DNA of 64,000 nucleotides from the NCBI GenBank assembly GCA_038240075.1, contig JBBSEC010000003.1, positions 5,753 to 69,752 on the forward strand, written 5' to 3'. Below are positions 1 to 64,000 of this stretch, piece by piece. A model generated the notes under the pieces. It was not told where the DNA came from. It did not search any database and saw nothing but the letters and a program-made list of their open reading frames with translations. The translations under genes and the position numbers were made by a program. Each line of letters begins with the position of its first letter. Positions within the stretch are counted from its first letter, which is position 1. Source of the stretch: Acidimicrobiia bacterium (GTDB taxonomy: Bacteria; Actinomycetota; Acidimicrobiia; IMCC26256; PALSA-610).

Positions 1-199
1 CCACGATCGACTCGGTCGCGCCGGCGCCCTTGTCGCCGCCGTACCGGTTGGCCGTGTCGAAGAAGTTGATGCCGTGCTCGAGCGCGCGGTCCATGACGAC
101 GCCCGAATCGGTCTCGCTCGTCTGCGGACCGAAGTTCATCGTGCCCAGGCACAGCTCGCTGACCCGCAGCGCGGTACGTCCCAGTCGGCGGTACTTCAT
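1..199 (-). CDS. aldo/keto reductase, N-terminal part (gene continues beyond left edge)
   Basis: Reverse complement reads MKYRRLGRTALRVSELCLGTMNFGPQTSETDSGVVMDRALEHGINFFDTANRYGGDKGAGATESIV, a typical AKR N-terminus. ATG at 199-197. Absent from the ORF track because it is cut by the window edge. Confidence 0.8.
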   Translation of the reverse strand, partial: MKYRRLGRTALRVSELCLGTMNFGPQTSETDSGVVMDRALEHGINFFDTANRYGGDKGAGATESIV

Positions 200-273
200 T
201 CGCTTCTCCCTCTGTGCGCGGTCTGCGTCGACCCTATGCCGGGTGTGGGACTTGCCAGGCCGCGCCCGACTCG

Positions 274-300
274 CTAAAACTAAAGGCAACCTTACTTAAG
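274..300 (+). promoter_or_regulatory. AT-rich partly palindromic stretch upstream of the iron-uptake operon (possible metalloregulator site)
   Basis: CTAAAACTAAAGGCAACCTTACTTAAG is the only AT-rich stretch in the spacer. It lies just 5' of the AAGGAG RBS (298-303). It resembles a DtxR/IdeR-type box only loosely. Confidence 0.2.
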
Positions 301-309
301 GAGTGCGCC

Positions 310-2304
310 GTGCTTCCCACGTTCGTGATCGGCCTTCGAGAGGGTCTCGAGGCGTCGTTGATCGTCGGCATCATCGCGACGTTCCTCGGTCAGCAGGGTC
401 GACGGGACGCGTTGCGCTGGATGTGGGCCGGCGTGGTGGGCGCGGTGGTGCTCTGCAGCGCGGTGGCGATCGTGCTGCGGATCACCGAGGAGAACCTTCC
501 GCAGCGCCAGCAGGAGGGCCTCGAGACGGTCGTCGGCCTGGCCGCCGTCGCGATGGTGACGTGGATGATCGTGTGGATGCGCCGGCACGCACGGGGTTTG
601 AAGCACGATCTCGAGGGCAAGGCCGCGGCGGCACTGGCCGGCGGCTCCGTCGGGACCCTGGTGGTGATGGCGTTCCTCGCGGTGCTGCGTGAGGGATTCG
701 AAACCGCGGTGTTCCTACTGGCCGCGTTCCAGGGCTCGCGCGATCCGGGCGCCGCGGGAACCGGAGCCACGCTCGGCGTGCTCGTCGCGATCGTCATCGG
801 CATCGCGATCTACCGCGGTGGCCTGCGCATCAACCTCGAGAAGTTCTTCCGGTTCACCGGGTTCGTGCTCGTGCTCGTCGCCGCGGGCCTGGTCGCGACG
901 GCCGCGCACACCGCGCACGAAGCGGGCTGGCTCAACTTCGGACAGCACGAGGTGCTGAACCTGACCGGCTTCGTAGGCCCGGGCTCGGTCCGCTCCGCGT
1001 TGCTCACGGGCATGCTCGGCGTGCAGGTGCGGCCGGTCACGGTCGAGGTGTTGACCTATCTCGTGTATCTGATCCCCATGGCGGTGTTCGTGCTGTGGCC
1101 GTCACGCCGGCGCCCGGTCGACCGCACGGGCGGCAGCCGGATCGAGACAACGCGCGTCCCCACGCGCGACTCGGTCCCGACGCGTACCGCGGTGACCGTG
1201 TCGGCGATGGCCGCGGTGATCGCGGTCGCCGGTTGCGGATCGTCGGCGAGCTCGAAGCGCGGCGGGGCGGGCGTGAAGACGGTGGCTATCGAGTTGATCA
1301 AGGCCGGCTGCAGCCCGGCGAAGATCACGGTCCCCGCCGGACCGACGAAGTTCGAGGTAACGAACAAGAACGCCGACGCCATCACCGAGATGGAGATCCT
1401 CGATCAGGACCGAATCGTCGCCGAGGTGAAGAACGTGGCCGTCGGCCTCTCGGGATCGTTCTCGGTCACGTTGAAGCCGGGCAAGTTCACGCTGTCGTGC
1501 CCCGGCGGTACGACCGACGACGGCAAGGGAACGCTGACGGTCACGGGCACTGCCGTCGCGCTGACGGGCCCGAGTGCCGCCGAGCGCGCCGCGGCCGTCG
1601 GGCGCTACCGCGACTATCTCGTCGCCCAGTCGAAGCTGCTCGTGGCGAAGACGACCGTGTTCACGAGTGCCGTCGAGGCGGGCAACCTGGTGGCGGCCAG
1701 GGCCGCCTACGCGCCGGCGAGAGTGCCGTACGAGCGGATCGAGCCCGTCGCAGCGTCGTTCGGTAGCCTCGACTCCGCGATCGACGCACGGTCGAACGAC
1801 GTTCCCGTTGCGCAGTGGACGGGGTTCCACAAGATCGAGCAGGCGATGTACGCAACGGGCAACTTCGCAGGCATGGCTCCGGTCGCCAAGAAGCTCCTCT
1901 CCGACGTGAAACTGCTCGATGTGCTGGTGAGGCGAGTCGTACTCGAGCCGGCGACGATCGCCAACGGAGCGGTGGAGCTGTTGAACGAGGTCGGCACGTC
2001 GAAGATCACCGGTGAGGAAGAGCGCTACTCGCACATCGACCTCGTCGATCTCGCCGGGAACGTCGAAGGCTCGCAAGCCGCGTTCGATTCGGTCGCCGCG
2101 CTGCTGCCGGCGGACTCCCCGGTCACGAAGGCCCAGATCGATGCCCGGTTCGCGGCGATCGCGACGGCGTTGACGCCCTATCGCAGCGGCGACGGCTACA
2201 CGCTCTACACCGACCTCGCCGCCGCGCAAACCCGCGCGATCTCACTGACGATCGACGCGGCGGCCGAGCCGTTGTCGAAGGTCGCCGAGCAGATCGTCGC
2301 GTAA
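310..2304 (+). CDS. efeU-efeO: fused EfeU-like FTR1 iron permease + EfeO-like (cupredoxin + imelysin/M75) protein
   Basis: Track ORF 214..2304. GTG 310 follows AAGGAG at 298-303. The N-terminal polytopic part carries REGLE and REGFE motifs. It is followed by a signal/lipobox-like segment AVIAVAGC (Cys codon 1234-1236), a cupredoxin-like block and an HxxE (FHKIEQ) imelysin-like C-terminus. Confidence 0.85.
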   Translation: MLPTFVIGLREGLEASLIVGIIATFLGQQGRRDALRWMWAGVVGAVVLCSAVAIVLRITEENLPQRQQEGLETVVGLAAVAMVTWMIVWMRRHARGLKHDLEGKAAAALAGGSVGTLVVMAFLAVLREGFETAVFLLAAFQGSRDPGAAGTGATLGVLVAIVIGIAIYRGGLRINLEKFFRFTGFVLVLVAAGLVATAAHTAHEAGWLNFGQHEVLNLTGFVGPGSVRSALLTGMLGVQVRPVTVEVLTYLVYLIPMAVFVLWPSRRRPVDRTGGSRIETTRVPTRDSVPTRTAVTVSAMAAVIAVAGCGSSASSKRGGAGVKTVAIELIKAGCSPAKITVPAGPTKFEVTNKNADAITEMEILDQDRIVAEVKNVAVGLSGSFSVTLKPGKFTLSCPGGTTDDGKGTLTVTGTAVALTGPSAAERAAAVGRYRDYLVAQSKLLVAKTTVFTSAVEAGNLVAARAAYAPARVPYERIEPVAASFGSLDSAIDARSNDVPVAQWTGFHKIEQAMYATGNFAGMAPVAKKLLSDVKLLDVLVRRVVLEPATIANGAVELLNEVGTSKITGEEERYSHIDLVDLAGNVEGSQAAFDSVAALLPADSPVTKAQIDARFAAIATALTPYRSGDGYTLYTDLAAAQTRAISLTIDAAAEPLSKVAEQIVA

Positions 2305-3569
2305 TGGTCGAGTCCGAGCCGCCCACGAAGCCGGCGATCAGCCGGCGTCGCTTCGTCGGTGGCCTTGGCGCCGCGGGCGCGGTGGGCGTGGGTGCCGCGC
2401 TCGTCGGCAAGTCGGTGATCTGGACCGATTCCGACGGCTCCGACGCGACGACGAGCACCGCGCCGGCGGTCGATTTCTACGGCGCGCATCAAGCGGGCAT
2501 CGCGACGCCGGCCCAGGACCGGCTCCTGTTCGGAGCGTTCGACGTCACGAGTGCGAGCCGCGCGGATCTGGTTGCGCTGCTGAAGCAGTGGACGAGCGCG
2601 TGCGCTCATTTCGCAGGCGGTCGGCAGATTGGCCGCAACGACGTCGAGGCGGCGCCCCCGGACGACACGGGAGAGGCGCTCGATCTCGCTCCCGCGCGCC
2701 TCACGATGACCTTCGGGTTCGGACCGACGATGTTCGACGACCGCTTCGGGCTCTCCGGCAAGCGGCCCGCGGCGCTGATCGACCTTCCCGCGTTCGACCA
2801 CGACAACATCGATCCCGCGATCTCGGGCGGCGACATCGGCGTGCAGGTGTGCGCCGACGATCCGACGGTCGCGTTCCACGCGCTACGCAACCTCACGCGG
2901 ATCGGCAAGGGCGTGGTCGGCCTGCGGTGGACGCAGCTCGGGTTCGGCCGCACCTCGAGCACGAGTGCGAGTCAGGAAACGCCCCGCAACCTGATGGGGT
3001 TCAAAGACGGCACCAACAACGTCGCGGGCGACAACCGTGCGCTCATGGAGTCGCAGGTGTGGGTCGGGCCCAGCGATCAACCGGCGTGGATGCGGGGTGG
3101 TTCCTACCTCGTCGCGCGCCGGATCCGGATGCGTATCGAGCAGTGGGACCGTGACTTCCTCGGCGATCAGGAGAACGTGATCGGACGAATCAAGTCGACG
3201 GGCGCGCCACTCGGCCGGCTCCACGAACGCGATCTGGTTCCTCTTGAGGCAGCACACGCCGACGGATCGCTCGTCATCCCGCCCGACGCGCACATTCGGT
3301 TGGCCGCGCCGGCGACGAACGGGGGCGCGCACCTCCTGCGCCGCGGGTACTCGTTCACCGATGGGGTCAGCCCGGTGACCGCGGGGCTCGACGCCGGTCT
3401 CTTCTTCCTGGCCTACATGCGCGATCCGCGCAAGCAGTTCGTGCCGATCCAGAACCGGCTGGCTGCGAACGACGCGCTGAACGAGTACATCGAGCACGGG
3501 TCGACCGCCATCTTCGCGGTGCCGCCCGGAGTCGAGCACGGCGGCTACATCGGTGGAACACTCCTCTGA
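2304..3569 (+). CDS. efeB: Dyp-type peroxidase EfeB with Tat signal
   Basis: SRRRFVGGLGAAGAV twin-arginine leader and Dyp-like body. The ATG overlaps the TAA of the preceding gene (TAATG), consistent with an efeUOB operon. Confidence 0.9.
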   Translation: MVESEPPTKPAISRRRFVGGLGAAGAVGVGAALVGKSVIWTDSDGSDATTSTAPAVDFYGAHQAGIATPAQDRLLFGAFDVTSASRADLVALLKQWTSACAHFAGGRQIGRNDVEAAPPDDTGEALDLAPARLTMTFGFGPTMFDDRFGLSGKRPAALIDLPAFDHDNIDPAISGGDIGVQVCADDPTVAFHALRNLTRIGKGVVGLRWTQLGFGRTSSTSASQETPRNLMGFKDGTNNVAGDNRALMESQVWVGPSDQPAWMRGGSYLVARRIRMRIEQWDRDFLGDQENVIGRIKSTGAPLGRLHERDLVPLEAAHADGSLVIPPDAHIRLAAPATNGGAHLLRRGYSFTDGVSPVTAGLDAGLFFLAYMRDPRKQFVPIQNRLAANDALNEYIEHGSTAIFAVPPGVEHGGYIGGTLL

Positions 3570-3640
3570 GCAGCCGCAGCGAGGGCGAGCAGTGCGGCAC
3601 ATGACGGTGAGGCGCATGCGGATGCGACCATGAGGCGGGC
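3570..3640 (+). repeat. family-1 intergenic module, copy A (diverged)
   Basis: GCAGCCGCAGCGAGGGCGAGCAGTGCGGCACATGACGGTGAGGCGCATGCGGATGCGACCATGAGGCGGGC aligns with the copies at 5859, 12443, 12515 and 36751. It fills the whole efeB-stop to next-ATG spacer. Confidence 0.6.
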
Positions 3641-4021
3641 ATGAAGAAGAGTGATGCGCTCGCACGCGTGCGCAAGATCTGTATGGCCTTCCCGGCGACG
3701 GAGGAGCGTCTGAGTCACGGCGCACCGACGTTCTTCGCGGGGGGCAAGAAGACCTTCGTCATGTTCCTCGACGATCACCACGGCGACGGCCGCCTCGCCA
3801 TCTGGTGCAGCGCTCCGCCCGGGATCCAGGCGACGCTCGTCGACGAGGAGCCCACGCGCTTCTTCGTGCCGGCCTATGTCGGCACCCGGGGCTGGGTCGG
3901 CGTGCGCCTCGATATCGATGTCGATTGGGACGAGGTCGCCGGCATCATCGACGACGGGTTCCGCGAAGTTGCGACGAAGCGCCTGATCGCCGAGCATGAG
4001 CAGAGCAGACGCACGAAATGA
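3641..4021 (+). CDS. MmcQ/YjbR-family protein
   Basis: 126 aa. KICMAFPATEERLSHGAPTFF...RGWVGVRLD pattern typical of the YjbR/MmcQ fold. Confidence 0.8.
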   Translation: MKKSDALARVRKICMAFPATEERLSHGAPTFFAGGKKTFVMFLDDHHGDGRLAIWCSAPPGIQATLVDEEPTRFFVPAYVGTRGWVGVRLDIDVDWDEVAGIIDDGFREVATKRLIAEHEQSRRTK

Positions 4022-4524
4022 CGGAGGACGGCATGGCGGCGCAACCAATGGGCCACGGGGTGAAGCAGCGCGACGTCATCAAGATGTCCGACGCGGAGGT
4101 GGATGGGTTTCTTCGTGACGGGCGCACCATGTCGTTCGCGACGATGAACCACGACGCGACGATCCACGTCGTGGCGATGTGGTACGGATTTCTCGAAGGA
4201 GCGATCGCGTTCGAGACGAAGGCGAAGTCGCAGAAGGTGCGCAATCTGCTGCGCAATCCGACCATCACGTGCATGGTCGAAGACGGCACGACGTATGAGG
4301 AGCTTCGCGGCGTCGAGCTCGTTGGCACCGCCGAGATCATCGACGACCCCGAGCGGATGTACGAGCTCGGGATCAGCGTCTTCGAGCGGTATCAAGGGCC
4401 GTACAGCGAAGAGATGCGCCCGTTCGTCGAGGTCATGCTCAACAAGCGCGTCGTCGTGAAGATCGCGGTCGACCGCGCCGTCTCCTGGGACCACCGCAAG
4501 CTCGGCCTGCCGCCCACGGCTTGA
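4018..4524 (+). CDS. pyridoxamine 5'-phosphate oxidase-like (PPOX-class, probably F420/FMN-dependent) protein
   Basis: 168 aa. PPOX-like split-barrel sequence (MSFATMNHDATIHVVAMWY...). ATGA overlap with the previous gene. Confidence 0.8.
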   Translation: MTEDGMAAQPMGHGVKQRDVIKMSDAEVDGFLRDGRTMSFATMNHDATIHVVAMWYGFLEGAIAFETKAKSQKVRNLLRNPTITCMVEDGTTYEELRGVELVGTAEIIDDPERMYELGISVFERYQGPYSEEMRPFVEVMLNKRVVVKIAVDRAVSWDHRKLGLPPTA

Positions 4525-5852
4525 GCGCCCCGCCGAGTCCGCTGCCTGCAATCGCGCCGGGGCCGCCGGCCGCGACCATCACGTTTCCGTGGGACGACGC
4601 CGGCGCGCCCGACCCGGTCGCGGCGCTCACCGCCGCGCGTGCCGAGCTCGGCGACACGTTCGTCGTCGACTCGGGTCCCGACCGCTACCTGTTCGTGTTC
4701 GGCGGTGTCGCGCTCACGAACTTCTACGCGCTCCCCGAACGGATCGCGAGCAAGGGCCTCGCCGACTACCGCATGTTGTTGCGCAAGCTGCCCGACGAGC
4801 TGTTCCTCGGCCGGCGCACCTACGCGCACGACTTGTTCGGCGTGCAGGAGGTCGAGGGATACCTCGATCACCTCGATCTCGCGGTCGACCGGCAGATCGC
4901 CGAGCTCGGCGACGCAGGAACCTTCGACGCGTTCGCGTTGGCGCGCCGCCTCGGCCACCGTCTTGCCCTCGGCTGCTGGATGGGCGACGCCGCGGCCGCG
5001 CCTCCGCAGCTCGACACGCTCATCGCCGACCTCGAGTGTCTCGATGGCGCGGAGGCGTTCGTGAACCCGGAACGCATGGCCGGCCGCGACGGAGTCAAGG
5101 CCGTCGAGCGCGCCGCGCTCGCTCGCATCGAGTCGGTGGTTGCGTCGCGTCTCGCGAGCGCGGAGAGCCGCGATCCGGACCCCGATGGCTTTTTCGGTGA
5201 GATCGCACACCGCTGGGACGACGTCGACGCTTCGGAGCGGGTTCGCGGCGTGACCGGCGACGTCGTGCTGCTGCACGTGGCGACGATGACGAATCTCTTC
5301 GCGGCGCTGGGATGGACCCTGTCCCTCGTGCTGCTCGACGAGCGCGTCCGCGCGCGGGTCGAGGCCGGAGCCGACCGTGCCTACCTCGACCGCTGCGCGC
5401 TCGAAGCGATCCGGATCGGACAGCGCTCGATCATGCTGCGGTCAGTCTTGAAGCCGTGCGACTTCGACGACGGCACCGCGAGCTTTCACCTCGATCCTGG
5501 AGTGCTCCTCGCGACCATGCTCCCGCTCACGAACACGACGGCCCTGGCCGGCCTCGCCGACTTCGATCCCGATCGCTGGGACGGTCGCCGCCTGCGCGAG
5601 GCCGACGAGCTCGACGCGAAGGAGGTCGTCACCACCTTCGGGCACGGTGGTCATCGCTGTCCGGCGCAACGGTTCTCCCTGTCGGCGATCGACCGCGCGG
5701 GCGAGCGGCTCTTCGCGACCTTCGAGCTGCGGCCGCGCTTCGATTCGGTGCGCCCGATCCCGTCACAGATCGGGGGAGTGGCGCGCGCGGCCGACCCGTG
5801 TCCTGTCGACTACGTCCGCAGGCCCGCCGGTACTCTGCGCCCAGTCATTTAG
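4521..5852 (+). CDS. cytochrome P450
   Basis: Heme-thiolate loop FGHGGHRCPAQ near the C-terminus. TTG start overlaps the upstream TGA. Confidence 0.9.
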   Translation: MSAPPSPLPAIAPGPPAATITFPWDDAGAPDPVAALTAARAELGDTFVVDSGPDRYLFVFGGVALTNFYALPERIASKGLADYRMLLRKLPDELFLGRRTYAHDLFGVQEVEGYLDHLDLAVDRQIAELGDAGTFDAFALARRLGHRLALGCWMGDAAAAPPQLDTLIADLECLDGAEAFVNPERMAGRDGVKAVERAALARIESVVASRLASAESRDPDPDGFFGEIAHRWDDVDASERVRGVTGDVVLLHVATMTNLFAALGWTLSLVLLDERVRARVEAGADRAYLDRCALEAIRIGQRSIMLRSVLKPCDFDDGTASFHLDPGVLLATMLPLTNTTALAGLADFDPDRWDGRRLREADELDAKEVVTTFGHGGHRCPAQRFSLSAIDRAGERLFATFELRPRFDSVRPIPSQIGGVARAADPCPVDYVRRPAGTLRPVI

Positions 5853-5858
5853 GGGGCC

Positions 5859-5938
5859 GGAGCAGGCGCAGCCGGCGTGACGAGCGCGACGCGAGACGGC
5901 GAAGCGCATGCGGATGCGACAATGGGAGCGGGGGTTCT
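5859..5938 (+). repeat. family-1 intergenic module, copy B
   Basis: GGAGCAGGCGCAGCCGGCGTGACGAGCGCGACGCGAGACGGCGAAGCGCATGCGGATGCGACAATG... starts 6 nt after the P450 TAG and runs to the ATG at 5939. Confidence 0.7.
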
Positions 5939-7030
5939 ATGGCCGACGAGATCGAGTTCGAGACACCGTGGCGGCGTGACCTCGGCGAGCTGGGGACCGC
6001 GCTCGGTACCTGGGTCGCCGAAACCGTCGGGCCCGACGCGACCGTCGTCGACGTCGCATCGCCGGGCAACGGCATGTCGAGCGAGACGGTGTTGTTCGCG
6101 GTGCGTTCGGGTCGCGAGCTCGATCACTACGCGGCCCGCCTCGCGCCGCTCCCCGAGCTCTATCCGGTCTTCCCGCAGTACGACCTCGAGTTGCAGCGCC
6201 GGTGCATGGACCTGGTGCGCGCGCACACCGACGTTCCTGCGCCCGAGGTCGTCTGGAGCGTGGCCGACCCGAAGTGGCTGGGCACGCCGTTTCTCGTGAT
6301 GCGCCGCATCGACGGCGAGTCGCCGCCCGACATCCCTCCGTACGTCTTCGGCGGCTGGATGATGGACGCCACCCCTGAGGAGCGCGCGCAGCTCCAGAAC
6401 AGCTCGGTGAGTGTGATCGCGCGTCTGCACGAGATCACGCCGGCGAGTCACGACCTCGCGTTTCTCACGCAACCCGAGCACGGCACCTCCGCGCTCGATC
6501 AACAGCTCGGCTACCAGCGTTGGTACTACGAGTGGGCGCGCGACGGGGTCACGTACCCGTTGATCGAGGCGACGCTCGCGTGGCTCGACGCGAACCGCCC
6601 CGACGAAGGACCGACCGTCCTCAATTGGGGCGATGCGCGCATCGGCAACATGCTCTACCGCGATTTCGAACCCGTCGCCGTGCTCGACTGGGAGATGGCG
6701 ACCGTCGGTCCCGCCGAGATCGACATCGCGTGGATGGTGTTCCTGCACAGCTTCTTCAACGATCTCGCGCAGAAGTTCGAGCTTCCCGGCATCCCCGACT
6801 TCATGCAGCGTGACGACGTCGCGCGCACCTACGAGCAGATGACGGGCCGCGCGGTCGGCCCGCTCGAGTGGTTCGAGGTCTTCGCGGCGCTGCGCTTCGC
6901 CGTCGTCTCGATCCGCACGAGCACGCGTGGCATCGCCTACGGGACGATGGAGAAGCCCGACGACCCCGACGATCTCGTGATGTTCCGCAGCCTCCTCGAG
7001 CAGATGCTCGACGGCAGCTACTGGCAGTAA
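5939..7030 (+). CDS. phosphotransferase (APH/choline-kinase-like) family protein
   Basis: In frame with track ORF 5312..7030. The ATG at 5939 gives MADEIEFETPW... Kinase-like motifs LNWGDARIGNML and VLDWEMATVG are present. The upstream Arg/Pro-rich extension looks non-coding. Confidence 0.85.
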   Translation: MADEIEFETPWRRDLGELGTALGTWVAETVGPDATVVDVASPGNGMSSETVLFAVRSGRELDHYAARLAPLPELYPVFPQYDLELQRRCMDLVRAHTDVPAPEVVWSVADPKWLGTPFLVMRRIDGESPPDIPPYVFGGWMMDATPEERAQLQNSSVSVIARLHEITPASHDLAFLTQPEHGTSALDQQLGYQRWYYEWARDGVTYPLIEATLAWLDANRPDEGPTVLNWGDARIGNMLYRDFEPVAVLDWEMATVGPAEIDIAWMVFLHSFFNDLAQKFELPGIPDFMQRDDVARTYEQMTGRAVGPLEWFEVFAALRFAVVSIRTSTRGIAYGTMEKPDDPDDLVMFRSLLEQMLDGSYWQ

Positions 7031-7032
7031 CA

Positions 7033-7881
7033 GTGGGAAAGCGCTTCGCGGGTCGCAATGTGATCGTCACCGGTGGCAGCCGCGGCATCGGCGCGGCGCT
7101 GGCCGAGCGGCTCGCGGCCGAGGGCGCGTCGGTCGTGATCGCGGCGCGCACGCTCGAGCGGCACGATCATCTCGCCGGCAGCCTGAACGAGACCGTCGAA
7201 CGCTGCCGGCGATACGGCACGACGGTCGAGGCCGTCGTCGCCGATCTCGCCGACGACACGAGTCGCGCCGCGATCGTTCCGCGCGCCCTCGACGTGTTCG
7301 ACGGGCGGGTCGACATCCTCGTGAACAACGCGGCCGCGGCCGTTTACCAGTCGACGCTCGGCTACTCGTTGCGACGCCGCCGCGTGATGTTCGAGGTGAA
7401 CGTCGAGGCGCCGATCGATCTCACGCAGGCGGTCGTGCCGTCGATGACCGAGCGAGGTGAGGGTTGGATCGTGAACGTCTCGAGCGCGACGGCCCGCCAC
7501 GCGCCCGGCCCGCCGTACCGCACCGGCGGGGTGCATTCCGTCATCGGTGTCTACGGAGCGACGAAGGCCGCGCTCAACCGCATCACCCACGCGTTCGCGG
7601 TGGAGCTGTTCGGAACCGGGATCCGCATCAACACGATCGAGCCCCGCGCCGCGGTGATGAGCGAAGGCGCCGAGGCGCTCGTCGGCGGGATGGTCGGCGA
7701 CGAGTCGATCGAGTCGATGGAGGCGATGGTCGAGGGCACGCTCGTGCTGTGCGACTGCCCCGTCGAGCGCACCGGCGGTGTGCACGTGAGCCTCGACCTG
7801 CTCGACGATCTCGGCCTCACGGTGATGACGATCGACGGATCCGCGCCGTACCCTGGCGGCCAGCGGGTGGTGCGCACATGA
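7033..7881 (+). CDS. SDR family oxidoreductase
   Basis: GTG 7033 gives VGKRFAGRNVIVTGGSRGIGAA (TGxxxGxG). YGATKAAL catalytic YxxxK is present. Confidence 0.85.
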   Translation: MGKRFAGRNVIVTGGSRGIGAALAERLAAEGASVVIAARTLERHDHLAGSLNETVERCRRYGTTVEAVVADLADDTSRAAIVPRALDVFDGRVDILVNNAAAAVYQSTLGYSLRRRRVMFEVNVEAPIDLTQAVVPSMTERGEGWIVNVSSATARHAPGPPYRTGGVHSVIGVYGATKAALNRITHAFAVELFGTGIRINTIEPRAAVMSEGAEALVGGMVGDESIESMEAMVEGTLVLCDCPVERTGGVHVSLDLLDDLGLTVMTIDGSAPYPGGQRVVRT

Positions 7882-8699
7882 TCAGACGGCTCTACAAGAA
7901 TCTCGGTGTCTACGAAGGCAAGGCTCCCGACGCGAGCGCGCAGCTCGAACGCGACGGCTGGGCGTGGCTCCCGTGGGTCTTCGATCGCGACGAGGTCGAC
8001 GCGATGAAGGCCGAGATCGACCGCGTGTTCGACGCGTACCCGGCCGAGCGCGGCCGCGACGACGCCGAAGAGTTCCGTTACGAGATGTTCAACCGCAGCC
8101 CCGCGTGCCAACGCGCGATCGGCGCGCCCCGCATCCTCGAGGCCGTCGAGCCGCTGCTCGGCGACGACTGTCACGTGATCGCCAACACCGCGTGGAAGAA
8201 CCCCCCCGATTTCAAGGGCGGTCCGTGGCACTGCGATGCCGGCCCGCACGTCCCCCGACCCGAGGACGTCGAGTGGGACGACCGCATCCCGTACCCGGTG
8301 TTCGCGGTCGCCGCGCACATCATGCTCGACGACTGCCGGCTCGAAGACGGCCCCACGGCGGTCATTCCCGGCAGCCACCGCTCCGGACGCCTGGCGCCGT
8401 TCGACCGCATGTACGACGAGAACCTCACCTACGACGGCCGACCGCCACGCGTCTTCGAGGTGTGGGCCGGAGACGTCGTGCTCTTCGTCTCCGACGCGTG
8501 GCACCGCGGCCTCCCCGCACGCGAGGGCGGTCGCGGACGGTTCTTCCTCCAGTCGCACTACGCCCGCCGCGACATCGCGCAGCGGGTCCAGGCGACCGAC
8601 CGCACGAACCACTGCTCGCCCGAGGCCATCTCCCGCGCCGCGTCACCCCGCGAGCGCAAGCTCATCGGTCTCCACGAACCGTTCTTCTACGACGGCTGA
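7878..8699 (+). CDS. phytanoyl-CoA dioxygenase (PhyH) family Fe(II)/2-oxoglutarate oxygenase
   Basis: ATG 7878 (ATGA overlap with the SDR) gives MIRRLYKNLGV... PhyH-like body (WHCDAG...IPGSHR). Confidence 0.8.
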   Translation: MIRRLYKNLGVYEGKAPDASAQLERDGWAWLPWVFDRDEVDAMKAEIDRVFDAYPAERGRDDAEEFRYEMFNRSPACQRAIGAPRILEAVEPLLGDDCHVIANTAWKNPPDFKGGPWHCDAGPHVPRPEDVEWDDRIPYPVFAVAAHIMLDDCRLEDGPTAVIPGSHRSGRLAPFDRMYDENLTYDGRPPRVFEVWAGDVVLFVSDAWHRGLPAREGGRGRFFLQSHYARRDIAQRVQATDRTNHCSPEAISRAASPRERKLIGLHEPFFYDG

Positions 8700-8703
8700 T
8701 CCG

Positions 8704-9189
8704 TCACGCGTCTGCGAGCTCGGGCGGGAAGCCGCCCGTCGCGATCGGTCCCCAGCGGGCGATGGTGATGCGCAGGAGCGACTTGTTCTGCCGCTGCATC
8801 GCCTCTCGGTATTCGGCCCAGTCGGGATGCTCGCCCGAGATCGACCGGAAGTACTCGACGAGGCCGTCGAGTGCCTCCGGCATGTCGAGCACCTCGGCGT
8901 GCCCGTCAACATGCACGTACTCGCCGTTCCAGTCGTCGGAGATCACGCAGACCGACACCGCCGGGTTTGCTCGCACGTTCGTGGCTTTGGCGCGCTGCGG
9001 GTAGGTCGAGATGACGATGCGACCTTCCGCGTCGACGCCGAACGTCACCGGGGAGAGCTGCGGCCGCCCGTCGCGCCTCGTCGTTGCGAGCACGCAGCGA
9101 GTGCGCGTCCGAACGAACTCGATCAGCTGCGCGCGCTCGACGCGCTGTGCCGTCGCGATCTTGCGCCCGGGAGGTCGCGGTTCCGTCAT
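8704..9189 (-). CDS. PPOX-class F420-dependent oxidoreductase-like protein
   Basis: 161 aa. CVLATTRRDGRPQLSPV...WGPIATGG pattern of the PPOX split-barrel class. Confidence 0.8.
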   Translation of the reverse strand: MTEPRPPGRKIATAQRVERAQLIEFVRTRTRCVLATTRRDGRPQLSPVTFGVDAEGRIVISTYPQRAKATNVRANPAVSVCVISDDWNGEYVHVDGHAEVLDMPEALDGLVEYFRSISGEHPDWAEYREAMQRQNKSLLRITIARWGPIATGGFPPELADA

Positions 9190-9213
9190 GCGCCCAGCCT
9201 GCCACGCAACCGC

Positions 9214-9996
9214 TTACGCGGTGCCTTCGACGAGGTAGCGGCGCCAGGGGCTGGCGAGGCGGTCAGCGAACGACATCTCGCGCCGCTCGACCGTGTCGAT
9301 GCCGTCGAGGTACTCACTGCGCACATCGTGCAACCCGGAGCGGAGGAACGCGTTGTGCGCGGGTTGGGGCGAACGCACCGCCATCAGCGGGAACGTCTCC
9401 GCACCGTTTCGCGAGTACACGGCCGTGCCGTGCTCACGAGGACCACCGAGCGCGTGCCGCAGCGCGCGGCCCACGACGGCGCCGGCGCGACCGCGCGTCG
9501 AGCCGCCCCACCACGTGCCGTCGATGGCGATCACCGCGCCGCCGGGTGCGGTGGCCCCGCGCCACGCGCGGAGCGCCACTTCGGGCTGCGGCATCGTCCA
9601 GAGCACGTGCCGGCTGACGACCGCGTCGAAGGTCTCGCCGTGGAGCGCCGCGAGATCGCCGACCCCGTCGGCCTCGGTCAGGACCGCGCGCCCGAGCACG
9701 AACCGAATGTCGTGGCCGGCATCGCGCGCGGCGTGCGATGCGGTGTCGAGCATCCCGGGTGCATTGTCGACGCCGGTGACGGCGTAGCCCATCTCGGCGA
9801 GCAGCAGGGCGAGGAACCCGGTGCCGGTCCCGATGTCGAGCACGCGTTTCGTGCCCGACGGCAGGACGCGATCGAGGAGGCCGCACCAGGCCGCCCGTTC
9901 GCGATCGGTGAAGAGACCGTGGCCGCGCAGGCCGTCGTAGGTCTTGGCCGCCCGGTCCCAGTGTTCGCGTACTGCGGAGGTCGTGTCAGTGGTCAT
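9214..9996 (-). CDS. class I SAM-dependent methyltransferase
   Basis: VLDIGTGTGFLALLLAEMGYAVTGVD motif I and post-I. Confidence 0.9.
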   Translation of the reverse strand: MTTDTTSAVREHWDRAAKTYDGLRGHGLFTDRERAAWCGLLDRVLPSGTKRVLDIGTGTGFLALLLAEMGYAVTGVDNAPGMLDTASHAARDAGHDIRFVLGRAVLTEADGVGDLAALHGETFDAVVSRHVLWTMPQPEVALRAWRGATAPGGAVIAIDGTWWGGSTRGRAGAVVGRALRHALGGPREHGTAVYSRNGAETFPLMAVRSPQPAHNAFLRSGLHDVRSEYLDGIDTVERREMSFADRLASPWRRYLVEGTA

Positions 9997-10055
9997 GCCG
10001 TCAGCCTGACGGACGCGGGGTCGCGGCGGAACCCGCCGACTGCCTCGGACTAGTC

Positions 10056-10076
10056 ATAGGCTTTGCCAATGGCTAT
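10056..10076 (+). promoter_or_regulatory. LysR-type T-N11-A-like box
   Basis: ATAGGCTTTGCCAATGGCTAT is an imperfect palindrome (ATAGGC/GGCTAT arms). It lies in the divergent spacer and abuts the lysR start. Confidence 0.3.
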
Positions 10077-10959
10077 GGAACTTACCGATCTGAGGGTCTT
10101 CCTCGCGGTCGCCGAGACCGGCAGCTTCACCCGGGCGGCCGGCGCGTTGGTGCTGACCCAGCCATCGGTCAGTGAGCGGGTGGCCGGACTCGAACGCGCG
10201 GTCGGCTCGCCCCTGTTCGACCGGACATCGCGGGGCGCGCGCCTTACCGTCCGCGGCGAGCAACTGGTGCCGTACGCGCGGCGCTGCGTCGCTATCGCCG
10301 ACGACGCGCTCGAAGCCGTGCGCTCCGAAGCCACGGTGCCCAGACTGCGCATCGCGGTTCATACGACGTACGCCCACCGCGCCGTGCCGTTCGTGCTCGA
10401 TGCCCTCGGCGACCTGCCCCGACGTATCAGCGTCCGCGACGCGCACTCGAACGAGGTGCAGGAGATGGTCCTCGACGACGCCGCCGACGTGGGGTTCGTG
10501 ATCCCCGACGCCGTCGCGCGCGGCCTGCACCGCGCCGATCTTCCCGCCGACGACATCGTCTGCGTCGCCGGCCCCGACCATCCGCTCGCCCGCCGCCGGC
10601 GCGTCAGCCTCGGCGACGTTGCCACGGCCCTGGTCGCCGTCAGCCTCTGGGGCCCCGACGCGTTGGTTCTCGTCGACCTGCTCGAAGCGGCCGGGCTCCC
10701 TCCGACGTCGCTGCGGCTCATCACCGATTCGGGGATCGCGGGGTTGCTCGCCCGCGATCATGGGCACGTCGCGGTGGTGACGGCCACCGCCGTCGCCCAC
10801 GACCTCGAGCACGGCGCGCTGAGCGTGCTTCGGGTCACCGGGCTGCCGCGCTGGCGGGTGCCGCTCGCCCTCGTCGTCCGGAGCCGGGGTGTCGACGAGC
10901 CCGCAGTGGCCCGGCTGCTGCTCCGTGCGAAGTTTCGCGCCCCCCGGCACGCCCACTAA
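10075..10959 (+). CDS. LysR family transcriptional regulator
   Basis: MELTDLRVFLAVAETGSFTRAAGALVLTQPSVSERV wHTH. The track ORF starts at 10063 (TTG). ATG 10075 gives the canonical N-terminus. Confidence 0.9.
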   Translation: MELTDLRVFLAVAETGSFTRAAGALVLTQPSVSERVAGLERAVGSPLFDRTSRGARLTVRGEQLVPYARRCVAIADDALEAVRSEATVPRLRIAVHTTYAHRAVPFVLDALGDLPRRISVRDAHSNEVQEMVLDDAADVGFVIPDAVARGLHRADLPADDIVCVAGPDHPLARRRRVSLGDVATALVAVSLWGPDALVLVDLLEAAGLPPTSLRLITDSGIAGLLARDHGHVAVVTATAVAHDLEHGALSVLRVTGLPRWRVPLALVVRSRGVDEPAVARLLLRAKFRAPRHAH

Positions 10960-10994
10960 CGTCCGCATGGCAGATTCCGGCAGAGGAGTGGACC

Positions 10995-12443
10995 GTGCTC
11001 GAGTACCAGCAGCTGTTCATCGGTGGCGAGTGGGTCGACCCCGCCGGCAAGGCCACCATCGACGTCATCTCGCCCCACTCCGAGGAGCTCGTCGGACGCT
11101 GCCCCGAGGGCACGACTGCCGACATGGACCGCGCCGTCGCCGCGGCGCGCACCACCTTCGACGACGGCACGTGGAGCCTGGCCGCTCCGGCCGACCGCAT
11201 CGCGGTGGTCACCAAGTTCGCCGAGCTCTATGCCGCGAACATGATGGAGCTCGCCGGCGTCATCACCACCGAGATGGGCTCGCCGATCTCGTTCTCGCAG
11301 CTCGCGCAGACACCCGCACCGTGGTTGATGTTGAACTCCTTCATCGGCGTCGCGTCCGAGTACCCGTGGGAAGAGCGGCGCGCGGGCACGCTGGCTCCCG
11401 AGGTCCTCGTACGTCACGAGGGCACCGGTGTGGTCGCGGCCATCGTTCCGTGGAACGTGCCGCAGTTCGTCACGATGGCGAAGCTCGCGCCCGCGTTGCT
11501 CGCCGGCTGCTCGATCGTCATCAAGCCCGCACCCGAGACCCCGCTCGACGCGCTGTTCGTCTGCAACCTCCTCGAGGAAGCCGGCGTGCCCAAGGGTGTC
11601 GTGAGCGTGGTTCCCGCCGGCCGTGAGGTCGGTGAGCACCTCGTGCGCCACCCCGGTGTCGACAAGGTCGCGTTCACCGGCTCGACCGCGGCCGGTCGCA
11701 AGATCGCGGCGATCTGCGGTGAGCAGCTCAAGCGCGTCAGCCTCGAGCTCGGCGGCAAGTCGGCGGCCATCATCCTCGACGACGCGGATCTCGCCGCGAC
11801 GGTCGAGGGCCTGAAGTTCGCGTCGCTGATGAACAACGGTCAGGCGTGCGTCGCGCAGACCCGCATCCTCGCTTCGAACAAGCGTTACGACGAGGTCGTC
11901 GAGGCGCTCTCGGCGATGGTCGGCGGGCTCAAGGTCGGCGACCCGGCCGACGCGACCACCGAGATCGGGCCGCTCGTGGCCGAGCGTCAGCAGGAGCGGG
12001 TCGAGAAGTACATCGCGCTCGGTCAGGAAGAGGGCGCGCGCGTCGCGGTCGGCGGCAACGGCCGCCCAGACGGCACCGAAAAGGGCTGGTACGTGCGGCC
12101 CACCGTCTTCGCCGGCGTCGACAACAGCATGCGGATCGCGCGTGAGGAGATCTTCGGTCCCGTGATCGCGGTGATCCCCTACGACGACGAGAAGCAGGCG
12201 GTGCAGATCGCCAACGACAGCGAGTACGGCCTCGCCGGCTCGGTGTGGACGGCCGACATGGGCAAGGGCATGGACATCGCCCGCCGCGTGCGCGCCGGAA
12301 CCTTCGGTGTGAACCAGTACACGATGGACTTCATCGCACCGTTTGGCGGCTACAAGGCGTCGGGCATCGGCCGTGAGTTCGGTCGCGAGGGTCTCGAGGA
12401 GTACCTCGAGCTCAAGTCCATCGTCGCCCCTCCCGGCGCGTAG
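10995..12443 (+). CDS. NAD(P)-dependent aldehyde dehydrogenase
   Basis: 482 aa. FTGSTAAGRKI, ELGGKSA and NNGQACVAQTR (catalytic Cys) motifs. Confidence 0.95.
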   Translation: MLEYQQLFIGGEWVDPAGKATIDVISPHSEELVGRCPEGTTADMDRAVAAARTTFDDGTWSLAAPADRIAVVTKFAELYAANMMELAGVITTEMGSPISFSQLAQTPAPWLMLNSFIGVASEYPWEERRAGTLAPEVLVRHEGTGVVAAIVPWNVPQFVTMAKLAPALLAGCSIVIKPAPETPLDALFVCNLLEEAGVPKGVVSVVPAGREVGEHLVRHPGVDKVAFTGSTAAGRKIAAICGEQLKRVSLELGGKSAAIILDDADLAATVEGLKFASLMNNGQACVAQTRILASNKRYDEVVEALSAMVGGLKVGDPADATTEIGPLVAERQQERVEKYIALGQEEGARVAVGGNGRPDGTEKGWYVRPTVFAGVDNSMRIAREEIFGPVIAVIPYDDEKQAVQIANDSEYGLAGSVWTADMGKGMDIARRVRAGTFGVNQYTMDFIAPFGGYKASGIGREFGREGLEEYLELKSIVAPPGA

Positions 12444-12577
12444 GAGCAGGCGCAACCGCGGTGACCAGTGCAACGCACGACGGTGAAGCGCCCGCGCATG
12501 CGACCGGCCAAACAGGAGCAGGCGCAACCGCGGTGACCAGTGCAACGCACGACGGTGAAGCGCCCGCGCATGCGACC
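12443..12577 (+). repeat. family-1 intergenic module, two perfect tandem copies (C1 12443-12505, C2 12515-12577)
   Basis: An identical 63-nt unit occurs twice, 72-nt period. It spans from the last base of the ALDH TAG to the base before the P450 ATG. Confidence 0.85.
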
Positions 12578-13750
12578 ATGAATTACGACCCGTACGACTA
12601 CGCGATCGACGCGGATCCGCATCCGGTCTGGAAGCGGATGCGCGACGACGCGCCCGTCTACTGGAACGAGCAGTACCAGTTCTGGGCGTTGAGCCGCTTC
12701 GCCGACGTCTACGAGGCGTCGCGCGACATCGAGACGTTCAGCTCGGCGCGCGGCACGGTGCTCGAGTTGATCGATCACCCGATCGAGGCGTTCGCGCCGA
12801 TGATCTTCCAGGATCCGCCGTATCACACGGTGCTGCGGGCGCTGGTGAGTCGGGCGTTCACGCCGCGTCGCATCGCGTCGCTCGAGGCTCGCATTCGCGA
12901 GCTGGTCGCCGAATACCTCGACCCGTGGATCGGTGCCGGCGAGTTCGACTTCGTGCAGGAGTTCGCGGCGAAGTTGCCCGCGATGGTGATCGGCTCGTTG
13001 CTCGGTGTCCCGGAGGGCGATCAGGACACCGTTCGCCGCCAGACCGACGAGATGCTGCACATCGAGCCGGGCGAAACGATGACCGACAAACGCGAGGTCA
13101 TGGACCTCTACGGCTACTGGTTCGAGCTGATCAAGGAGCGCCGCGCCCAACCGCGCGACGACATGATCAGCGCGCTGCTGGCGTCGGAGATGATCGGCGA
13201 CGACGGTGAGCCCCGCCGCCTCGACGACATGGAGCTGCTCGCGTTCATCGGCCTGCTCTCGGGCGCCGGCAACGAGACGGTTGCGCGCCTCTTGAGCTGG
13301 GCCGCGGTGCTGCTCGCGCGTCACCCCGACCAGCGCGCGCAGCTCGTCGCCGATCCTGCGGGTCTGCTCCCGAACGCGGTCGAGGAGCTCCTGCGCTACG
13401 AGGCACCGTCGCCGATCCAGGCCCGCTGGGTGACCCGCCCCGTCGAGCTGCACGGAGTTTCGATCCCGGCCGAGTGCAAGATCGCGCTGCTCACGGGCAG
13501 CGCCGGGCGCGACGAACGCGAGTACCCCGACGCCGATCGCTTCGACGTGCGCCGAACCTTCAGCCGGCACGCGTCGTTCGGTTACGGACCGCACTTCTGT
13601 CTCGGCGCGGCGCTCGCGCGGCTCGAAGCCCGCGTCGCGCTCGAGGAGACGCTGGCCCGCTTCCCGACCTGGGACATCGACGAGTCAGGGCTGCGCTGGG
13701 TGCACACCAGCACCGTGCGCGGCTACGAAACGGTGCCCTTCAGCGGCTGA
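12578..13750 (+). CDS. cytochrome P450
   Basis: MNYDPYDYAIDADPHPVW start and FGYGPHFCLGAALARLE heme loop. The track ORF starts at 12461 only because the repeat is in frame. Confidence 0.9.
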   Translation: MNYDPYDYAIDADPHPVWKRMRDDAPVYWNEQYQFWALSRFADVYEASRDIETFSSARGTVLELIDHPIEAFAPMIFQDPPYHTVLRALVSRAFTPRRIASLEARIRELVAEYLDPWIGAGEFDFVQEFAAKLPAMVIGSLLGVPEGDQDTVRRQTDEMLHIEPGETMTDKREVMDLYGYWFELIKERRAQPRDDMISALLASEMIGDDGEPRRLDDMELLAFIGLLSGAGNETVARLLSWAAVLLARHPDQRAQLVADPAGLLPNAVEELLRYEAPSPIQARWVTRPVELHGVSIPAECKIALLTGSAGRDEREYPDADRFDVRRTFSRHASFGYGPHFCLGAALARLEARVALEETLARFPTWDIDESGLRWVHTSTVRGYETVPFSG

Positions 13751-14711
13751 GGTCCTGCTCGATCCCGTTCAGCAGGCGTGCGAGGTTGCGGTCGAAGCGC
13801 GTCGGATCGTTGGCGTGCTTCTGCATCTTCGCCCACAGCTGCTCGAGTTTCTCAACCTTGGTCAGCTCGGCGAGCTGCGGATAATCGCCCGTGGCGACGA
13901 GCTCTTCGACATAGGCGATCATCTCGGTCTCGTTGTCCGCAGTGTCGTCATGGAAGTCGCTGCGTTCGTGGACGCAGAAGCCCAGCACGTATTCATCGAC
14001 CGCGGTGATGACGTCGAGCTTGTCGGTGAAGGTGCCCGGCAGCGAAGCGACCGCCTGCAGCGACTGGTCGAAGTGACGCACGCTGTTCGGCCCGAGTGCC
14101 GGGTCGGCGACGACGTCGAGGATCCACGGGTGACGGCGCAATGAATCGCGCGAGCGCCGGGCGATGATCGTCACCGCCGCACGCCAGTCGTCGGGGAGCG
14201 GCTCGTCAGGGGGAACCACGACTTCTTGCATCACCGCGTCGGTCACCAACGCGAGCAGCTCGTCCTTCGTGCGCACGTAGTGGTAGAGCGTCATCGTTCC
14301 CGCGCCGAGCTCGGTCGCGATCCGCCGCATCGACACCGCTTCGAGACCCTCGGCGTCGGCGATACCGAGCGCGACCGTTGCGATCTCCTCGCGCGTGAAG
14401 CGGGGCCGGCGCCGGCCGGGCTCGATACGCGTCCACACGTCGAGCGCGTCGAGGCGCTCCGTCAACCGGTCGAGATGCTCGGCGTGATGCGCGGCCTTGT
14501 GCGCGATCTTGTCGGCCTGGCGCTGCGCCTTCTCCGCGATCTTCTCCGTCACGGTGTCGACGACGAACTGCCGCAAGGCTTCGCTGAACTCTGCTTCCGC
14601 GTTGGGGGCGTCGGTTCCGCCGCCCTTCGCGAACTGGTCGTAGGTCGGGCGGCGTGGAGCCCTCGGTGGGCGAGGGGCCCGTCTGCGACCGCCCGGATTT
14701 TCGGTTGCCAT
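13740..14711 (-). CDS. TetR family transcriptional regulator with long N-terminal extension
   Basis: ATG at 14711-14709 (MATENPGG...). HTH REEIATVALGIADAEGLEAVSMRRIATELGAGTMTLYHYVRTKDEL. It is part of the long shadow ORF 13740..15674. Confidence 0.9.
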   Translation of the reverse strand: MATENPGGRRRAPRPPRAPRRPTYDQFAKGGGTDAPNAEAEFSEALRQFVVDTVTEKIAEKAQRQADKIAHKAAHHAEHLDRLTERLDALDVWTRIEPGRRRPRFTREEIATVALGIADAEGLEAVSMRRIATELGAGTMTLYHYVRTKDELLALVTDAVMQEVVVPPDEPLPDDWRAAVTIIARRSRDSLRRHPWILDVVADPALGPNSVRHFDQSLQAVASLPGTFTDKLDVITAVDEYVLGFCVHERSDFHDDTADNETEMIAYVEELVATGDYPQLAELTKVEKLEQLWAKMQKHANDPTRFDRNLARLLNGIEQDLSR

Positions 14712-14719
14712 GTCGTACA

Positions 14720-14765
14720 GTGTACTGCTATCCTTCTTCGTATGACGTACGAACAAGCAGTACAC
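14720..14765. promoter_or_regulatory. nested inverted repeat, probable TetR operator in the tetR/ABC divergent promoter region
   Basis: GTGTACTGCT (14720-14729) and AGCAGTACAC (14756-14765) are perfect reverse complements. The inner pair is TTCGTA/TACGAA (14737-14742 and 14748-14753). Confidence 0.5.
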
Positions 14766-14798
14766 CCTACGAATGCCCTGCTCGACCGGGAGACCGGT

Positions 14799-15770
14799 GT
14801 GCAGGCACGCGGCCTCGGGAAGCGCTTCGGCGACCTGTGGGCCCTGCGGGGTCTCGATCTCGACGTTCCCAAGGGCACCGTGCTCGGGCTGCTCGGCCAC
14901 AACGGTGCCGGCAAGACCACGGCGTTGCGCATGCTGACCACGATCTCGACGCCGACCGAGGGCAGCGCATCGGTCGCCGGCTTCGACGTCGTCGCCGATC
15001 CGCTCGAGGTCCGCCGCCGCATCGGCGTGGCCGCGCAGGAGGCCACCGTCGACGGCCTGATGAGCGCCCGCCTCAACCTCGAGCTGCTCGGGCGCCTGCA
15101 CCACCGCTCGAAGGCCGACGCCCGCCGCCGCGCCGACGACCTGCTCGAGCAGCTCGGTCTCGCGTCCGAGGCCTCCGATCTCGTGAAGACCTTCTCCGGA
15201 GGCATGCGCCGGCGCCTCGATCTCGCGGCGAGCCTCGTCGGTCACCCCGAGGTGCTCTTCCTCGACGAGCCGACCACGGGCCTCGACCCGCGCGGCCGCA
15301 ACGACCTCTGGCACCTGCTGCGCGAGCTCGTCTCCGACGGCACCACGCTGATCCTCACGACGCAGTATCTCGAAGAGGCCGATCGCCTCGCCGACAACAT
15401 CGTGGTGCTCGACCGCGGGCACGCGGTCGCACAGGGAACGCCCGACGAGTTGAAGGCCCGCATCGGCAACGACCGCATCGACGTGAAAGTGTCGGCTGCG
15501 TCCGAGTTGGCCGCGGCGGCGGGCGCGTTGTCGAGGTTCGCGGCCAACGACCCGACCTTCGACGAAGACGCGCTCATCGTCACCGCGCCGATCGCGGAGG
15601 GCACGCGCGTCATCGACGTCGTGCGCGCGCTCGACGAAGCCGGCATCGACGCCGTCGACCTCAACCGTCGTCAAGCCAGCCTCGACGACGTCTTCCTCAC
15701 CCTCACCGGTTCCGACGCGCGGCTCGCGCGCCAGTCCGGCGACCGTCCCCCCGAAGAGGTGTCCGCATGA
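14799..15770 (+). CDS. ABC transporter ATP-binding protein (DrrA-like)
   Basis: Walker A GHNGAGKTT, signature FSGGMRRR, Walker B LFLDEPTTGLD. GTG 14799 follows GGGAGA. An in-frame ATG at 14742 is an alternative start but lies inside the operator. Confidence 0.9.
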   Translation: MQARGLGKRFGDLWALRGLDLDVPKGTVLGLLGHNGAGKTTALRMLTTISTPTEGSASVAGFDVVADPLEVRRRIGVAAQEATVDGLMSARLNLELLGRLHHRSKADARRRADDLLEQLGLASEASDLVKTFSGGMRRRLDLAASLVGHPEVLFLDEPTTGLDPRGRNDLWHLLRELVSDGTTLILTTQYLEEADRLADNIVVLDRGHAVAQGTPDELKARIGNDRIDVKVSAASELAAAAGALSRFAANDPTFDEDALIVTAPIAEGTRVIDVVRALDEAGIDAVDLNRRQASLDDVFLTLTGSDARLARQSGDRPPEEVSA

Positions 15771-16633
15771 CCATCACCATCGAACCAATCGCGGTCCGGG
15801 AGTCGGATCCGGCTCGCGACCCCCGCGAGTACCGCGGTGGATGGCGCACCACCTGGCGCGACTCGCTGGTGTTCGCGCGGCGCAACCTCGAGCACATCCG
15901 TCAGATCCCCGAGAAGCTGCTCGACGTCACCGGTCAGCCGTTGATGTTCGTGCTGTTGTTCGCGTACGTGTTCGGCGGCGCCATCAAGGTGGGCGGGGGC
16001 AACTACCGCGAGTACCTCATCGGCGGGATCCTCATCCAGTCGCTCACGTTCGGGCTCGTCGGCCCCGCTACCGCGATCGCGACCGATCTCACCGAGGGAG
16101 TGATCGACCGCTTCCGCTCACTGCCCGCCACCCGCATGGCGTATCTCCTCGGTCACTACCTCGCCGAGCTTGCGGGCATGGTGCTGTCGATCCTCGTGCT
16201 CCTCGGCACCGGGCTCGTCGTCGGATGGCGTCCGCACACGAGCATCGTCGAGTTCGTTGCCGCGATCTTGCTGCTACTCGTGTTCGCGTCCGCGATGATC
16301 TGGGTCGGGACGTGGATCGGCTTGATGGTCCGTTCGCCCGATGCGGTGATGGGCGTTGCGTTCATGCTCGTGTTCCCATTGACGTTCCTGAGCAGCGCGT
16401 TCGTCCCGATCAACTCGCTGCCGAACGTGCTCCAGTGGATCGCGACCATCAACCCGGTGAGCGTGCTGGTCGCCGCCGTGCGCACGCTGTTCGGCAACCC
16501 GATCGCGCCCATCACAAAGCACGTGTGGCCCATCGACCACCCCGTTCCTGCGGCGTGTCTCTACTGCCTCATCGTGCTCGCGATCGCGGTGCCCGGCGCC
16601 CTCCGCCGCTACCGCGCCCGCACCTCCGACTGA
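15767..16633 (+). CDS. ABC-2 type transporter permease
   Basis: ATGA overlap with the ATPase. About 6 hydrophobic segments. Part of track ORF 14654..16633. Confidence 0.9.
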   Translation: MTITIEPIAVRESDPARDPREYRGGWRTTWRDSLVFARRNLEHIRQIPEKLLDVTGQPLMFVLLFAYVFGGAIKVGGGNYREYLIGGILIQSLTFGLVGPATAIATDLTEGVIDRFRSLPATRMAYLLGHYLAELAGMVLSILVLLGTGLVVGWRPHTSIVEFVAAILLLLVFASAMIWVGTWIGLMVRSPDAVMGVAFMLVFPLTFLSSAFVPINSLPNVLQWIATINPVSVLVAAVRTLFGNPIAPITKHVWPIDHPVPAACLYCLIVLAIAVPGALRRYRARTSD

Positions 16634-16669
16634 CCCGCTTCCGCGCGGCGAGCCCCCCCGCCCACGTCC

Positions 16670-16715
16670 TTGGTACTGCACCTATGTCGTATGCGTCATA
16701 GGTGCAGTACCAGGG
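16670..16715. repeat. family-2 palindromic element, copy 1 (perfect 16-bp stem hairpin)
   Basis: TGGTACTGCACCTATG (16671-16686) pairs with CATAGGTGCAGTACCA (16697-16712), loop of 10 nt. It lies between convergent gene ends. There is a near-identical copy at 32037-32082. Confidence 0.75.
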
Positions 16716-16727
16716 CGTGCGGTTCCC

Positions 16728-17798
16728 TCAGGGCACGAGGGGTGGGTAGTAGTTCTCGGCGCCGATCTTCTTGATGTCCTCGAACCACGAGCCGTCGTAC
16801 GCGTCGGTGTGGCCCTGGCGGACGGGGTCTTCGAAGTTCCAGGCCTGGCGCTTGTAGGTCCAGTTGTCGGGATAGAGCCGGTGCGCTTCGCGCCAGTGCA
16901 CGATCGCGCCGGGGTGGTCGCCGGTGCGGTGCAGGTGCTCGCCGAGCTCGAAGTGCGCGGCCGCCGAGGCCTCGTCGTTCGTTCTCGGTTGCGACCGCGC
17001 GACAACCTCCTCGGGCGTGTGCGCGTACTGGCTCTCGGCGCCGTGCTCGACCCAGTCGCGCAGCATCTCGAGGTAGAGCTCGGGTTGCGCGCGAATCTTG
17101 CGCGCCTCGGTGAGTACGTCGGCGATGTCGGGAGGCACGGTCGAGAGGTCGATGTCGCGGAACGACTCGGTCGCGGGATTCGGTCCCGGATGCGCCTGCT
17201 CGGCCGGTCGCACGATCATGCCGGCTTCGTCGATCCACACACCGTTGGGCACGTTGACCATGCCGAACCGTTCGTCGACGACATGCTTCGAATCAATGAG
17301 CGACGGGTGGTCGGGGTGCGCAGCCTCGATGAACGGGCGGGCAGCATCGGGGTCGACGTCGAGCCCGACGGTGACGATCTCGAGTCCGCGAGGGTGGAGC
17401 TCAGTCCGCAGTGCCTGCCACCCGGGCAGGTCGAAGCGGCAGCCTCACCACGATGCCCACGCGATCAGCAGCACCTTCTGACCGTGCAGGCTCGACAGCT
17501 TGAACAGGTTGCCGTCGGCGTCGGGCAGCTCGAGCTCCGGCGCAACGGCCGTGGTGAGGAACCGGCCGGTGACCGCGGTCTCGGGACCGAGTGCGGAGAG
17601 ACCGCGCTCGTGATCCGACACGAGCGGCATGCCCAGACGCTCGGCGACGACCGCGACATCGAGCCGGCCGTCGGCCGTCCGCGCGGCAGGGGAGAGCGGA
17701 ACGCACACCTCGCCGCGGCACGCGCCTTCGGGCTTGATCGACCAGCCGGTCGCGGTCTCGAACGCGGCCGGATCGACGACCAACTCGGTGAGGATCAT
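16728..17798 (-). CDS. thioredoxin-fold (ResA/TlpA-like) protein with in-frame TGA at the redox motif; probable selenoprotein (W-A-S-W-U-G-C)
   Basis: Track ORFs 17445..17798 and 16728..17261 are in the same frame and are separated only by TGA 17447-17445. Read-through gives ...KVLLIAWASW-U-GCRFDLPGWQALRTELHPRGLEIVTVGLDVD..., a redoxin signature with the stop in place of the first active-site Cys. Confidence 0.65.
17406..17439 (-). promoter_or_regulatory. SECIS-like stem-loop downstream of the in-frame UGA
   Basis: On the minus-strand RNA: CCGC-UUCGA-CCUGCC-CGGGU-GGCAGG-CACU-GCGG. A 4-bp lower stem, an internal loop and a 6-bp upper stem, with a G-rich apical loop about 24-26 nt after the U of UGA. 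Confidence 0.45.
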
Positions 17799-17820
17799 GA
17801 CGCGAATCTAGCGGCGTTGG

Positions 17821-18681
17821 TCAGTACCGCAGCTCGGCGACGATCCCGTAGTGGTCGGATCCGTACATGCCGTCGACGGGCTCGTTGCCGATGATCGACG
17901 CGAGCAACGGTTGCCCGCACCCGGTGCCCTTCGGCGCGGCAACGAGGATGTGGTCGATGCGTCGGTCGAGGTCGAGGCTCGCCGCGGCGAACGGATTGTC
18001 GTTCGACCAGGTCGCGCCGCGATCGCGGTTGCCGACCCACGTCCAGACGTCGCGGAACAACACTCCCGGAACGGGAACGGCCTGTTGCCCGGTGAGCACG
18101 CGCAGCTCGTCGCTGTCGGGGTCGGCGTTGAGATCGCCGAGCAGCACCGCGGGGAACGTCCGCGGTCGGCTCTCGCGCACGAAGCGGCAGATCTCGGCGG
18201 CCTGCTCCTGGCGGATCGCGCTGTGATCCGCGCGCCAGCTGAGGTGCGCGCAGAACACCTGGATCGGGCCACGCGGACCGTCGATCTCCGCCAGCACCAC
18301 GAGTCGTTCTTCGCCCTCGTCGTCGCTCACTCCTCCGGCCGCACGCGGGAGCGTGCGCACCGCGTGCCGCGTGATGGGCCAGCGGGACAGGACGGCATTG
18401 CCCGACCGCGCGCCGTCGCGTTCGAGGTTGGCGGCGTAGACGGGCTCCGCGTAACCGAGCGCGGCAGCGAGCTCTGCGGCCTGGCTGCGGCGATCGTCTT
18501 CCCACACCTCCTGCAGCCCGACGATGTCGGCGTCGACGTGGCGCAGGGTCTCGATGATCGCCGGGAGCCGTGCTTCCCACGGTCCGTAGCGACCCCACAG
18601 ATTCCACGTCGCGATGCGCACCCGGGTCTCGAGCAGGCGGCCGTAGCCGGCGTCGTACTCAAGCGGCTGCTCCGAGGTCAT
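17821..18681 (-). CDS. endonuclease/exonuclease/phosphatase (EEP) family protein
   Basis: ATG at 18681-18679 (MTSEQPLEY...). IATWNLWG, GLQEV, GDLNAD and SDHYGIV motifs. Confidence 0.9.
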   Translation of the reverse strand: MTSEQPLEYDAGYGRLLETRVRIATWNLWGRYGPWEARLPAIIETLRHVDADIVGLQEVWEDDRRSQAAELAAALGYAEPVYAANLERDGARSGNAVLSRWPITRHAVRTLPRAAGGVSDDEGEERLVVLAEIDGPRGPIQVFCAHLSWRADHSAIRQEQAAEICRFVRESRPRTFPAVLLGDLNADPDSDELRVLTGQQAVPVPGVLFRDVWTWVGNRDRGATWSNDNPFAAASLDLDRRIDHILVAAPKGTGCGQPLLASIIGNEPVDGMYGSDHYGIVAELRY

Positions 18682-18783
18682 GCAAGGATCATGCCGCGTG
18701 CGCCGGGCCGGGTGATCCACACGGACGGGGCACGGCGAACAATCTCCAGCCAGCACTCGATCCATCGCACCCCGGGGGGAACC

Positions 18784-19353
18784 GTGGACAGTCTCGTGAT
18801 GTTGCAGCGGGTCGTCGACACGACGACCGACATGATCGGAAACACGTCGGCGAAGCAGCTTTCGAATCCGACGTTGTGCACCGAGTGGACCGTGAAGGAC
18901 CTCATCAACCACATGGTCTCGGGTGCGACGATGTTCGCGATCTCGGCGGAGCAGGGATCGATCCCCGACGACATGCTCGGGAAGCTGATGAGCAGCGACA
19001 ACGTCGGCGACGACCCGCAGGGCGCATGGGACACCGCGGCGAAGCGGGCCATGAGCGCGTTCGAGGCACCGGGCGCGATGGACAAGATCGTGAAGCTGCC
19101 CTTCGGTGAGATGCCCGCGGGTATCGCGCTCAACATCGCGATCTTCGACGTCGCGACGCACTCCGTCGACCTCGCCCGCGCCACGGGCCAGAAGGTCACC
19201 GACACCGAGTTGCTCGAAGACGCGCTGATCATCGCCCAGCAGATGGTCGGTCCCGAGCTGCGCCAGCCCGGGATCTTCGGCGAGGCGCAGCCGTGCCCCG
19301 ACAACGCGCCGGTCGACGACCGCCTCCTCGCCTTCGCCGGTCGCAAGATCTGA
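18784..19353 (+). CDS. DinB/MDMPI-N-like metal-binding protein (TIGR03086-like)
   Basis: C-terminal part of shadow ORF 17851..19353. GTG 18784 follows GGGGGGA. WTVKDLINHMV...ATHSVDLARATG pattern. Confidence 0.75.
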   Translation: MDSLVMLQRVVDTTTDMIGNTSAKQLSNPTLCTEWTVKDLINHMVSGATMFAISAEQGSIPDDMLGKLMSSDNVGDDPQGAWDTAAKRAMSAFEAPGAMDKIVKLPFGEMPAGIALNIAIFDVATHSVDLARATGQKVTDTELLEDALIIAQQMVGPELRQPGIFGEAQPCPDNAPVDDRLLAFAGRKI

Positions 19354-19390
19354 CCGCTCGATCTCACCTCCGGGTTCGTATGCTCGCCGC

Positions 19391-20104
19391 ATGAACGGTG
19401 AGCCCCGGTTCCAGCCCATGCCCGACGACTGGTCGCGCGCGCTCGCCATCGTCGCCCATCCCGACGACCTCGAGTACGGCGCGGCGAGCGCCATCGCGAA
19501 GTGGACCGACGCGGGCAAGCAGGTCTCGTATCTGCTGGTGACGCGCGGCGAAGCGGGAATCGACACGCTCGAACCGTCGGAGTGCGCGCGCGTGCGGGAG
19601 GCGGAAGAGCGCGCGAGCGCGGCGACGGTGGGCGTGTCGGATGTCGACTTCCTCGGATACACCGATGGGGTGATCGAGTACGGAGTGGGACTCCGACGCG
19701 ATCTCGCGCACGCGATCCGCCGGGCCCGGCCGGATTTGCTGCTCACAATCAATCACCACGACTCGTGGGGCGGTCCGAGCTTCAACATGGCCGACCACCG
19801 CAACGTCGGGCTCGCGGTGCTCGACGCGTCGCGCGATGCCGGCAACCGCTGGGTCTTCCCGGAGCCCGGTCTCGAACCATGGGGTGGCGTCCGATACGTC
19901 GCGGTCAACGCCTCACCGCAGGCGGCCCACGCCGTCGATGTCGGTGCGTACATCGAACGGGGGATCGCGTCACTCGAGTGCCACGCCGCGTACCTCGCGT
20001 ACGTCGGGGGCGACGCGCGCGAGATCATCACCGGGCCGGCGCGGGCCACGGGCGACGCGTTGGGCTGCGAATATGCCGTGAGCTTCGAACTGTTCGAGTT
20101 CTAA
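19391..20104 (+). CDS. PIG-L family deacetylase (LmbE-like)
   Basis: ALAIVAHPDDLEYGAASAI motif (AHPDD). Confidence 0.9.
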   Translation: MNGEPRFQPMPDDWSRALAIVAHPDDLEYGAASAIAKWTDAGKQVSYLLVTRGEAGIDTLEPSECARVREAEERASAATVGVSDVDFLGYTDGVIEYGVGLRRDLAHAIRRARPDLLLTINHHDSWGGPSFNMADHRNVGLAVLDASRDAGNRWVFPEPGLEPWGGVRYVAVNASPQAAHAVDVGAYIERGIASLECHAAYLAYVGGDAREIITGPARATGDALGCEYAVSFELFEF

Positions 20105-20128
20105 CGACGCCGCAACAAGGGAGTCTGA

Positions 20129-21028
20129 ATGACTGACACGCAGCCGATCGGCACGGTCGAGGAGCTCTGGCGGTTTCCGGTGAAGTCGATGCTCGGCGAG
20201 CGGCTCGAAACGATCGACGTGACCGACCGGGGCACGGTCGGAGACCGCGCGTACGCGGTGATCGACTCCGAGACGGGCAAGGTCGCGAGCGCGAAGAACC
20301 CTCGGAAGTGGGGGCATCTGCTCGACTGCACGGCGACGTTCGTCGAGGCGCCGGTCGCGGGTACGGCCACGCCGGCAGTCATCATCACGTTGCCTGACGG
20401 CGACGTGATCCGCAGCGACGACCCGGGTGCCGACGCCGCGCTCTCCAACGTGCTCGGCCGCCCGGTCACGCTGGCAACCGTCGCGCCTGACACCCGCACG
20501 CTCGAGGAGGTCTGGCCCGAGATCGAGGGTCTTGCGCCGACCGAGTTCATCGAGTCGATTCGCATCGCCGACGAGCACGCCGGCGAGACCCTCACCGATG
20601 TGCCGATGGGGCTCGCGGCGCCCGCGGGCACGTTCTACGACCTTGCGCTCCTGCACGTGCTCACGACGTCGACGCTGGCGCACCTCGCCGGTCTGTATCC
20701 GGAAGGGCGGTTCGATGTCCGCCGCTACCGGCCGAACATCCTCATCGACGCGACCGCCGACGGGTTCGTCGAGAACGAGTGGCCCGGCCACACGCTGGGT
20801 GTCGGAGCCGACCTCCGCGTCGACGTGAGCATTCCCGCCATGCGGTGCGTGATGACCACGATGGCGCAGGGCGATCTGCCGCGCGACCTCGGCGTACTCA
20901 AGACGGTTGCCCGCCACAACCGGATCGAGATCGCGGGCTTGGGAATGTGGGCGTGCGTGGGCGCGTACGCCGGAGTCGGTGCTCCGGGCTCGGTGCGTGT
21001 GGGTGATCCGGTGACCCTGCTCGCGTAG
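20129..21028 (+). CDS. MOSC domain-containing protein
   Basis: N-terminal beta-barrel LWRFPVKSMLGE plus a MOSC C-terminal part (RFDVRRYRPNILID...MRCVMTT). Confidence 0.85.
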   Translation: MTDTQPIGTVEELWRFPVKSMLGERLETIDVTDRGTVGDRAYAVIDSETGKVASAKNPRKWGHLLDCTATFVEAPVAGTATPAVIITLPDGDVIRSDDPGADAALSNVLGRPVTLATVAPDTRTLEEVWPEIEGLAPTEFIESIRIADEHAGETLTDVPMGLAAPAGTFYDLALLHVLTTSTLAHLAGLYPEGRFDVRRYRPNILIDATADGFVENEWPGHTLGVGADLRVDVSIPAMRCVMTTMAQGDLPRDLGVLKTVARHNRIEIAGLGMWACVGAYAGVGAPGSVRVGDPVTLLA

Positions 21029-21034
21029 CGCGCG

Positions 21035-22282
21035 TTACCGGTAGAAGCCGGGGCTCGTCGCGCCGTCGGGCCGACCCTCGAGCGGTACCCGCAGCTCTTC
21101 GACCGTCGGGCCGACCCGCGCCGCGATCGGCGCGAGCTTGTCGAGATCGAAGCCGTAGACCTTCGCCGCGGTGCGTGCGAGCACCTGCTGCAGGTCGGCG
21201 GCCGACCACTCGGAGAAGCCCATGCGCAGCAGCTCGCGCGAGTACGGCGTCGAGCCTTCGTGGTGCGGGTAGTCGCTGCCCCACATCATGTTCTCGAGGC
21301 CGAGCCTCAACATGGCCTTCGCCTCGATGACGCCGGGGAAGCTCACACCGACGTAGCAGCTCTGCTTGAAATACTCGCTCGGCGGCCGCGGCAGACGATT
21401 GTCGGCGTCGAACTTCAGCTCACCGATGCGACCACCCGCCATCTGCATGTGGAAGCCGTCGAGCATGCGCAAGGTGTCGACGAGCCACGAGCAGCCCTGC
21501 TCGGTCAGCACGAACTTGAGCTTGGGGAACCGCTCGAAGACGCCGCTCATCATCACCTGCCAGAACGCGCGGTGCGCGAACCACGCGGTCTCGATGAGCC
21601 ACATCGCTCCGCCCGACGGTGCGTCGCCGTAGTCGGGGTGACCGCTCCCGGAGTGGTAGTTGACCGGCATGTCGAGCTCTTCGCAGGTGCGCCAGAACGG
21701 GTCGTACTCGGCGCAGAAGTAGGGAAGGATGTCGGTGTCGTCGGGAACGCCGGGGATGAGCACGCCACCGCGCAGACCGTGCGCGTGCGCCCATTTCACC
21801 TCGGCGATCGCGGCGTCGATGTCGTTCGCGAACACCTGCGCGATACCGGCGCGGCGATCGGGTTGGTTCGCACACCAGTCGGCGAGCCAACGGTTGTGCG
21901 CGCGCAGGCCGGCCCAGCGCAGCTCGAGATCGGCCGGGCTCGGCGGACGCGCGACGAGCGCGCCGGTCGGGAAGAACGGAGGCACCGTGTTCGGGAACAC
22001 GATCTCGGCGACCTGGCCGTCGGCTTCGAGGTCGGCGATGCGCCGCTCGTCGTCCCAGTTGCGGCTGCGGCTGCTGCCCTGCAGGTCGCGGAAGGGGTTC
22101 TTGTACTCGCCCCTCCACGCCTCGTAGTCGGGGACGTACTTCTCCTCGAGGTAGCCGCGGTACTGCTCCATCGATCCGCCGGCGTGGCAGTCGGCGGAGA
22201 CGATCACGTAGCGGTCGGTGAGTGGTCCGCCGGTCGCGTCGAAATCCGGGCCGGTCTTCGGGTCCTTCGTTGCTGTCGTCAC
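21035..22282 (-). CDS. amidohydrolase-2 family protein
   Basis: 415 aa. VSADCHAG...WGSDYPHHEG metal-ligand pattern. Confidence 0.9.
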   Translation of the reverse strand: MTTATKDPKTGPDFDATGGPLTDRYVIVSADCHAGGSMEQYRGYLEEKYVPDYEAWRGEYKNPFRDLQGSSRSRNWDDERRIADLEADGQVAEIVFPNTVPPFFPTGALVARPPSPADLELRWAGLRAHNRWLADWCANQPDRRAGIAQVFANDIDAAIAEVKWAHAHGLRGGVLIPGVPDDTDILPYFCAEYDPFWRTCEELDMPVNYHSGSGHPDYGDAPSGGAMWLIETAWFAHRAFWQVMMSGVFERFPKLKFVLTEQGCSWLVDTLRMLDGFHMQMAGGRIGELKFDADNRLPRPPSEYFKQSCYVGVSFPGVIEAKAMLRLGLENMMWGSDYPHHEGSTPYSRELLRMGFSEWSAADLQQVLARTAAKVYGFDLDKLAPIAARVGPTVEELRVPLEGRPDGATSPGFYR

Positions 22283-22285
22283 AAA

Positions 22286-22303
22286 CCTGACGCTAGCGTC
22301 AGG
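22286..22303. promoter_or_regulatory. perfect 18-bp palindrome filling a 26-bp divergent intergenic region
   Basis: CCTGACGCTAGCGTCAGG lies between GTG 22282 (minus-strand gene) and ATG 22309 (plus-strand gene). Confidence 0.5.
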
Positions 22304-22308
22304 CCCTC

Positions 22309-23148
22309 ATGACCAGCGACTCCACAGCTGATGTCCTCGATATCTGGGTGAACCTCGTGACCGAGAAGTCGGCCGCGCAGTTCCTCGGACAGCCCGAGAA
22401 CGCCCATATTCCGGGCTATCTGGGCGGTGACGGCAGCGCGGGGGTCGGCGTCGACGCCCTGCTCGGCGTGATGGACGAACAGGGCGTGGCGACCGGGATC
22501 CTCACGTCGGGCGTCGACCGCGGTGGTGCCGAGGCGATGCTCGAGGTCGCCGACGCGCACCCGGGACGGTTCCTCGTGTGCGCGGTGCTGAGCGAGCGAC
22601 TGCGCCCGACGCGCGACGTCCGCCGCATCCGTGAGCTCGCCGAGCACCCGCGGTTCGCGATGCTGCGCGTCACGCCGCTCGCGACCCAGGTGCCCATCAA
22701 CGACGCGCGTCACTACCCGGCGTATCAGATCTGCGAAGAGCTCGGTATCCCCGTCGGCATCAACGTCGGGATTCCCGGGCCGCGCGTGCGATCCCGCGTG
22801 CAGCATCCCGAGCTGCTCGAAGACGTGATGATCGACTTCCCTGATCTCGTGATCATCGGCGCGCACATGGGCCACCCGTACGAAGAGCTGCTCATGAACT
22901 ACATGCGCAAGTGGCCGAACCTCTACCTGTCGTGCACGGCGTACGCGCCGCGGTACTTCGACCCCGCGCTCGTGCGCTTCATGAACACGAAGGCGTTCCG
23001 CGGCCGGGTGATCTGGGGGAGCGACGAACCGTGGTTCCCGATGCGTCGGTCGCTGTCGGAGGCGCGGGCCCTGCCGATCGACGAGGAGGCGATGGCGCTC
23101 TTCCTCGGAGGCTCGGCGCGGCGCCTGCTCGACCGCACTGCTCGCTAG
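22309..23148 (+). CDS. amidohydrolase-2 family protein
   Basis: 279 aa. IIGAHMGHPY...IWGSDEPWFP pattern. Confidence 0.9.
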   Translation: MTSDSTADVLDIWVNLVTEKSAAQFLGQPENAHIPGYLGGDGSAGVGVDALLGVMDEQGVATGILTSGVDRGGAEAMLEVADAHPGRFLVCAVLSERLRPTRDVRRIRELAEHPRFAMLRVTPLATQVPINDARHYPAYQICEELGIPVGINVGIPGPRVRSRVQHPELLEDVMIDFPDLVIIGAHMGHPYEELLMNYMRKWPNLYLSCTAYAPRYFDPALVRFMNTKAFRGRVIWGSDEPWFPMRRSLSEARALPIDEEAMALFLGGSARRLLDRTAR

Positions 23149-23185
23149 TAGGAGCGGCGGAGGCACGCCGTTGTGCTATCCCCAC

Positions 23186-23247
23186 GGTCGCACACGCATG
23201 CGCTTCACCGTCTGCTCGTCATTGAGCACGGCCGCTGCGTCTGCTCC
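23186..23247 (-). repeat. family-1 module, copy E (inverted orientation, 1-nt indel)
   Basis: The reverse complement reads GGAGCAGACGCAGCGGCCGTGCTCAATGACGAGCAGACGGTGAAGCGCATGCGTGTGCGACC. Confidence 0.55.
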
Positions 23248-23252
23248 GCCCG

Positions 23253-23327
23253 TCAAGGCGGTCGGGCGAGACCCCCGTCGTGAGCCGCCGAGTCTCGGAA
23301 GCGTTGGAAGAACCCCGGTCGGGACAT
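23253..23327 (-). CDS. candidate 24-codon small ORF (MSRPGFFQRFRDSAAHDGGLARPP)
   Basis: AGGGAGG (23340-23334), then a 6-nt spacer, then ATG 23327-23325. The TGA at 23255-23253 lies 5 nt before copy E. It contains S-A-A-H-D-G, as in copy A of the family-1 module. Confidence 0.3.
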   Translation of the reverse strand: MSRPGFFQRFRDSAAHDGGLARPP

Positions 23328-23432
23328 CTACGACCTCCCTTCGTGGTACGACCAGCATCCTCCCGAGGTGTTGCACACGCGTCGCGTCCGTGCGACGGTT
23401 CGACGTCGGTCGGCTGAAGGTGATGTGACGGG

Positions 23433-24248
23433 CTATACCGCGGCAAGGAAGTCGACGAGCTCGGCCGCGACGGCGTCGACGTGGGTGAAGACGCCGAGAT
23501 GGCTCGAGTCGGGGATCTCCGCGAAGCGGGCACCGGGGATCTGCGCGGCGGCCCGGCGCGCGTGCGCGGGCGGCGAGTCGACGTCGTGCTCGAACGCGAG
23601 CACGAGGCAGGGCACCGTGATGTCGGGCCACACGCGCGTGCGCTCGAGATCGAGCGACCACGCGAGGCACGCCTCGAAGTGCCCGAGGCGGCCCGGGTTC
23701 GGCGCCGGTTCCTGATCGGCGATCATCGCGAGCCAGCCTTCGACCATCGCATCGTTCTGCAGGTCGTGGTTCGGCAGGTAGCGAAGGGTTTCGCAGGCGT
23801 AGAAGAGCGGGGGAAGCTCGCAGTCGAGGCGCGCGAGGTCGCGTTCGACCGTGGTGATCGCCTTCTCCCACGCGGTCGCGACGTTGCAGCTCCCCATCAG
23901 CGCGGCGGCACGCACGCGATCGGGATGCTTGGCGGCCAGCGTCTCCGCAATCCATCCGCCCATCGAATGCCCGGCGACGCGCACGCGGTCGAGACCGAGA
24001 TGATCGAGGAGACCGACGGCGTCGCCGACCATCTGCGCGATCGAATACGGCGCGGGCGGCGACGACGACGGTGCGATCCCGCGGTTGTCGAACGTGATGA
24101 CCTGATAGCCGGCGGCCGTGAGCGCGGGAACGAGGCCGAAATGCCACGCGATCGCGGGCTGCGTGCACCCGCACACGAGCAGGAGCGGCTCACCGTCGCC
24201 GGTGACGTCGTACGCGATGGTCGCGTCGTCGAGCTCGACCTCGGGCAT
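23433..24248 (-). CDS. alpha/beta hydrolase
   Basis: 271 aa. GHSMGG nucleophile elbow. Confidence 0.9.
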   Translation of the reverse strand: MPEVELDDATIAYDVTGDGEPLLLVCGCTQPAIAWHFGLVPALTAAGYQVITFDNRGIAPSSSPPAPYSIAQMVGDAVGLLDHLGLDRVRVAGHSMGGWIAETLAAKHPDRVRAAALMGSCNVATAWEKAITTVERDLARLDCELPPLFYACETLRYLPNHDLQNDAMVEGWLAMIADQEPAPNPGRLGHFEACLAWSLDLERTRVWPDITVPCLVLAFEHDVDSPPAHARRAAAQIPGARFAEIPDSSHLGVFTHVDAVAAELVDFLAAV

Positions 24249-24280
24249 CTCGATCTCCCCGTGATTCTGGGTGTTCCGGC

Positions 24281-25273
24281 CTACACGTCGACAGTGACGC
24301 CGACACCCTGGGCGCGTGCGGCCGCGACCACCAGCATCGCGGCCGCGAGGTCTTCGACGGCGACGCCGACACCCTTGTAGAGCGTGATCTGCTCGGGCGT
24401 CGTGCGGCCCGGCCGCGTCCCCGCGACGAGCTCACCGACCTCCGCGTGCACGTGCGCGGGCTCGATCAAGCCGTCGCGGATCGGCCACAACAGCTCGTTC
24501 GCTCCGGCCGGTACCGGCGCGAGTGCCGACGAACGCGACTCGACCACGACGAGCGCGTCGAGCACCGTGTGCGCGTCGACCTCGCAGCCGTCGCTGAAGC
24601 CCACGGAGTTCACGTGCACTCCCGGGCTCAACCATTCGCGCCGGACGATCGGTTCGGTCGCGGGAGTCGTCGCGCACACGACGTCGGCACCCGCGAGCGC
24701 GTCGGCGAACGTCGCGGCGCCGGTGACCGCGATGTGGGCCATTCCGGCCCGTTGCAGCTCGTCGGCGAAGTCGAGTGCGACGACGGCGTTCGCCTCGGCG
24801 TTGCGACCCGCGATCCTGATCTCCTTCAGCGCGGGCACCACGCGGGGGACCGCAAGCGCGTGGGCGCGTGCCTGCACACCGGTGCCGAGGATGGCCATGA
24901 CTTCGGAGTCGGCGCGCGCGAGGTGCCGGGTCGCGACGGCCGACGCCGCCGCGGTGCGCGCCGCGGTGATCAGCGTGCCGTCGACGAGGGCCGTCGGCGT
25001 GCCGGTATCAGGGTCGAAGAGGACGATCACGGCTTGGTGCGTCGGGCGGTCGACGTTGCCGGGGAACAACGAGACCAGCTTCGCGCCGAGACCGCCGAGC
25101 CGGGAGAACGCGCCCGGCATCGCCAAAAGGAGCCCGGCGCCGGTCTCGGCCGCGACGCGCGGCGGGAGCGACGCCCAGCCCGCGCTGGTCTCGGCCAACG
25201 CCGAGCTCACGGCGTCGGTCAGCGCGTCGAGATCGAGCACCGCTTCGACATCGTCTCGGTTGAGGATGAGCAC
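24281..25273 (-). CDS. ornithine cyclodeaminase/mu-crystallin family protein
   Basis: 330 aa. MAILGTGVQARAH Rossmann motif, family-typical length. Confidence 0.9.
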   Translation of the reverse strand: MLILNRDDVEAVLDLDALTDAVSSALAETSAGWASLPPRVAAETGAGLLLAMPGAFSRLGGLGAKLVSLFPGNVDRPTHQAVIVLFDPDTGTPTALVDGTLITAARTAAASAVATRHLARADSEVMAILGTGVQARAHALAVPRVVPALKEIRIAGRNAEANAVVALDFADELQRAGMAHIAVTGAATFADALAGADVVCATTPATEPIVRREWLSPGVHVNSVGFSDGCEVDAHTVLDALVVVESRSSALAPVPAGANELLWPIRDGLIEPAHVHAEVGELVAGTRPGRTTPEQITLYKGVGVAVEDLAAAMLVVAAARAQGVGVTVDV

Positions 25274-25288
25274 GCGTCCCCCGTCTGC

Positions 25289-26245
25289 TCAGCCGGCGAG
25301 CACGCGCGCGAGCGTCGCGGGCGAGATGTTGCGGCCGGTGATCACGACCGCGGTTGCGCCTTCGGACGCGATCGCGATCCGGGCGGTCATGAGCGCGGCG
25401 ACACCGACGGCTCCGGATCCCTCGGCGACGATCCCGTGCTCGTACGCGAGCAGGCGCATGGCCGCGGCGATGTCGGCTTCGGAGACGGTGACGACATCGG
25501 TGATCGTGCGCCGGATGAGATCGAACGTGACCGAACCGTCCTCGAAGTTGCCGGCCAGCCCGTCGGCGAGCGTCGGACCGGGCGTGATCGAAACCGGCGC
25601 GCCCGCGTCGAGCGCGCTGCGCATCGCCGGCGACTGCTCGGCCTCGGCACCGAAGACGCGAACCGCGTCGACGGTGGAAGCCGCGAGACCGATGCCCGAC
25701 GCGAGTCCGCCGCCACCGATCGGTGTGACGATCGTGGCGAGCCCGGGGATCTGCTCGAACAGCTCCATCGCGATCGTGCCCTGGCCCGCGATCACGTCGG
25801 GATCGTTGTACGGCGATACGTAGACCGCGCCTGCGTCGGCGAGCGCGATCGCGTGCGCTTCGGCCTCGTCGTAGCTCGTCCCGTGCCGCACGAGGTCGAC
25901 GGCGAAGCGCGCGATTGCGGCTTGCTTCGCCTCCGACGCGTTGGTCGGGACGACGACCGTGGCCGTCGCGCCGAGTCGGTCGGCCGCGTACGCGATTCCG
26001 AGGCCGTGGTTGCCTGCCGACGCGGTCACGATGGGCGTCGAGCGGTCACGCGCCAGCGCGGCGCTCACGGCGACGAGGGCGCCGCGAACCTTGAAGGACC
26101 CGGTCGGCTGCAGAGTTTCCAGCTTGAGCCAGACGTCGCGACCGAGCCGCGGCGCGGGGACGACGGGGGTCGCGGTGAGATGGCGGGACACGATCGCCGC
26201 CGCGGCCCCGATCTCCGCGGCCTGAGGTACCCGAACCGGTCGCAC
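25289..26245 (-). CDS. PLP-dependent serine/threonine dehydratase-like enzyme
   Basis: GTG at 26245-26243. LKLETLQPTGSFKVRGA (PLP lysine motif). The track ORF extends to 26371. Confidence 0.85.
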   Translation of the reverse strand: MRPVRVPQAAEIGAAAAIVSRHLTATPVVPAPRLGRDVWLKLETLQPTGSFKVRGALVAVSAALARDRSTPIVTASAGNHGLGIAYAADRLGATATVVVPTNASEAKQAAIARFAVDLVRHGTSYDEAEAHAIALADAGAVYVSPYNDPDVIAGQGTIAMELFEQIPGLATIVTPIGGGGLASGIGLAASTVDAVRVFGAEAEQSPAMRSALDAGAPVSITPGPTLADGLAGNFEDGSVTFDLIRRTITDVVTVSEADIAAAMRLLAYEHGIVAEGSGAVGVAALMTARIAIASEGATAVVITGRNISPATLARVLAG

Positions 26246-26373
26246 GGGTCCAAAACTAGGGCCGGGGCGTGCCGAGTGGGATGAGACGGGAATCGCTGCG
26301 TGCGATTGCCGCCGATCGCGGTCGCGGCCGCGGTTCACTGTCGTCCGGTGGGCAGACGCAGAGGGAGTCACAC

Positions 26374-26778
26374 GTGGTGGTCAAGCTCGACCCGAATGTC
26401 ACGCACAACCCGGTTGTCGTCGAGCACAGAGCTCGCCGCGCGGCCGATGTCCAGCTTCGAGTCGCCGACGCGATCACGGCGTTCGCGGGATCGATGCGCT
26501 TCGTCTACATCCACGCCGTCGGCTTCGCCATCTGGATGATCTTCGTCGAGAAGAACCCGTGGCCGAAGCTCACGCTCATCGTCTCGCTCGAAGCGATCTT
26601 CCTGTCGACGTTCGTCATGATCGGCCAGAACCGCGCGGCCTCGTTCCAGCAGGCGAAGGCCGACCACGACTTCGTCGAGCAGGAGCAGGAGCTGAAGAAG
26701 AACACCGAGCTCACGCAGGCCATCCACGAGCTGACGAAGGATGTGCACACGAAGCTCCTCGGCGAGCAGCAGGCCTAG
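26374..26778 (+). CDS. DUF1003-like membrane protein
   Basis: GTG 26374 follows GAGGGAG. ITAFAGSMRFVYIH...IGQNRAASFQQAKADHDF pattern. Confidence 0.75.
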   Translation: MVVKLDPNVTHNPVVVEHRARRAADVQLRVADAITAFAGSMRFVYIHAVGFAIWMIFVEKNPWPKLTLIVSLEAIFLSTFVMIGQNRAASFQQAKADHDFVEQEQELKKNTELTQAIHELTKDVHTKLLGEQQA

Positions 26779-26801
26779 CGCGCCGCCATCAAAGCGCGCC
26801 G

Positions 26802-27989
26802 CTACCGGTTCCGGCTCAGTCTCGAGCTCTCGCGGTCGGTCGACGTGCTGCCGATGCAGCGGTGGTTGGGGTTGGTGATGGTGAGGGTGGTGCCGTCGAA
26901 CGTCGCGTGCCATCCGGGTTTGTGGAGGACGTGGTGGTGGAAGTCGCATAAGAAGACGAGGTTCGCGATGACGGTCGTGCCGTTGGGGAACGGGTTGACG
27001 TGATGGACTTGGCCGTGGGTTCGGTCGCAGCCGGGATATCGGCAGCGACCGCCGTCTCGGTGCAGCACGGCTCTTCGGAGTGTGCGTGAGGGCCGGTAGA
27101 TCGCGGCACCGACGTCGAGGGGCGTGCCGTTCGCGTCGAGGACGATCAGTTGCAGTTTCGATTCGCACACGAGCCGGCTGACCTGGCTTTGGGTGAGGGC
27201 GAGATCGCCGGTCGTCTCATCGTTGCCGGTGAGGAGCGATTCGAGGGTGGCCGTGATGGTGATGTGAGGTCGTTCACCGTCTTCGGTCGGGCTTTCACCG
27301 CGGTCGAGGAAGTCCCGGCAGATGCGGCCGAGCGCGTCGGCACGCCGCTGCGCAGGAGTACGCGGGTCGTCGTCGCCGGGCTTATCGGTCGCGGCGTTGA
27401 CGGCGTGCTTGATCGTCGCGCCGAGCAGCCCGTCGAGATCACCCTTCAGCGCCCACCGGTCTGCGACTGGGGAGAGGTACACGCCGTTGGTGTCTTCGGG
27501 TGGTTTGTCGTCGAGTTCGTCGCAGCGGAGCTGGTAGTACCGGATCCGCGCGTCGAGCCCCCGGAAATCGGCCGCCTCCGCGAGTTGGACGAGGTCGTCT
27601 TCCATCGTCGCGTACACGGCTTCATGGTTCTGGCGGCGACCCAACGCGATCGTCGTCGCGGCACTCGCGGAGATCTCACCCTGAGCCCACGCTTTCGCGA
27701 CGAGGGGGAGGGTTTCGCATGCTTTCCCCGCGGCGAGGGAGATGCGCGCGTCGCGGAACCGTTGCCCGGTCTGGAGTTGCACCCACGCCGGCGTCGATGA
27801 TGCACCGTCACCCGAGGGGATCCCACGACCCGCAATCGCGACGAGTAGCCGTGCGGCGTATGCCTCGGCACGGTCGATCGCGCGGCGCGTTTCGATGTAG
27901 CGCTCCCGGATCTCCGAGTCGCACATGTCGCTCGGGTCGAGGTCGTCGACGACGCTCGTGAGGGCTGCGAGCATGCCCCAATTGTACAC
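26802..27989 (-). CDS. DUF222/HNH endonuclease (13E12-repeat-like) protein
   Basis: C-terminal HRDGGRCRYPGCDR...HHVNPF...NLVFLCDFHHHVLH HNH signature. Start is GTG 27989 or ATG 27974. Confidence 0.85.
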   Translation of the reverse strand: MYNWGMLAALTSVVDDLDPSDMCDSEIRERYIETRRAIDRAEAYAARLLVAIAGRGIPSGDGASSTPAWVQLQTGQRFRDARISLAAGKACETLPLVAKAWAQGEISASAATTIALGRRQNHEAVYATMEDDLVQLAEAADFRGLDARIRYYQLRCDELDDKPPEDTNGVYLSPVADRWALKGDLDGLLGATIKHAVNAATDKPGDDDPRTPAQRRADALGRICRDFLDRGESPTEDGERPHITITATLESLLTGNDETTGDLALTQSQVSRLVCESKLQLIVLDANGTPLDVGAAIYRPSRTLRRAVLHRDGGRCRYPGCDRTHGQVHHVNPFPNGTTVIANLVFLCDFHHHVLHKPGWHATFDGTTLTITNPNHRCIGSTSTDRESSRLSRNR

Positions 27990-28003
27990 CGAACACGTGT
28001 TCG
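27990..28003. promoter_or_regulatory. LexA SOS box (GAAC-N4-GTTC type)
   Basis: The minus strand reads TCGAACACGTGTTCGG immediately 5' of the HNH gene start. This is 11 of 12 positions of the TCGAAC-N4-GTTCGA form known for mycobacterial LexA. Confidence 0.6.
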
Positions 28004-28063
28004 ATAACAGGCAGAATATCCAGCAAATACAGGCCTAAATCGCGCTGCTCGGTGCAGAAGACG

Positions 28064-28171
28064 ATCATGATCGGCGACCCGGACCAGTACGGCGCGAACA
28101 CGAGCTTCGTGGAGCGCCAGAACCTCACGAGACGGATGGGCATGCGCCGCTTCAAGCGATTGACAACGGCT
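28064..28171 (+). pseudogene. relic of a DDE (IS1-like) transposase C-terminal segment
   Basis: IMIGDPDQYGANTSFVERQNLTRRMGMRRFKRLTTA matches the (S/T)TS(Y/F)VERQNLTMRMxMRRFTRLTNAFSKK block that I recall from IS1-like transposases. There is nothing transposase-like on either side. The local GC drops. Confidence 0.4.
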
Positions 28172-28272
28172 CGCGAAGCCTCCGTGATCCGTGTTCCAGA
28201 TCGCCGAACTGGTCGACGAACGGTTCGGATCGGGGATGGCATGGCGGACATGGGAGCAGGCATCATGCGCTC

Positions 28273-28728
28273 GTGGAAACGGAACGCAGTGGACAGTCGA
28301 ACGTCGTCGTCTTCCGGTCGTCTGTGCCCCATCGCGCGTTGCTTGCCGCTTGTTTCGGCATCATGCTCGTCTACGCAGTCGCTTCCGTCGAGGGGACGGA
28401 TTTCCCCGCGGTCGTCGTAGGCATCGCGCTTTGCGCCGCGATTGCGTGGGTCATCGTCGCCGTGTTGCGTTCCGCCGTCCTGGTCGATGACGCGGGATTC
28501 GTCGTGCGATTCATGCTGACCAGGCGTGTGCCGTGGACGGAACTCCGTGAGGTTCACATCCGTGGCAATGGATTTGGCTCGTTCGTCAAGGTCAAGACCA
28601 CTCGCTGGCCGAGGTCTCGGACGCTGCCAGTTGGGTCGAATGGATTCGGACGTCCTCGCAAGGACTCGCCCGTCCTCCGCCTCGCCGGAGCGCTCAGAGC
28701 GCATCTCCCACCACCGAGCTCAAACTGA
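28273..28728 (+). CDS. membrane protein with bacterial PH-like domain
   Basis: 151 aa. Two hydrophobic helices, then VLVDDAGFVVRFMLTRRVPWTELREVHI. Confidence 0.55.
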   Translation: METERSGQSNVVVFRSSVPHRALLAACFGIMLVYAVASVEGTDFPAVVVGIALCAAIAWVIVAVLRSAVLVDDAGFVVRFMLTRRVPWTELREVHIRGNGFGSFVKVKTTRWPRSRTLPVGSNGFGRPRKDSPVLRLAGALRAHLPPPSSN

Positions 28729-28775
28729 GCCGCGACCCACAGACAGGCGCCGCGCCGACGGAAGTATCGTTCGGC

Positions 28776-29429
28776 GTGCCCGCGCTGATCTTCGACTACG
28801 ACGGGTTGCTCGCCGACACCGAGGAGTTGGCGGCGAGGGTTCTCGTCGAGCTCCTGGCCGCGCGCGGGGTCACCACCGACTTCGCGACCATGGCGCCACA
28901 TTTCGGGTCGACCGGGCCCGACAACGACGCGGCGTGGGATCGACAGTTGAAGAGCTGGCTCGGCGCCGACGCCGACGCATCCGGCTTCGAGACCTCGGCG
29001 TGGGAGCAGATCGAGGCGCGGCGCCACGAAGTGCCGTTGTGTGCGGGCGTCGCGGAACTGCTCGACGCGGCAGAACGCGCGGGCTGGCAGGCTGCGATCG
29101 GAACCGGTCAGGCCCGCGCGAGGCTCGATCACCATCTCGGCCACCTCGGCATCCTCGACCGGTTCGACGTGATCGTCACGGCCCCCGAGGTCGCGCACGG
29201 CAAGCCCGCACCCGACGTCTTCCTCGAAGTCGCCCGTCGCCTCGGGCGCGACCCCTCGGAGTGCGTGGTCTTCGAGGACTCGCTTCCCGGGTATCAAGCC
29301 GCGCTCGCGGCCGGCATGTCGGTGGTCGTCTGCCCGTGCGCGGTCACGCGGCACACGACCTTCCCGCCCGAGGCGCGCGTGGTGGCGACGCTCCACGAAG
29401 TCAGCCTCGACGACCTTGCGGTGCGCTGA
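28776..29429 (+). CDS. HAD family hydrolase
   Basis: LIFDYDGLLADTE (DxD motif I) and FEDSLPGYQAALAAGM. Confidence 0.9.
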   Translation: MPALIFDYDGLLADTEELAARVLVELLAARGVTTDFATMAPHFGSTGPDNDAAWDRQLKSWLGADADASGFETSAWEQIEARRHEVPLCAGVAELLDAAERAGWQAAIGTGQARARLDHHLGHLGILDRFDVIVTAPEVAHGKPAPDVFLEVARRLGRDPSECVVFEDSLPGYQAALAAGMSVVVCPCAVTRHTTFPPEARVVATLHEVSLDDLAVR

Positions 29430-29460
29430 CCTACGATCGCCCGACCGGGGGAGGTTGCGC

Positions 29461-29961
29461 ATGCGTGAGCATCGTTATTCGTTCGAGATGCCGCATTCGG
29501 CGGCACGGATCTGGGCGCTGTTCCAGGACTACGACCGCTGGACCGACTACGCGCCGATGGTCAAACGGGTCGACGTGCTCTGGCCCGGCGACGAGCAGCA
29601 CAACGGCCGGCTTCGACGCGTGATCTACAAGATGCCGATGGGCCGTGAAGGTTCTGCTCTCGAGCTCGTCAGCGACGTGCAGGCCGAGCGCGGCTACACG
29701 TACACGATGATCTCGGGCACACCCGGCAACGACCAGATCGGGCACGTTCGGCTCGAGCCCCTCGGACCGAACCGCACCCGCTTCGAGTTCGACGAGCGCT
29801 ACAACATCCAGAAGGCGCCGTTCAAGTGGTTCGAAGGACCGATCTACAAGTTCATCAACAAGAACAACGAGGACAGCATGCGTCGCGCGTCTTCGTGGCT
29901 CAGCGCGCATCCCGAATACCGCTCCGACCTCGGCGATCAAACGGCGCATGACGCCACCTGA
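29461..29961 (+). CDS. SRPBCC family protein
   Basis: ATG 29461 follows [35 protein letters not shown] is a typical SRPBCC N-terminus. Confidence 0.75.
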
Positions 29962-30763
29962 CCCCTACGCCGCGTTTCCGAGCCTGCGCTTCGAGCGACC
30001 CGACCCGGGTGTGCTGCGCATCGTGCTCGACGGGCCGCGCCTGAACGCGGTCGACGCCGCGATGCACCGTGAGCTCGCCGACGTGTGGCTCGCGGTCGAC
30101 CGCGATCCCGAGACGCGTGTCGCGATCATCACGGGCGCGGGGCGCGCGTTCTCGGCCGGTGGCAGCTTCGAGCTCATCGACGACCTCGTCGGCGACTACG
30201 CGGTTCGCACCCGAGTGCTGCGCGAGGCGCGCGATCTGGTGATGAACATCATCAACTGCTCGAAGCCGATCGTCTCCGCGATCCACGGCCCCGCGGTCGG
30301 TGCCGGCCTGGTTGCCGCACTCCTCGCCGACATCTCGGTGACGAACCGCACCGCTCGCATCATCGACGGTCACACGCGTCTGGGCGTCGCGGCGGGGGAT
30401 CACGCGGCGATCTGCTGGCCCCTGCTGTGCGGGATGGCGAAGGCCAAGTACTACCTGCTCACCTGCGAGACGCTCTCCGGTGAGGAAGCCGAGCGCATCG
30501 GCCTCGTCTCGGTGTGCGTGAACGACGACGAAGACGTGCAGGAGCGCGCGCTCGAGATCGCGCGCGGCCTCGCCGGCGGTGCGCAGGCCGCGCTGCGGTT
30601 CACGAAGCACGCGCTCAACCACTGGTACCGCATGCTCGGCCCGGTGTTCGACTCGTCGCTCGCGCTCGAGTTCTACGGGTTCGGCGGCCCCGACGCGATC
30701 GAGGGCCTAGCCGCGCACCGGGAGAAACGAGAGCCCCGCTTCACCGGCCCGACCAGCGAATAG
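29948..30763 (+). CDS. enoyl-CoA hydratase/isomerase family protein
   Basis: 271 aa. [12 protein letters not shown]...[10 protein letters not shown] crotonase motifs. Confidence 0.9.
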
Positions 30764-30778
30764 AGCGAGGAGCGCGTC

Positions 30779-31594
30779 GTGACCGACCCAGATCCGTCCG
30801 TGGTGCAGATCGAATGGCCGCGGCCGGGTGTCGCGCTGCTGCGCCTCAACCGTCCCGAACGGCTCAACGCGTTGAGCCAAGACCTGGTCGCCGCGATCCC
30901 GGCCGCGCTCACGACCGTCGCGGCCGATCGCGCGTGCCGGGTGATCGTGCTGACCGGTGCCGGCCGGGGGTTCTGCGCGGGTCTCGACCTGCAGGCGACC
31001 ACGAGCTCCGTCGACGGGTTCGGGCGGGGTCCGGCGAGCATGCTCGAAGGTCAGGAGCGGTTCTCGTCGATGATCGCGACGCTGCGATCGCTGCGCCAAC
31101 CCGTGATCGCGGCGGTCAACGGGCCGGCCGCCGGCGCGGGCCTCGCGCTGGCGCTCGGGTCGGATATTCGCATCGCGGCGCGCTCGGCGCGCTTCCACGT
31201 CGCGGCCGTGAAGCTGGGTCTGTCGGGCGGGGAGTGCGGGATGAGCTATCTGCTGCCCCGTCAGATCGGATCGGCGCGGGCGTTCGAGCTGCTGCTCACG
31301 GGCCGGCCGTTCGGCGCCGACGAAGCCGAGCGCATCGGCCTGGTCGCGCGCGTCGTTCCCGACGACGAGTTGCTCGAGGCCGCGTTCGAGATGGCGGCCG
31401 CCATCGTTGCCAACAGCCCGCTCGCGGTGTGGCTGACGAAGCAGGTGGTGTGGTCGAATCTCGACGCCGCGAGCTTCGAGTCGGCGATCGAGCTCGAGAA
31501 CCGCACGCAGGTGCTCGCCTCGACGAGCCGCGACAGCGCGGAAGCGATGCGCGCATTCGTCGAGAAACGGCCGGCGGTCTTCAGCGGGGAGTAG
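30779..31594 (+). CDS. enoyl-CoA hydratase/isomerase family protein
   Basis: 271 aa. LTGAGRGFCAGLD...AVNGPAAGAG. Confidence 0.9.
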   Translation: MTDPDPSVVQIEWPRPGVALLRLNRPERLNALSQDLVAAIPAALTTVAADRACRVIVLTGAGRGFCAGLDLQATTSSVDGFGRGPASMLEGQERFSSMIATLRSLRQPVIAAVNGPAAGAGLALALGSDIRIAARSARFHVAAVKLGLSGGECGMSYLLPRQIGSARAFELLLTGRPFGADEAERIGLVARVVPDDELLEAAFEMAAAIVANSPLAVWLTKQVVWSNLDAASFESAIELENRTQVLASTSRDSAEAMRAFVEKRPAVFSGE

Positions 31595-31989
31595 CGCCGC
31601 GCTGCGTGCGCCGACGGAGCAGATCCTTCAGCGGCCGCCGCCGCGGTTTGTCGTCGAGGGTGTTGTGACCGAATCGGAACTCGAGGTACAGCTGCTTCAC
31701 CGCACCCGCGAGCGGAGTCGCGAACAGCGCGCCGGGGATCCCGCCCGCGGCTCCGCCGATCAGTGCGGCGAGCATCGTCGTCGGTGGTGACAGGTCGACG
31801 GCCTCACCGACGATGGCCGGTTGAATCACGTGGTTCTCGAGGTTCTGGTACAGCAGGTAGAGCATGAGGCACACGACACCGATCGTGACGCTCTGGCTCA
31901 CCGCGAGCACGGTGAAGGACGCGCCGCCGAGGAAGCCACCCACCTGCGGGAATCAGGTCGGTGATGACCATCCGCGGCCGCAGCGTCAC
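31581..31989 (-). pseudogene. AI-2E (PerM/UPF0118) transporter remnant, 5'-truncated and frameshifted
   Basis: Only the C-terminal ~120 aa is present (VGGFLGGASFTVLAV...YQNLENHVIQPAIVGEAVDLSP). The motif just upstream (VITDLIP) is in another frame (track ORF 31804..31989). No N-terminal two thirds. Confidence 0.6.
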
Positions 31990-32036
31990 CCTGATGTCTC
32001 ACGACGCCGGCCAGCACCCTGGGTCGAAACGGCTGC

Positions 32037-32082
32037 TTGGTACTGCACCTATGTCGTATGCGTAGAAAGTGCAGTACCAGGG
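32037..32082. repeat. family-2 palindromic element, copy 2
   Basis: TTGGTACTGCACCTATGTCGTATGCGTAGAAAGTGCAGTACCAGGG. The first 27 nt and the last 14 nt are identical to copy 1. An 11-bp outer stem is kept. Confidence 0.7.
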
Positions 32083-32188
32083 ACCGTTTGGACCGCGGTG
32101 AACCGTGCGGCACGAGCGGGCGGTCGGCACGCGGGCTGGCCTCGGTGGGGTCTTGGTGAGTGCATGCGCTCCGAAGACGGTTCCTTGG

Positions 32189-32575
32189 TCAGCCGTGGTG
32201 CTCGTCGTACGCGCGCACGAGCTTGCGCGGCGCCTGTGACCGCCACGCATCCGTGATGAGCTCGACGAGCTCGTCGGCGTCGATTGCGGGCAGGCGCACG
32301 AGCACCGCGGGGAAGCCGTTGTAGTGCGGCTCGGTGAAGAACTTCTGCGGGTCGGCGGCGAGCAGCGCTTCCTTCTCGTCGCGGTTCGCCACCCGCACCG
32401 CGAGCACGTCGGGCCGGGGAACGCGCGGCTTCTTCGATTCGGGGCGTTCCATCCACACCCACGCGAACCCCTTCTCCTTCGCGCCGTTGCGCACCGAGAA
32501 CGCGAAATGCCCGAATCCTTCGGTGGTGTCGGGCAGCGACAACGCGATGCGGCGAACGTCGTTCTGATCAGCCAT
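32189..32575 (-). CDS. MmcQ/YjbR-family protein (second paralogue)
   Basis: ATG at 32575-32573 (MADQNDVRRIALSLPDTTEG...). C-terminal part of shadow ORF 32189..33250. Confidence 0.8.
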   Translation of the reverse strand: MADQNDVRRIALSLPDTTEGFGHFAFSVRNGAKEKGFAWVWMERPESKKPRVPRPDVLAVRVANRDEKEALLAADPQKFFTEPHYNGFPAVLVRLPAIDADELVELITDAWRSQAPRKLVRAYDEHHG

Positions 32576-32580
32576 CCTGG

Positions 32581-33141
32581 TCAGCCATCGCCGTCGAGTC
32601 TGCATCGGTACAGATCCCGCAGCAGTGCGATCTCCGCGGTGTGATGGACGAACTCGTCGTGGATGTGCTCGATGAACGACGCGACCGGATCGTCGCCGAA
32701 GGGAGCGGCTTCTGGTCCGAGCGGCTCCCAGAGTCGCGGCTCCGGCACGGCCGCGATGTCGTGCTTCCAACGCTCGATCGAGCGATCCCACACGACTCGC
32801 GCGTCCGACGCGGTCGACGGCACCTGTGACGGCGGCACATTGTTCTCCTTGCCGCCCTCGAACGCGACGGCGCGCAGGCCGTGCTCGCTGAGCATCGAGC
32901 AGACATGCACGAGTCGCCACGCGATCGTCGTCACCGGCGCGGGCTCGGGCGGTGGCCACTCCCAATCGACGACGTAGGTGTCGCCGTCGATTCGGATGCT
33001 CCAGCAGTTTGCCACTGGCTGCCACAGGTACTCGTCGTCGGTGAGCCCGTCGAGACGTTCGGTCGCGCGGGCGGCGTAGTAGTCGAACCACCCGATGAAC
33101 AGCTCGCGCAGAGCCGGTTGCCGCGACGCGTTGTCGGTCAT
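32581..33141 (-). CDS. DinB family protein
   Basis: 186 aa. LTDDEYLWQP...HIHDEFVHHTAEIALLRDL four-helix DinB pattern. Confidence 0.8.
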   Translation of the reverse strand: MTDNASRQPALRELFIGWFDYYAARATERLDGLTDDEYLWQPVANCWSIRIDGDTYVVDWEWPPPEPAPVTTIAWRLVHVCSMLSEHGLRAVAFEGGKENNVPPSQVPSTASDARVVWDRSIERWKHDIAAVPEPRLWEPLGPEAAPFGDDPVASFIEHIHDEFVHHTAEIALLRDLYRCRLDGDG

Positions 33142-33590
33142 GCTGCGGCGAAGAGTTGGCGGGCGCGGTCGGAGACGCGGTCGATGTCGGCGGCATCGAG
33201 CGCGGTGCCGGCGGTGAACATCGCGACCTGCAGCGCGGGTCCGTGGACACCGATGCTGCGCATCTGCTCCTTTGTCACCGGCTGCACGACGTAGTGGATG
33301 TGCACCGGAACGCCACCGGCGTGCGACCAGAGGCAGTTGTAGACCTGCTCGGATTCGACCAGCTGCGCGGCAACCACCGACGCGTCCCGCAACAGCGGAC
33401 CGAGCTCGACCGCCTCGTCATCCGAGAGGTCGGCGACCAGGGTCACATGCCGTTCGGGCTTGACGATCAACGTTCCGAGACCGAGCGGTCCGATGCAGTG
33501 CTCGACTCGCCAGTGCGCGGTGCGGTGGATCAAACCACCGGGCAGCGGGAGGCGACCGTCCGAGAGCGCGCACGCCATGCAGTCGTCCAT
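33138..33590 (-). CDS. HIT family protein
   Basis: 150 aa. GGVPVHIHYVVQP histidine triad. Confidence 0.85.
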   Translation of the reverse strand: MDDCMACALSDGRLPLPGGLIHRTAHWRVEHCIGPLGLGTLIVKPERHVTLVADLSDDEAVELGPLLRDASVVAAQLVESEQVYNCLWSHAGGVPVHIHYVVQPVTKEQMRSIGVHGPALQVAMFTAGTALDAADIDRVSDRARQLFAAA

Positions 33591-33859
33591 CCCTGCAGCA
33601 TTCCACGTCGCCCGCGACCAGTCGGGGGAAGGGGGAGTCTGGTCGCGGGCGACGGGAATGGCTCATGGGCGGGCGAGGATCCTCCGCCGGCCGTCCAGCG
33701 CGTCCTGCCATTGGGCGACGGGGCGACCACGCAGGTACGCGGGAGCGGCGGCGGGTTTGGTGAATCGATGCGTGTGCATCACGAGCAACGGCAAGCGGGG
33801 GGGAACGGACGAGGGACGGTTACTGGTCTCTACGGTGGCGGTGAGTCGTTCGGTTCGCA

Positions 33860-34064
33860 TCACGTAGAGATCGCGTTCGCGAATCTCGGCGACGCGTGCG
33901 AGGAGCGCGTCGAGGTCGTCGTGCACCGAGAGGTGCCGGCCCGACAGCGTGTTGGCGTCGCCGGCCGCGATACGCAGCATCAGCTCGACCGCCTGCTCCG
34001 GGTTGGCTCCGCGTCCTTCGACGGCTGCCCACCACTCGTCGGTCCTCGACCAGGACGAATCCAA
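33860..34064 (-). pseudogene. possible C-terminal fragment of an SDR-type gene
   Basis: WWAAVEGRGANPEQAVELMLRIAAGDANTLSGRHLSVHDDLDALLARVAEIRERDLYVMR resembles the C-terminal tail of some actinobacterial SDRs (from memory). There is no Rossmann part upstream. Confidence 0.3.
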
Positions 34065-34422
34065 GGCCTTCTACATCGACAAGCTCGGTTTTGTCGAAGC
34101 GGCCGACGTCACGATGGCCGACGACTACTGATGGGTCACCGTCGCGCATCCCGACCATCCCGAGCTGCAACTCACGCTCGTGAAGCCCGGCCCTCCGCTC
34201 GACGCCGACGACATCGTGACGGTCACGCGGATGCTCGGAAGGGGCACGCTCGGCGGTCTCGGTTTCGCGACCGCCGACTGCCGGAAGACGCACCAGGAGC
34301 TCGTTGCCAAGGGCGTGGAGTTCGTGCAGGACCCGGCGGACCGACCGTACGGCGTCGAGGCGATCCTGCGCGACAACTCCGGAAACTGGATCGTGATGGT
34401 CGAGGTGAAGCCGTTCCCGTAG
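34036..34422 (+). pseudogene. VOC/glyoxalase-family gene, 5'-truncated with an internal TGA (34129-34131)
   Basis: Track ORFs 33949..34131 and 34180..34422 are in one frame: ...VLDQDESKAFYIDKLGFVEAADVTMADDY*WVTVAHPDHPELQLTLVKP...DPADRPYGVEAILRDNSGNWIVMVE. Confidence 0.6.
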
Positions 34423-34426
34423 CGCG

Positions 34427-34442
34427 GGCGGCCGGGGCCGCC
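34427..34442. terminator. GC hairpin between convergent gene ends
   Basis: GGCGGCC-GG-GGCCGCC lies between the TAG at 34422 and the ino1 stop at 34456. There is no U tract. Confidence 0.25.
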
Positions 34443-34455
34443 GGCGCGGCGCGGC

Positions 34456-35778
<1,323 letters not shown>

Positions 35779-35908
35779 CGCGGCAGCGTATGCCCGATGG
35801 AGCGGCGAGCGATGATCCCCGCAACGATCCTGGGGGAGACGAGACGAGTCGGAGCGAGCGCGACCATGAGCATGGCGCGTCCCCGAGAGCCGCACGTACG
35901 ATCCCGCG

Positions 35909-36751
35909 ATGGCCGATCGCGACTACGAGATGATCACCTTCGAGCAGCAGGACAACGGCGTCGCGTGGCTGACGCTCAGCCGCCCACAGGTGCACAACGC
36001 CTTCAACATCCAGATGCGCAACGAGCTGAAGGACTGCTGGCGTTCCTTACGCTACGACGACGACGTCCGTTGCGTCGTGCTCACGGGGGCGGGCGAGCGG
36101 GCCTTCTGCACCGGGATCGACCGCACGGAGACGATGGGCGACGGCTATCCCGCCGACGGGGCCGCAAAGAAGGAAGGCGGGACCGGCTTCGCGAAGTCGC
36201 CGTGGATGTTCGACGACCCCGGCGACGAGATCGGCCCGAAGTCGTGCGATCTCTGGAAACCCGTCATCGCGGCAGTGAACGGCATCGCGTGCGGTGGCGC
36301 GTTCTACATGCTCGGTGAGGTCGAGTTCATCATCGCCGCGGACCACGCGACGTTCTTCGACCCCCACGTCACCTACGGCATGACGCCGGTGTTCGAGCCG
36401 ATCCACGTGATGCAAAAGATGCCGTTCCACGAGATCATGCGGATCTCGCTGCTCGGCAACCACGAACGCATGTCGGCGAAGCGCGCGCACGAGATCGGGT
36501 TCGTCTCGGAGGTCGCGCCCCTCGCCGAATTGCGTGAGCGCGCGCAGTGGGCGGCCGACGCGATCGCGTCGGCTCCGGCCCTCGCGACGGCGGGTGCCGT
36601 GCGTGCGCTCTGGATGGCGCTCGAGCTCTCTCGGAAACAGGCGCTCGACATGGGCTTCTCGCTCATCCGGATCGGCAGCGATCCCGCGAGCATCTCCGAA
36701 GGCCAGGAGAAGTTCGCGGGCGGACAGCGCATCGAGCCGAGGATCCGGTAG
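35909..36751 (+). CDS. enoyl-CoA hydratase/crotonase family protein
   Basis: 280 aa. LTGAGERAFCTGID...AVNGIACGGA. Confidence 0.9.
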   Translation: MADRDYEMITFEQQDNGVAWLTLSRPQVHNAFNIQMRNELKDCWRSLRYDDDVRCVVLTGAGERAFCTGIDRTETMGDGYPADGAAKKEGGTGFAKSPWMFDDPGDEIGPKSCDLWKPVIAAVNGIACGGAFYMLGEVEFIIAADHATFFDPHVTYGMTPVFEPIHVMQKMPFHEIMRISLLGNHERMSAKRAHEIGFVSEVAPLAELRERAQWAADAIASAPALATAGAVRALWMALELSRKQALDMGFSLIRIGSDPASISEGQEKFAGGQRIEPRIR

Positions 36752-36830
36752 GAGCGATCGCAACCGGCGTGACCAGTGCGACACAGGACGGACCAGCGCA
36801 TGCGAGCGCGACCGTGAGAATGATTCCAAC
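36751..36830 (+). repeat. family-1 intergenic module, copy D
   Basis: GGAGCGATCGCAACCGGCGTGACCAGTGCGACACAGGACGGACCAGCGCATGCGAGCGCGACCGTGAGAATGATTCCAAC runs from the last base of the crotonase TAG to the ligase GTG. Confidence 0.7.
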
Positions 36831-38342
36831 GTGACACTGTTCGCCGATCTGGTGGCGACGTCAGGTGCCGTCGCGGCGACGCGTTCGCGCATTGCGAAGG
36901 TCACCGCGCTCGCGGAGCGGTTGGGGCGGCTCGAGCCCGACGAGATCGCGGTCGCCGTGGGGTTCCTCACCGGCGAGCCTCGCCAGGGCCGCATCGGCAT
37001 CGGATGGTCGACGATCGGGTCGATCGACAACCCACCCGCCGCGACGCCGTCACTGACGCTCGGTGAGGTCGACGAAGCGGTCACCGCGGTCGCGGCGATG
37101 GCGGGCGCCGGATCGGTTGGCGATCGGCGCACGCTGCTCACGTCGGTGCTCGAGCGTGCGACGCAGCCGGAAGCCGACTTCATCCGGCAGCTCTTCACGG
37201 GCGGGCTACGCCAAGGTGCGCTCGCAGGCCTGATGCTCGACGCCGTCGCGCGCGCCTCCGAGGTCGAGCCCGCCGTCGTGCGCCGCGCCGCGATGCGCGG
37301 TGGCGATCTCGGTGCGACCGCGCGGCTCGCGCTCACGGGTGGGCGCGCGGCGCTCGAAGCGGTTCACTTCCAGGTGTTGCAGCCGGTGCTGCCGATGCTC
37401 GCCGGCAGCTCCGAGTCGGTGACCGCGGCGCTCGCGGCGACGGGCCCGGCGTCGGTCGAGTGGAAGCTCGACGGCGCCCGCGTGCAGGTGCATCGATCCG
37501 GTTCCGAGGTGCGGGTCTTCACCCGTAACCTCAACGATGTCACGGCCCGCCTGCCCGAGGTCGTCGCGCTGGTGCTGAGCCTGCCGGTCTCCGAGGTCGT
37601 GCTCGACGGTGAAGCGATCGGCGTGTCCGACGACGCGCGCCCGCAGCGGTTCCAGGACACGATGAGCCGCTTCGGTACCGACGCGATCGCTGATCCTCGT
37701 GCGCTGCGCGCGTTCTTCTTCGACTGTCTGCGCGCCGACGGTGTCGACCTGCTCGACGAACCCCTCTCGGCGCGACGCGAAGTGCTCGAGCGCGTCGCGC
37801 CAGGCTGGGTCGTGCCCGCGCTCGTCACCGAAGACGCCGCGGCGGGGGAGGCGTTCCTTGCCGAGGCGCTCGCGGCGGGCCATGAAGGCGTGATGGTGAA
37901 GGCGTTGGCGTCGACCTACGAAGCCGGACGCCGAGGCAAGGCATGGCGCAAGGTGAAACCCGTCCGCACCCTCGACCTCGTCGTGATCGGCGTCGAGTGG
38001 GGCCACGGCCGGCGCCGCGGCTGGCTGTCGAACCTCCACCTCGGCGCGCGAGGGCCCGACGACACGTTCGTCATGGTCGGCAAGACGTTCAAGGGCCTCA
38101 CCGACGCGTTGCTCACCTGGCAGACGGAGCGGCTGCAGGCAATCGCGATCTCCGACGACGGTCACGTCGTGATGGTCCGCCCCGAGCTGGTCGTCGAGAT
38201 CGCGCTCGACGGCGTGCAGGCGTCGAAGCGCTACGCCGGCGGTGTCGCCCTGCGGTTCGCGCGGGTGCGCGGCTACCGACCCGACAAGTCATCCGCCGAT
38301 GCCGACACCGTCGAAAGCGTCCGCGCGCTCCTACCCTCGTAG
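36831..38342 (+). CDS. ATP-dependent DNA ligase
   Basis: GTG 36831 gives VTLFADLVATSGAVAATRSRIAKV. Adenylation motif EWKLDGARVQVH, then MVKA...GRRGKAWRKVKP. Confidence 0.9.
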   Translation: MTLFADLVATSGAVAATRSRIAKVTALAERLGRLEPDEIAVAVGFLTGEPRQGRIGIGWSTIGSIDNPPAATPSLTLGEVDEAVTAVAAMAGAGSVGDRRTLLTSVLERATQPEADFIRQLFTGGLRQGALAGLMLDAVARASEVEPAVVRRAAMRGGDLGATARLALTGGRAALEAVHFQVLQPVLPMLAGSSESVTAALAATGPASVEWKLDGARVQVHRSGSEVRVFTRNLNDVTARLPEVVALVLSLPVSEVVLDGEAIGVSDDARPQRFQDTMSRFGTDAIADPRALRAFFFDCLRADGVDLLDEPLSARREVLERVAPGWVVPALVTEDAAAGEAFLAEALAAGHEGVMVKALASTYEAGRRGKAWRKVKPVRTLDLVVIGVEWGHGRRRGWLSNLHLGARGPDDTFVMVGKTFKGLTDALLTWQTERLQAIAISDDGHVVMVRPELVVEIALDGVQASKRYAGGVALRFARVRGYRPDKSSADADTVESVRALLPS

Positions 38343-38353
38343 CCTTCGGATCG

Positions 38354-38656
38354 TCACGGTTTGTCGCGCGAAGGAACGACGTGGAACTCGATGCGGTACA
38401 CGAGCGTGTCGTCGGCGATCGGGCCCGAGTGCGCGGCGCGTTGACGCAGCGATTCGCGATCCTTCTCACCCGAGAGCCGCACCTCTGTTGGTGTGACGCT
38501 GGAGAACGGAACCATCTCGATCGAGTCGACCTCGATGCGCGCTCCGGCTGTCGCGTACTGACCACCCACTCTGACCTGCGGGCGGGCCCACAGCCTGAAC
38601 GACAACGTGATGTGGCCCGAAGCGATCCCATCGCGCAACTCCCGGCTGAACTGCAT
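38354..38656 (-). CDS. ASCH-like domain protein
   Basis: ATG at 38656-38654 (MQFSRELRDGIASGHITLSFRLW...). About 100 aa. Confidence 0.65.
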   Translation of the reverse strand: MQFSRELRDGIASGHITLSFRLWARPQVRVGGQYATAGARIEVDSIEMVPFSSVTPTEVRLSGEKDRESLRQRAAHSGPIADDTLVYRIEFHVVPSRDKP

Positions 38657-38937
38657 TGACCCAACGCTACGACGACGATGACGAGTTCGCCCGCTGGCTC
38701 GCCGCGCGCGATCCCGAAGCAGATTGGGCGGCGGCTGCACGCCCGGCTGAGCGACTCGCACCGACACTCGTCGGTCTGACGGTCGCAGCCGCGGCTGCGC
38801 GGGCTCAGTCGAATGGGGTCGTTCTCCGCGTCGTGCGCGGCGAGGGCGCGCAGGGGAGCACGACTCGCGATCGCCGACCGAACCGGATCAACCTCGCTGT
38901 CGAGGACGGTCTCATCGTCGCCGCCGAGGTCTCTTGA
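38656..38937 (+). CDS. small protein with peptidase-inhibitor I78-like C-terminal motif
   Basis: 93 aa. GVVLRVVRGEGAQGSTTRDRRPNRINLAVEDGLIVAAEV. The TTG start is uncertain. Confidence 0.45.
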   Translation: MTQRYDDDDEFARWLAARDPEADWAAAARPAERLAPTLVGLTVAAAAARAQSNGVVLRVVRGEGAQGSTTRDRRPNRINLAVEDGLIVAAEVS

Positions 38938-38953
38938 GCTGCCGGTCTGGCGG

Positions 38954-39496
38954 TCAGAGCCAGCTGACGCGCGCGCTGTCGACGACGTCGTCGCCGGGTG
39001 GGCGGGCGAGCTCGCCGGCGCGGACACGGTCGAGCAACCGGCGCACCACGTCGAGGATCTCCGGCACCGCGGCCTGCAGGGCTTCGCCGTCGGACTCGCC
39101 GATGTCGGCGCGCGTGAGGCCGGCCGCTTCGAGGAGGCCGTCGACGTCGGAGATGTACTTGCCGACCCAGGCCACGGGGTTCGCGGTCATCTCCTTCACG
39201 AACCGGCGGGTTCCGGGCTCCCAGCCCCGGCACTTGGGGTGGTGGTGTGCGCGGTCGAGCGAGCCGGGATTGTCGACCGACTCGAGCAGGTCGGCGCGCC
39301 AGATGGCGCGATCGATCCCGATCGGGCGGGCGGAGTAGATCGACCCGTTGAGCTCACCCCGCTCGAGGAGCCGCACCTCGACGCGCACACCCTGCTCGGG
39401 GCCTTCCTGACCGGGACCGGGATCGGGATCGACGAAGTACAGGTCGCTCGCGACCACACCGATCCGTTCGAAGCAGAATGCGTAGAGCATGGACAC
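38954..39496 (-). CDS. hypothetical protein
   Basis: 180-aa ORF with coding-like composition. No motif recognised. Confidence 0.55.
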   Translation of the reverse strand: MSMLYAFCFERIGVVASDLYFVDPDPGPGQEGPEQGVRVEVRLLERGELNGSIYSARPIGIDRAIWRADLLESVDNPGSLDRAHHHPKCRGWEPGTRRFVKEMTANPVAWVGKYISDVDGLLEAAGLTRADIGESDGEALQAAVPEILDVVRRLLDRVRAGELARPPGDDVVDSARVSWL

Positions 39497-39499
39497 CCC

Positions 39500-39916
39500 T
39501 CAGGAAGATGGGTCGAGATACGCCTCAGTAAGCCAGCTCCGGATCTCGTTGTCGAGATCCTCGGGTCCGCGGAGGTTGATGACGCAGTAATAGCGGCCGC
39601 CGTGCGCGAGCGGCTTCCTCGTCATCAGGCGGTGATCGACGCGATGGGGGAGGGAGAACGAGAGCGCGACCCACTTCTGCATGGGGCGCAGTTGCGCGAA
39701 CTTCCGCGGGTGCTTGAAGAAGATGCCGACCGAAACCGGCTCCACATGCACCGGCCCGAGCGTGTCGAGGTGCGCCAGCACGGCCTCGAAGATCGGCTTC
39801 TCCATCGCGGGGCCCGTCGAGAAGTAGTCGGCGAGCGTCATCGCGGGAGCGCACTCGTGCGACTGCAGGTTGCGTGCGAATTGCCGGTTGCATTCCGGGC
39901 ACGTCCAGGCCGTCAC
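39500..39916 (-). CDS. DUF5655-like protein with N-terminal CxxC...HxC knuckle
   Basis: MTAWTCPECNRQFARNLQSHEC followed by a conserved-looking domain. Confidence 0.65.
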   Translation of the reverse strand: MTAWTCPECNRQFARNLQSHECAPAMTLADYFSTGPAMEKPIFEAVLAHLDTLGPVHVEPVSVGIFFKHPRKFAQLRPMQKWVALSFSLPHRVDHRLMTRKPLAHGGRYYCVINLRGPEDLDNEIRSWLTEAYLDPSS

Positions 39917-39940
39917 GCGACACCGATCGGATCGGAGCGG

Positions 39941-40405
39941 TCAGTCGATGACGACCGACGGGCGGGGCACGCCCGCGGCTTCGCAAAGGAAGTAGTACGC
40001 CTGCAGGATCGAGCCCGCGTCGTAGACGCTCTCGACGTTGCCCTCGGCGTCGAGGTTGAGGTTCGCGCCGTGGATCGCGAAGAAGACGTCGGTCGGCTCG
40101 GTGTTGTCCTCGGGAACGACGAGCGTGTGCACCGATCCCGCGGGCTCATAGAGATACGAACCGGCGGTGTTGACGAAGTCGCTCTCGAGATAGCGCCACG
40201 CGCCGGTCTCGGTGTACGCGAACACCGGGCCCGTGTGCTTGTGCGTCTGCACGCGGTAGCCGGCCATGAACCGGTTGCGGATGACCCACAGGCCCTCGCG
40301 CTCCTTGATGTGGAGCACCTTGAGCAGCGAACCGTCGCCGATGTCGACCCACGGCAGCTCGTTGTCGCCGCGGTGGATGGCGGACGGGATCTCGGTCACG
40401 GTCAT
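39941..40405 (-). CDS. cupin, 2,4'-dihydroxyacetophenone dioxygenase-like
   Basis: ATG at 40405-40403 follows AGGGGGAG. QTHKHTGPVFAYTETGAWRY...YLYEPAGSVHTL. Confidence 0.75.
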   Translation of the reverse strand: MTVTEIPSAIHRGDNELPWVDIGDGSLLKVLHIKEREGLWVIRNRFMAGYRVQTHKHTGPVFAYTETGAWRYLESDFVNTAGSYLYEPAGSVHTLVVPEDNTEPTDVFFAIHGANLNLDAEGNVESVYDAGSILQAYYFLCEAAGVPRPSVVID

Positions 40406-40635
40406 CGCTGGTCTCCCCCTGTCGGGTGGTCCGAAACGGTAGCTGCCACGCGTCGGGCCGTCGCCAGGTCGGTGCCCGCCCGGCCGATGAGATAGCACGC
40501 AATCGGTGCTGCGATGCGCTCGGATGCGTGAGCGGCGTCCCCCGCCAGCGCGAGCAGCTCGTCGATCAGCCCGGCCGACGGCGCCTCGACGCCGAGCGCG
40601 TCCGCGAAGCCGGCGATCCACGCGTGTCCGTCCAT
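40402..40635 (-). CDS. small hypothetical protein (DUF6457-like)
   Basis: 77 aa. ATGA overlap with the cupin gene. Confidence 0.55.
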
Positions 40636-40702
40636 GTTGATCGCTCCCGGCGTTTTGGTACCGACGTGTGGCGGTTTGAATGGTCACCATAGGATGCCGT
40701 GC

Positions 40703-41683
40703 ATGGAATATCGACGGTTGGGTCGTGCGGGTCTGAAGGTCAGCGTGCTGTCGTTCGGATCGTGGGTGTCGTTCAACGGGCAGATGGGTGTCGCCGAAGC
40801 GCGCGCGTGCATGGAGACCGCGTACGACGCCGGCGTCAACTTCTTCGACAACGCGGAGGCGTACGCGGGCGGTGAGTCCGAGCGCGTCATGGGCGCGGCG
40901 ATCAAAGCAATGGGGTGGCCGCGCCACACCTACGCGATCTCGACGAAGCTGTTCTGGGGCCTGCACGAGCTGCCCAACATGCAGAACACGCTCAACCGCA
41001 AGTACCTCATGCAGGCGATCGACGGCTCACTCGAACGTCTCGGTCTCGACTTCGTCGACCTTCTCTTCTGCCACCGCGCCGATGCCGACACGCCGATCGA
41101 GGAGACGGTGTGGGCGATGTCCGACATCGTGTCGAGCGGCAAGGCGCTCTATTGGGGAACGTCGGAGTGGGGCGGCGACGAGATCCGCGCCGCGTACGAC
41201 ATTGCCGACCGTCACAACCTGCACAAGCCGGTGATGGAGCAGCCCGAGTACCACCTCACGCATCGGCGGCGGGTCGAGCAGGAGTACGCGCGCCTCTACG
41301 ACGACATCGGTCTCGGCCTCACCACGTGGAGCCCTCTCGCGTCGGGCCTCTGGTCGGGCAAGTACGTCGACGGCATCCCCGAAGGGAGCCGGGGCGCGCT
41401 GCCGGGCTACGACTGGCTGCAGCATCAGGTGAAGGACGAGCGCTCCAACAACGCGGTGCGCGGGCTCAAGAAGGTCGCCGACGATCTCGGCTGCTCGCTC
41501 CCGCAGCTCGCCATCGCCTGGTGCGCGCACAACCCGAACGTCTCCACCGTGATCACGGGTGCCAGTCGCGTCGAACAGGTTCGAGAGAACCTCGGTGCGC
41601 TCGATGTGCTGGCGCAGATCGACGATGGTGTGCTGCACCAGATCGACACGATCCTGATGGAGAACCGGGTCCGGTTCAGCTGA
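40703..41683 (+). CDS. aldo/keto reductase (Kv-beta-like)
   Basis: [21 protein letters not shown]...[13 protein letters not shown]. Confidence 0.9.
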
Positions 41684-41700
41684 CGCGTGGAGCTCGCACC

Positions 41701-42168
41701 ATGGATCGCGTTCCGTCGACCATCGTCATCCTGCCGTACCTCCGGCTGCAGGAAGCCATCTATCGAGGGACGCGCGGGTTCGTCGGCCGACGCTTTGCCG
41801 GCCCGCCGACCCTGTTGCTGACGACGACGGGACGCAAGACCGGGCGCACGCGCACGAACGCGCTCATCTACTCCCGCGACGGCTCAGCCTGGGTGGTGGT
41901 CGCATCGAACGGCGGGAGCGATCGCGGCCCGGGATGGCTCGCGAACCTGCGTGCCGAGCCCCACGTCGGCGTGCAGGATGGGCGCCGCAAGTACCGCGCG
42001 GTCGCGCGCGTCGCCGACGGTTCTGAGCGGGAACGCCTCTGGCCGCTGGTGAACCGGAACAACCGCGGTTTGGCCCCGCTTCTGCATCGCGGAGTTCTTG
42101 GCCGCTACGACGTGTACCAACGGCGCACGGAGCGAGAGATCGCCGTTGTCGTTCTCGAACCGTCGTAG
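41701..42168 (+). CDS. deazaflavin (F420H2)-dependent nitroreductase family (Ddn-like)
   Basis: LLLTTTGRKTGRTRTNALIY...VVASNGGSDRGPGWLANL. Confidence 0.85.
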   Translation: MDRVPSTIVILPYLRLQEAIYRGTRGFVGRRFAGPPTLLLTTTGRKTGRTRTNALIYSRDGSAWVVVASNGGSDRGPGWLANLRAEPHVGVQDGRRKYRAVARVADGSERERLWPLVNRNNRGLAPLLHRGVLGRYDVYQRRTEREIAVVVLEPS

Positions 42169-42510
42169 ATGAGTGGCGGCGGTACGGGCCGGGATGGGTC
42201 CGGTGCCGTCACGATCCGTCCGTGCGTCGCGCGCATCCTCGAGGACATCGCGGATCGATCAGCCACGGTCGGCTACTACGTCTCTTCCGCCGCGCGCGGT
42301 CGCGGAGTCGCGACGGCCGCGCTCGCCGCTCTGGTGCCGGTTGCCCTGCACGACGTGGGGCTCGTACGCGTCGTCGCCGATATCGACCCCGGCAACGTCG
42401 CATCGCGTCGGGTTGTTGAGCGAAGCGGCTTCCGCGCGGCGGGCCGCGTCGTCATCGGCGACGTCACGTTCGATCGCTTTGTCGTCGGGTCAGAGCTGCC
42501 GGGGTCCTGA
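42169..42510 (+). CDS. GNAT-like acetyltransferase, abnormally short (possibly internally deleted)
   Basis: Only the acetyl-CoA motif region is present (GYYVSSAARGRGVATAAL...NVASRRVVERSGF). The usual ~60 aa between the N-terminal strand and motif A is missing. Confidence 0.55.
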   Translation: MSGGGTGRDGSGAVTIRPCVARILEDIADRSATVGYYVSSAARGRGVATAALAALVPVALHDVGLVRVVADIDPGNVASRRVVERSGFRAAGRVVIGDVTFDRFVVGSELPGS

Positions 42511-43161
42511 CGACGCCGCGTGGCCCAACAGGTAGGGCAGGATCCGGCGATGGAGCAAGCCGGCAACCGACCAGATTGCTCGCCCGCCACGTCGTTCGAA
42601 CGTGAGGTCGCTTGACGCGCTCACGATCGTGGGGGCGCTGCGAAACGTGAGCCGGGCGCGACCGACCGTTCCGGATTCGACTCCGATCACGACCGTCTCC
42701 GGGGTGCGCAGCAGGATCGGCCAGCCCGCGATGTGATCTGCGGAACCGATCGGTCCGAGCCGCAGGCGAAGGATGAAGCGCCACCCGAACATGACGAAGG
42801 ACTGCAACGCGCGTGGACCGTGCTCCAGCGTTCCTCGCGCCCATTGCTCAGCCGTGCGCGCGTCGGTCGGCGTGAGCTCGAATGCATCCGCGTAGTCGGA
42901 TTGGAACGGTTCGCCGCCGACGCCCTCGGGTGCCTTGGGCTCGACTGGGTGCGCTCGTACGGCCACGTCGACGAGTGTGCCGCACCGACCCGCGAAACGA
43001 GGAAACGCGGGCGCTCGATCGAGGTGCTTCACTGGTGACGTGGCCGGGCGGCGAAGAGTGTCGTTGAGGGAGAGCTGCTCGACGTCGTTTGACGTCGCGG
43101 CCAACACGGGCGGGTTCGAAGACGTGTGGCCTGGCGTCCTGTACGGCCTCGTCATGGGCAT
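42490..43161 (-). CDS. hypothetical protein (start uncertain)
   Basis: 223-aa ORF. The C-terminal 150 aa look coding (DYADAFEL...WRFILRLRLGP). The N-terminal part is doubtful. Confidence 0.45.
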   Translation of the reverse strand: MPMTRPYRTPGHTSSNPPVLAATSNDVEQLSLNDTLRRPATSPVKHLDRAPAFPRFAGRCGTLVDVAVRAHPVEPKAPEGVGGEPFQSDYADAFELTPTDARTAEQWARGTLEHGPRALQSFVMFGWRFILRLRLGPIGSADHIAGWPILLRTPETVVIGVESGTVGRARLTFRSAPTIVSASSDLTFERRGGRAIWSVAGLLHRRILPYLLGHAASSGPRQL

Positions 43162-43242
43162 CTGGTGGCGGGTCCGCGGATTTCCCGACGACGGAAAGCC
43201 GACCGCGCCGACGACCGAATGAGCGCGCGCAAACTCCCGTGC

Positions 43243-43710
43243 TCAACGAAGGGAGCCGATCGCGACGCGTGTTGTTGCATCGCGTGGGCAGGTCCAGAGC
43301 GCCTCGTTGTCGACGACGACCGGTTGAAGTGGGTGCGACGACGGGTGTAAGGGGCACTCCGGCCAGGTTGCAGGCAGGCGATGACTCCAGCGGGTCTCTA
43401 TGACGATGTCTCGCAGCTGGTCCGCGGCCTGGACGAGTCGCTCCGCGTCCGTTCCGGTTTCGGGAACAGTGATCCCCGCACCGGAGCCGTCGTCGTCGAA
43501 CACCATGCAGGCCAGGTCATCGTCGGTCCACCGCTGCCGCGCCTCGATGCGAACCAGCGCGAGCTCGACGCCGGCCGTCGTTCGCAGGTCCGCGATCAGA
43601 GGGGTCATGCGCTCCCGCAGCGCGTTCGAAACCTTGACCTGGATCACCGCGGCGAAGGTAGTCGACGACGCGCAACGGATCGCGCCGGAGCAGGAAACCC
43701 CTGGGATCAT
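43243..43710 (-). CDS. hypothetical protein (start uncertain)
   Basis: 155-aa ORF. C-terminal WPECPLHPSSHPLQP...ALWTCP motif. Confidence 0.4.
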   Translation of the reverse strand: MIPGVSCSGAIRCASSTTFAAVIQVKVSNALRERMTPLIADLRTTAGVELALVRIEARQRWTDDDLACMVFDDDGSGAGITVPETGTDAERLVQAADQLRDIVIETRWSHRLPATWPECPLHPSSHPLQPVVVDNEALWTCPRDATTRVAIGSLR

Positions 43711-43752
43711 TGGGGGATTCGGGGTTGAGTGTCACACCTCTTCGGTACTCTA

Positions 43753-43766
43753 CGAACAGATGTTCG
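43753..43766. promoter_or_regulatory. LexA SOS box overlapping the HNH gene start codon
   Basis: ACGAACAGATGTTCGA, of the GAAC-N4-GTTC type. The ATG at 43760 is inside the box. Confidence 0.6.
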
Positions 43767-44953
43767 ACACGCTCACCGCCACCCGAACCGACATCGAGAA
43801 GGTCGCACGCGAGTTCGAGCCGCGCCTGCTCGCCGGCGAAGACGCCGTGCGTCTCGTTCGCGAGCTGGGCGCGATCCGGTGTCTCGTGGACGGCATACTC
43901 GGGAAGGCCGCGCATCGCGTCGAGGACACTTCGGCGCACCGGCGCAACGGTGAGAACGATCGTGACGCCGCGCATCTCGTCGGCCGCGCGCTCGGCACGG
44001 ATTCGAGCGAAGCGCGTCGCGCGATCCGCACGGCGAAGAAAGTCGAGAAGCTGCCCGACACCGACGCCGCCGTTCGAGCAGGACTCTTGTCGGCACGGCA
44101 AGCGGAGTTGATCGCCGACGCCGCGACCGCGAACCCCGCCGCGGAGCAAAAGCTGCTCGCGGCCGCGGAAGAGGGCATGGTGGCGCTGAAGGAGGCGTGC
44201 ATCAACGCCCACGCCGAGGCCGAGGATCCCACCAAGCGTTCAGAGCGTCAGCGCCGCGCCCGCGGGGTGCGGACGTGGACCGCGAACGACGGCATGTTCG
44301 AAGGTCACTTCCGGCTCGCCCCCGAGATCGGCGGCCAGGTGAAGGCCGTGCTCGACGCGGAGGTGCAGCGGATCTTCCGTGCGCATCGGACATCCGGTGA
44401 ACGCGAGCCGCACGAGGCGTACGCCGCCGACGCGCTCGCACGGCTGCTCCTCGAAGGCAACCGAGACACGATCGACCCGGCGGCGAACCGAGCGGCGACG
44501 ACCGTCCACGTCGTGATCGACCACACCGCACTCGTGCGCGGCAACACGATTCCCGGTGAAACCTGTGAGATCACCGGCGTCGGGCCGGTCAACGTCGAAT
44601 GGGTGCGCGAGATGCTCGGCGACGCGTTCGTGACCGCCGTCATCAAGAAGGGCCGCGACATCACCACCGTTGCGCACTTCGGTCGCCACATCCCCGTCCA
44701 TCTGCGGACCGCGATGATCGTCGGCGGACGCGAATGCGTCGTCGGCTGCAACGCACGCGGCTACCTCGAAATCGACCACAGCGACGTCGACTTCGCCAAA
44801 GGCGGCCCCGCCGCCTGGTGGAACGTCGGCTACGGCTGCTCACCCCACCATCGACTCAAGACCCAAGGCTGGAAACTCGGCCCCCGCAACCCCAAAACCG
44901 GAAAACGAACCCTTACCGCTCCGTCCGCATCGACCACGGTGTCCCGTCGATGA
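43760..44953 (+). CDS. DUF222/HNH endonuclease (13E12-repeat-like) protein
   Basis: ATG 43760 (MFDTLTATRTDIEK...). C-terminal CVVGCNARGYLEIDHSDVDFAKGGP...CSPHH HNH-like part. Part of track ORF 43400..44953. Confidence 0.85.
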   Translation: MFDTLTATRTDIEKVAREFEPRLLAGEDAVRLVRELGAIRCLVDGILGKAAHRVEDTSAHRRNGENDRDAAHLVGRALGTDSSEARRAIRTAKKVEKLPDTDAAVRAGLLSARQAELIADAATANPAAEQKLLAAAEEGMVALKEACINAHAEAEDPTKRSERQRRARGVRTWTANDGMFEGHFRLAPEIGGQVKAVLDAEVQRIFRAHRTSGEREPHEAYAADALARLLLEGNRDTIDPAANRAATTVHVVIDHTALVRGNTIPGETCEITGVGPVNVEWVREMLGDAFVTAVIKKGRDITTVAHFGRHIPVHLRTAMIVGGRECVVGCNARGYLEIDHSDVDFAKGGPAAWWNVGYGCSPHHRLKTQGWKLGPRNPKTGKRTLTAPSASTTVSRR

Positions 44954-44958
44954 CTCGT

Positions 44959-46077
44959 TCAGGGAGCGATATCGAGGTTGTAGAGGCGCGCGCAGTTGCG
45001 CCAGACGATGTCGTTGCGCACGGCGTCGGAGAGGTGTGCGGTCTGCTCCGCGAGCACGCGCTGCGAGTTCGGGAACGTCGAGTCCGCGTGCGGGTGGTCG
45101 CTGGCCCAGAGGAGTCGTTCGTGGTTCACGAGATGGGTGGTCTGGAACGCGACCCAGTCGTCCTGGAACGTCAGCGAGACATTGGCGCGGAAGTAGTCGC
45201 TCGGGAGACGGGAGAGCGTGGCGTGGCCAAGCCAGTTGCGGTGGTGGGTCATCGCGTGATCGGCGCGGTACATCCAGTGCGGAGCCCATCCCGCGTCGGC
45301 CTCGACGCACACGACATTCAGCTCCGGCACCCGTTCGAACACGCCGCCGAAGATCATGGTGCCGATGATGTCCTGGCACCCGCGGATGATGCCGAGGAAG
45401 CTGTTCATCTTCGGACCGCGGTACTGCGGCGCCATCAGACCGTCGTTGCCGCTGGTGAGGATGTGGAACGACAACGGCAAGCCGAGCTCCGCGGCGGCTC
45501 GCCAGAACGGGTCCCAGCGCGGATCGTCGTAGTCGCCGTCGGCGTGGCACGCGGCGATGCCGGGGACCATGACACCCCGCAACCCGAGCGCCTTGATCTG
45601 TTGCAGGTCTTCGATGCCTTCCTCGACACTGCGCAGCGCGGTCTGGCCGATGCCGATCAGTCGCTGCGGGTCGGTGGCCTGGAACTCGGCCATCCAGAGG
45701 TTGTAGGCGTCGAAGCAGGCCTTCTTGTAGTCGGCGTCGGCGAGGTTGCACAGCAGCATACCGACCGACGGGTACAGCACCTCGGCGGCGACGCCGTCGC
45801 GATCCTGCTCGGTGAGCCGCGCCTTCGGGTCGAAACCGCCCGGATGCAGCTCGTCCCATCCGACGTACTGGAACGGACCGACCTTGTCGACGGGCCGACC
45901 CGCGGCCGCGACCATGCCGTAGGGAACGAGCGTCGCGCCGTTGTCGATCAGCATCACCGCACCCATCGTCTCGTGCGTGACCGCCTTCGGCGCTCGGTCG
46001 CGAAAGCGCGGGTCGATGCGCGGCTCGTAGCAGTCGCCGGGCTCGGTGACGTGGGAATCGGCTGAGATCGAGAACAC
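44959..46077 (-). CDS. amidohydrolase-2 family protein
   Basis: GTG at 46077-46075 follows AGGAGGAA (VFSISADSHVTEPG...). WASDHPHADS. Confidence 0.9.
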   Translation of the reverse strand: MFSISADSHVTEPGDCYEPRIDPRFRDRAPKAVTHETMGAVMLIDNGATLVPYGMVAAAGRPVDKVGPFQYVGWDELHPGGFDPKARLTEQDRDGVAAEVLYPSVGMLLCNLADADYKKACFDAYNLWMAEFQATDPQRLIGIGQTALRSVEEGIEDLQQIKALGLRGVMVPGIAACHADGDYDDPRWDPFWRAAAELGLPLSFHILTSGNDGLMAPQYRGPKMNSFLGIIRGCQDIIGTMIFGGVFERVPELNVVCVEADAGWAPHWMYRADHAMTHHRNWLGHATLSRLPSDYFRANVSLTFQDDWVAFQTTHLVNHERLLWASDHPHADSTFPNSQRVLAEQTAHLSDAVRNDIVWRNCARLYNLDIAP

Positions 46078-46087
46078 CGTGTTCCTC

Positions 46088-47620
46088 CTAGCTGAGTCCG
46101 AGCCGGGCGAGTTGTTCGGCCGGCGCTTCGACCGCACGCAGCGCGGCCTCGAGGAGCTCGGTCATCTCCGCGGCCGCGTTGCCGCCGGCCTGGTTGCGGA
46201 CCGCGCCGGCGGCGTCGGCTTCGGCGCGGTCGTAGAGCAGATCGCCGCTGAATGCGCCGAGCGCCCAGAACGGCAGCGCGTCGCTCGGGTCGAACGGCTG
46301 CCGCATCACGGGGACGTCGCTTCCGGGCGCCGTGGTGAGCACGGCCCGCCGATCCGGGCGGGGAAGCCGAATATCCGGGAACGCGCGCACGGGCATCGTC
46401 GACCACCGGTTCGAGTACATCGACAGCGGACGGTTGGTCGCGACGGGTGCCTTCGCGAAGGTGCGGGTGGCGTCGGCCACGTGCACCTCGCGTCCCCAGA
46501 CGCCGCTCAATGCCCATTCGCGCACGCTGGTCGCGGTTCCTTCGAGCAACGGCACGAGCGAGTACCCGTGCGTGCGGTGCCCCGCGATGACACCGAACGC
46601 GTCGCACAACGTCGCATGGAGGTCGACGGTCGTCGTGAGCGCAGCGCACGTGCGGGGTGCGGCGCCCGGCCACGAGACGAGCAACGGGATGTGCCCGAGC
46701 TCGGGATACACGGGCACCTGCGGCTTGCCCCACATGCCGCGCTCGCCGAGGTAGTGCCCGTGGTCGGTGCAGACGACGAACGCGGTCGTGTCCCACGCGT
46801 CGCGACGATCGACGACGTCGATGATCCGGCCGAGCCAGTGGTCGATCATCGAGAGCTTGGCGCCGTACTGCGACCGCAGGTGACGCCCGTCGCGCGCGCT
46901 CAGCCCGGATTCCTCGTGGTTGCGCGCGTACGGGGGCCAGATGATCCGCGCGCCTTCCCAGTCGCCGTCGTAGCGACTGGCCCACGGTTCCGGCGTGTCG
47001 AACGGCTCGTGCGGATCGAACTCGTCGACGATCAGGAGCGCGCGCTCGGCCGGCCCGCGTTCCGCGCCGAGCTCCTGGTCGAGCCAGCGCGCGGCCGCGG
47101 TCATCGTCTTCGGACCGGGGAAGTCGGCTTCGTCGCGGAAGGTCGTGCGACTCACGTCGTATCCGCGCGGGAACGGTGCGGCACGCGCCGGAAGCGCCGG
47201 CGCGCCGATCCACGACGGGTCGGGTCGCGTGCGCCACGGATCGTCTTCGTGACCGCGCACGTAGTCCCAGGCCGTGAAGTCGTTGTGATAGTTCTCGCCG
47301 CCGCACTCGAACAGGTGCGGGTGATCGCTCACCAGCATCGTGGAGATCCCCGCGTCGCGGCGCAGCAGATGGGTGACCGCGTCCTCCCAGATCTCGATCG
47401 AGCCCCACGGCCGCCACGGGAAGTCGAGCGCGCCGACGAGCAGGTCGTGCCGCGCGGGCATGCAGGGGAGCGAGCCCGTGTGGTGGTTCGTGAAGCGCAC
47501 CGAGCGGCTCGCCAACCGGTCGAGGCTCGGGGTGTCGAACTCGGTGCCGCCGTAGCAGCCGAGCAGGTGCCGGTTCAGGCTGTCGAGCAACACGACGACG
47601 ACGTCGCGCGGTGCGGTCAT
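46088..47620 (-). CDS. sulfatase (formylglycine-type, CxPxR)
   Basis: ATG at 47620-47618 (MTAPRDVVVVLLDSLN...). SLPCMPARHD contains C-x-P-x-R. Confidence 0.9.
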   Translation of the reverse strand: MTAPRDVVVVLLDSLNRHLLGCYGGTEFDTPSLDRLASRSVRFTNHHTGSLPCMPARHDLLVGALDFPWRPWGSIEIWEDAVTHLLRRDAGISTMLVSDHPHLFECGGENYHNDFTAWDYVRGHEDDPWRTRPDPSWIGAPALPARAAPFPRGYDVSRTTFRDEADFPGPKTMTAAARWLDQELGAERGPAERALLIVDEFDPHEPFDTPEPWASRYDGDWEGARIIWPPYARNHEESGLSARDGRHLRSQYGAKLSMIDHWLGRIIDVVDRRDAWDTTAFVVCTDHGHYLGERGMWGKPQVPVYPELGHIPLLVSWPGAAPRTCAALTTTVDLHATLCDAFGVIAGHRTHGYSLVPLLEGTATSVREWALSGVWGREVHVADATRTFAKAPVATNRPLSMYSNRWSTMPVRAFPDIRLPRPDRRAVLTTAPGSDVPVMRQPFDPSDALPFWALGAFSGDLLYDRAEADAAGAVRNQAGGNAAAEMTELLEAALRAVEAPAEQLARLGLS

Positions 47621-48228
47621 GGCTCGTCGAGCACGACGACGCCGGGCCAGCGTCGGTGCGGCTGCTTGCGTTCGATGCGCGCCCGGCAGTCGGCGTCGGT
47701 CGCGCGGTTGTACTCGCGGTTGCGATTGCGGCGCCAGACCCCGTCGAGCAGGTCGTGGAGACCGTACGGAGCCGCGATCTCGAGTGTGAGGTCGTCGTCC
47801 GCGCCGCGGTCGGCGTCGGGATCGAGCCGCACCGCGATCGCGGTCGCAATCTCGGGCCAGGTGGAGACGCCGTCGGTCGTCGACGTCAGCGGGTGCGCGG
47901 CGGCGCCGAAGCGGGCCTCGTACCAGAGGTGCACGCGGGCCTGGTTCTTCACGTCCCATTCGACCGACGGTTCCTGCTCGTGGAGCCCGTGCTCGATGGC
48001 GTGCTCGTGCTCGGCACTGAGGTCGCCGGGATCGAAGAACACGACGTCGATGTCTTCGACGCGCGCGGGATCGAAGCCGTCGCCGAAACGCGTGTCCCAC
48101 ACGAGGTCGCGCACCGCGCCCGCTCCGATCCAGCAGTCGGGGAGGCCGAGCGCGTCGACGACGCGCAACATGTGCCGCAGCCAGTCCGAGCCGAGCACCA
48201 GCTCGGTCAGCTCCTCCGCGCGTTTCAT
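47617..48228 (-). CDS. nucleotidyltransferase family protein (NTP_transf_6-like)
   Basis: IGAGAVRDLVWD...DIDVVFFD...WDVKNQARVH. ATGA overlap with the sulfatase. Confidence 0.7.
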   Translation of the reverse strand: MKRAEELTELVLGSDWLRHMLRVVDALGLPDCWIGAGAVRDLVWDTRFGDGFDPARVEDIDVVFFDPGDLSAEHEHAIEHGLHEQEPSVEWDVKNQARVHLWYEARFGAAAHPLTSTTDGVSTWPEIATAIAVRLDPDADRGADDDLTLEIAAPYGLHDLLDGVWRRNRNREYNRATDADCRARIERKQPHRRWPGVVVLDEP

Positions 48229-48244
48229 CGGCTCGAGCCCGAGG

Positions 48245-49207
48245 TCAGGGGATGAGCACCACGCGGCCGACGGCCTGGCGGCTCTCGAGGTACGCGTGCG
48301 CGGCGGCGGCCTCCGCGAGGGGATAGGTCCGGTCGACGAGCACCTTGAGCCGGCCGTCGGCGACGTCGTCGATGAGCCGGCGGATCATCTCCTGGGCGCG
48401 GTCGGTGACGATCTCGGCGCCGAGGAAGACGCCGGTGATCGACTGGTTGTTCATGCCCAGCACACCGATGTCGAACGGCTGAGCATCGCGACCGGCGCTG
48501 CCGACCGTGATTGCGCGTCCGCGGTACGCGAGGCACGCGACACTGCCGCCGAGGATCTTTCCGCCGACCGAGTCGACGACGAGGTCGACACCACGGCCGC
48601 CCGTGAGCTCGCGCACCTCGTCGACCCAGCCGTCGTTGGAGTAGTCGATGCCGTGATCGAGGCCGAACGGCACGAGCCGCTCGAGCCGGTCCGCGCTCGA
48701 CGCGGTCGCGAAGACGGTCGCGCCCGCGCGCTTGGCGAGCTGGATGGCGGCGATGCCGACGCCCCCGGCTCCGGCCTGGATGAGCACGGTCTCGCCCGCC
48801 TTCAGGCGCCCGAACTCGAACAGGCAATCATCTGCGGTGCCGAACGCGACCGGGACGCACGCGACCGGGACGAGGTCGGCGCCGTCGGGAACCGGCCACG
48901 TGAGGATCTCGGGAACGGCCATCAGCTCCGCGTGCGAGCCCGACAGGTTGGTGCACACGACCTTCTGCCCGACCGTGCGGTTGGTGACGCCTTCGCCGAC
49001 CTCGCGGATCGTGCCGGCGCACTGATAGCCGACGATGTGCGGCGTCGAGGTCATCTCGCCGCCGGCGCGGTTCAGCGTGTCGCCGCCCTCGATGCTGATG
49101 GCCTCGATCGAGACGATGACCCCGCCGGGATACACCACCGGGTCGGGGACGTCTTCGTACCGGAAGACATCGGGCGGACCGGTCTTGTAGTACACGGCGG
49201 CTTTCAT
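48245..49207 (-). CDS. zinc-type alcohol dehydrogenase/quinone oxidoreductase family
   Basis: 320 aa. MDR fold, AGAGGVGIAAIQLAK Rossmann motif. Confidence 0.9.
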   Translation of the reverse strand: MKAAVYYKTGPPDVFRYEDVPDPVVYPGGVIVSIEAISIEGGDTLNRAGGEMTSTPHIVGYQCAGTIREVGEGVTNRTVGQKVVCTNLSGSHAELMAVPEILTWPVPDGADLVPVACVPVAFGTADDCLFEFGRLKAGETVLIQAGAGGVGIAAIQLAKRAGATVFATASSADRLERLVPFGLDHGIDYSNDGWVDEVRELTGGRGVDLVVDSVGGKILGGSVACLAYRGRAITVGSAGRDAQPFDIGVLGMNNQSITGVFLGAEIVTDRAQEMIRRLIDDVADGRLKVLVDRTYPLAEAAAAHAYLESRQAVGRVVLIP

Positions 49208-49236
49208 GCATGCACCTTATGGCGACTCGAAGACCG

Positions 49237-50184
49237 TCACTCGAATGTCGTGGGCACTTGCGGAGCACGGTCGATCGTGAGGTGGAAGATGTCGGGACGG
49301 CCGTAGTGCCCGGCGACGTCGAGGGTGCGGTGCCCGCCGGCCGCGGCGTGCGGATCGATCTCGGCCATGAGGATGCCGTGCTCCTGGTGCAACGGGCCGG
49401 CGACGATCGTGCCGCCGGGGGCCACCACCACCGAGTCGCCGCCGTTGAGCCACGCGTCGGGATCCTGGAAGACGTGATCGCGCTCGGGAAACGCGGCCGG
49501 AACATCGGAGGTGTGCATCGAGCAGCCCGCGCCGATGACCCAACACCGGCCTTCCGCCGCGATGTGGCGCATCGTCGCGACCCACGTGTCGCCCTCGTCC
49601 CACGTCGACGCGATGTAGACCTCGACGCCCTCGGAGTAGAGCGCGTAGCGCGCGAGGGGCATGTAGTTCTCCCAGCAGATCAGGCCGCCGAGCCGACCGA
49701 TCGGCGTGTCGACCACGCGCAGCCCGCGCGCGTCGCCGTAGCCCCACACCATGCGCTCCGGGTTCGTGGGCACCAGCTTGCGGTGCAGGTTCAGCACCGA
49801 CCCGTCGGCGCCGATCGTGACGAGCGTGTTGTAGATGGTGGCGCGGCTGTGCGCGCCGTCGCGCTCGTGCACGCCGCACACCACGACGACGTTCCGTTGC
49901 GCCGCCGCTTCGCGCAGCGGGCGGAGATCGTCGGCGACGAGGTCGACACTGTTGTCGAGCAGGTCGCGGTAGATCCGGTCGGAGAGGTCGTAGTCGGAGC
50001 CGGGCCGGAGCTTCCAGATCCACGCGGGGTACCCCGGGATGTACGTCTCCGGGAACACGAGGAGGCGCGCGCCGGCGTCGGCGGCTTCGTGCAGATGCTC
50101 GACCGCTCCCTTGAGCGTGGCTTCGCGATCGAGGAGCACCGGCGGCCGCTGCACCACCGCAACCGTGAACGGGTCGTTGGCCAT
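49237..50184 (-). CDS. nitrilase/carbon-nitrogen hydrolase
   Basis: ATG at 50184-50182 follows GAGGAGGA. FPETYIPGYP (Glu), HRKLVPT (Lys) and LICWENYMP (Cys) triad. Confidence 0.9.
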   Translation of the reverse strand: MANDPFTVAVVQRPPVLLDREATLKGAVEHLHEAADAGARLLVFPETYIPGYPAWIWKLRPGSDYDLSDRIYRDLLDNSVDLVADDLRPLREAAAQRNVVVVCGVHERDGAHSRATIYNTLVTIGADGSVLNLHRKLVPTNPERMVWGYGDARGLRVVDTPIGRLGGLICWENYMPLARYALYSEGVEVYIASTWDEGDTWVATMRHIAAEGRCWVIGAGCSMHTSDVPAAFPERDHVFQDPDAWLNGGDSVVVAPGGTIVAGPLHQEHGILMAEIDPHAAAGGHRTLDVAGHYGRPDIFHLTIDRAPQVPTTFE

Positions 50185-50248
50185 CGTCAGGTCCTCCTCG
50201 TCGTCCCGGGAGATTCTGCCTGGCGGGGAGGCGGACGGCCGAGCGACT

Positions 50249-50280
50249 CTGACGACTACACAATATGATAAAGTTGTCAG
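50249..50280. promoter_or_regulatory. inverted repeat plus -10-like box abutting the arsR start (probable autoregulatory operator; possibly leaderless)
   Basis: CTGACGACT-N14-AGTTGTCAG (8 of 9 complementary) with TATGAT at 50264-50269. The ATG at 50281 follows directly. Confidence 0.45.
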
Positions 50281-50646
50281 ATGCCGGAACGTGAGTTGGA
50301 GGCGGTGCTGCGGCGCCCGATCTCCGAGATCAAGGCCGATCTGTTCCGAGCGCTTGCGCATCCCGCGCGTATTCGGGTCCTCGAGTTGCTGAGCGAGGGA
50401 GAGCGGGCCGTCGGCGAGATACAGCCCATCGTCGGCATCGAGGCGTCGCATCTGTCGCAACAGCTGGGCGTGCTGCGCCGCGCGGGATTGGTCACTGCTC
50501 GCAAGGCCGGCTCGTCGGTGTTCTACGCGATCCGAGACCCCGAGGTGGTGCAGTTGCTCGCGTCGGCAAAACGGGTGCTGATCAACTCGTTGTCGGAGTC
50601 CCAGGGTCTGCTCGCGGAACTGCGCGTCGGCGCGGGTGAGGTGTGA
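50281..50646 (+). CDS. ArsR/SmtB family transcriptional regulator
   Basis: LFRALAHPARIRVLELLSEGERAVGEI...SHLSQQLGVLRRAGLV wHTH. Confidence 0.9.
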   Translation: MPERELEAVLRRPISEIKADLFRALAHPARIRVLELLSEGERAVGEIQPIVGIEASHLSQQLGVLRRAGLVTARKAGSSVFYAIRDPEVVQLLASAKRVLINSLSESQGLLAELRVGAGEV

Positions 50647-52349
50647 GTTCGCGATTCAGCGCAGTCACACGCCTGCTGCCGCGCCGATCCGACTACGCGG
50701 GTCTCTCGCGTTCGTGGCGCACCGACGTGGTCGCGGGCGTCACCGTCGGCGTCGTCGCGCTGCCACTCGCGTTGGCATTCGGTATCGCGACCGGCCTCGG
50801 AGCGCGCGCGGGCTTGATGACGGCGATCGTCGCGGGACTCATCGCCGCGATCTTCGGAGGATCGAACGTTCAGGTGTCGGGGCCGACCGGAGCGATGACG
50901 GTTGTGTTGGTGCCGATCGTGGCCCGGTACGGACGCGATGCGGTGTTCGTCGTCGGCATCATGGCCGGTGTCCTCATCACGATCGCGGCGTTCGCGCGCC
51001 TCGGTCGCTATCTCGCGTACATGCCCTGGCCGGTGATCGAAGGGTTCACGGTGGGCATCGCGGTGATCATCTTCCTGCAACAGGTGCCGGCAGCCCTCGG
51101 CGTCGAGAAACCCAAGGGCGAGAACACCGCACTCGTCGCGGCGCGCGCGGTTGGGCATGCGTTCGGGAACGGGAACGCGGCGGCTCTGGCCGTCCTGGCC
51201 ATCGTCGCCCTGCTGATGGTCGTGCTTCCCCGCATGCACCGATCGCTTCCCGCGTCGCTCCTCGCGGTCACGGCGGCGACGATCGTTGCGAAGGCGTTCC
51301 ACCTCCACGTCGCGCGCATCGGCCACCTCCCGAGCTCTCTGCCCGGACCGTCGTTCCCGACGATGTCGTTCGAACGAATGAGCGCGTTGTTTTCGGCGGC
51401 GTTCGCCGTGGCGTTGCTCGCCGCGCTCGAGTCGTTGCTCTCCGCCAAGGTGGCCGACGGCATGGCCGATACCGGCAGGCACGATCCCGATCGCGAGCTG
51501 TTCGGCCAGGGCCTGGCCAACATCGTGTCGCCGTTATTCGGCGGGATGCCGGCCACGGGTGCGATCGCCCGCACCGCGGTCAACGGTCGCGCGGGAGCGC
51601 GAACGCGAGTCTCGGCAGTCGTGCATTCGGTTGTGCTGATCGCGGTCGTGTTCTTCGGCGGCCCGCTGGTGGCGCAGATACCGTTGGCGGCACTCGCCGG
51701 TGTGCTGATGGTGACGGCCGCGCGCATGGTCGAGCTGCACAACGTGCGCGCCGTCTTTCGAGCGACCCGCTCCGACGCGCTCGTGCTCGCATTGACGGCC
51801 GCGGCGACGGTGGCCTTCGACCTGATTGTCGCGGTCGAGATCGGCATCGTGGTCGCTGCAGGCCTCGCGCTCCGCAACGTGGCGCGCACCGCGGCCGCCG
51901 TGGTGGAACCGGTCGCCGCGCGCGACGGCGACGGTGCCGAGGTGACCGGCGACGACGAACAGGCCTTGATGTCCGAGCACATCGTCACGTACCGGCTCGA
52001 CGGCGCACTGTTCTTCGGCGCCGCCCATCGTTTCCTTGCAGAACTGACCGCGGTCTCCGACGTGCGCGTCGTGATCCTGCGGTTCCCGCAACTCCAGGTG
52101 CTCGACGCCACGGGGGCGCAGGCGCTCGGCGAGATCGTCACTGTGCTCGAGCGCCGGGGTGTCACGGTGTTGCTGAAGGGACCGCGTCCCCAACATCTGC
52201 GCGTCCTTCTCGCCGTCGGCGCACTCGACCGGTTGGCGCACGAGAACCATCTGTTCACGAACCTCGACGACGCGGTCGCGCACGCGCACGAGCATGTCGA
52301 TCGCGAAGCGCGGATCACCTCGGAGCCGGCGGACGCGACGGTCAGATGA
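50643..52349 (+). CDS. SulP family anion transporter with C-terminal STAS domain
   Basis: 568 aa. Polytopic SulP core, then a STAS-like YRLDGALFFGAAHRF...LRFPQLQVLDATGA. Confidence 0.95.
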   Translation: MSSRFSAVTRLLPRRSDYAGLSRSWRTDVVAGVTVGVVALPLALAFGIATGLGARAGLMTAIVAGLIAAIFGGSNVQVSGPTGAMTVVLVPIVARYGRDAVFVVGIMAGVLITIAAFARLGRYLAYMPWPVIEGFTVGIAVIIFLQQVPAALGVEKPKGENTALVAARAVGHAFGNGNAAALAVLAIVALLMVVLPRMHRSLPASLLAVTAATIVAKAFHLHVARIGHLPSSLPGPSFPTMSFERMSALFSAAFAVALLAALESLLSAKVADGMADTGRHDPDRELFGQGLANIVSPLFGGMPATGAIARTAVNGRAGARTRVSAVVHSVVLIAVVFFGGPLVAQIPLAALAGVLMVTAARMVELHNVRAVFRATRSDALVLALTAAATVAFDLIVAVEIGIVVAAGLALRNVARTAAAVVEPVAARDGDGAEVTGDDEQALMSEHIVTYRLDGALFFGAAHRFLAELTAVSDVRVVILRFPQLQVLDATGAQALGEIVTVLERRGVTVLLKGPRPQHLRVLLAVGALDRLAHENHLFTNLDDAVAHAHEHVDREARITSEPADATVR

Positions 52350-52372
52350 TCACCGGTTGGTGATCCCGTCGG

Positions 52373-52468
52373 TTACGACAGGTGTTCCGCGAGCTCCTGC
52401 AGGAGGTGGGCCTTGCCCCGCGCGCCGACGAGTCGCCGCTCCTCCTGGCCGTTCACGAACAGCACCAT
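52373..52468 (-). pseudogene. thioredoxin C-terminal remnant (31 codons)
   Basis: The minus strand reads MVLFVNGQEERRLVGARGKAHLLQELAEHLS*, like the last strand and helix of thioredoxin. An in-frame TAG lies two codons upstream and no CxxC part is present. Confidence 0.35.
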
Positions 52469-52484
52469 CCGTTCCTAGGTACGG
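52469..52484. promoter_or_regulatory. near-palindrome next to a TTGACT -35-like hexamer (possible MerR-type operator)
   Basis: CCGTTCCTAGGTACGG (14 of 16 symmetric). On the minus strand it is directly preceded by TTGACT. It lies 27 bp upstream of the merR-like start. Confidence 0.3.
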
Positions 52485-52510
52485 AGTCAAGGGGTCTACC
52501 GTTTCCGGTC

Positions 52511-52897
52511 GTGAGCGCGTTCACGATCGGCCGGCTGGCCGAGGCTGCCGGAGTCAACGTGGAGACCGTGCGCTATTACGAGCGCCGCGGGCTGCTCGAG
52601 CGGCCGGTGCGCCGCGGCTCGCAGTACCGCGAGTACGCCGACGCCGATGTCGACCGGCTGCAGTTCATCCGTCGCGCCAAGGCACTCGGCTTCACCCTCG
52701 CCGAGATCCGGGAGCTGCTCACGGCCGCCGACTCGGGGAGCGCCGACGGCGTGCTCGTCGCGGCCCGGGCCAAGTTGGCGCAGGTCGAGGCCGACCGCGA
52801 CGAGATCGAGGTGTTGCACACGCGCCTCGCGCGTCTCGTCGACGTCTGTGCCGACGGGAGCGACGACTGCGTGACCCTCGAGATCGCACCCCGGTGA
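52511..52897 (+). CDS. MerR family transcriptional regulator
   Basis: GTG 52511 gives VSAFTIGRLAEAAGVNVETVRYYERRGLL. C-terminal Cys pair (VCADGSDDC). Confidence 0.85.
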   Translation: MSAFTIGRLAEAAGVNVETVRYYERRGLLERPVRRGSQYREYADADVDRLQFIRRAKALGFTLAEIRELLTAADSGSADGVLVAARAKLAQVEADRDEIEVLHTRLARLVDVCADGSDDCVTLEIAPR

Positions 52898-53430
52898 ACC
52901 TGCGGTTCGTCAACGAGTGGGGCTCGACCGCCGACGAGCGCGCGGCCGATTGGCCGTGCGATCACCTGCTTCCCGGCGCCGATGTTGCCTTGTACCGGTC
53001 GGCCGACGTCGCCGCGCCGGTCGACGTCGCGTTCCGTTGGCTCTGCCAGCTCCGCGTCGCGCCCTACAGCTACGACTGGCTCGACAATGGCGGCGTGCGG
53101 AGCCCGCGCACGCTCACTCCCGGCCTCGACCAGCTCGAAGTGGGGCAGCGCATGATGATCTTCGACCTCGTCGAGTTCACGCCCGGCGAGGAGATCACCC
53201 TGCGGGCCCGCGGTGAGCTCTTCGGCCCGGTCGTCATCACGTACCGCGTCTACGCGACGAGCGCCACGACGTGCAGGCTGACGGCGAAGATCCTGCTGCG
53301 GCACCGCCGCGGCGCACTCGGTCTCCTCTGGCGAGCGGTGCTCCCGGCCGGCGATCTCGTGATGATGCGCAAACAGCTGCGTACGCTCGCTCGCCTCGCC
53401 GAAGCCAACGTCCATGGTCAATACGCCTAG
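52894..53430 (+). CDS. SRPBCC-like protein
   Basis: GTGA overlap with merR. 178 aa. Part of shadow ORF 52294..53430. Confidence 0.6.
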   Translation: MNLRFVNEWGSTADERAADWPCDHLLPGADVALYRSADVAAPVDVAFRWLCQLRVAPYSYDWLDNGGVRSPRTLTPGLDQLEVGQRMMIFDLVEFTPGEEITLRARGELFGPVVITYRVYATSATTCRLTAKILLRHRRGALGLLWRAVLPAGDLVMMRKQLRTLARLAEANVHGQYA

Positions 53431-54578
53431 TCAAGCGCGCGCGTGGCCTCGAGGCGGACGCGGAAATCGGGATCGGAAACACAGGCTGCGACCGCGGCTC
53501 GACTCGACGCGACACCGAGCGTCGCGATCCCGTGCACGGCCTTCCAACGGGTCCACGCGTCGGCGTCGGTCAGCGCATGCTCCAGCAGCGCGCGGAGCGG
53601 CTCGCGCTGCGCGTCGCCGACAGCATCGATGACGCTCCGGCGCACGCTCCGGCTGGGGTCGGCCAGCAGCCGTTCCCAGGTTTGCCTCGCGACGGCCTCC
53701 GGCGCGTCGGCAAGGAGCGCGGCGGCGACCTGTCGCCGCGCGGGCTCGGTGTCGGCGCTCGCCCCGAGGATGCGCTCGAGATCGTCGGGACGGTCGGCCC
53801 GTAGCGCGCCGAGGTCAGCCCACGCGCGTTCGAGCCGGCGCGGCGCTCGGTCGGCGGTGGCGGGCGACGTGTTCGCGCGATCGTCGGCAGCCGGCGCCGC
53901 GGTCGCGGTCGCGGCCGCGCCCGCGCCCGCGACTGGCGCGCCGGTGAACGCTTCCGCGATCACGCGCAACATCGGTGCCAGCAGCATCTCCCACTGATCG
54001 GGTCGCGCGATCGTGACCGCGACGAAGTCGGGGCCGACCAGCACGTTCGTGACCGCCGCGAACGCGTCGAACAGCTGTCGCGCCCGCGGGTCTTCGGAGG
54101 CTTCGTCGGCCGAGTTGTAGAACCGGCTCGCCCCGGTGTGCAGTGGGGGAGTGCCGAAGCGGATCGTGCGGGGACTCGGTGTCGCCTCGGGCACGACGTC
54201 CGACTCGAACGTGAGGCCGAGATCAGAGGGCGCGGCGAGATCGTCGACGTCGGTCGCTGACGCGCTCGCCGAGACTTCCTGAGTCACTCGCAGGACGAAC
54301 GGCCCCGAATCCCAGCCCCACAACAGCGTGAGCTCGTCATCGAGTGCGAGAAGCCGCTCGCCCGCGCCGGGCCCGACGATCGCGGCGAGCGTCTCGTCGT
54401 CACTGCTCGTCCACGGTTGGTCGGAGAAGAAGCGCTTGAGGAGCTGCTTCACCGGCGTGAGCACTTCGAGGGGAAGGTTCCTGACGGTTTCGGTGAGCGC
54501 GCCGATCGCCGCTGCGGTCAGGCCGCGTTGCACGACTGCGGTTCGGGCCGCATCGAGATCGGGTCCGGGCGCGCGCAT
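53427..54578 (-). CDS. protein with Nfu/NifU-N-like scaffold segment and HEAT-like C-terminal repeats
   Basis: ATG at 54578-54576. RFYNSADEASEDPRARQLFDAFAAVTNVLVGPDFVAVT, and a C-terminal RSVRRSVIDAVG...DPDFRVRLEA. Confidence 0.6.
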   Translation of the reverse strand: MRAPGPDLDAARTAVVQRGLTAAAIGALTETVRNLPLEVLTPVKQLLKRFFSDQPWTSSDDETLAAIVGPGAGERLLALDDELTLLWGWDSGPFVLRVTQEVSASASATDVDDLAAPSDLGLTFESDVVPEATPSPRTIRFGTPPLHTGASRFYNSADEASEDPRARQLFDAFAAVTNVLVGPDFVAVTIARPDQWEMLLAPMLRVIAEAFTGAPVAGAGAAATATAAPAADDRANTSPATADRAPRRLERAWADLGALRADRPDDLERILGASADTEPARRQVAAALLADAPEAVARQTWERLLADPSRSVRRSVIDAVGDAQREPLRALLEHALTDADAWTRWKAVHGIATLGVASSRAAVAACVSDPDFRVRLEATRALD

Positions 54579-54613
54579 ACGGCGTCGACGGTACAACGGG
54601 GCATACTCGGACG

Positions 54614-54832
54614 ATGCAGCCGTCGACCGCGGTCGAGGCCATCCGCAACGCGCACGTGTGGTTCGAGACGAACAGCGGATGGGCCCCACCCGACGAAGAC
54701 ATCCTCGCCGAGTGGGTGGCCGACGGCGTGTGCCGCTGTCCCGACGACTGCATCGTCGCGCCCGAGGCATGGTGCGACCACGGCCTCGCGTCGTGGTGGC
54801 TGATCACGAGGGCGTTGAACGCAGCCGACTAG
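54614..54832 (+). CDS. small Cys-rich hypothetical protein
   Basis: 72 aa. CRCPDDC...WCDHG. Confidence 0.45.
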   Translation: MQPSTAVEAIRNAHVWFETNSGWAPPDEDILAEWVADGVCRCPDDCIVAPEAWCDHGLASWWLITRALNAAD

Positions 54833-54863
54833 GACCGTGAGCCGTGTGACCGGCCCGCGGCAC

Positions 54864-55520
54864 TCATTGCATCGGAGTGGCGACCGCCGTGAACGTGTTC
54901 CCGGGGCCGGGAACGACGAGGTTCAGCGCCTTCGTCGACGCGCCGCAGTTCTGCAGCGGCGGGATCGTGTAGGTACCGCTGAAGATCCCGTCAGTGATCA
55001 GGCCGGACATCGTCACGACGACTGGTTTCGACGTCTTGCACGAGTTCCCGACCAGGTTGACCGACGGCAACGCGATCGGGTTGACGCTCACGATCTGGAT
55101 GCTGACCGTGGCGGTCGCAGTGACCATGGCCGTGCTGAGGTCCACGCTGCCCGTGACCGGCTTCACCTGCGTCATCTTGAACGTCGCCGTGGCCAGCGGC
55201 AGACCCGCGACCTTGAACGGAGCCTTCGCCGCCGGCAGGGTGATCGCGCCGGTGAGCTGGCTCGTGGCGATGTCGATCGAGCCCGTGAACGTCCCCCGGG
55301 GGACGGTGACCGTCTGCTTGAGCTTCTTCAGCGTCGTTTTGGCATCGATCCAGTAGCTGAACGGCAGCGAGGCCGCGGGCTGCGCGGCGGCATTGCTCGC
55401 GGAGGTCGACTTCGCGGAGGAGGTCCGGGCCGAAGCCGGCGTGCTCGCGACCCCGACCATGGAGGCCCCCAGCACTGCGGCGGACACCACGACGACGGCA
55501 CGACGAATCATCGGTGACAT
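54864..55520 (-). CDS. secreted hypothetical protein
   Basis: Signal peptide MSPMIRRAVVVVSAAVLGASMVGVASTPASA, followed by a Thr/Val-rich beta-type sequence. Confidence 0.7.
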   Translation of the reverse strand: MSPMIRRAVVVVSAAVLGASMVGVASTPASARTSSAKSTSASNAAAQPAASLPFSYWIDAKTTLKKLKQTVTVPRGTFTGSIDIATSQLTGAITLPAAKAPFKVAGLPLATATFKMTQVKPVTGSVDLSTAMVTATATVSIQIVSVNPIALPSVNLVGNSCKTSKPVVVTMSGLITDGIFSGTYTIPPLQNCGASTKALNLVVPGPGNTFTAVATPMQ

Positions 55521-55590
55521 CTGAACTCCCCCGTTGTGTGAACCACGACCGCCGGTCCGTACCCGAGGTCGACGGCTGGCAAACCGGATC

Positions 55591-55608
55591 TTCCGGAATC
55601 TTCCGGAA
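55591..55608. promoter_or_regulatory. two TTCCGGAA palindromes one helical turn apart
   Basis: TTCCGGAATCTTCCGGAA lies about 70-90 nt upstream of the secreted-protein start (55520). Confidence 0.4.
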
Positions 55609-55673
55609 ACTTTCGGGCGTGACGACGGGCGGGAGCTCGGGGGAGCTCCCGCCCGTGCCGGACGCCGTGGGGG

Positions 55674-56057
55674 TTACAGGGATGCGGTCGCCGAGCAGAT
55701 CTCGCCCGTGGCCTGGTTCGTCGCCGAGGCGGTCACCATGTCGGTGCCGGCCCGGTTCGGGATGAGGCGGCGCACCTCGAACGAGCCGCTGGGCGCGCTC
55801 GTCGTGGCGTTGGCGTGGGCGACGACGGTGCCGTTGTCCTTGATCGTGACCTTCCACTTCGCGCCGACCACGTTCTGGTCGACCTCGAACTCGGTCTCGA
55901 TGCGGCGGTCGTCGGCCTTCACCTTCAGCTTCGACGAGCTCGCCGCCGTGCACTTGCCTTTCGCAGTGACACCGTTACCGCCCTTGGCGGTCGCGATTCC
56001 GGGCACTGCGATCGCCATGACGGCACCGACGGCGAGGCTTGCGAAGACCTTCTTCAT
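55674..56057 (-). CDS. small secreted hypothetical protein
   Basis: ATG at 56057-56055 follows AAAAGGAG. Signal peptide MKKVFASLAVGAVMAIAVPGIATA. Confidence 0.7.
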   Translation of the reverse strand: MKKVFASLAVGAVMAIAVPGIATAKGGNGVTAKGKCTAASSSKLKVKADDRRIETEFEVDQNVVGAKWKVTIKDNGTVVAHANATTSAPSGSFEVRRLIPNRAGTDMVTASATNQATGEICSATASL

Positions 56058-56120
56058 TGCTGGCTCCTTTTGGGGGTTCGGAAGTGTGAAGCCAGTGTCC
56101 GGGCTGCCGGGCGCGCGCAT

Positions 56121-56134
56121 CCATCGCGCGATGG
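56121..56134. promoter_or_regulatory. perfect 14-bp palindrome in a divergent promoter region
   Basis: CCATCGCGCGATGG lies between the gene starts at 56057 (minus strand) and 56197 (plus strand). Confidence 0.3.
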
Positions 56135-56196
56135 TCCTACGACCAGTGCGGGATTAGCGTGCGGCGCGCAGACGAACGCCGTGGGGAGGTGGACCG

Positions 56197-56916
56197 ATGC
56201 CGAAGCAGGTGGTCAGCAGGCGGCTCGCGACCCGTGCGAGCCGCACGAAGCGACTCGGGCGTCACGTCGAGCACGATTCGCGGAGCTGGTACTACCAGGC
56301 ACCGCGCGCGCCGCGGATTCGCAGCGTGTTGCACACGTCGTTCGACCTCCCGTTCAACCAGGGCGGCCTCAACAGCTGCTCGGGCAACGCCGCGGCCGGG
56401 CTGCTGATGACGCGACCGTTCCACCGGCGCGGCCGCGCGCTCACCGAAGGCGACGCGATCGATCTCTATCGCCGAGCGACCTTCGTCGACGCGTTTGCCG
56501 GCACGTTCCCGACCGCGGATCCCGGCAGCAGCGGGCTCGCGGTCATGAAGGTCGCGCGTGAGCTCGGCTACGTGCGGGCGTACGGTCACGCGTTCGGTCT
56601 CGAACACGCGCTGCAGACGCTGGTGCTCGCGCCGGTGATCACCGGTGTGAACTGGTACTCGACGTTCGATCACCCGCGTGCACGCGACGCGGTGATTCAC
56701 AAGCGCGGCGCATCGGTCGGCGCGCACGAGTTCCTCGTCGTCGGAATCGACACCGACACGCAGATGGTGCGCGCCTGCAACAGCTGGGGCCCGGATTGGG
56801 GCGACCGCGGCTACTTCCAGTTCAGCTGGGCCCTGTGCGAGGAGCTCCTGTACCTCAACGGCGACGTCACGACCGCGATCGTCGCGCCGGGTCGACGGAG
56901 CCCGAAGCCCCGGTAG
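56197..56916 (+). CDS. papain-like (C1) cysteine peptidase, no signal peptide
   Basis: NQGGLNSCSGNA (Gln/Cys), GAHEFLVVG (His), NSWGPDWGDRGYF (Asn-Ser-Trp). Confidence 0.7.
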   Translation: MPKQVVSRRLATRASRTKRLGRHVEHDSRSWYYQAPRAPRIRSVLHTSFDLPFNQGGLNSCSGNAAAGLLMTRPFHRRGRALTEGDAIDLYRRATFVDAFAGTFPTADPGSSGLAVMKVARELGYVRAYGHAFGLEHALQTLVLAPVITGVNWYSTFDHPRARDAVIHKRGASVGAHEFLVVGIDTDTQMVRACNSWGPDWGDRGYFQFSWALCEELLYLNGDVTTAIVAPGRRSPKPR

Positions 56917-56929
56917 CCCGGAGCCCCGC

Positions 56930-58573
56930 TCAGGGTGCGCGCGCGATCTCCGCCGCCCACCGGTAGTCGGGCTTCCCCGCGGCGGAACGTTCGACGTGGT
57001 CGACGATCACGAGCGCACGCGGCAGCTTGTAACCGGCGAGGTTCGGGCGGCAGTGGTTCCTGATCGCATCGAGCGTGAGCACGGCGCCGTCGTCGGTGGC
57101 CGCGACCACGACGACGCGTTGACCGAAGCGGTCGTCGGGCGCACCGACGACGATCGCGTCGCTGACCCCTGGGACCGTTTTGACGACGGCTTCGACCTCT
57201 TCGGGGTACACCTTCTCGCCACCGGTGTTGATGCAGAGCGAACCGCGCCCGAGGAGCTGGATGCTGCCGTCGGCGTCGACGGTGGCCATGTCGCCGGGCA
57301 GTGCCCAGCGCGCGCCGTCGATCTCGACGAAGGTGCGAGCGCTCTTCTCCGCGTCGCGGTAGTAGCCGAGCGGTACCCGGCCCCGCGTCGCGAGCCGTCC
57401 GATCGCGCCCGTGCCCGCCGCGATCGGACGCAGCTCGTCGTCGACGACCATCGTCGTCTCGCGCGCGTCGAAGCGCAGGGTCTGGCTCGCCGCCTCGTCG
57501 CGGCGCGCCACCGCGACCGCCTGCACCGGCGACTCCGACGATCCGATCGCTTCGGTGATCGCGAGCACGCTCGGAAGCGCGGCGAGCAGTCGCTGTTTGA
57601 CGTCGGACGAAAGGATGGCGCCGCCCGAACCGAGCAGCTGCAGCGACGACGTGTCGTAGCGCGCCGGGTCGGCCTCGATCTCGTCGAGGAGTGGACGCCC
57701 GCTCGCATCGCCGACGAGCGTGAGCATCACGACCCGCTCGCGTTCGACGAGCGTGAGCACGTGCGCCATGTCGATGCTGCGCCCGGTGTAGATCACGACC
57801 GTGCCGCCGGCGAGCAGGGTGCCGAGCGCCGACCACTGGCCGCTCGCGTGCATGAGCGGACCGAGCGCGAGCACCACGAACTGCTCAGGCTCGGGGTCGC
57901 CCGGGCGCAGGAACGGTGTGAGGCGCTGCGACCGGTTCACCAGCACGGTCTGGGCGATGTCGGCCGGGTCCTCGATCGGCAGGCCACCGGGGTTCCCGCC
58001 GCCGAGCGTCGCGAAGAACATGTCTTCCTGCCGCCAGACGACACCCTTCGGCATGCCGGTGGTGCCGCCCGTGTAGAGCACGTAGTGGTCGTCGGCCGAA
58101 CGGGGCGCGAACGCGCGGGTTGTCGATGCGCCCGCCAGCGCGGCTTCGTACGCGAGCGCTCCGCTGGGCTCGCCGGCGCCGCCGATCTCGACGAACACGC
58201 GCACCTCCGTCAACCGCGGCCGCAGCGCGTCGACGATGTCGCGGTACTCGGCTCCGTACACGAGCGCGACGATCTCGGAGTCGGCGAGGAGATACGCGAG
58301 CTCCTCGGTGCCGTACCGGTAGTTGACGTTGATCGGCACCGCACGCCGCTTGTAGCAACCGAGCATCACCTCGAGGTGCTCGGCCTGGTTGTGGACGTAG
58401 AGACCGACGTGCTCACCGACGCCGACTCCGGCGGCCGCGACGACGTGCGCGAAGCGGGTGCTCCGGTCGTCAAGCGTCGTGTAGCTGAGCCGTTGGTCGC
58501 CGGAGACGATCGCGGTTCGATCCGGCACGGTGTCGGCGACCACCTCGAAGCAATCCGCAAAGTTGAACTGCAT
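56930..58573 (-). CDS. AMP-dependent acyl-CoA synthetase/ligase
   Basis: 547 aa. YTGGTTGMPKGV AMP motif and a GEKVYPEEVE C-terminal motif. Confidence 0.9.
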   Translation of the reverse strand: MQFNFADCFEVVADTVPDRTAIVSGDQRLSYTTLDDRSTRFAHVVAAAGVGVGEHVGLYVHNQAEHLEVMLGCYKRRAVPINVNYRYGTEELAYLLADSEIVALVYGAEYRDIVDALRPRLTEVRVFVEIGGAGEPSGALAYEAALAGASTTRAFAPRSADDHYVLYTGGTTGMPKGVVWRQEDMFFATLGGGNPGGLPIEDPADIAQTVLVNRSQRLTPFLRPGDPEPEQFVVLALGPLMHASGQWSALGTLLAGGTVVIYTGRSIDMAHVLTLVERERVVMLTLVGDASGRPLLDEIEADPARYDTSSLQLLGSGGAILSSDVKQRLLAALPSVLAITEAIGSSESPVQAVAVARRDEAASQTLRFDARETTMVVDDELRPIAAGTGAIGRLATRGRVPLGYYRDAEKSARTFVEIDGARWALPGDMATVDADGSIQLLGRGSLCINTGGEKVYPEEVEAVVKTVPGVSDAIVVGAPDDRFGQRVVVVAATDDGAVLTLDAIRNHCRPNLAGYKLPRALVIVDHVERSAAGKPDYRWAAEIARAP

Positions 58574-58592
58574 GTAAATTTGATTCTGCCTT

Positions 58593-59909
58593 ATGACGAC
58601 GCCTGCCGATCTCGCGACGCTGCTCGTACGCCCCGACGGCGTGGTCCCGAAGGCGCGCTACACGTCACGCGCCTTCGCGGAGCTCGAGATGGAGCGGTTG
58701 TGGAGCCGGGTCTGGCAGGTCGCGTGCCGCGAGGAAGAGATCGCGGCGCCGGGCGACTTCTTCGAGTACACGATCGGCGACCAGTCGATCCTCGTGGTGC
58801 GGGGCGACGACGGTGAGATCCGGGCGTTCTTCAACCACTGTCTCCACCGCGGCACCCGTCTCGCGTCGGGTATCGGCAACTTCGCCGACGGTCAGATCCG
58901 CTGCCGCTATCACGCGTGGCAGTACGCGCTCGACGGCGAGCTGGTCGAGGTCGTCGACCGTCACGAGTTCATCGACCTTCCCGACGGCCTCCGCCTCGGC
59001 GAGGTGCGCGCGGAGTGCTGGGGCGGCTTCGTGTTCGTCAACCCCGACACTGCGGCCGCGCCGCTGCTGCTCGATTTCCTGCATCCGATCCCGAAGCTTC
59101 TCGACCGGTACCACCTCGATCAGATGCGCTTCCGGTCGTATCAGACGACGATCCTTCCCGCGAACTGGAAAGTCGTTGTCGACGCGTTCAACGAGGGCTA
59201 CCACGTGCAGGGCACGCATCCGCAGCTGCTCGCGTGGACCGACGATGTCGGCATCGAGTACGAGCAGTTCGAGACGCACGCGCGCTACGGACGGCTCGAG
59301 AACTCGCGGCGCCGGCTCATGCCGAGCCCGCGCCTCGGTCTGCGCGACGACGAGATCGACGAAGGCGCGATCCTGAGCGGGCTCGTGGCCGGCCTCGGTG
59401 GCGCGTTCCTCGGTGAGGAGCGCGCGCTCGTCGAGGAGCTGCGTGCGTCGACACCGCCGGGCGAGTTGCTCGCCGCGTATCAGAAGCGACGCAAAGAGCT
59501 GCTGCAGGCGCGCGGCCTCGACGTGAGCGAGCTCGGCGACGAGTTGATGACGAGTGCCGACGACATCTACTGGTTCCCGAACCTCGTCGGCCCGATCTAC
59601 CCGGGCAGCGCGATCCTCTTCCGCGTGCGGCCCAACGGTCTCGATCCCGACTCCGCGGTCAAGGACACCTGGGTGCTCGAGTGGCCGGCACCCGGGCGCG
59701 AGCCGCGGCCGCTGAAGCGCACGTTCTATGCCGACTGGCACGAGCACGACTGGGGCCTCATCACCACCCAGGACTACGACAACATGCTCGAGGTGCAGAC
59801 CGGCATGAAGTCACGTGGCTTCGACGGGCTCCGCCTCAACCCGCGTCAAGAGGGCAACGTCGCCCACATGCACCGCGTGATCGACCGCTACCTCACTGCT
59901 GACCGGTGA
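58593..59909 (+). CDS. Rieske non-heme iron oxygenase alpha subunit
   Basis: CLHRGTRL...CRYHAWQY Rieske motif and NEGYHVQGTHP iron site. Confidence 0.9.
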   Translation: MTTPADLATLLVRPDGVVPKARYTSRAFAELEMERLWSRVWQVACREEEIAAPGDFFEYTIGDQSILVVRGDDGEIRAFFNHCLHRGTRLASGIGNFADGQIRCRYHAWQYALDGELVEVVDRHEFIDLPDGLRLGEVRAECWGGFVFVNPDTAAAPLLLDFLHPIPKLLDRYHLDQMRFRSYQTTILPANWKVVVDAFNEGYHVQGTHPQLLAWTDDVGIEYEQFETHARYGRLENSRRRLMPSPRLGLRDDEIDEGAILSGLVAGLGGAFLGEERALVEELRASTPPGELLAAYQKRRKELLQARGLDVSELGDELMTSADDIYWFPNLVGPIYPGSAILFRVRPNGLDPDSAVKDTWVLEWPAPGREPRPLKRTFYADWHEHDWGLITTQDYDNMLEVQTGMKSRGFDGLRLNPRQEGNVAHMHRVIDRYLTADR

Positions 59910-61071
59910 GCAGCCGCGCGTTGTCGCGGAGGATGAGCCTGCGCTCGTCGTCGTCGAACGACTTCAGCTCGGGGAGATAGTCGAGCGGCTCGGGCATGCC
60001 CTCGATGTGGGGCCAGTCGGAGCCGAAGATGACACGGTCGGCGCCCATGAGCGCGACGGTCTGGGTGACGTCGTCCTCCCAGAACGGGTTGATCCAGACG
60101 TGCTCGCGGAACGACGCGACCGGGTCGACCTGGAAGTAGCCCGGCATCTTGTAGACCGTCGAGCGCAGCTTGTTGAACAGGTCGGGAAGGAACTCCGCAC
60201 CGTTCTCGACCGACGCGATCCGCAACCGGGGGAAGCGCTCGAACAAACGGTCGAACGCGAGGGTGATGAGGAAGTCGTACGCGGCCCGCTCGATGTTGAA
60301 GGTCTTGATCGACGGCTTGTACGTGCCATTGCCGAACGACGCTCCGAACCCGTCGCGCGCGTAGCCGTGTGTCGTGTAGCCGCTGTCGCCCGCATGCGCG
60401 ACGACCGTGATGCCGGCCTCCTGCGCGCGTGCCCAGAACGGATCGAAGTGCTCGTCGCCGGGGGAGAGCGGCCCCGTCGCGGTGAACGCGGCGGCCGGTC
60501 GCATCACGATGATGCGCGCACCCTTGTCGAGCGCCCATTCGAGCTCCTCGACCGCCCAGTCGACGTCGGCGAGCGAGATGTAAGGCGCGGCGAAGATGCG
60601 TTCCTTGTAGTGGAAGCCCCAGTCTTCTTCGAGCCAACGGTTGAACGCGCGGAACGTGATGCCGACGGCCGCGGGGTCGTCGACGAGCAGCTCCTCGTAG
60701 AGCACGCCGAGGGTCGGGAACAACCAGACCGCTTCGAGACCGAACTGGTCGAGCACACCGATGCGCGCGTCGCGGTCGCGGTACTCGGGCCGGATCGGCT
60801 CACGCTCGGAGAGCATCTCGAGCGGGTTCTTGCCCTCGGGGTTGCCGCGGAAGTAGTCGTGGAGCGCGCCGGGCTTGGCGACCGGTGTGAACGTGGGGTT
60901 CACGACCGCATGGCTGACCCGCCCGCCGACCACGTGGTACTTGCGGCCGTTGATCTCGCACCACTGCACCGTGCGGGGTCCGACCCTCGGGTCGAGGTGG
61001 CGGGTGAAGGCGTCGAGCGCCTCGTAATAGTGGTTGTCGGCGTCGAAGGCGGGGTAGTCGAGCTCGCTCAC
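59893..61071 (-). CDS. amidohydrolase-2 family protein
   Basis: 392 aa. FDADNHYYE...FGSDWPHIEG. Confidence 0.9.
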   Translation of the reverse strand: MSELDYPAFDADNHYYEALDAFTRHLDPRVGPRTVQWCEINGRKYHVVGGRVSHAVVNPTFTPVAKPGALHDYFRGNPEGKNPLEMLSEREPIRPEYRDRDARIGVLDQFGLEAVWLFPTLGVLYEELLVDDPAAVGITFRAFNRWLEEDWGFHYKERIFAAPYISLADVDWAVEELEWALDKGARIIVMRPAAAFTATGPLSPGDEHFDPFWARAQEAGITVVAHAGDSGYTTHGYARDGFGASFGNGTYKPSIKTFNIERAAYDFLITLAFDRLFERFPRLRIASVENGAEFLPDLFNKLRSTVYKMPGYFQVDPVASFREHVWINPFWEDDVTQTVALMGADRVIFGSDWPHIEGMPEPLDYLPELKSFDDDERRLILRDNARLLTGQQ

Positions 61072-61094
61072 CGCCGGGATGGTAGACCCGCCTC

Positions 61095-61958
61095 ATGCGG
61101 ATCTTCATCTCGGTCGACATGGAGGGCGTGAGCGGCGTCACCCGTTGGGAAGACGTGATCACGCGGGGCCAGGACTACCAGCGGGCGCGCTCGTGGATGA
61201 CAGCCGATGTCAACGCCGCGGTCGAGGGCGCACGCGCGGCGGGCGCGACCGAGTTCGTCGTCGAGGAGAATCACGGTGTCGAGGCGCTGTGCAATCTGAA
61301 GCTCGACGAGATCGATCCCGAGGTCGAGGTCGTGCGCGGTCAGCCGCGCGGCGGTGCCACGACGATGGCGGCGCTCGACGACTCGTTCGACGCGATCTTC
61401 CTCGTCGGTCACCACGCCAAGGTGGGCGACTATCCCGGCATCTGCGCGCACACGATCAGCTACGGCGAGTATCGCGACGTGCGCCTCGCCGGGCAGTCGG
61501 TGAGCGAGGGCGAGATCTTCGCGACCGCCGCCGCGCAGTACGGCGTGCCGACCGCGCTCATCACCGGCGACGACATCGTCGCGGCCGAGCTCACACGCGT
61601 CTGTCCGGGCATCGAGACCGCGGTGGTGAAGCGCGCGCTGAGCCGGACTGCGGGAGCGATCATTCCGCCGGCACGCGCGCAACGCATCATCTCGGCGGCC
61701 GCGCAACGCGCAACCGAACGCGTGCGCGCGGGCGACATCGCGGCGCCCGACTTCGCGTCACCGTTCGCGATGGAGGTGGAGTTGAGCCACCCGCTCTCCG
61801 ACGCGGCCCGGGAGGCGTTCACCCTGCGGTTCCCCGAGTTCCAGCTCGTCGGCGACCGCACGGTCGCGTTCTCGCAACCCGACATGCACCGCGCGTACCG
61901 CATGGCCGTGATCGTGCAGTTCATCGCCGGCCAGCCCGCGGCGGTGCGGTCGTACTGA
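61095..61958 (+). CDS. M55 family D-aminopeptidase (DppA-like)
   Basis: MRIFISVDMEGVSGV N-terminus, 287 aa. Confidence 0.85.
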   Translation: MRIFISVDMEGVSGVTRWEDVITRGQDYQRARSWMTADVNAAVEGARAAGATEFVVEENHGVEALCNLKLDEIDPEVEVVRGQPRGGATTMAALDDSFDAIFLVGHHAKVGDYPGICAHTISYGEYRDVRLAGQSVSEGEIFATAAAQYGVPTALITGDDIVAAELTRVCPGIETAVVKRALSRTAGAIIPPARAQRIISAAAQRATERVRAGDIAAPDFASPFAMEVELSHPLSDAAREAFTLRFPEFQLVGDRTVAFSQPDMHRAYRMAVIVQFIAGQPAAVRSY

Positions 61959-62036
61959 GCGGTCGTCCCGGGATGATCAGGCCTCCCACACCTCCTGATC
62001 GCCCGACCCCGGGTTCGCTCTCCCCGCAGGGCTCGA

Positions 62037-62945
62037 TCAGCTCGAGGCGATGAAGTCGGCGACGACCGTTGCCAGTTCGGGGCCGGCGTCCTCTTGGAGG
62101 AAGTGGCCGGCGCCCGCGATCGTGGGGTGCTCGCGCCCCGCCGCGCCGGGCACGATGCTCTGGAAGACGCGCTGGCCGCCGCGCGTGATCGCGTCCTGGT
62201 CGGAGAACGCAGTGAGGAACGGTTTCTTCCACTCGCGGAACACGTCCCACGCGGCGCGGTTCGCCGGCGCTGCGGGATCGTCGGGGCGGGTCGGCACGAG
62301 CAGCGGGAACTGGCGCGCGCCTTCCTTGTAGGTCTCGTCGGGGAAGGGCGCGTCGTACGCGGCCACCACCTCGGGTGCCATCTCCGATGTCGTGCCGCCC
62401 TTGACGATGCCGCCGACATGGAAGACCGGCGTCTCCTGCGAGTACTTCTGCCACCCGAGAAACGCTTCGCCAGGGTCGTGCGAGCCGTCGGGAAGCATCG
62501 TGTTCGCCGCGACGACGCGCGCGAAGCGATCGGGGTGCTCGGCAACGATGCGCAGTCCGATGAGACCGCCCCAGTCCTGTCCGACGAAGGTCGCGTCGTG
62601 AATGTCGACCGCGTCGATGACGGCGCGGCGCATCCAGTCGACGTGGCGTTGATACGTGTAGTCGCTGCGGGCCGCGGGCTTGTCCGAACGACCGAACCCG
62701 ACGAGATCGGGCGCGATCACACGGTGACCGGCCGCCGTGAGCACCGGGATCATCGTGCGGTACAGGAAGCTCCACGAGGGCTCGCCGTGCATGAGCAGCA
62801 CCGGCGGCGCGTCGGCCGGGCCTTCGTCGAGGTAGTGCACCCGGAGCTGCCCGCCGTCGCCGTCGTCGATCTCGACGTAGTGCGGCGCGAACGGGAAGTC
62901 GGGCAGGTCGGCGAACCGGTCGTCGGGAGTGCGCAGGCTCTTCAT
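62037..62945 (-). CDS. haloalkane dehalogenase-type alpha/beta hydrolase
   Basis: ATG at 62945-62943 (MKSLRTPDDRFADLPDFPF...). HGEPSWSFLYR and GQDWGG nucleophile Asp. Confidence 0.85.
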   Translation of the reverse strand: MKSLRTPDDRFADLPDFPFAPHYVEIDDGDGGQLRVHYLDEGPADAPPVLLMHGEPSWSFLYRTMIPVLTAAGHRVIAPDLVGFGRSDKPAARSDYTYQRHVDWMRRAVIDAVDIHDATFVGQDWGGLIGLRIVAEHPDRFARVVAANTMLPDGSHDPGEAFLGWQKYSQETPVFHVGGIVKGGTTSEMAPEVVAAYDAPFPDETYKEGARQFPLLVPTRPDDPAAPANRAAWDVFREWKKPFLTAFSDQDAITRGGQRVFQSIVPGAAGREHPTIAGAGHFLQEDAGPELATVVADFIASS

Positions 62946-62983
62946 CTGCTCAGTCTGCCCGCTGCGCCTCGTTGACGGCGCGG

Positions 62984-63772
62984 CTACAGCTCCGGAACCG
63001 GGATCGTGAACGCGGGATGTTCGACACCACCGTCGATCTCGAACACCTTGCCCGTCACCCACGACGACGCGGGCGACGCGAGATAGACGACGCACGCCGC
63101 GATGTCGTCGACGGTTCCGACCCGGCGCATCGGCGTGTTGTCTTCGAGCTGCCGGCGCACCGACTCGTCGGTCAGCACCATCTCGAGCCCGGCCGTCTCG
63201 ACCCCGCCGACTTCGATCGCGTTGATCCGCACCTTCGGCGCGAGCTCGGGCGCGGCGAGGCGGGTCATGAACGACAGCCCGGCCTTCGCCGCGCCGTACG
63301 CGGTGAAGCCCGATTGCACCATGCTCGCGGCGCGCGACGAGATGTTGACGATCGCGCCGCCGCCGTTCTCGATCATCACCGGCACCACGAGCCGGATCAG
63401 CAGGAACGGTGCCGTCACGTTGAAGCGGTGCGCGGCCTCGAACGCGCGTTCGCTCGTCTCCATCATCGGACGCGGAAGCCAGCCGCCCGCGTTGTTGACG
63501 AGCACGTCGATGCGACCGAACTCGGCGACCGCGGACGCGACGAGACGTTCGAGGTCGGCGGTCTGTGTGACGTCGCACTGCACGGCAAGGCTGCGGCGGC
63601 CGCGTTCGCGCACCTCGGCCGCGGTGCGTTCGATGTCGTCGACGGTGCGCGCGGCGACGACGACATCCGCGCCGGCCTCGGCCAGCGCCCGCGCGGTTCC
63701 CGCGCCGATGCCCTTGCCGGCGCCGGTGACGACGGCGACGCGATCGGTCAGCTTGAACTGGTCGAGGATCAC
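62984..63772 (-). CDS. SDR family oxidoreductase (FabG-like)
   Basis: [23 protein letters not shown]. Confidence 0.9.
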
Positions 63773-63807
63773 GCGGGCACGGTACCAACGACCCGGGGAG
63801 CGGCGAC

Positions 63808-64000
63808 CTACGACGTGGCGAGACCGATCGGGCAGCTCACGCCGGTGCCACCGATCCCGCAGTAGCCGCCGGGGTTCTTGGCGAGGTACTGCTGGTGGTA
63901 GTCCTCGGCGTAGAAGAACTCCGGAGCCTCCCGCAGCTCCGTCGTGATCTCGCCGTGGCCGGCCTGCTTCAGCCGCGGCGCGTACTGGTCGCGCGACGCG
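63808..64000 (-). CDS. msrA: peptide-methionine (S)-S-oxide reductase MsrA, C-terminal part (continues beyond right edge)
   Basis: The reverse complement reads ...[36 protein letters not shown]. Confidence 0.85.

Follow-up and report, generated by a model that had tools for sequence, protein, structure and literature searches.

A covarying intercistronic repeat upstream of a DNA ligase gene in an uncultured Acidimicrobiia bacterium probably behaves like a MIRU

The segment that separates an enoyl-CoA hydratase (ECH) gene from an ATP-dependent DNA ligase gene on this Acidimicrobiia contig is one copy, copy D, of a repeat family. Copy D is probably an intercistronic repeat resembling the interspersed repetitive units of mycobacteria (MIRUs), one that preserves translational coupling between its neighbors and whose encoded 21-residue peptide has no function of its own. 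The MIRUs are reportedly those of Supply et al. in 1997. The strongest signal in the repeat is a covarying terminal stem, and a conserved leader peptide is less likely than a hairpin repeat. The repeat constitutes a new family of a known kind, and its range comprises an uncultured lineage of Acidimicrobiia plus a small number of related organisms from soil.

The ECH gene (35909..36751, plus strand; Pfam ECH_1) ends in a TAG stop codon at 36749–36751 that abuts copy D. The copy itself occupies 36750..36816 on the plus strand of the window, by which the whole analyzed stretch of 64,000 nucleotides is meant, and scores 56 bits with nhmmer and 76.7 bits with covariance model R1 (alignment A6). Its 5' boundary is the AG of the ECH stop codon, and its 3' boundary is GCGACC-GTG. 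The 5' arm of the terminal stem, GCGATCGC (36754..36761, plus strand; alignment columns 5–12), pairs with the 3' arm, GCGAGCGC (36802..36809, plus strand; columns 53–60). The 21-codon ORF extends from GTG to TGA at 36769..36834 on the plus strand, and its translation, VTSATQDGPAHASATVRMIPT followed by the stop, together with the three-frame map reproduces the preliminary description exactly (GTG 36769, 21 codons, TGA 36832–36834). Column counts and three-frame maps place a consensus GTGA of the family at element columns 20–23, which in copy D is 36769..36772 on the plus strand; here the GTG opens the ORF, and the TGA lies in frame with the upstream ECH stop TAG. Two extra in-frame starts, GTG 36814 and ATG 36820, share the ORF stop codon TGA 36832–36834. 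This stop overlaps the start codon GTG 36831–36833 of the ligase gene (36831..38342, plus strand; Pfam DNA_ligase_A_N/M/C) as GTGA, an overlap that had been noted earlier and is confirmed. The ligase start is supported by an independent gene call of the identical 503-aa protein, which uses the same GTG 36831, and by homologues that align from residues 1–4. No Shine-Dalgarno motif is present within 15 nt upstream of this GTG.

Repeat units measure 64–67 nt, and six copies lie within the 64-kb window. Copy A (wA; 3566..3632, plus strand) is positioned between a Dyp-type peroxidase gene, whose TGA occupies element columns 2–4, and a YjbR-family gene, whose ATG 3641 is overlapped as ATGA by the mini-ORF ATG AGG CGG GCA TGA. 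Copy B (wB; 5858..5924, plus strand) lies between a P450-like haem-motif gene and an APH-family phosphotransferase gene. Copies C1 (12442..12508) and C2 (12514..12580), both on the plus strand, form a tandem pair with a 72-nt period; C1 begins at the aldehyde dehydrogenase stop codon, and a cytochrome P450 gene starts at the terminal ATG of C2, at 12578. The two are identical, so the window holds five distinct copy sequences. Copy E (wE; 23183..23248, minus strand) occupies a convergent intergenic region and has an alpha/beta-hydrolase gene of its own orientation upstream.

Outside the window, 13 contigs from metagenomes or MAGs carry about 19 further copies. The copies of other organisms came from DNA pattern scans and peptide searches; the strict DNA pattern scan of genome contigs returned L249, L251 and, as a likely chance match, L250, with no others, and the peptide searches of protein catalogues returned five proteins only. 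Covariance model R1 gives 27 matches of at least 58 bits, with the best noise match at 20 bits. The pattern scan of viral contigs found no repeat match, and Rfam yielded no match in the window at the gathering threshold and only chance-level matches around copy D at E<=10. No repeat copy was detected by nhmmer in 80 ligase loci of related Acidimicrobiia genomes, or by the covariance model in about 70 of the same 80. An ECH gene next to the ligase gene is absent at all related ligase loci examined, and because this synteny is missing in relatives, no empty site was found.

Each unit has GGAGCAGnCGCA as its 5' arm, then a loop of about 38 nt that contains the conserved core GACGGyGAAGCGCA, and then a complementary 3' arm, uGCGn'AUGCGACC, which usually runs straight into ATG or GTG. 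The arms form a terminal stem of 7–9 bp in which columns 5–12 pair with columns 53–60. Specifically, columns 7/58 pair in every copy (16 with A-U, four with G-C), while columns 9/56 are C-G in 10 copies, A-U in five, G-C in one, U-A in one and G.G in three; the five distinct copies of the window display five different 9/56 states, four of them paired. The stem covariation score is 0.170 versus 0.063 in shuffles (0 of 500 shuffles reach the observed value), with few independent events, perhaps four or five, among copies that are mutually related. Slid registers of the stem show pairing in just 8–45% of cells. The RNAfold minimum-energy structure of copy D includes the terminal stem; because the folding energy is no better than that of shuffled sequence (z about 0 in seven of eight copies), support for the stem comes entirely from covariation. 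Column pairs 7/58 and 9/56 have the top mutual information of the whole alignment, and one top-covarying column is the first base of the variable codon listed earlier as D/-/S. The claim that the substitutions are not those of a structural repeat is thereby overturned, the two leading column pairs being Watson-Crick partners in the stem. A purely selfish element would leave the strong conservation of the loop core unaccounted for, which counts against the MIRU-like reading.

In most loci, the 5' edge of the repeat lies at the upstream stop codon or within a few nucleotides of it. Fourteen loci are in sense orientation and two, L251 and L256, in antisense, and orientation tracks local gene direction, including that of minus-strand copy E. 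Co-oriented gene pairs flank copies A, B, C and D as well as L245, L248 and L252, and the flanking genes are unrelated (Dyp peroxidase/YjbR, APH, aldehyde dehydrogenase/P450, ECH/ligase, ispD/ispF, leuA and a tRNA gene). The termination–reinitiation geometry first described for copy D is recurrent: overlaps of −4 nt are found at the downstream edge of copies D (GTGA) and A (ATGA) and of L253 (TTGA), at the upstream edge of L244, L252 and L254 (all ATGA), and on the opposite strand at the antisense loci L251 and L256 (GTGA). The overlap is not universal, being absent from copies B and E and from L242. Tandem arrays consist of 2–3 units arranged strictly head to tail, with periods of 69 nt (L252), 71 nt (L243, L251), 72 nt (C1/C2, L248) and 73 nt (L254).

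These features closely parallel those of MIRUs, which insert at start codons and carry an internal ORF coupled at −4 nt (PMC12548453; PMC3184786), so that an arrangement previously regarded as unusual has a precedent. MIRUs are units of 40–100 bp between co-oriented operon genes, comparable to the core of 64–67 nt seen here; they form head-to-tail arrays of variable copy number, as do the 2–3 units here; their small internal ORFs overlap the stop or start codons of neighboring genes by −4 nt, and their ends are imperfect GC-rich inverted repeats, both of which recur here; and they reach dozens of copies per genome, against six in 64 kb here (PMC12548453; PMC3184786). The differences lie in the host, an uncultured Acidimicrobiia bacterium rather than Mycobacterium, in the prominent covarying terminal stem around a conserved 38-nt loop, and in the two antisense loci, which are bridged by an opposite-strand frame. 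Because the host is an Acidimicrobiia bacterium, functional analogy alone is claimed.

Two other known systems share part of this architecture. REP/BIME and ERIC/RU elements are described as interspersed, transcribed, stem-forming elements of operon spacers, some RU/ERIC copies carrying ORFs and lying within genes (PMC2759123; PMC3184786). REPs, however, are compact palindromes of 21–65 bp (about 35 bp) that lack a large conserved loop, and their orientation alternates in BIMEs, whereas the present arrays run strictly head to tail; a compact REP palindrome of the kind associated with a Y1 transposase (RAYT) does not fit, the stem here being 7–9 bp around a loop of about 38 nt. Termination–reinitiation uORFs (ATGA/GTGA) are described as ribosome delivery devices (PMC12548453), and they resemble copy D in that the short ORF's stop shares 4 nt with the main gene's start. 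Here, in contrast, a repeat that precedes unrelated genes brings the short ORF with it, and many copies lack this ORF, carry it frameshifted or have it fused in frame.

The MIRU-like reading can be put as a working model. The unit is a dispersed, sometimes tandemly amplified repeat, with an array unit of 69–73 nt, that sits exactly between a stop codon and the start of the next gene, mostly in sense, and it would be a selfish or neutral insertion behaving like a MIRU. We propose that operons tolerate the insertion because translation stays coupled. In copy D, ribosomes ending ECH, or starting at GTG 36769, GTG 36814 or ATG 36820, would share one frame, stop at TGA 36832–36834 and reinitiate at the ligase start that overlaps it, GTG 36831, a codon lacking its own Shine-Dalgarno motif. 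The stem may also draw the upstream stop codon and the GGAG motif near the downstream start codon, and the peptide of the 21-codon ORF would be a by-product.

The same anatomy could belong to a functional cis-acting RNA module rather than to a passenger, a reading that we consider unlikely. Such a module might be a portable ribosome-binding cassette: with about 47 nt looped out by the stem, the 5' GGAG would serve as Shine-Dalgarno sequence for the ATG/GTG at column 65. It might instead be an intercistronic site, marked by the loop core, for processing, stability or protein binding. The strong sense bias, the covarying stem and the conservation of the loop core beyond the needs of a passive spacer are consistent with it, although a mutual-information scan gave no convincing loop helix, covariation is absent within the loop, folding z-scores are about 0, and no Rfam family matches even at E<=10. 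GAGC at columns 3–6 is essentially invariant, with an [AG]TG at a fixed distance, column 65, in 14 of 20 copies; the purine-purine oppositions G8.A57, G3.A62 and A4.G61 are conserved, with A.G in place of G.A in copy D. Where a gene begins at column 65 itself (the P450 gene at 12578, the L248 gene), it lacks its own Shine-Dalgarno motif, but in many other cases (copies A and B, L242, L243c and L245) the downstream gene starts later and has its own. The two antisense loci and the lack of a common function among the flanking genes likewise argue against such a module, and the absence of the family from the ligase loci of related genomes argues against an essential regulatory role.

Less probable again is a portable translation-initiation cassette working in either orientation. 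In sense orientation, its covarying hairpin would loop out about 47 nt so that its own GGAG serves its own terminal ATG or GTG; its stop-free frames on both strands, ending in NTGA, would hand ribosomes from the upstream to the downstream gene; and the period-3 signal would reflect selection for translatability rather than for a peptide. The stop-free frames are uninformative, given that 65% of shuffled frames are also stop-free.

That the repeat encodes a functional micropeptide or leader peptide, approximately V-T-S-A-x-x-D-G-E-A-H-A-D-A-T, which purifying selection maintains ahead of many unrelated genes, is very unlikely. The codon comparison of copies B (5858), C (12442, 12514) and D (36750) from which the proposal came listed six synonymous codons correctly, but four codons change the amino acid (R/H/Q, E/E/P, H/P/H and D/H/S), not three. 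Across 18 non-redundant copies from several organisms, the column entropy of the proposed frame is 0.40, 0.71 and 0.96 bits at codon positions 1, 2 and 3 (nominal p=0.025; one of six frames tested), so that variable columns favor position 3 in copies from independent organisms, and the synonymous fraction is 0.33 versus 0.20 expected (nominal p=0.03; one of six frames tested). Additionally, codon log-odds for this frame exceed those for the other two forward frames, and gene callers have annotated the ORF in tandem arrays (P0001, P0003). The suspected codon-position bias is thus real, but it is weak and is matched or exceeded by the complementary-strand frame that shares the wobble columns (0.42 versus 0.22, nominal p=0.012; one of six frames tested); because this frame scores higher, the bias does not identify a strand. 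The weak period-3 bias (p about 0.03) is left without explanation by the MIRU-like reading and counts against it.

Purifying selection on V-T-S-A-T-x-D-G-E-A-H-A-x-A-T itself is not supported, on several grounds. At column 20, 13 of 20 copies have a start codon and seven do not, and frame-breaking indels of 1 or 2 nt affect the loop at five loci: four of the 11 start-bearing loci (copy E with its 1-nt deletion, L242, L243c and L252) are frameshifted before the DGEAHA part, and L255, which has no start, carries the fifth indel. Because of these missing starts and indels, the peptide is encodable at only 7 of 17 loci. In the L252 copies, the nucleotides of the left half are kept and read in another frame. 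Tandem periods of 69, 71 and 73 nt, in a series of 69, 71, 72 and 73 nt, were counted as not preserving the frame, the period being no multiple of 3 in three of six arrays (71, 71 and 73 nt). No variation occurs at the fourfold-degenerate columns 49, 55 and 61, whereas sites that are truly free are saturated, and A46 is preserved in 14 of 15 copies. The conserved codons AGT (4%), GAA (20%), GAT (18%) and CAT (16%) are rare in this genome; GC3 of the frame is 0.67 versus 0.885 in the window's genes, and its codon log-odds, at −0.09 against +0.61 +/- 0.34 in genes, is matched or undercut by just 3.6% of gene windows. The AGGAG lies 14 nt upstream of GTG 36769, and no conserved start with a ribosome-binding site emerges. 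L251 and L256 are antisense to their operons, and downstream of copy E and of L244 there is no coding gene.

Action at the DNA level only, with incidental ORFs and overlaps, is similarly improbable, whether as a miniature inverted-repeat or ssDNA-hairpin element mobilized by a transposase or as a site for a DNA-binding protein. Each unit is bounded by imperfect inverted repeats of 12 nt (matches at 9 of 12 positions), both orientations occur, and the family is dense within the window and patchy across genomes, all as such an element would predict. Yet orientation goes with gene direction rather than with one DNA strand, and copy-specific compensatory changes within one genome are unexpected for transposase-bound terminal repeats. 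Direct repeats flank the arrays at L251 (TGGTYAC) and L252 (12 nt) only, with no consistent target-site duplication across loci. An integron attC site, CRISPR, riboswitch and promoter were dropped, their required motifs and context being absent.

If the MIRU-like reading is true, coupling-preserving elements of this style are not peculiar to mycobacteria and occur, with a clear hairpin, in a deep uncultured branch of Actinomycetota as well. Small ORFs and N- or C-terminal extensions derived from the repeat should then not be annotated as genes; examples are the 39-residue extension on the P450 at 12578 and the public-catalogue entries P0001, P0003 and P0005. As VNTR-type markers, the tandem arrays could help to tell strains of these organisms apart, and the family would provide a compact natural test of the spacer tolerated by a termination–reinitiation junction.

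The unit under study, copy D (36750, plus strand), belongs to a repeat of about 64–67 nt with six copies within the window, the others being copies A (3566) and B (5858), the identical tandem pair C1 and C2 (12442 and 12514, period 72 nt), all on the plus strand, and copy E on the minus strand (23248–23183). A specific DNA pattern retrieves extra copies from one MAG, whose label is just 'Actinomycetota bacterium', as well as from seven metagenome contigs, and five further repeat-bearing contigs are reached through peptide-based searches of the protein catalogue. A covariance model trained on 20 distinct copies yields 27 matches at ≥58 bits against noise of ≤20 bits, and detects no copy in about 70 ligase loci of related Acidimicrobiia. 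The family is real, specific and patchy in distribution, and matches no Rfam family. The window also carries a second, unrelated intergenic repeat (CTTGGTACTGCACCTATGTCGTATGCGT...TGCAGTACCAGGG; 16668–16715 and 32036–32084, both on the plus strand), each copy of which is a hairpin with a stem of 10–15 bp; it has no Rfam match at gathering threshold, and its candidate roles are those of operator, terminator-like element and small RNA.

Structurally, each unit runs from GGAGCAGnCGCA through a roughly 38-nt loop, which includes GTGA plus a near-invariant GACGGyGAAGCGCA, to yGCGn'ATGCGACC, and ATG or GTG directly follows the 3' arm in 14 of 20 copies. A terminal stem, first suggested by RNAalifold, is borne out by counting over the 20 copies: alignment columns 5–7 pair with 58–60, and columns 9–12 with 53–56. 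At pair 7/58, 16 copies have A-U and the other four G-C, with none broken; pair 9/56 is C-G in ten, A-U in five, G-C and U-A in one each and G·G in three, and within the window takes five states in five distinct sequences (C1 = C2), four of them complementary. These two pairs have the top mutual information among all column pairs, the stem covariation score is 0.170 against 0.063 for shuffles (0 of 500 as high), and sliding the register reduces pairing to 8–45%. Purine–purine oppositions are also conserved (G8·A57, G3·A62 and A4·G61), with G·A swapped to A·G in copy D. The stem is present in the minimum-energy folds of seven of eight copies, and fold energies are no better than those of shuffled sequence, so the structural case stands on covariation, comprising perhaps four or five independent events. 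Three features exceed what a passive passenger needs, namely the hairpin, the conserved loop core and the GGAG that the stem would place beside the terminal start codon. An RNA-level role, as a split ribosome-binding site or a processing or protein-binding site, may therefore exist; it appears unlikely, ranking below a MIRU-like intercistronic repeat.

The genes flanking the copies are mutually unrelated: Dyp peroxidase/YjbR, a P450-like gene/APH kinase, aldehyde dehydrogenase/P450, enoyl-CoA hydratase (ECH)/ATP-dependent DNA ligase, ispD/ispF and leuA/a methyltransferase, together with a sulfotransferase, a dUTPase fragment and a tRNA gene. At most loci the 5' edge lies on, or a few nucleotides from, the upstream stop codon, and at L244 and L254, two loci on other contigs, the upstream TGA falls inside the element (columns 21–23 in L244). 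Fourteen loci are sense and two (L251, L256) antisense to a neighboring gene; orientation follows transcription rather than one DNA strand, since minus-strand copy E follows its own upstream gene. About 90 nt 3' of the L244 copy (1590–1656; the same locus as L249 5263–5329) lies what looks like a tRNA gene (GGGGCGTGGCGCAGCTTGGTTAGCGCGCA...), not a protein-coding one. On ENA contig L255 a dUTPase gene (503–1148) is called as two parts, the second running through the element, with its 2-nt deletion, to a TAG beyond; this could be a true fusion or an assembly indel. The window itself has an abundance of oxidative and catabolic genes, including two P450-type genes (4521–5849, whose product has the P450-like haem motif FGHGGHRCPA and no Pfam match at 1e-5, and 12578–13747), an aldehyde dehydrogenase, several enoyl-CoA hydratases, a Dyp peroxidase and an amidohydrolase.

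Translation of copy D reproduces the 21-codon ORF of the preliminary description (36769–36834, VTSATQDGPAHASATVRMIPT*), and its TGA (36832–36834) overlaps the ligase GTG (36831–36833) as described there. This GTG is credible as the ligase start, since gene calling done independently on a Logan contig of 5 kb with identical sequence gives the same 503-aa product, alignments of related ligases begin at residues 1–4, Pfam finds all three ATP-dependent ligase domains, and the frame map shows no alternative start codon in the ligase frame within the element. The closest ligase relatives are Acidimicrobiia MAGs at ≤69% identity, which places the source among uncultured members of this class. The Logan contig (SRR24807096, 5173 nt) is a separate assembly with the same ECH–repeat–ligase junction and an identical ligase protein, so the source organism has been sampled at least twice. 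The overlap geometry extends to further loci, both edges and both orientations. Downstream −4 overlaps comprise GTGA at the ligase, ATG AGG CGG GCA TGA across the YjbR ATG at 3641 (copy A) and TTGA at L253; upstream, ATGA overlaps the preceding gene's stop at L244, L252 and L254, and the family consensus at columns 20–23 is GTGA. In C2 and L248 the terminal ATG of the element is the gene start, with no Shine-Dalgarno motif upstream. Antisense L251 carries three complete 22-codon ATG...TGA ORFs on the opposite strand, the last TGA overlapping the methyltransferase GTG, while at antisense L256 the upstream gene crosses the element in reverse frame and its TGA overlaps the next gene's GTG. At C1/C2 (12461–12580) the longest ORF adds a spurious 39-residue N-terminal extension to the P450 (MTSATHDGEAPAHATGQTGAGATAVTSATHDGEAPAHAT), because the two units are spaced 72 nt and share the frame of its ATG (12578); this is a trap for annotation.

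The earlier proposal of purifying selection on a peptide drew on a B/C/D codon comparison that is correct except that four, not three, codons change the amino acid (R/H/Q, E/E/P, H/P/H and D/H/S). Among 18 non-redundant copies a codon-position bias exists, but it is weak and cannot tell strand: in the proposed frame entropy is 0.40 bits at the first codon position, 0.71 at the second and 0.96 at the third (p=0.025), with a synonymous fraction of 0.33 versus 0.20 expected (p=0.03), and the complementary frame, sharing the same wobble columns, gives 0.42 versus 0.22 (p=0.012), all uncorrected for six frames. Missing starts, broken frames, fixed fourfold sites and host-rare codons speak against such selection. 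Column 20 carries a start codon (GTG 36769 in copy D) in no more than 13 of the 20 copies, and five loci (copy E, L242, L243c, L252 and L255) carry 1- or 2-nt indels, leaving the peptide encodable in only 7 of 17 loci. L252 conserves the left-half nucleotides yet reads them in another frame, and array periods of 69, 71, 71, 72, 72 and 73 nt show no multiple-of-three constraint. The fourfold columns 49, 55 and 61 show no variation and A46 next to none, while the truly free columns 9, 18 and 37 are saturated. Conserved codons are rare in the genome (AGT 4% of Ser, GAA 20%, GAT 18%, CAT 16%), GC3 is 0.67 in the repeat frame versus 0.885 in genes, and log-odds per codon are −0.09, where genes score +0.61 ± 0.34 and off-frame readings −0.78 ± 0.73. 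The stop-free frame is uninformative, as 65% of shuffled frames likewise lack stops, and the variable 'D/-/S' codon begins at column 56, a covarying stem position.

The best-supported account is that the repeat is probably a MIRU-like intercistronic repeat. In published descriptions, MIRUs insert at start codons and the ORF inside them is coupled at −4 nt (PMC12548453; PMC3184786), and the tolerated insertion proposed here would follow exactly the same logic. We infer mobility, translation and coupling for the repeat: its edge ORFs and NTGA overlaps would maintain translational coupling to the downstream gene, so that the element would be tolerated, and the peptide would be a by-product. No earlier description of such an element in this lineage was found, as far as the searches reach, and the repeat constitutes a new family of an already known kind of element.
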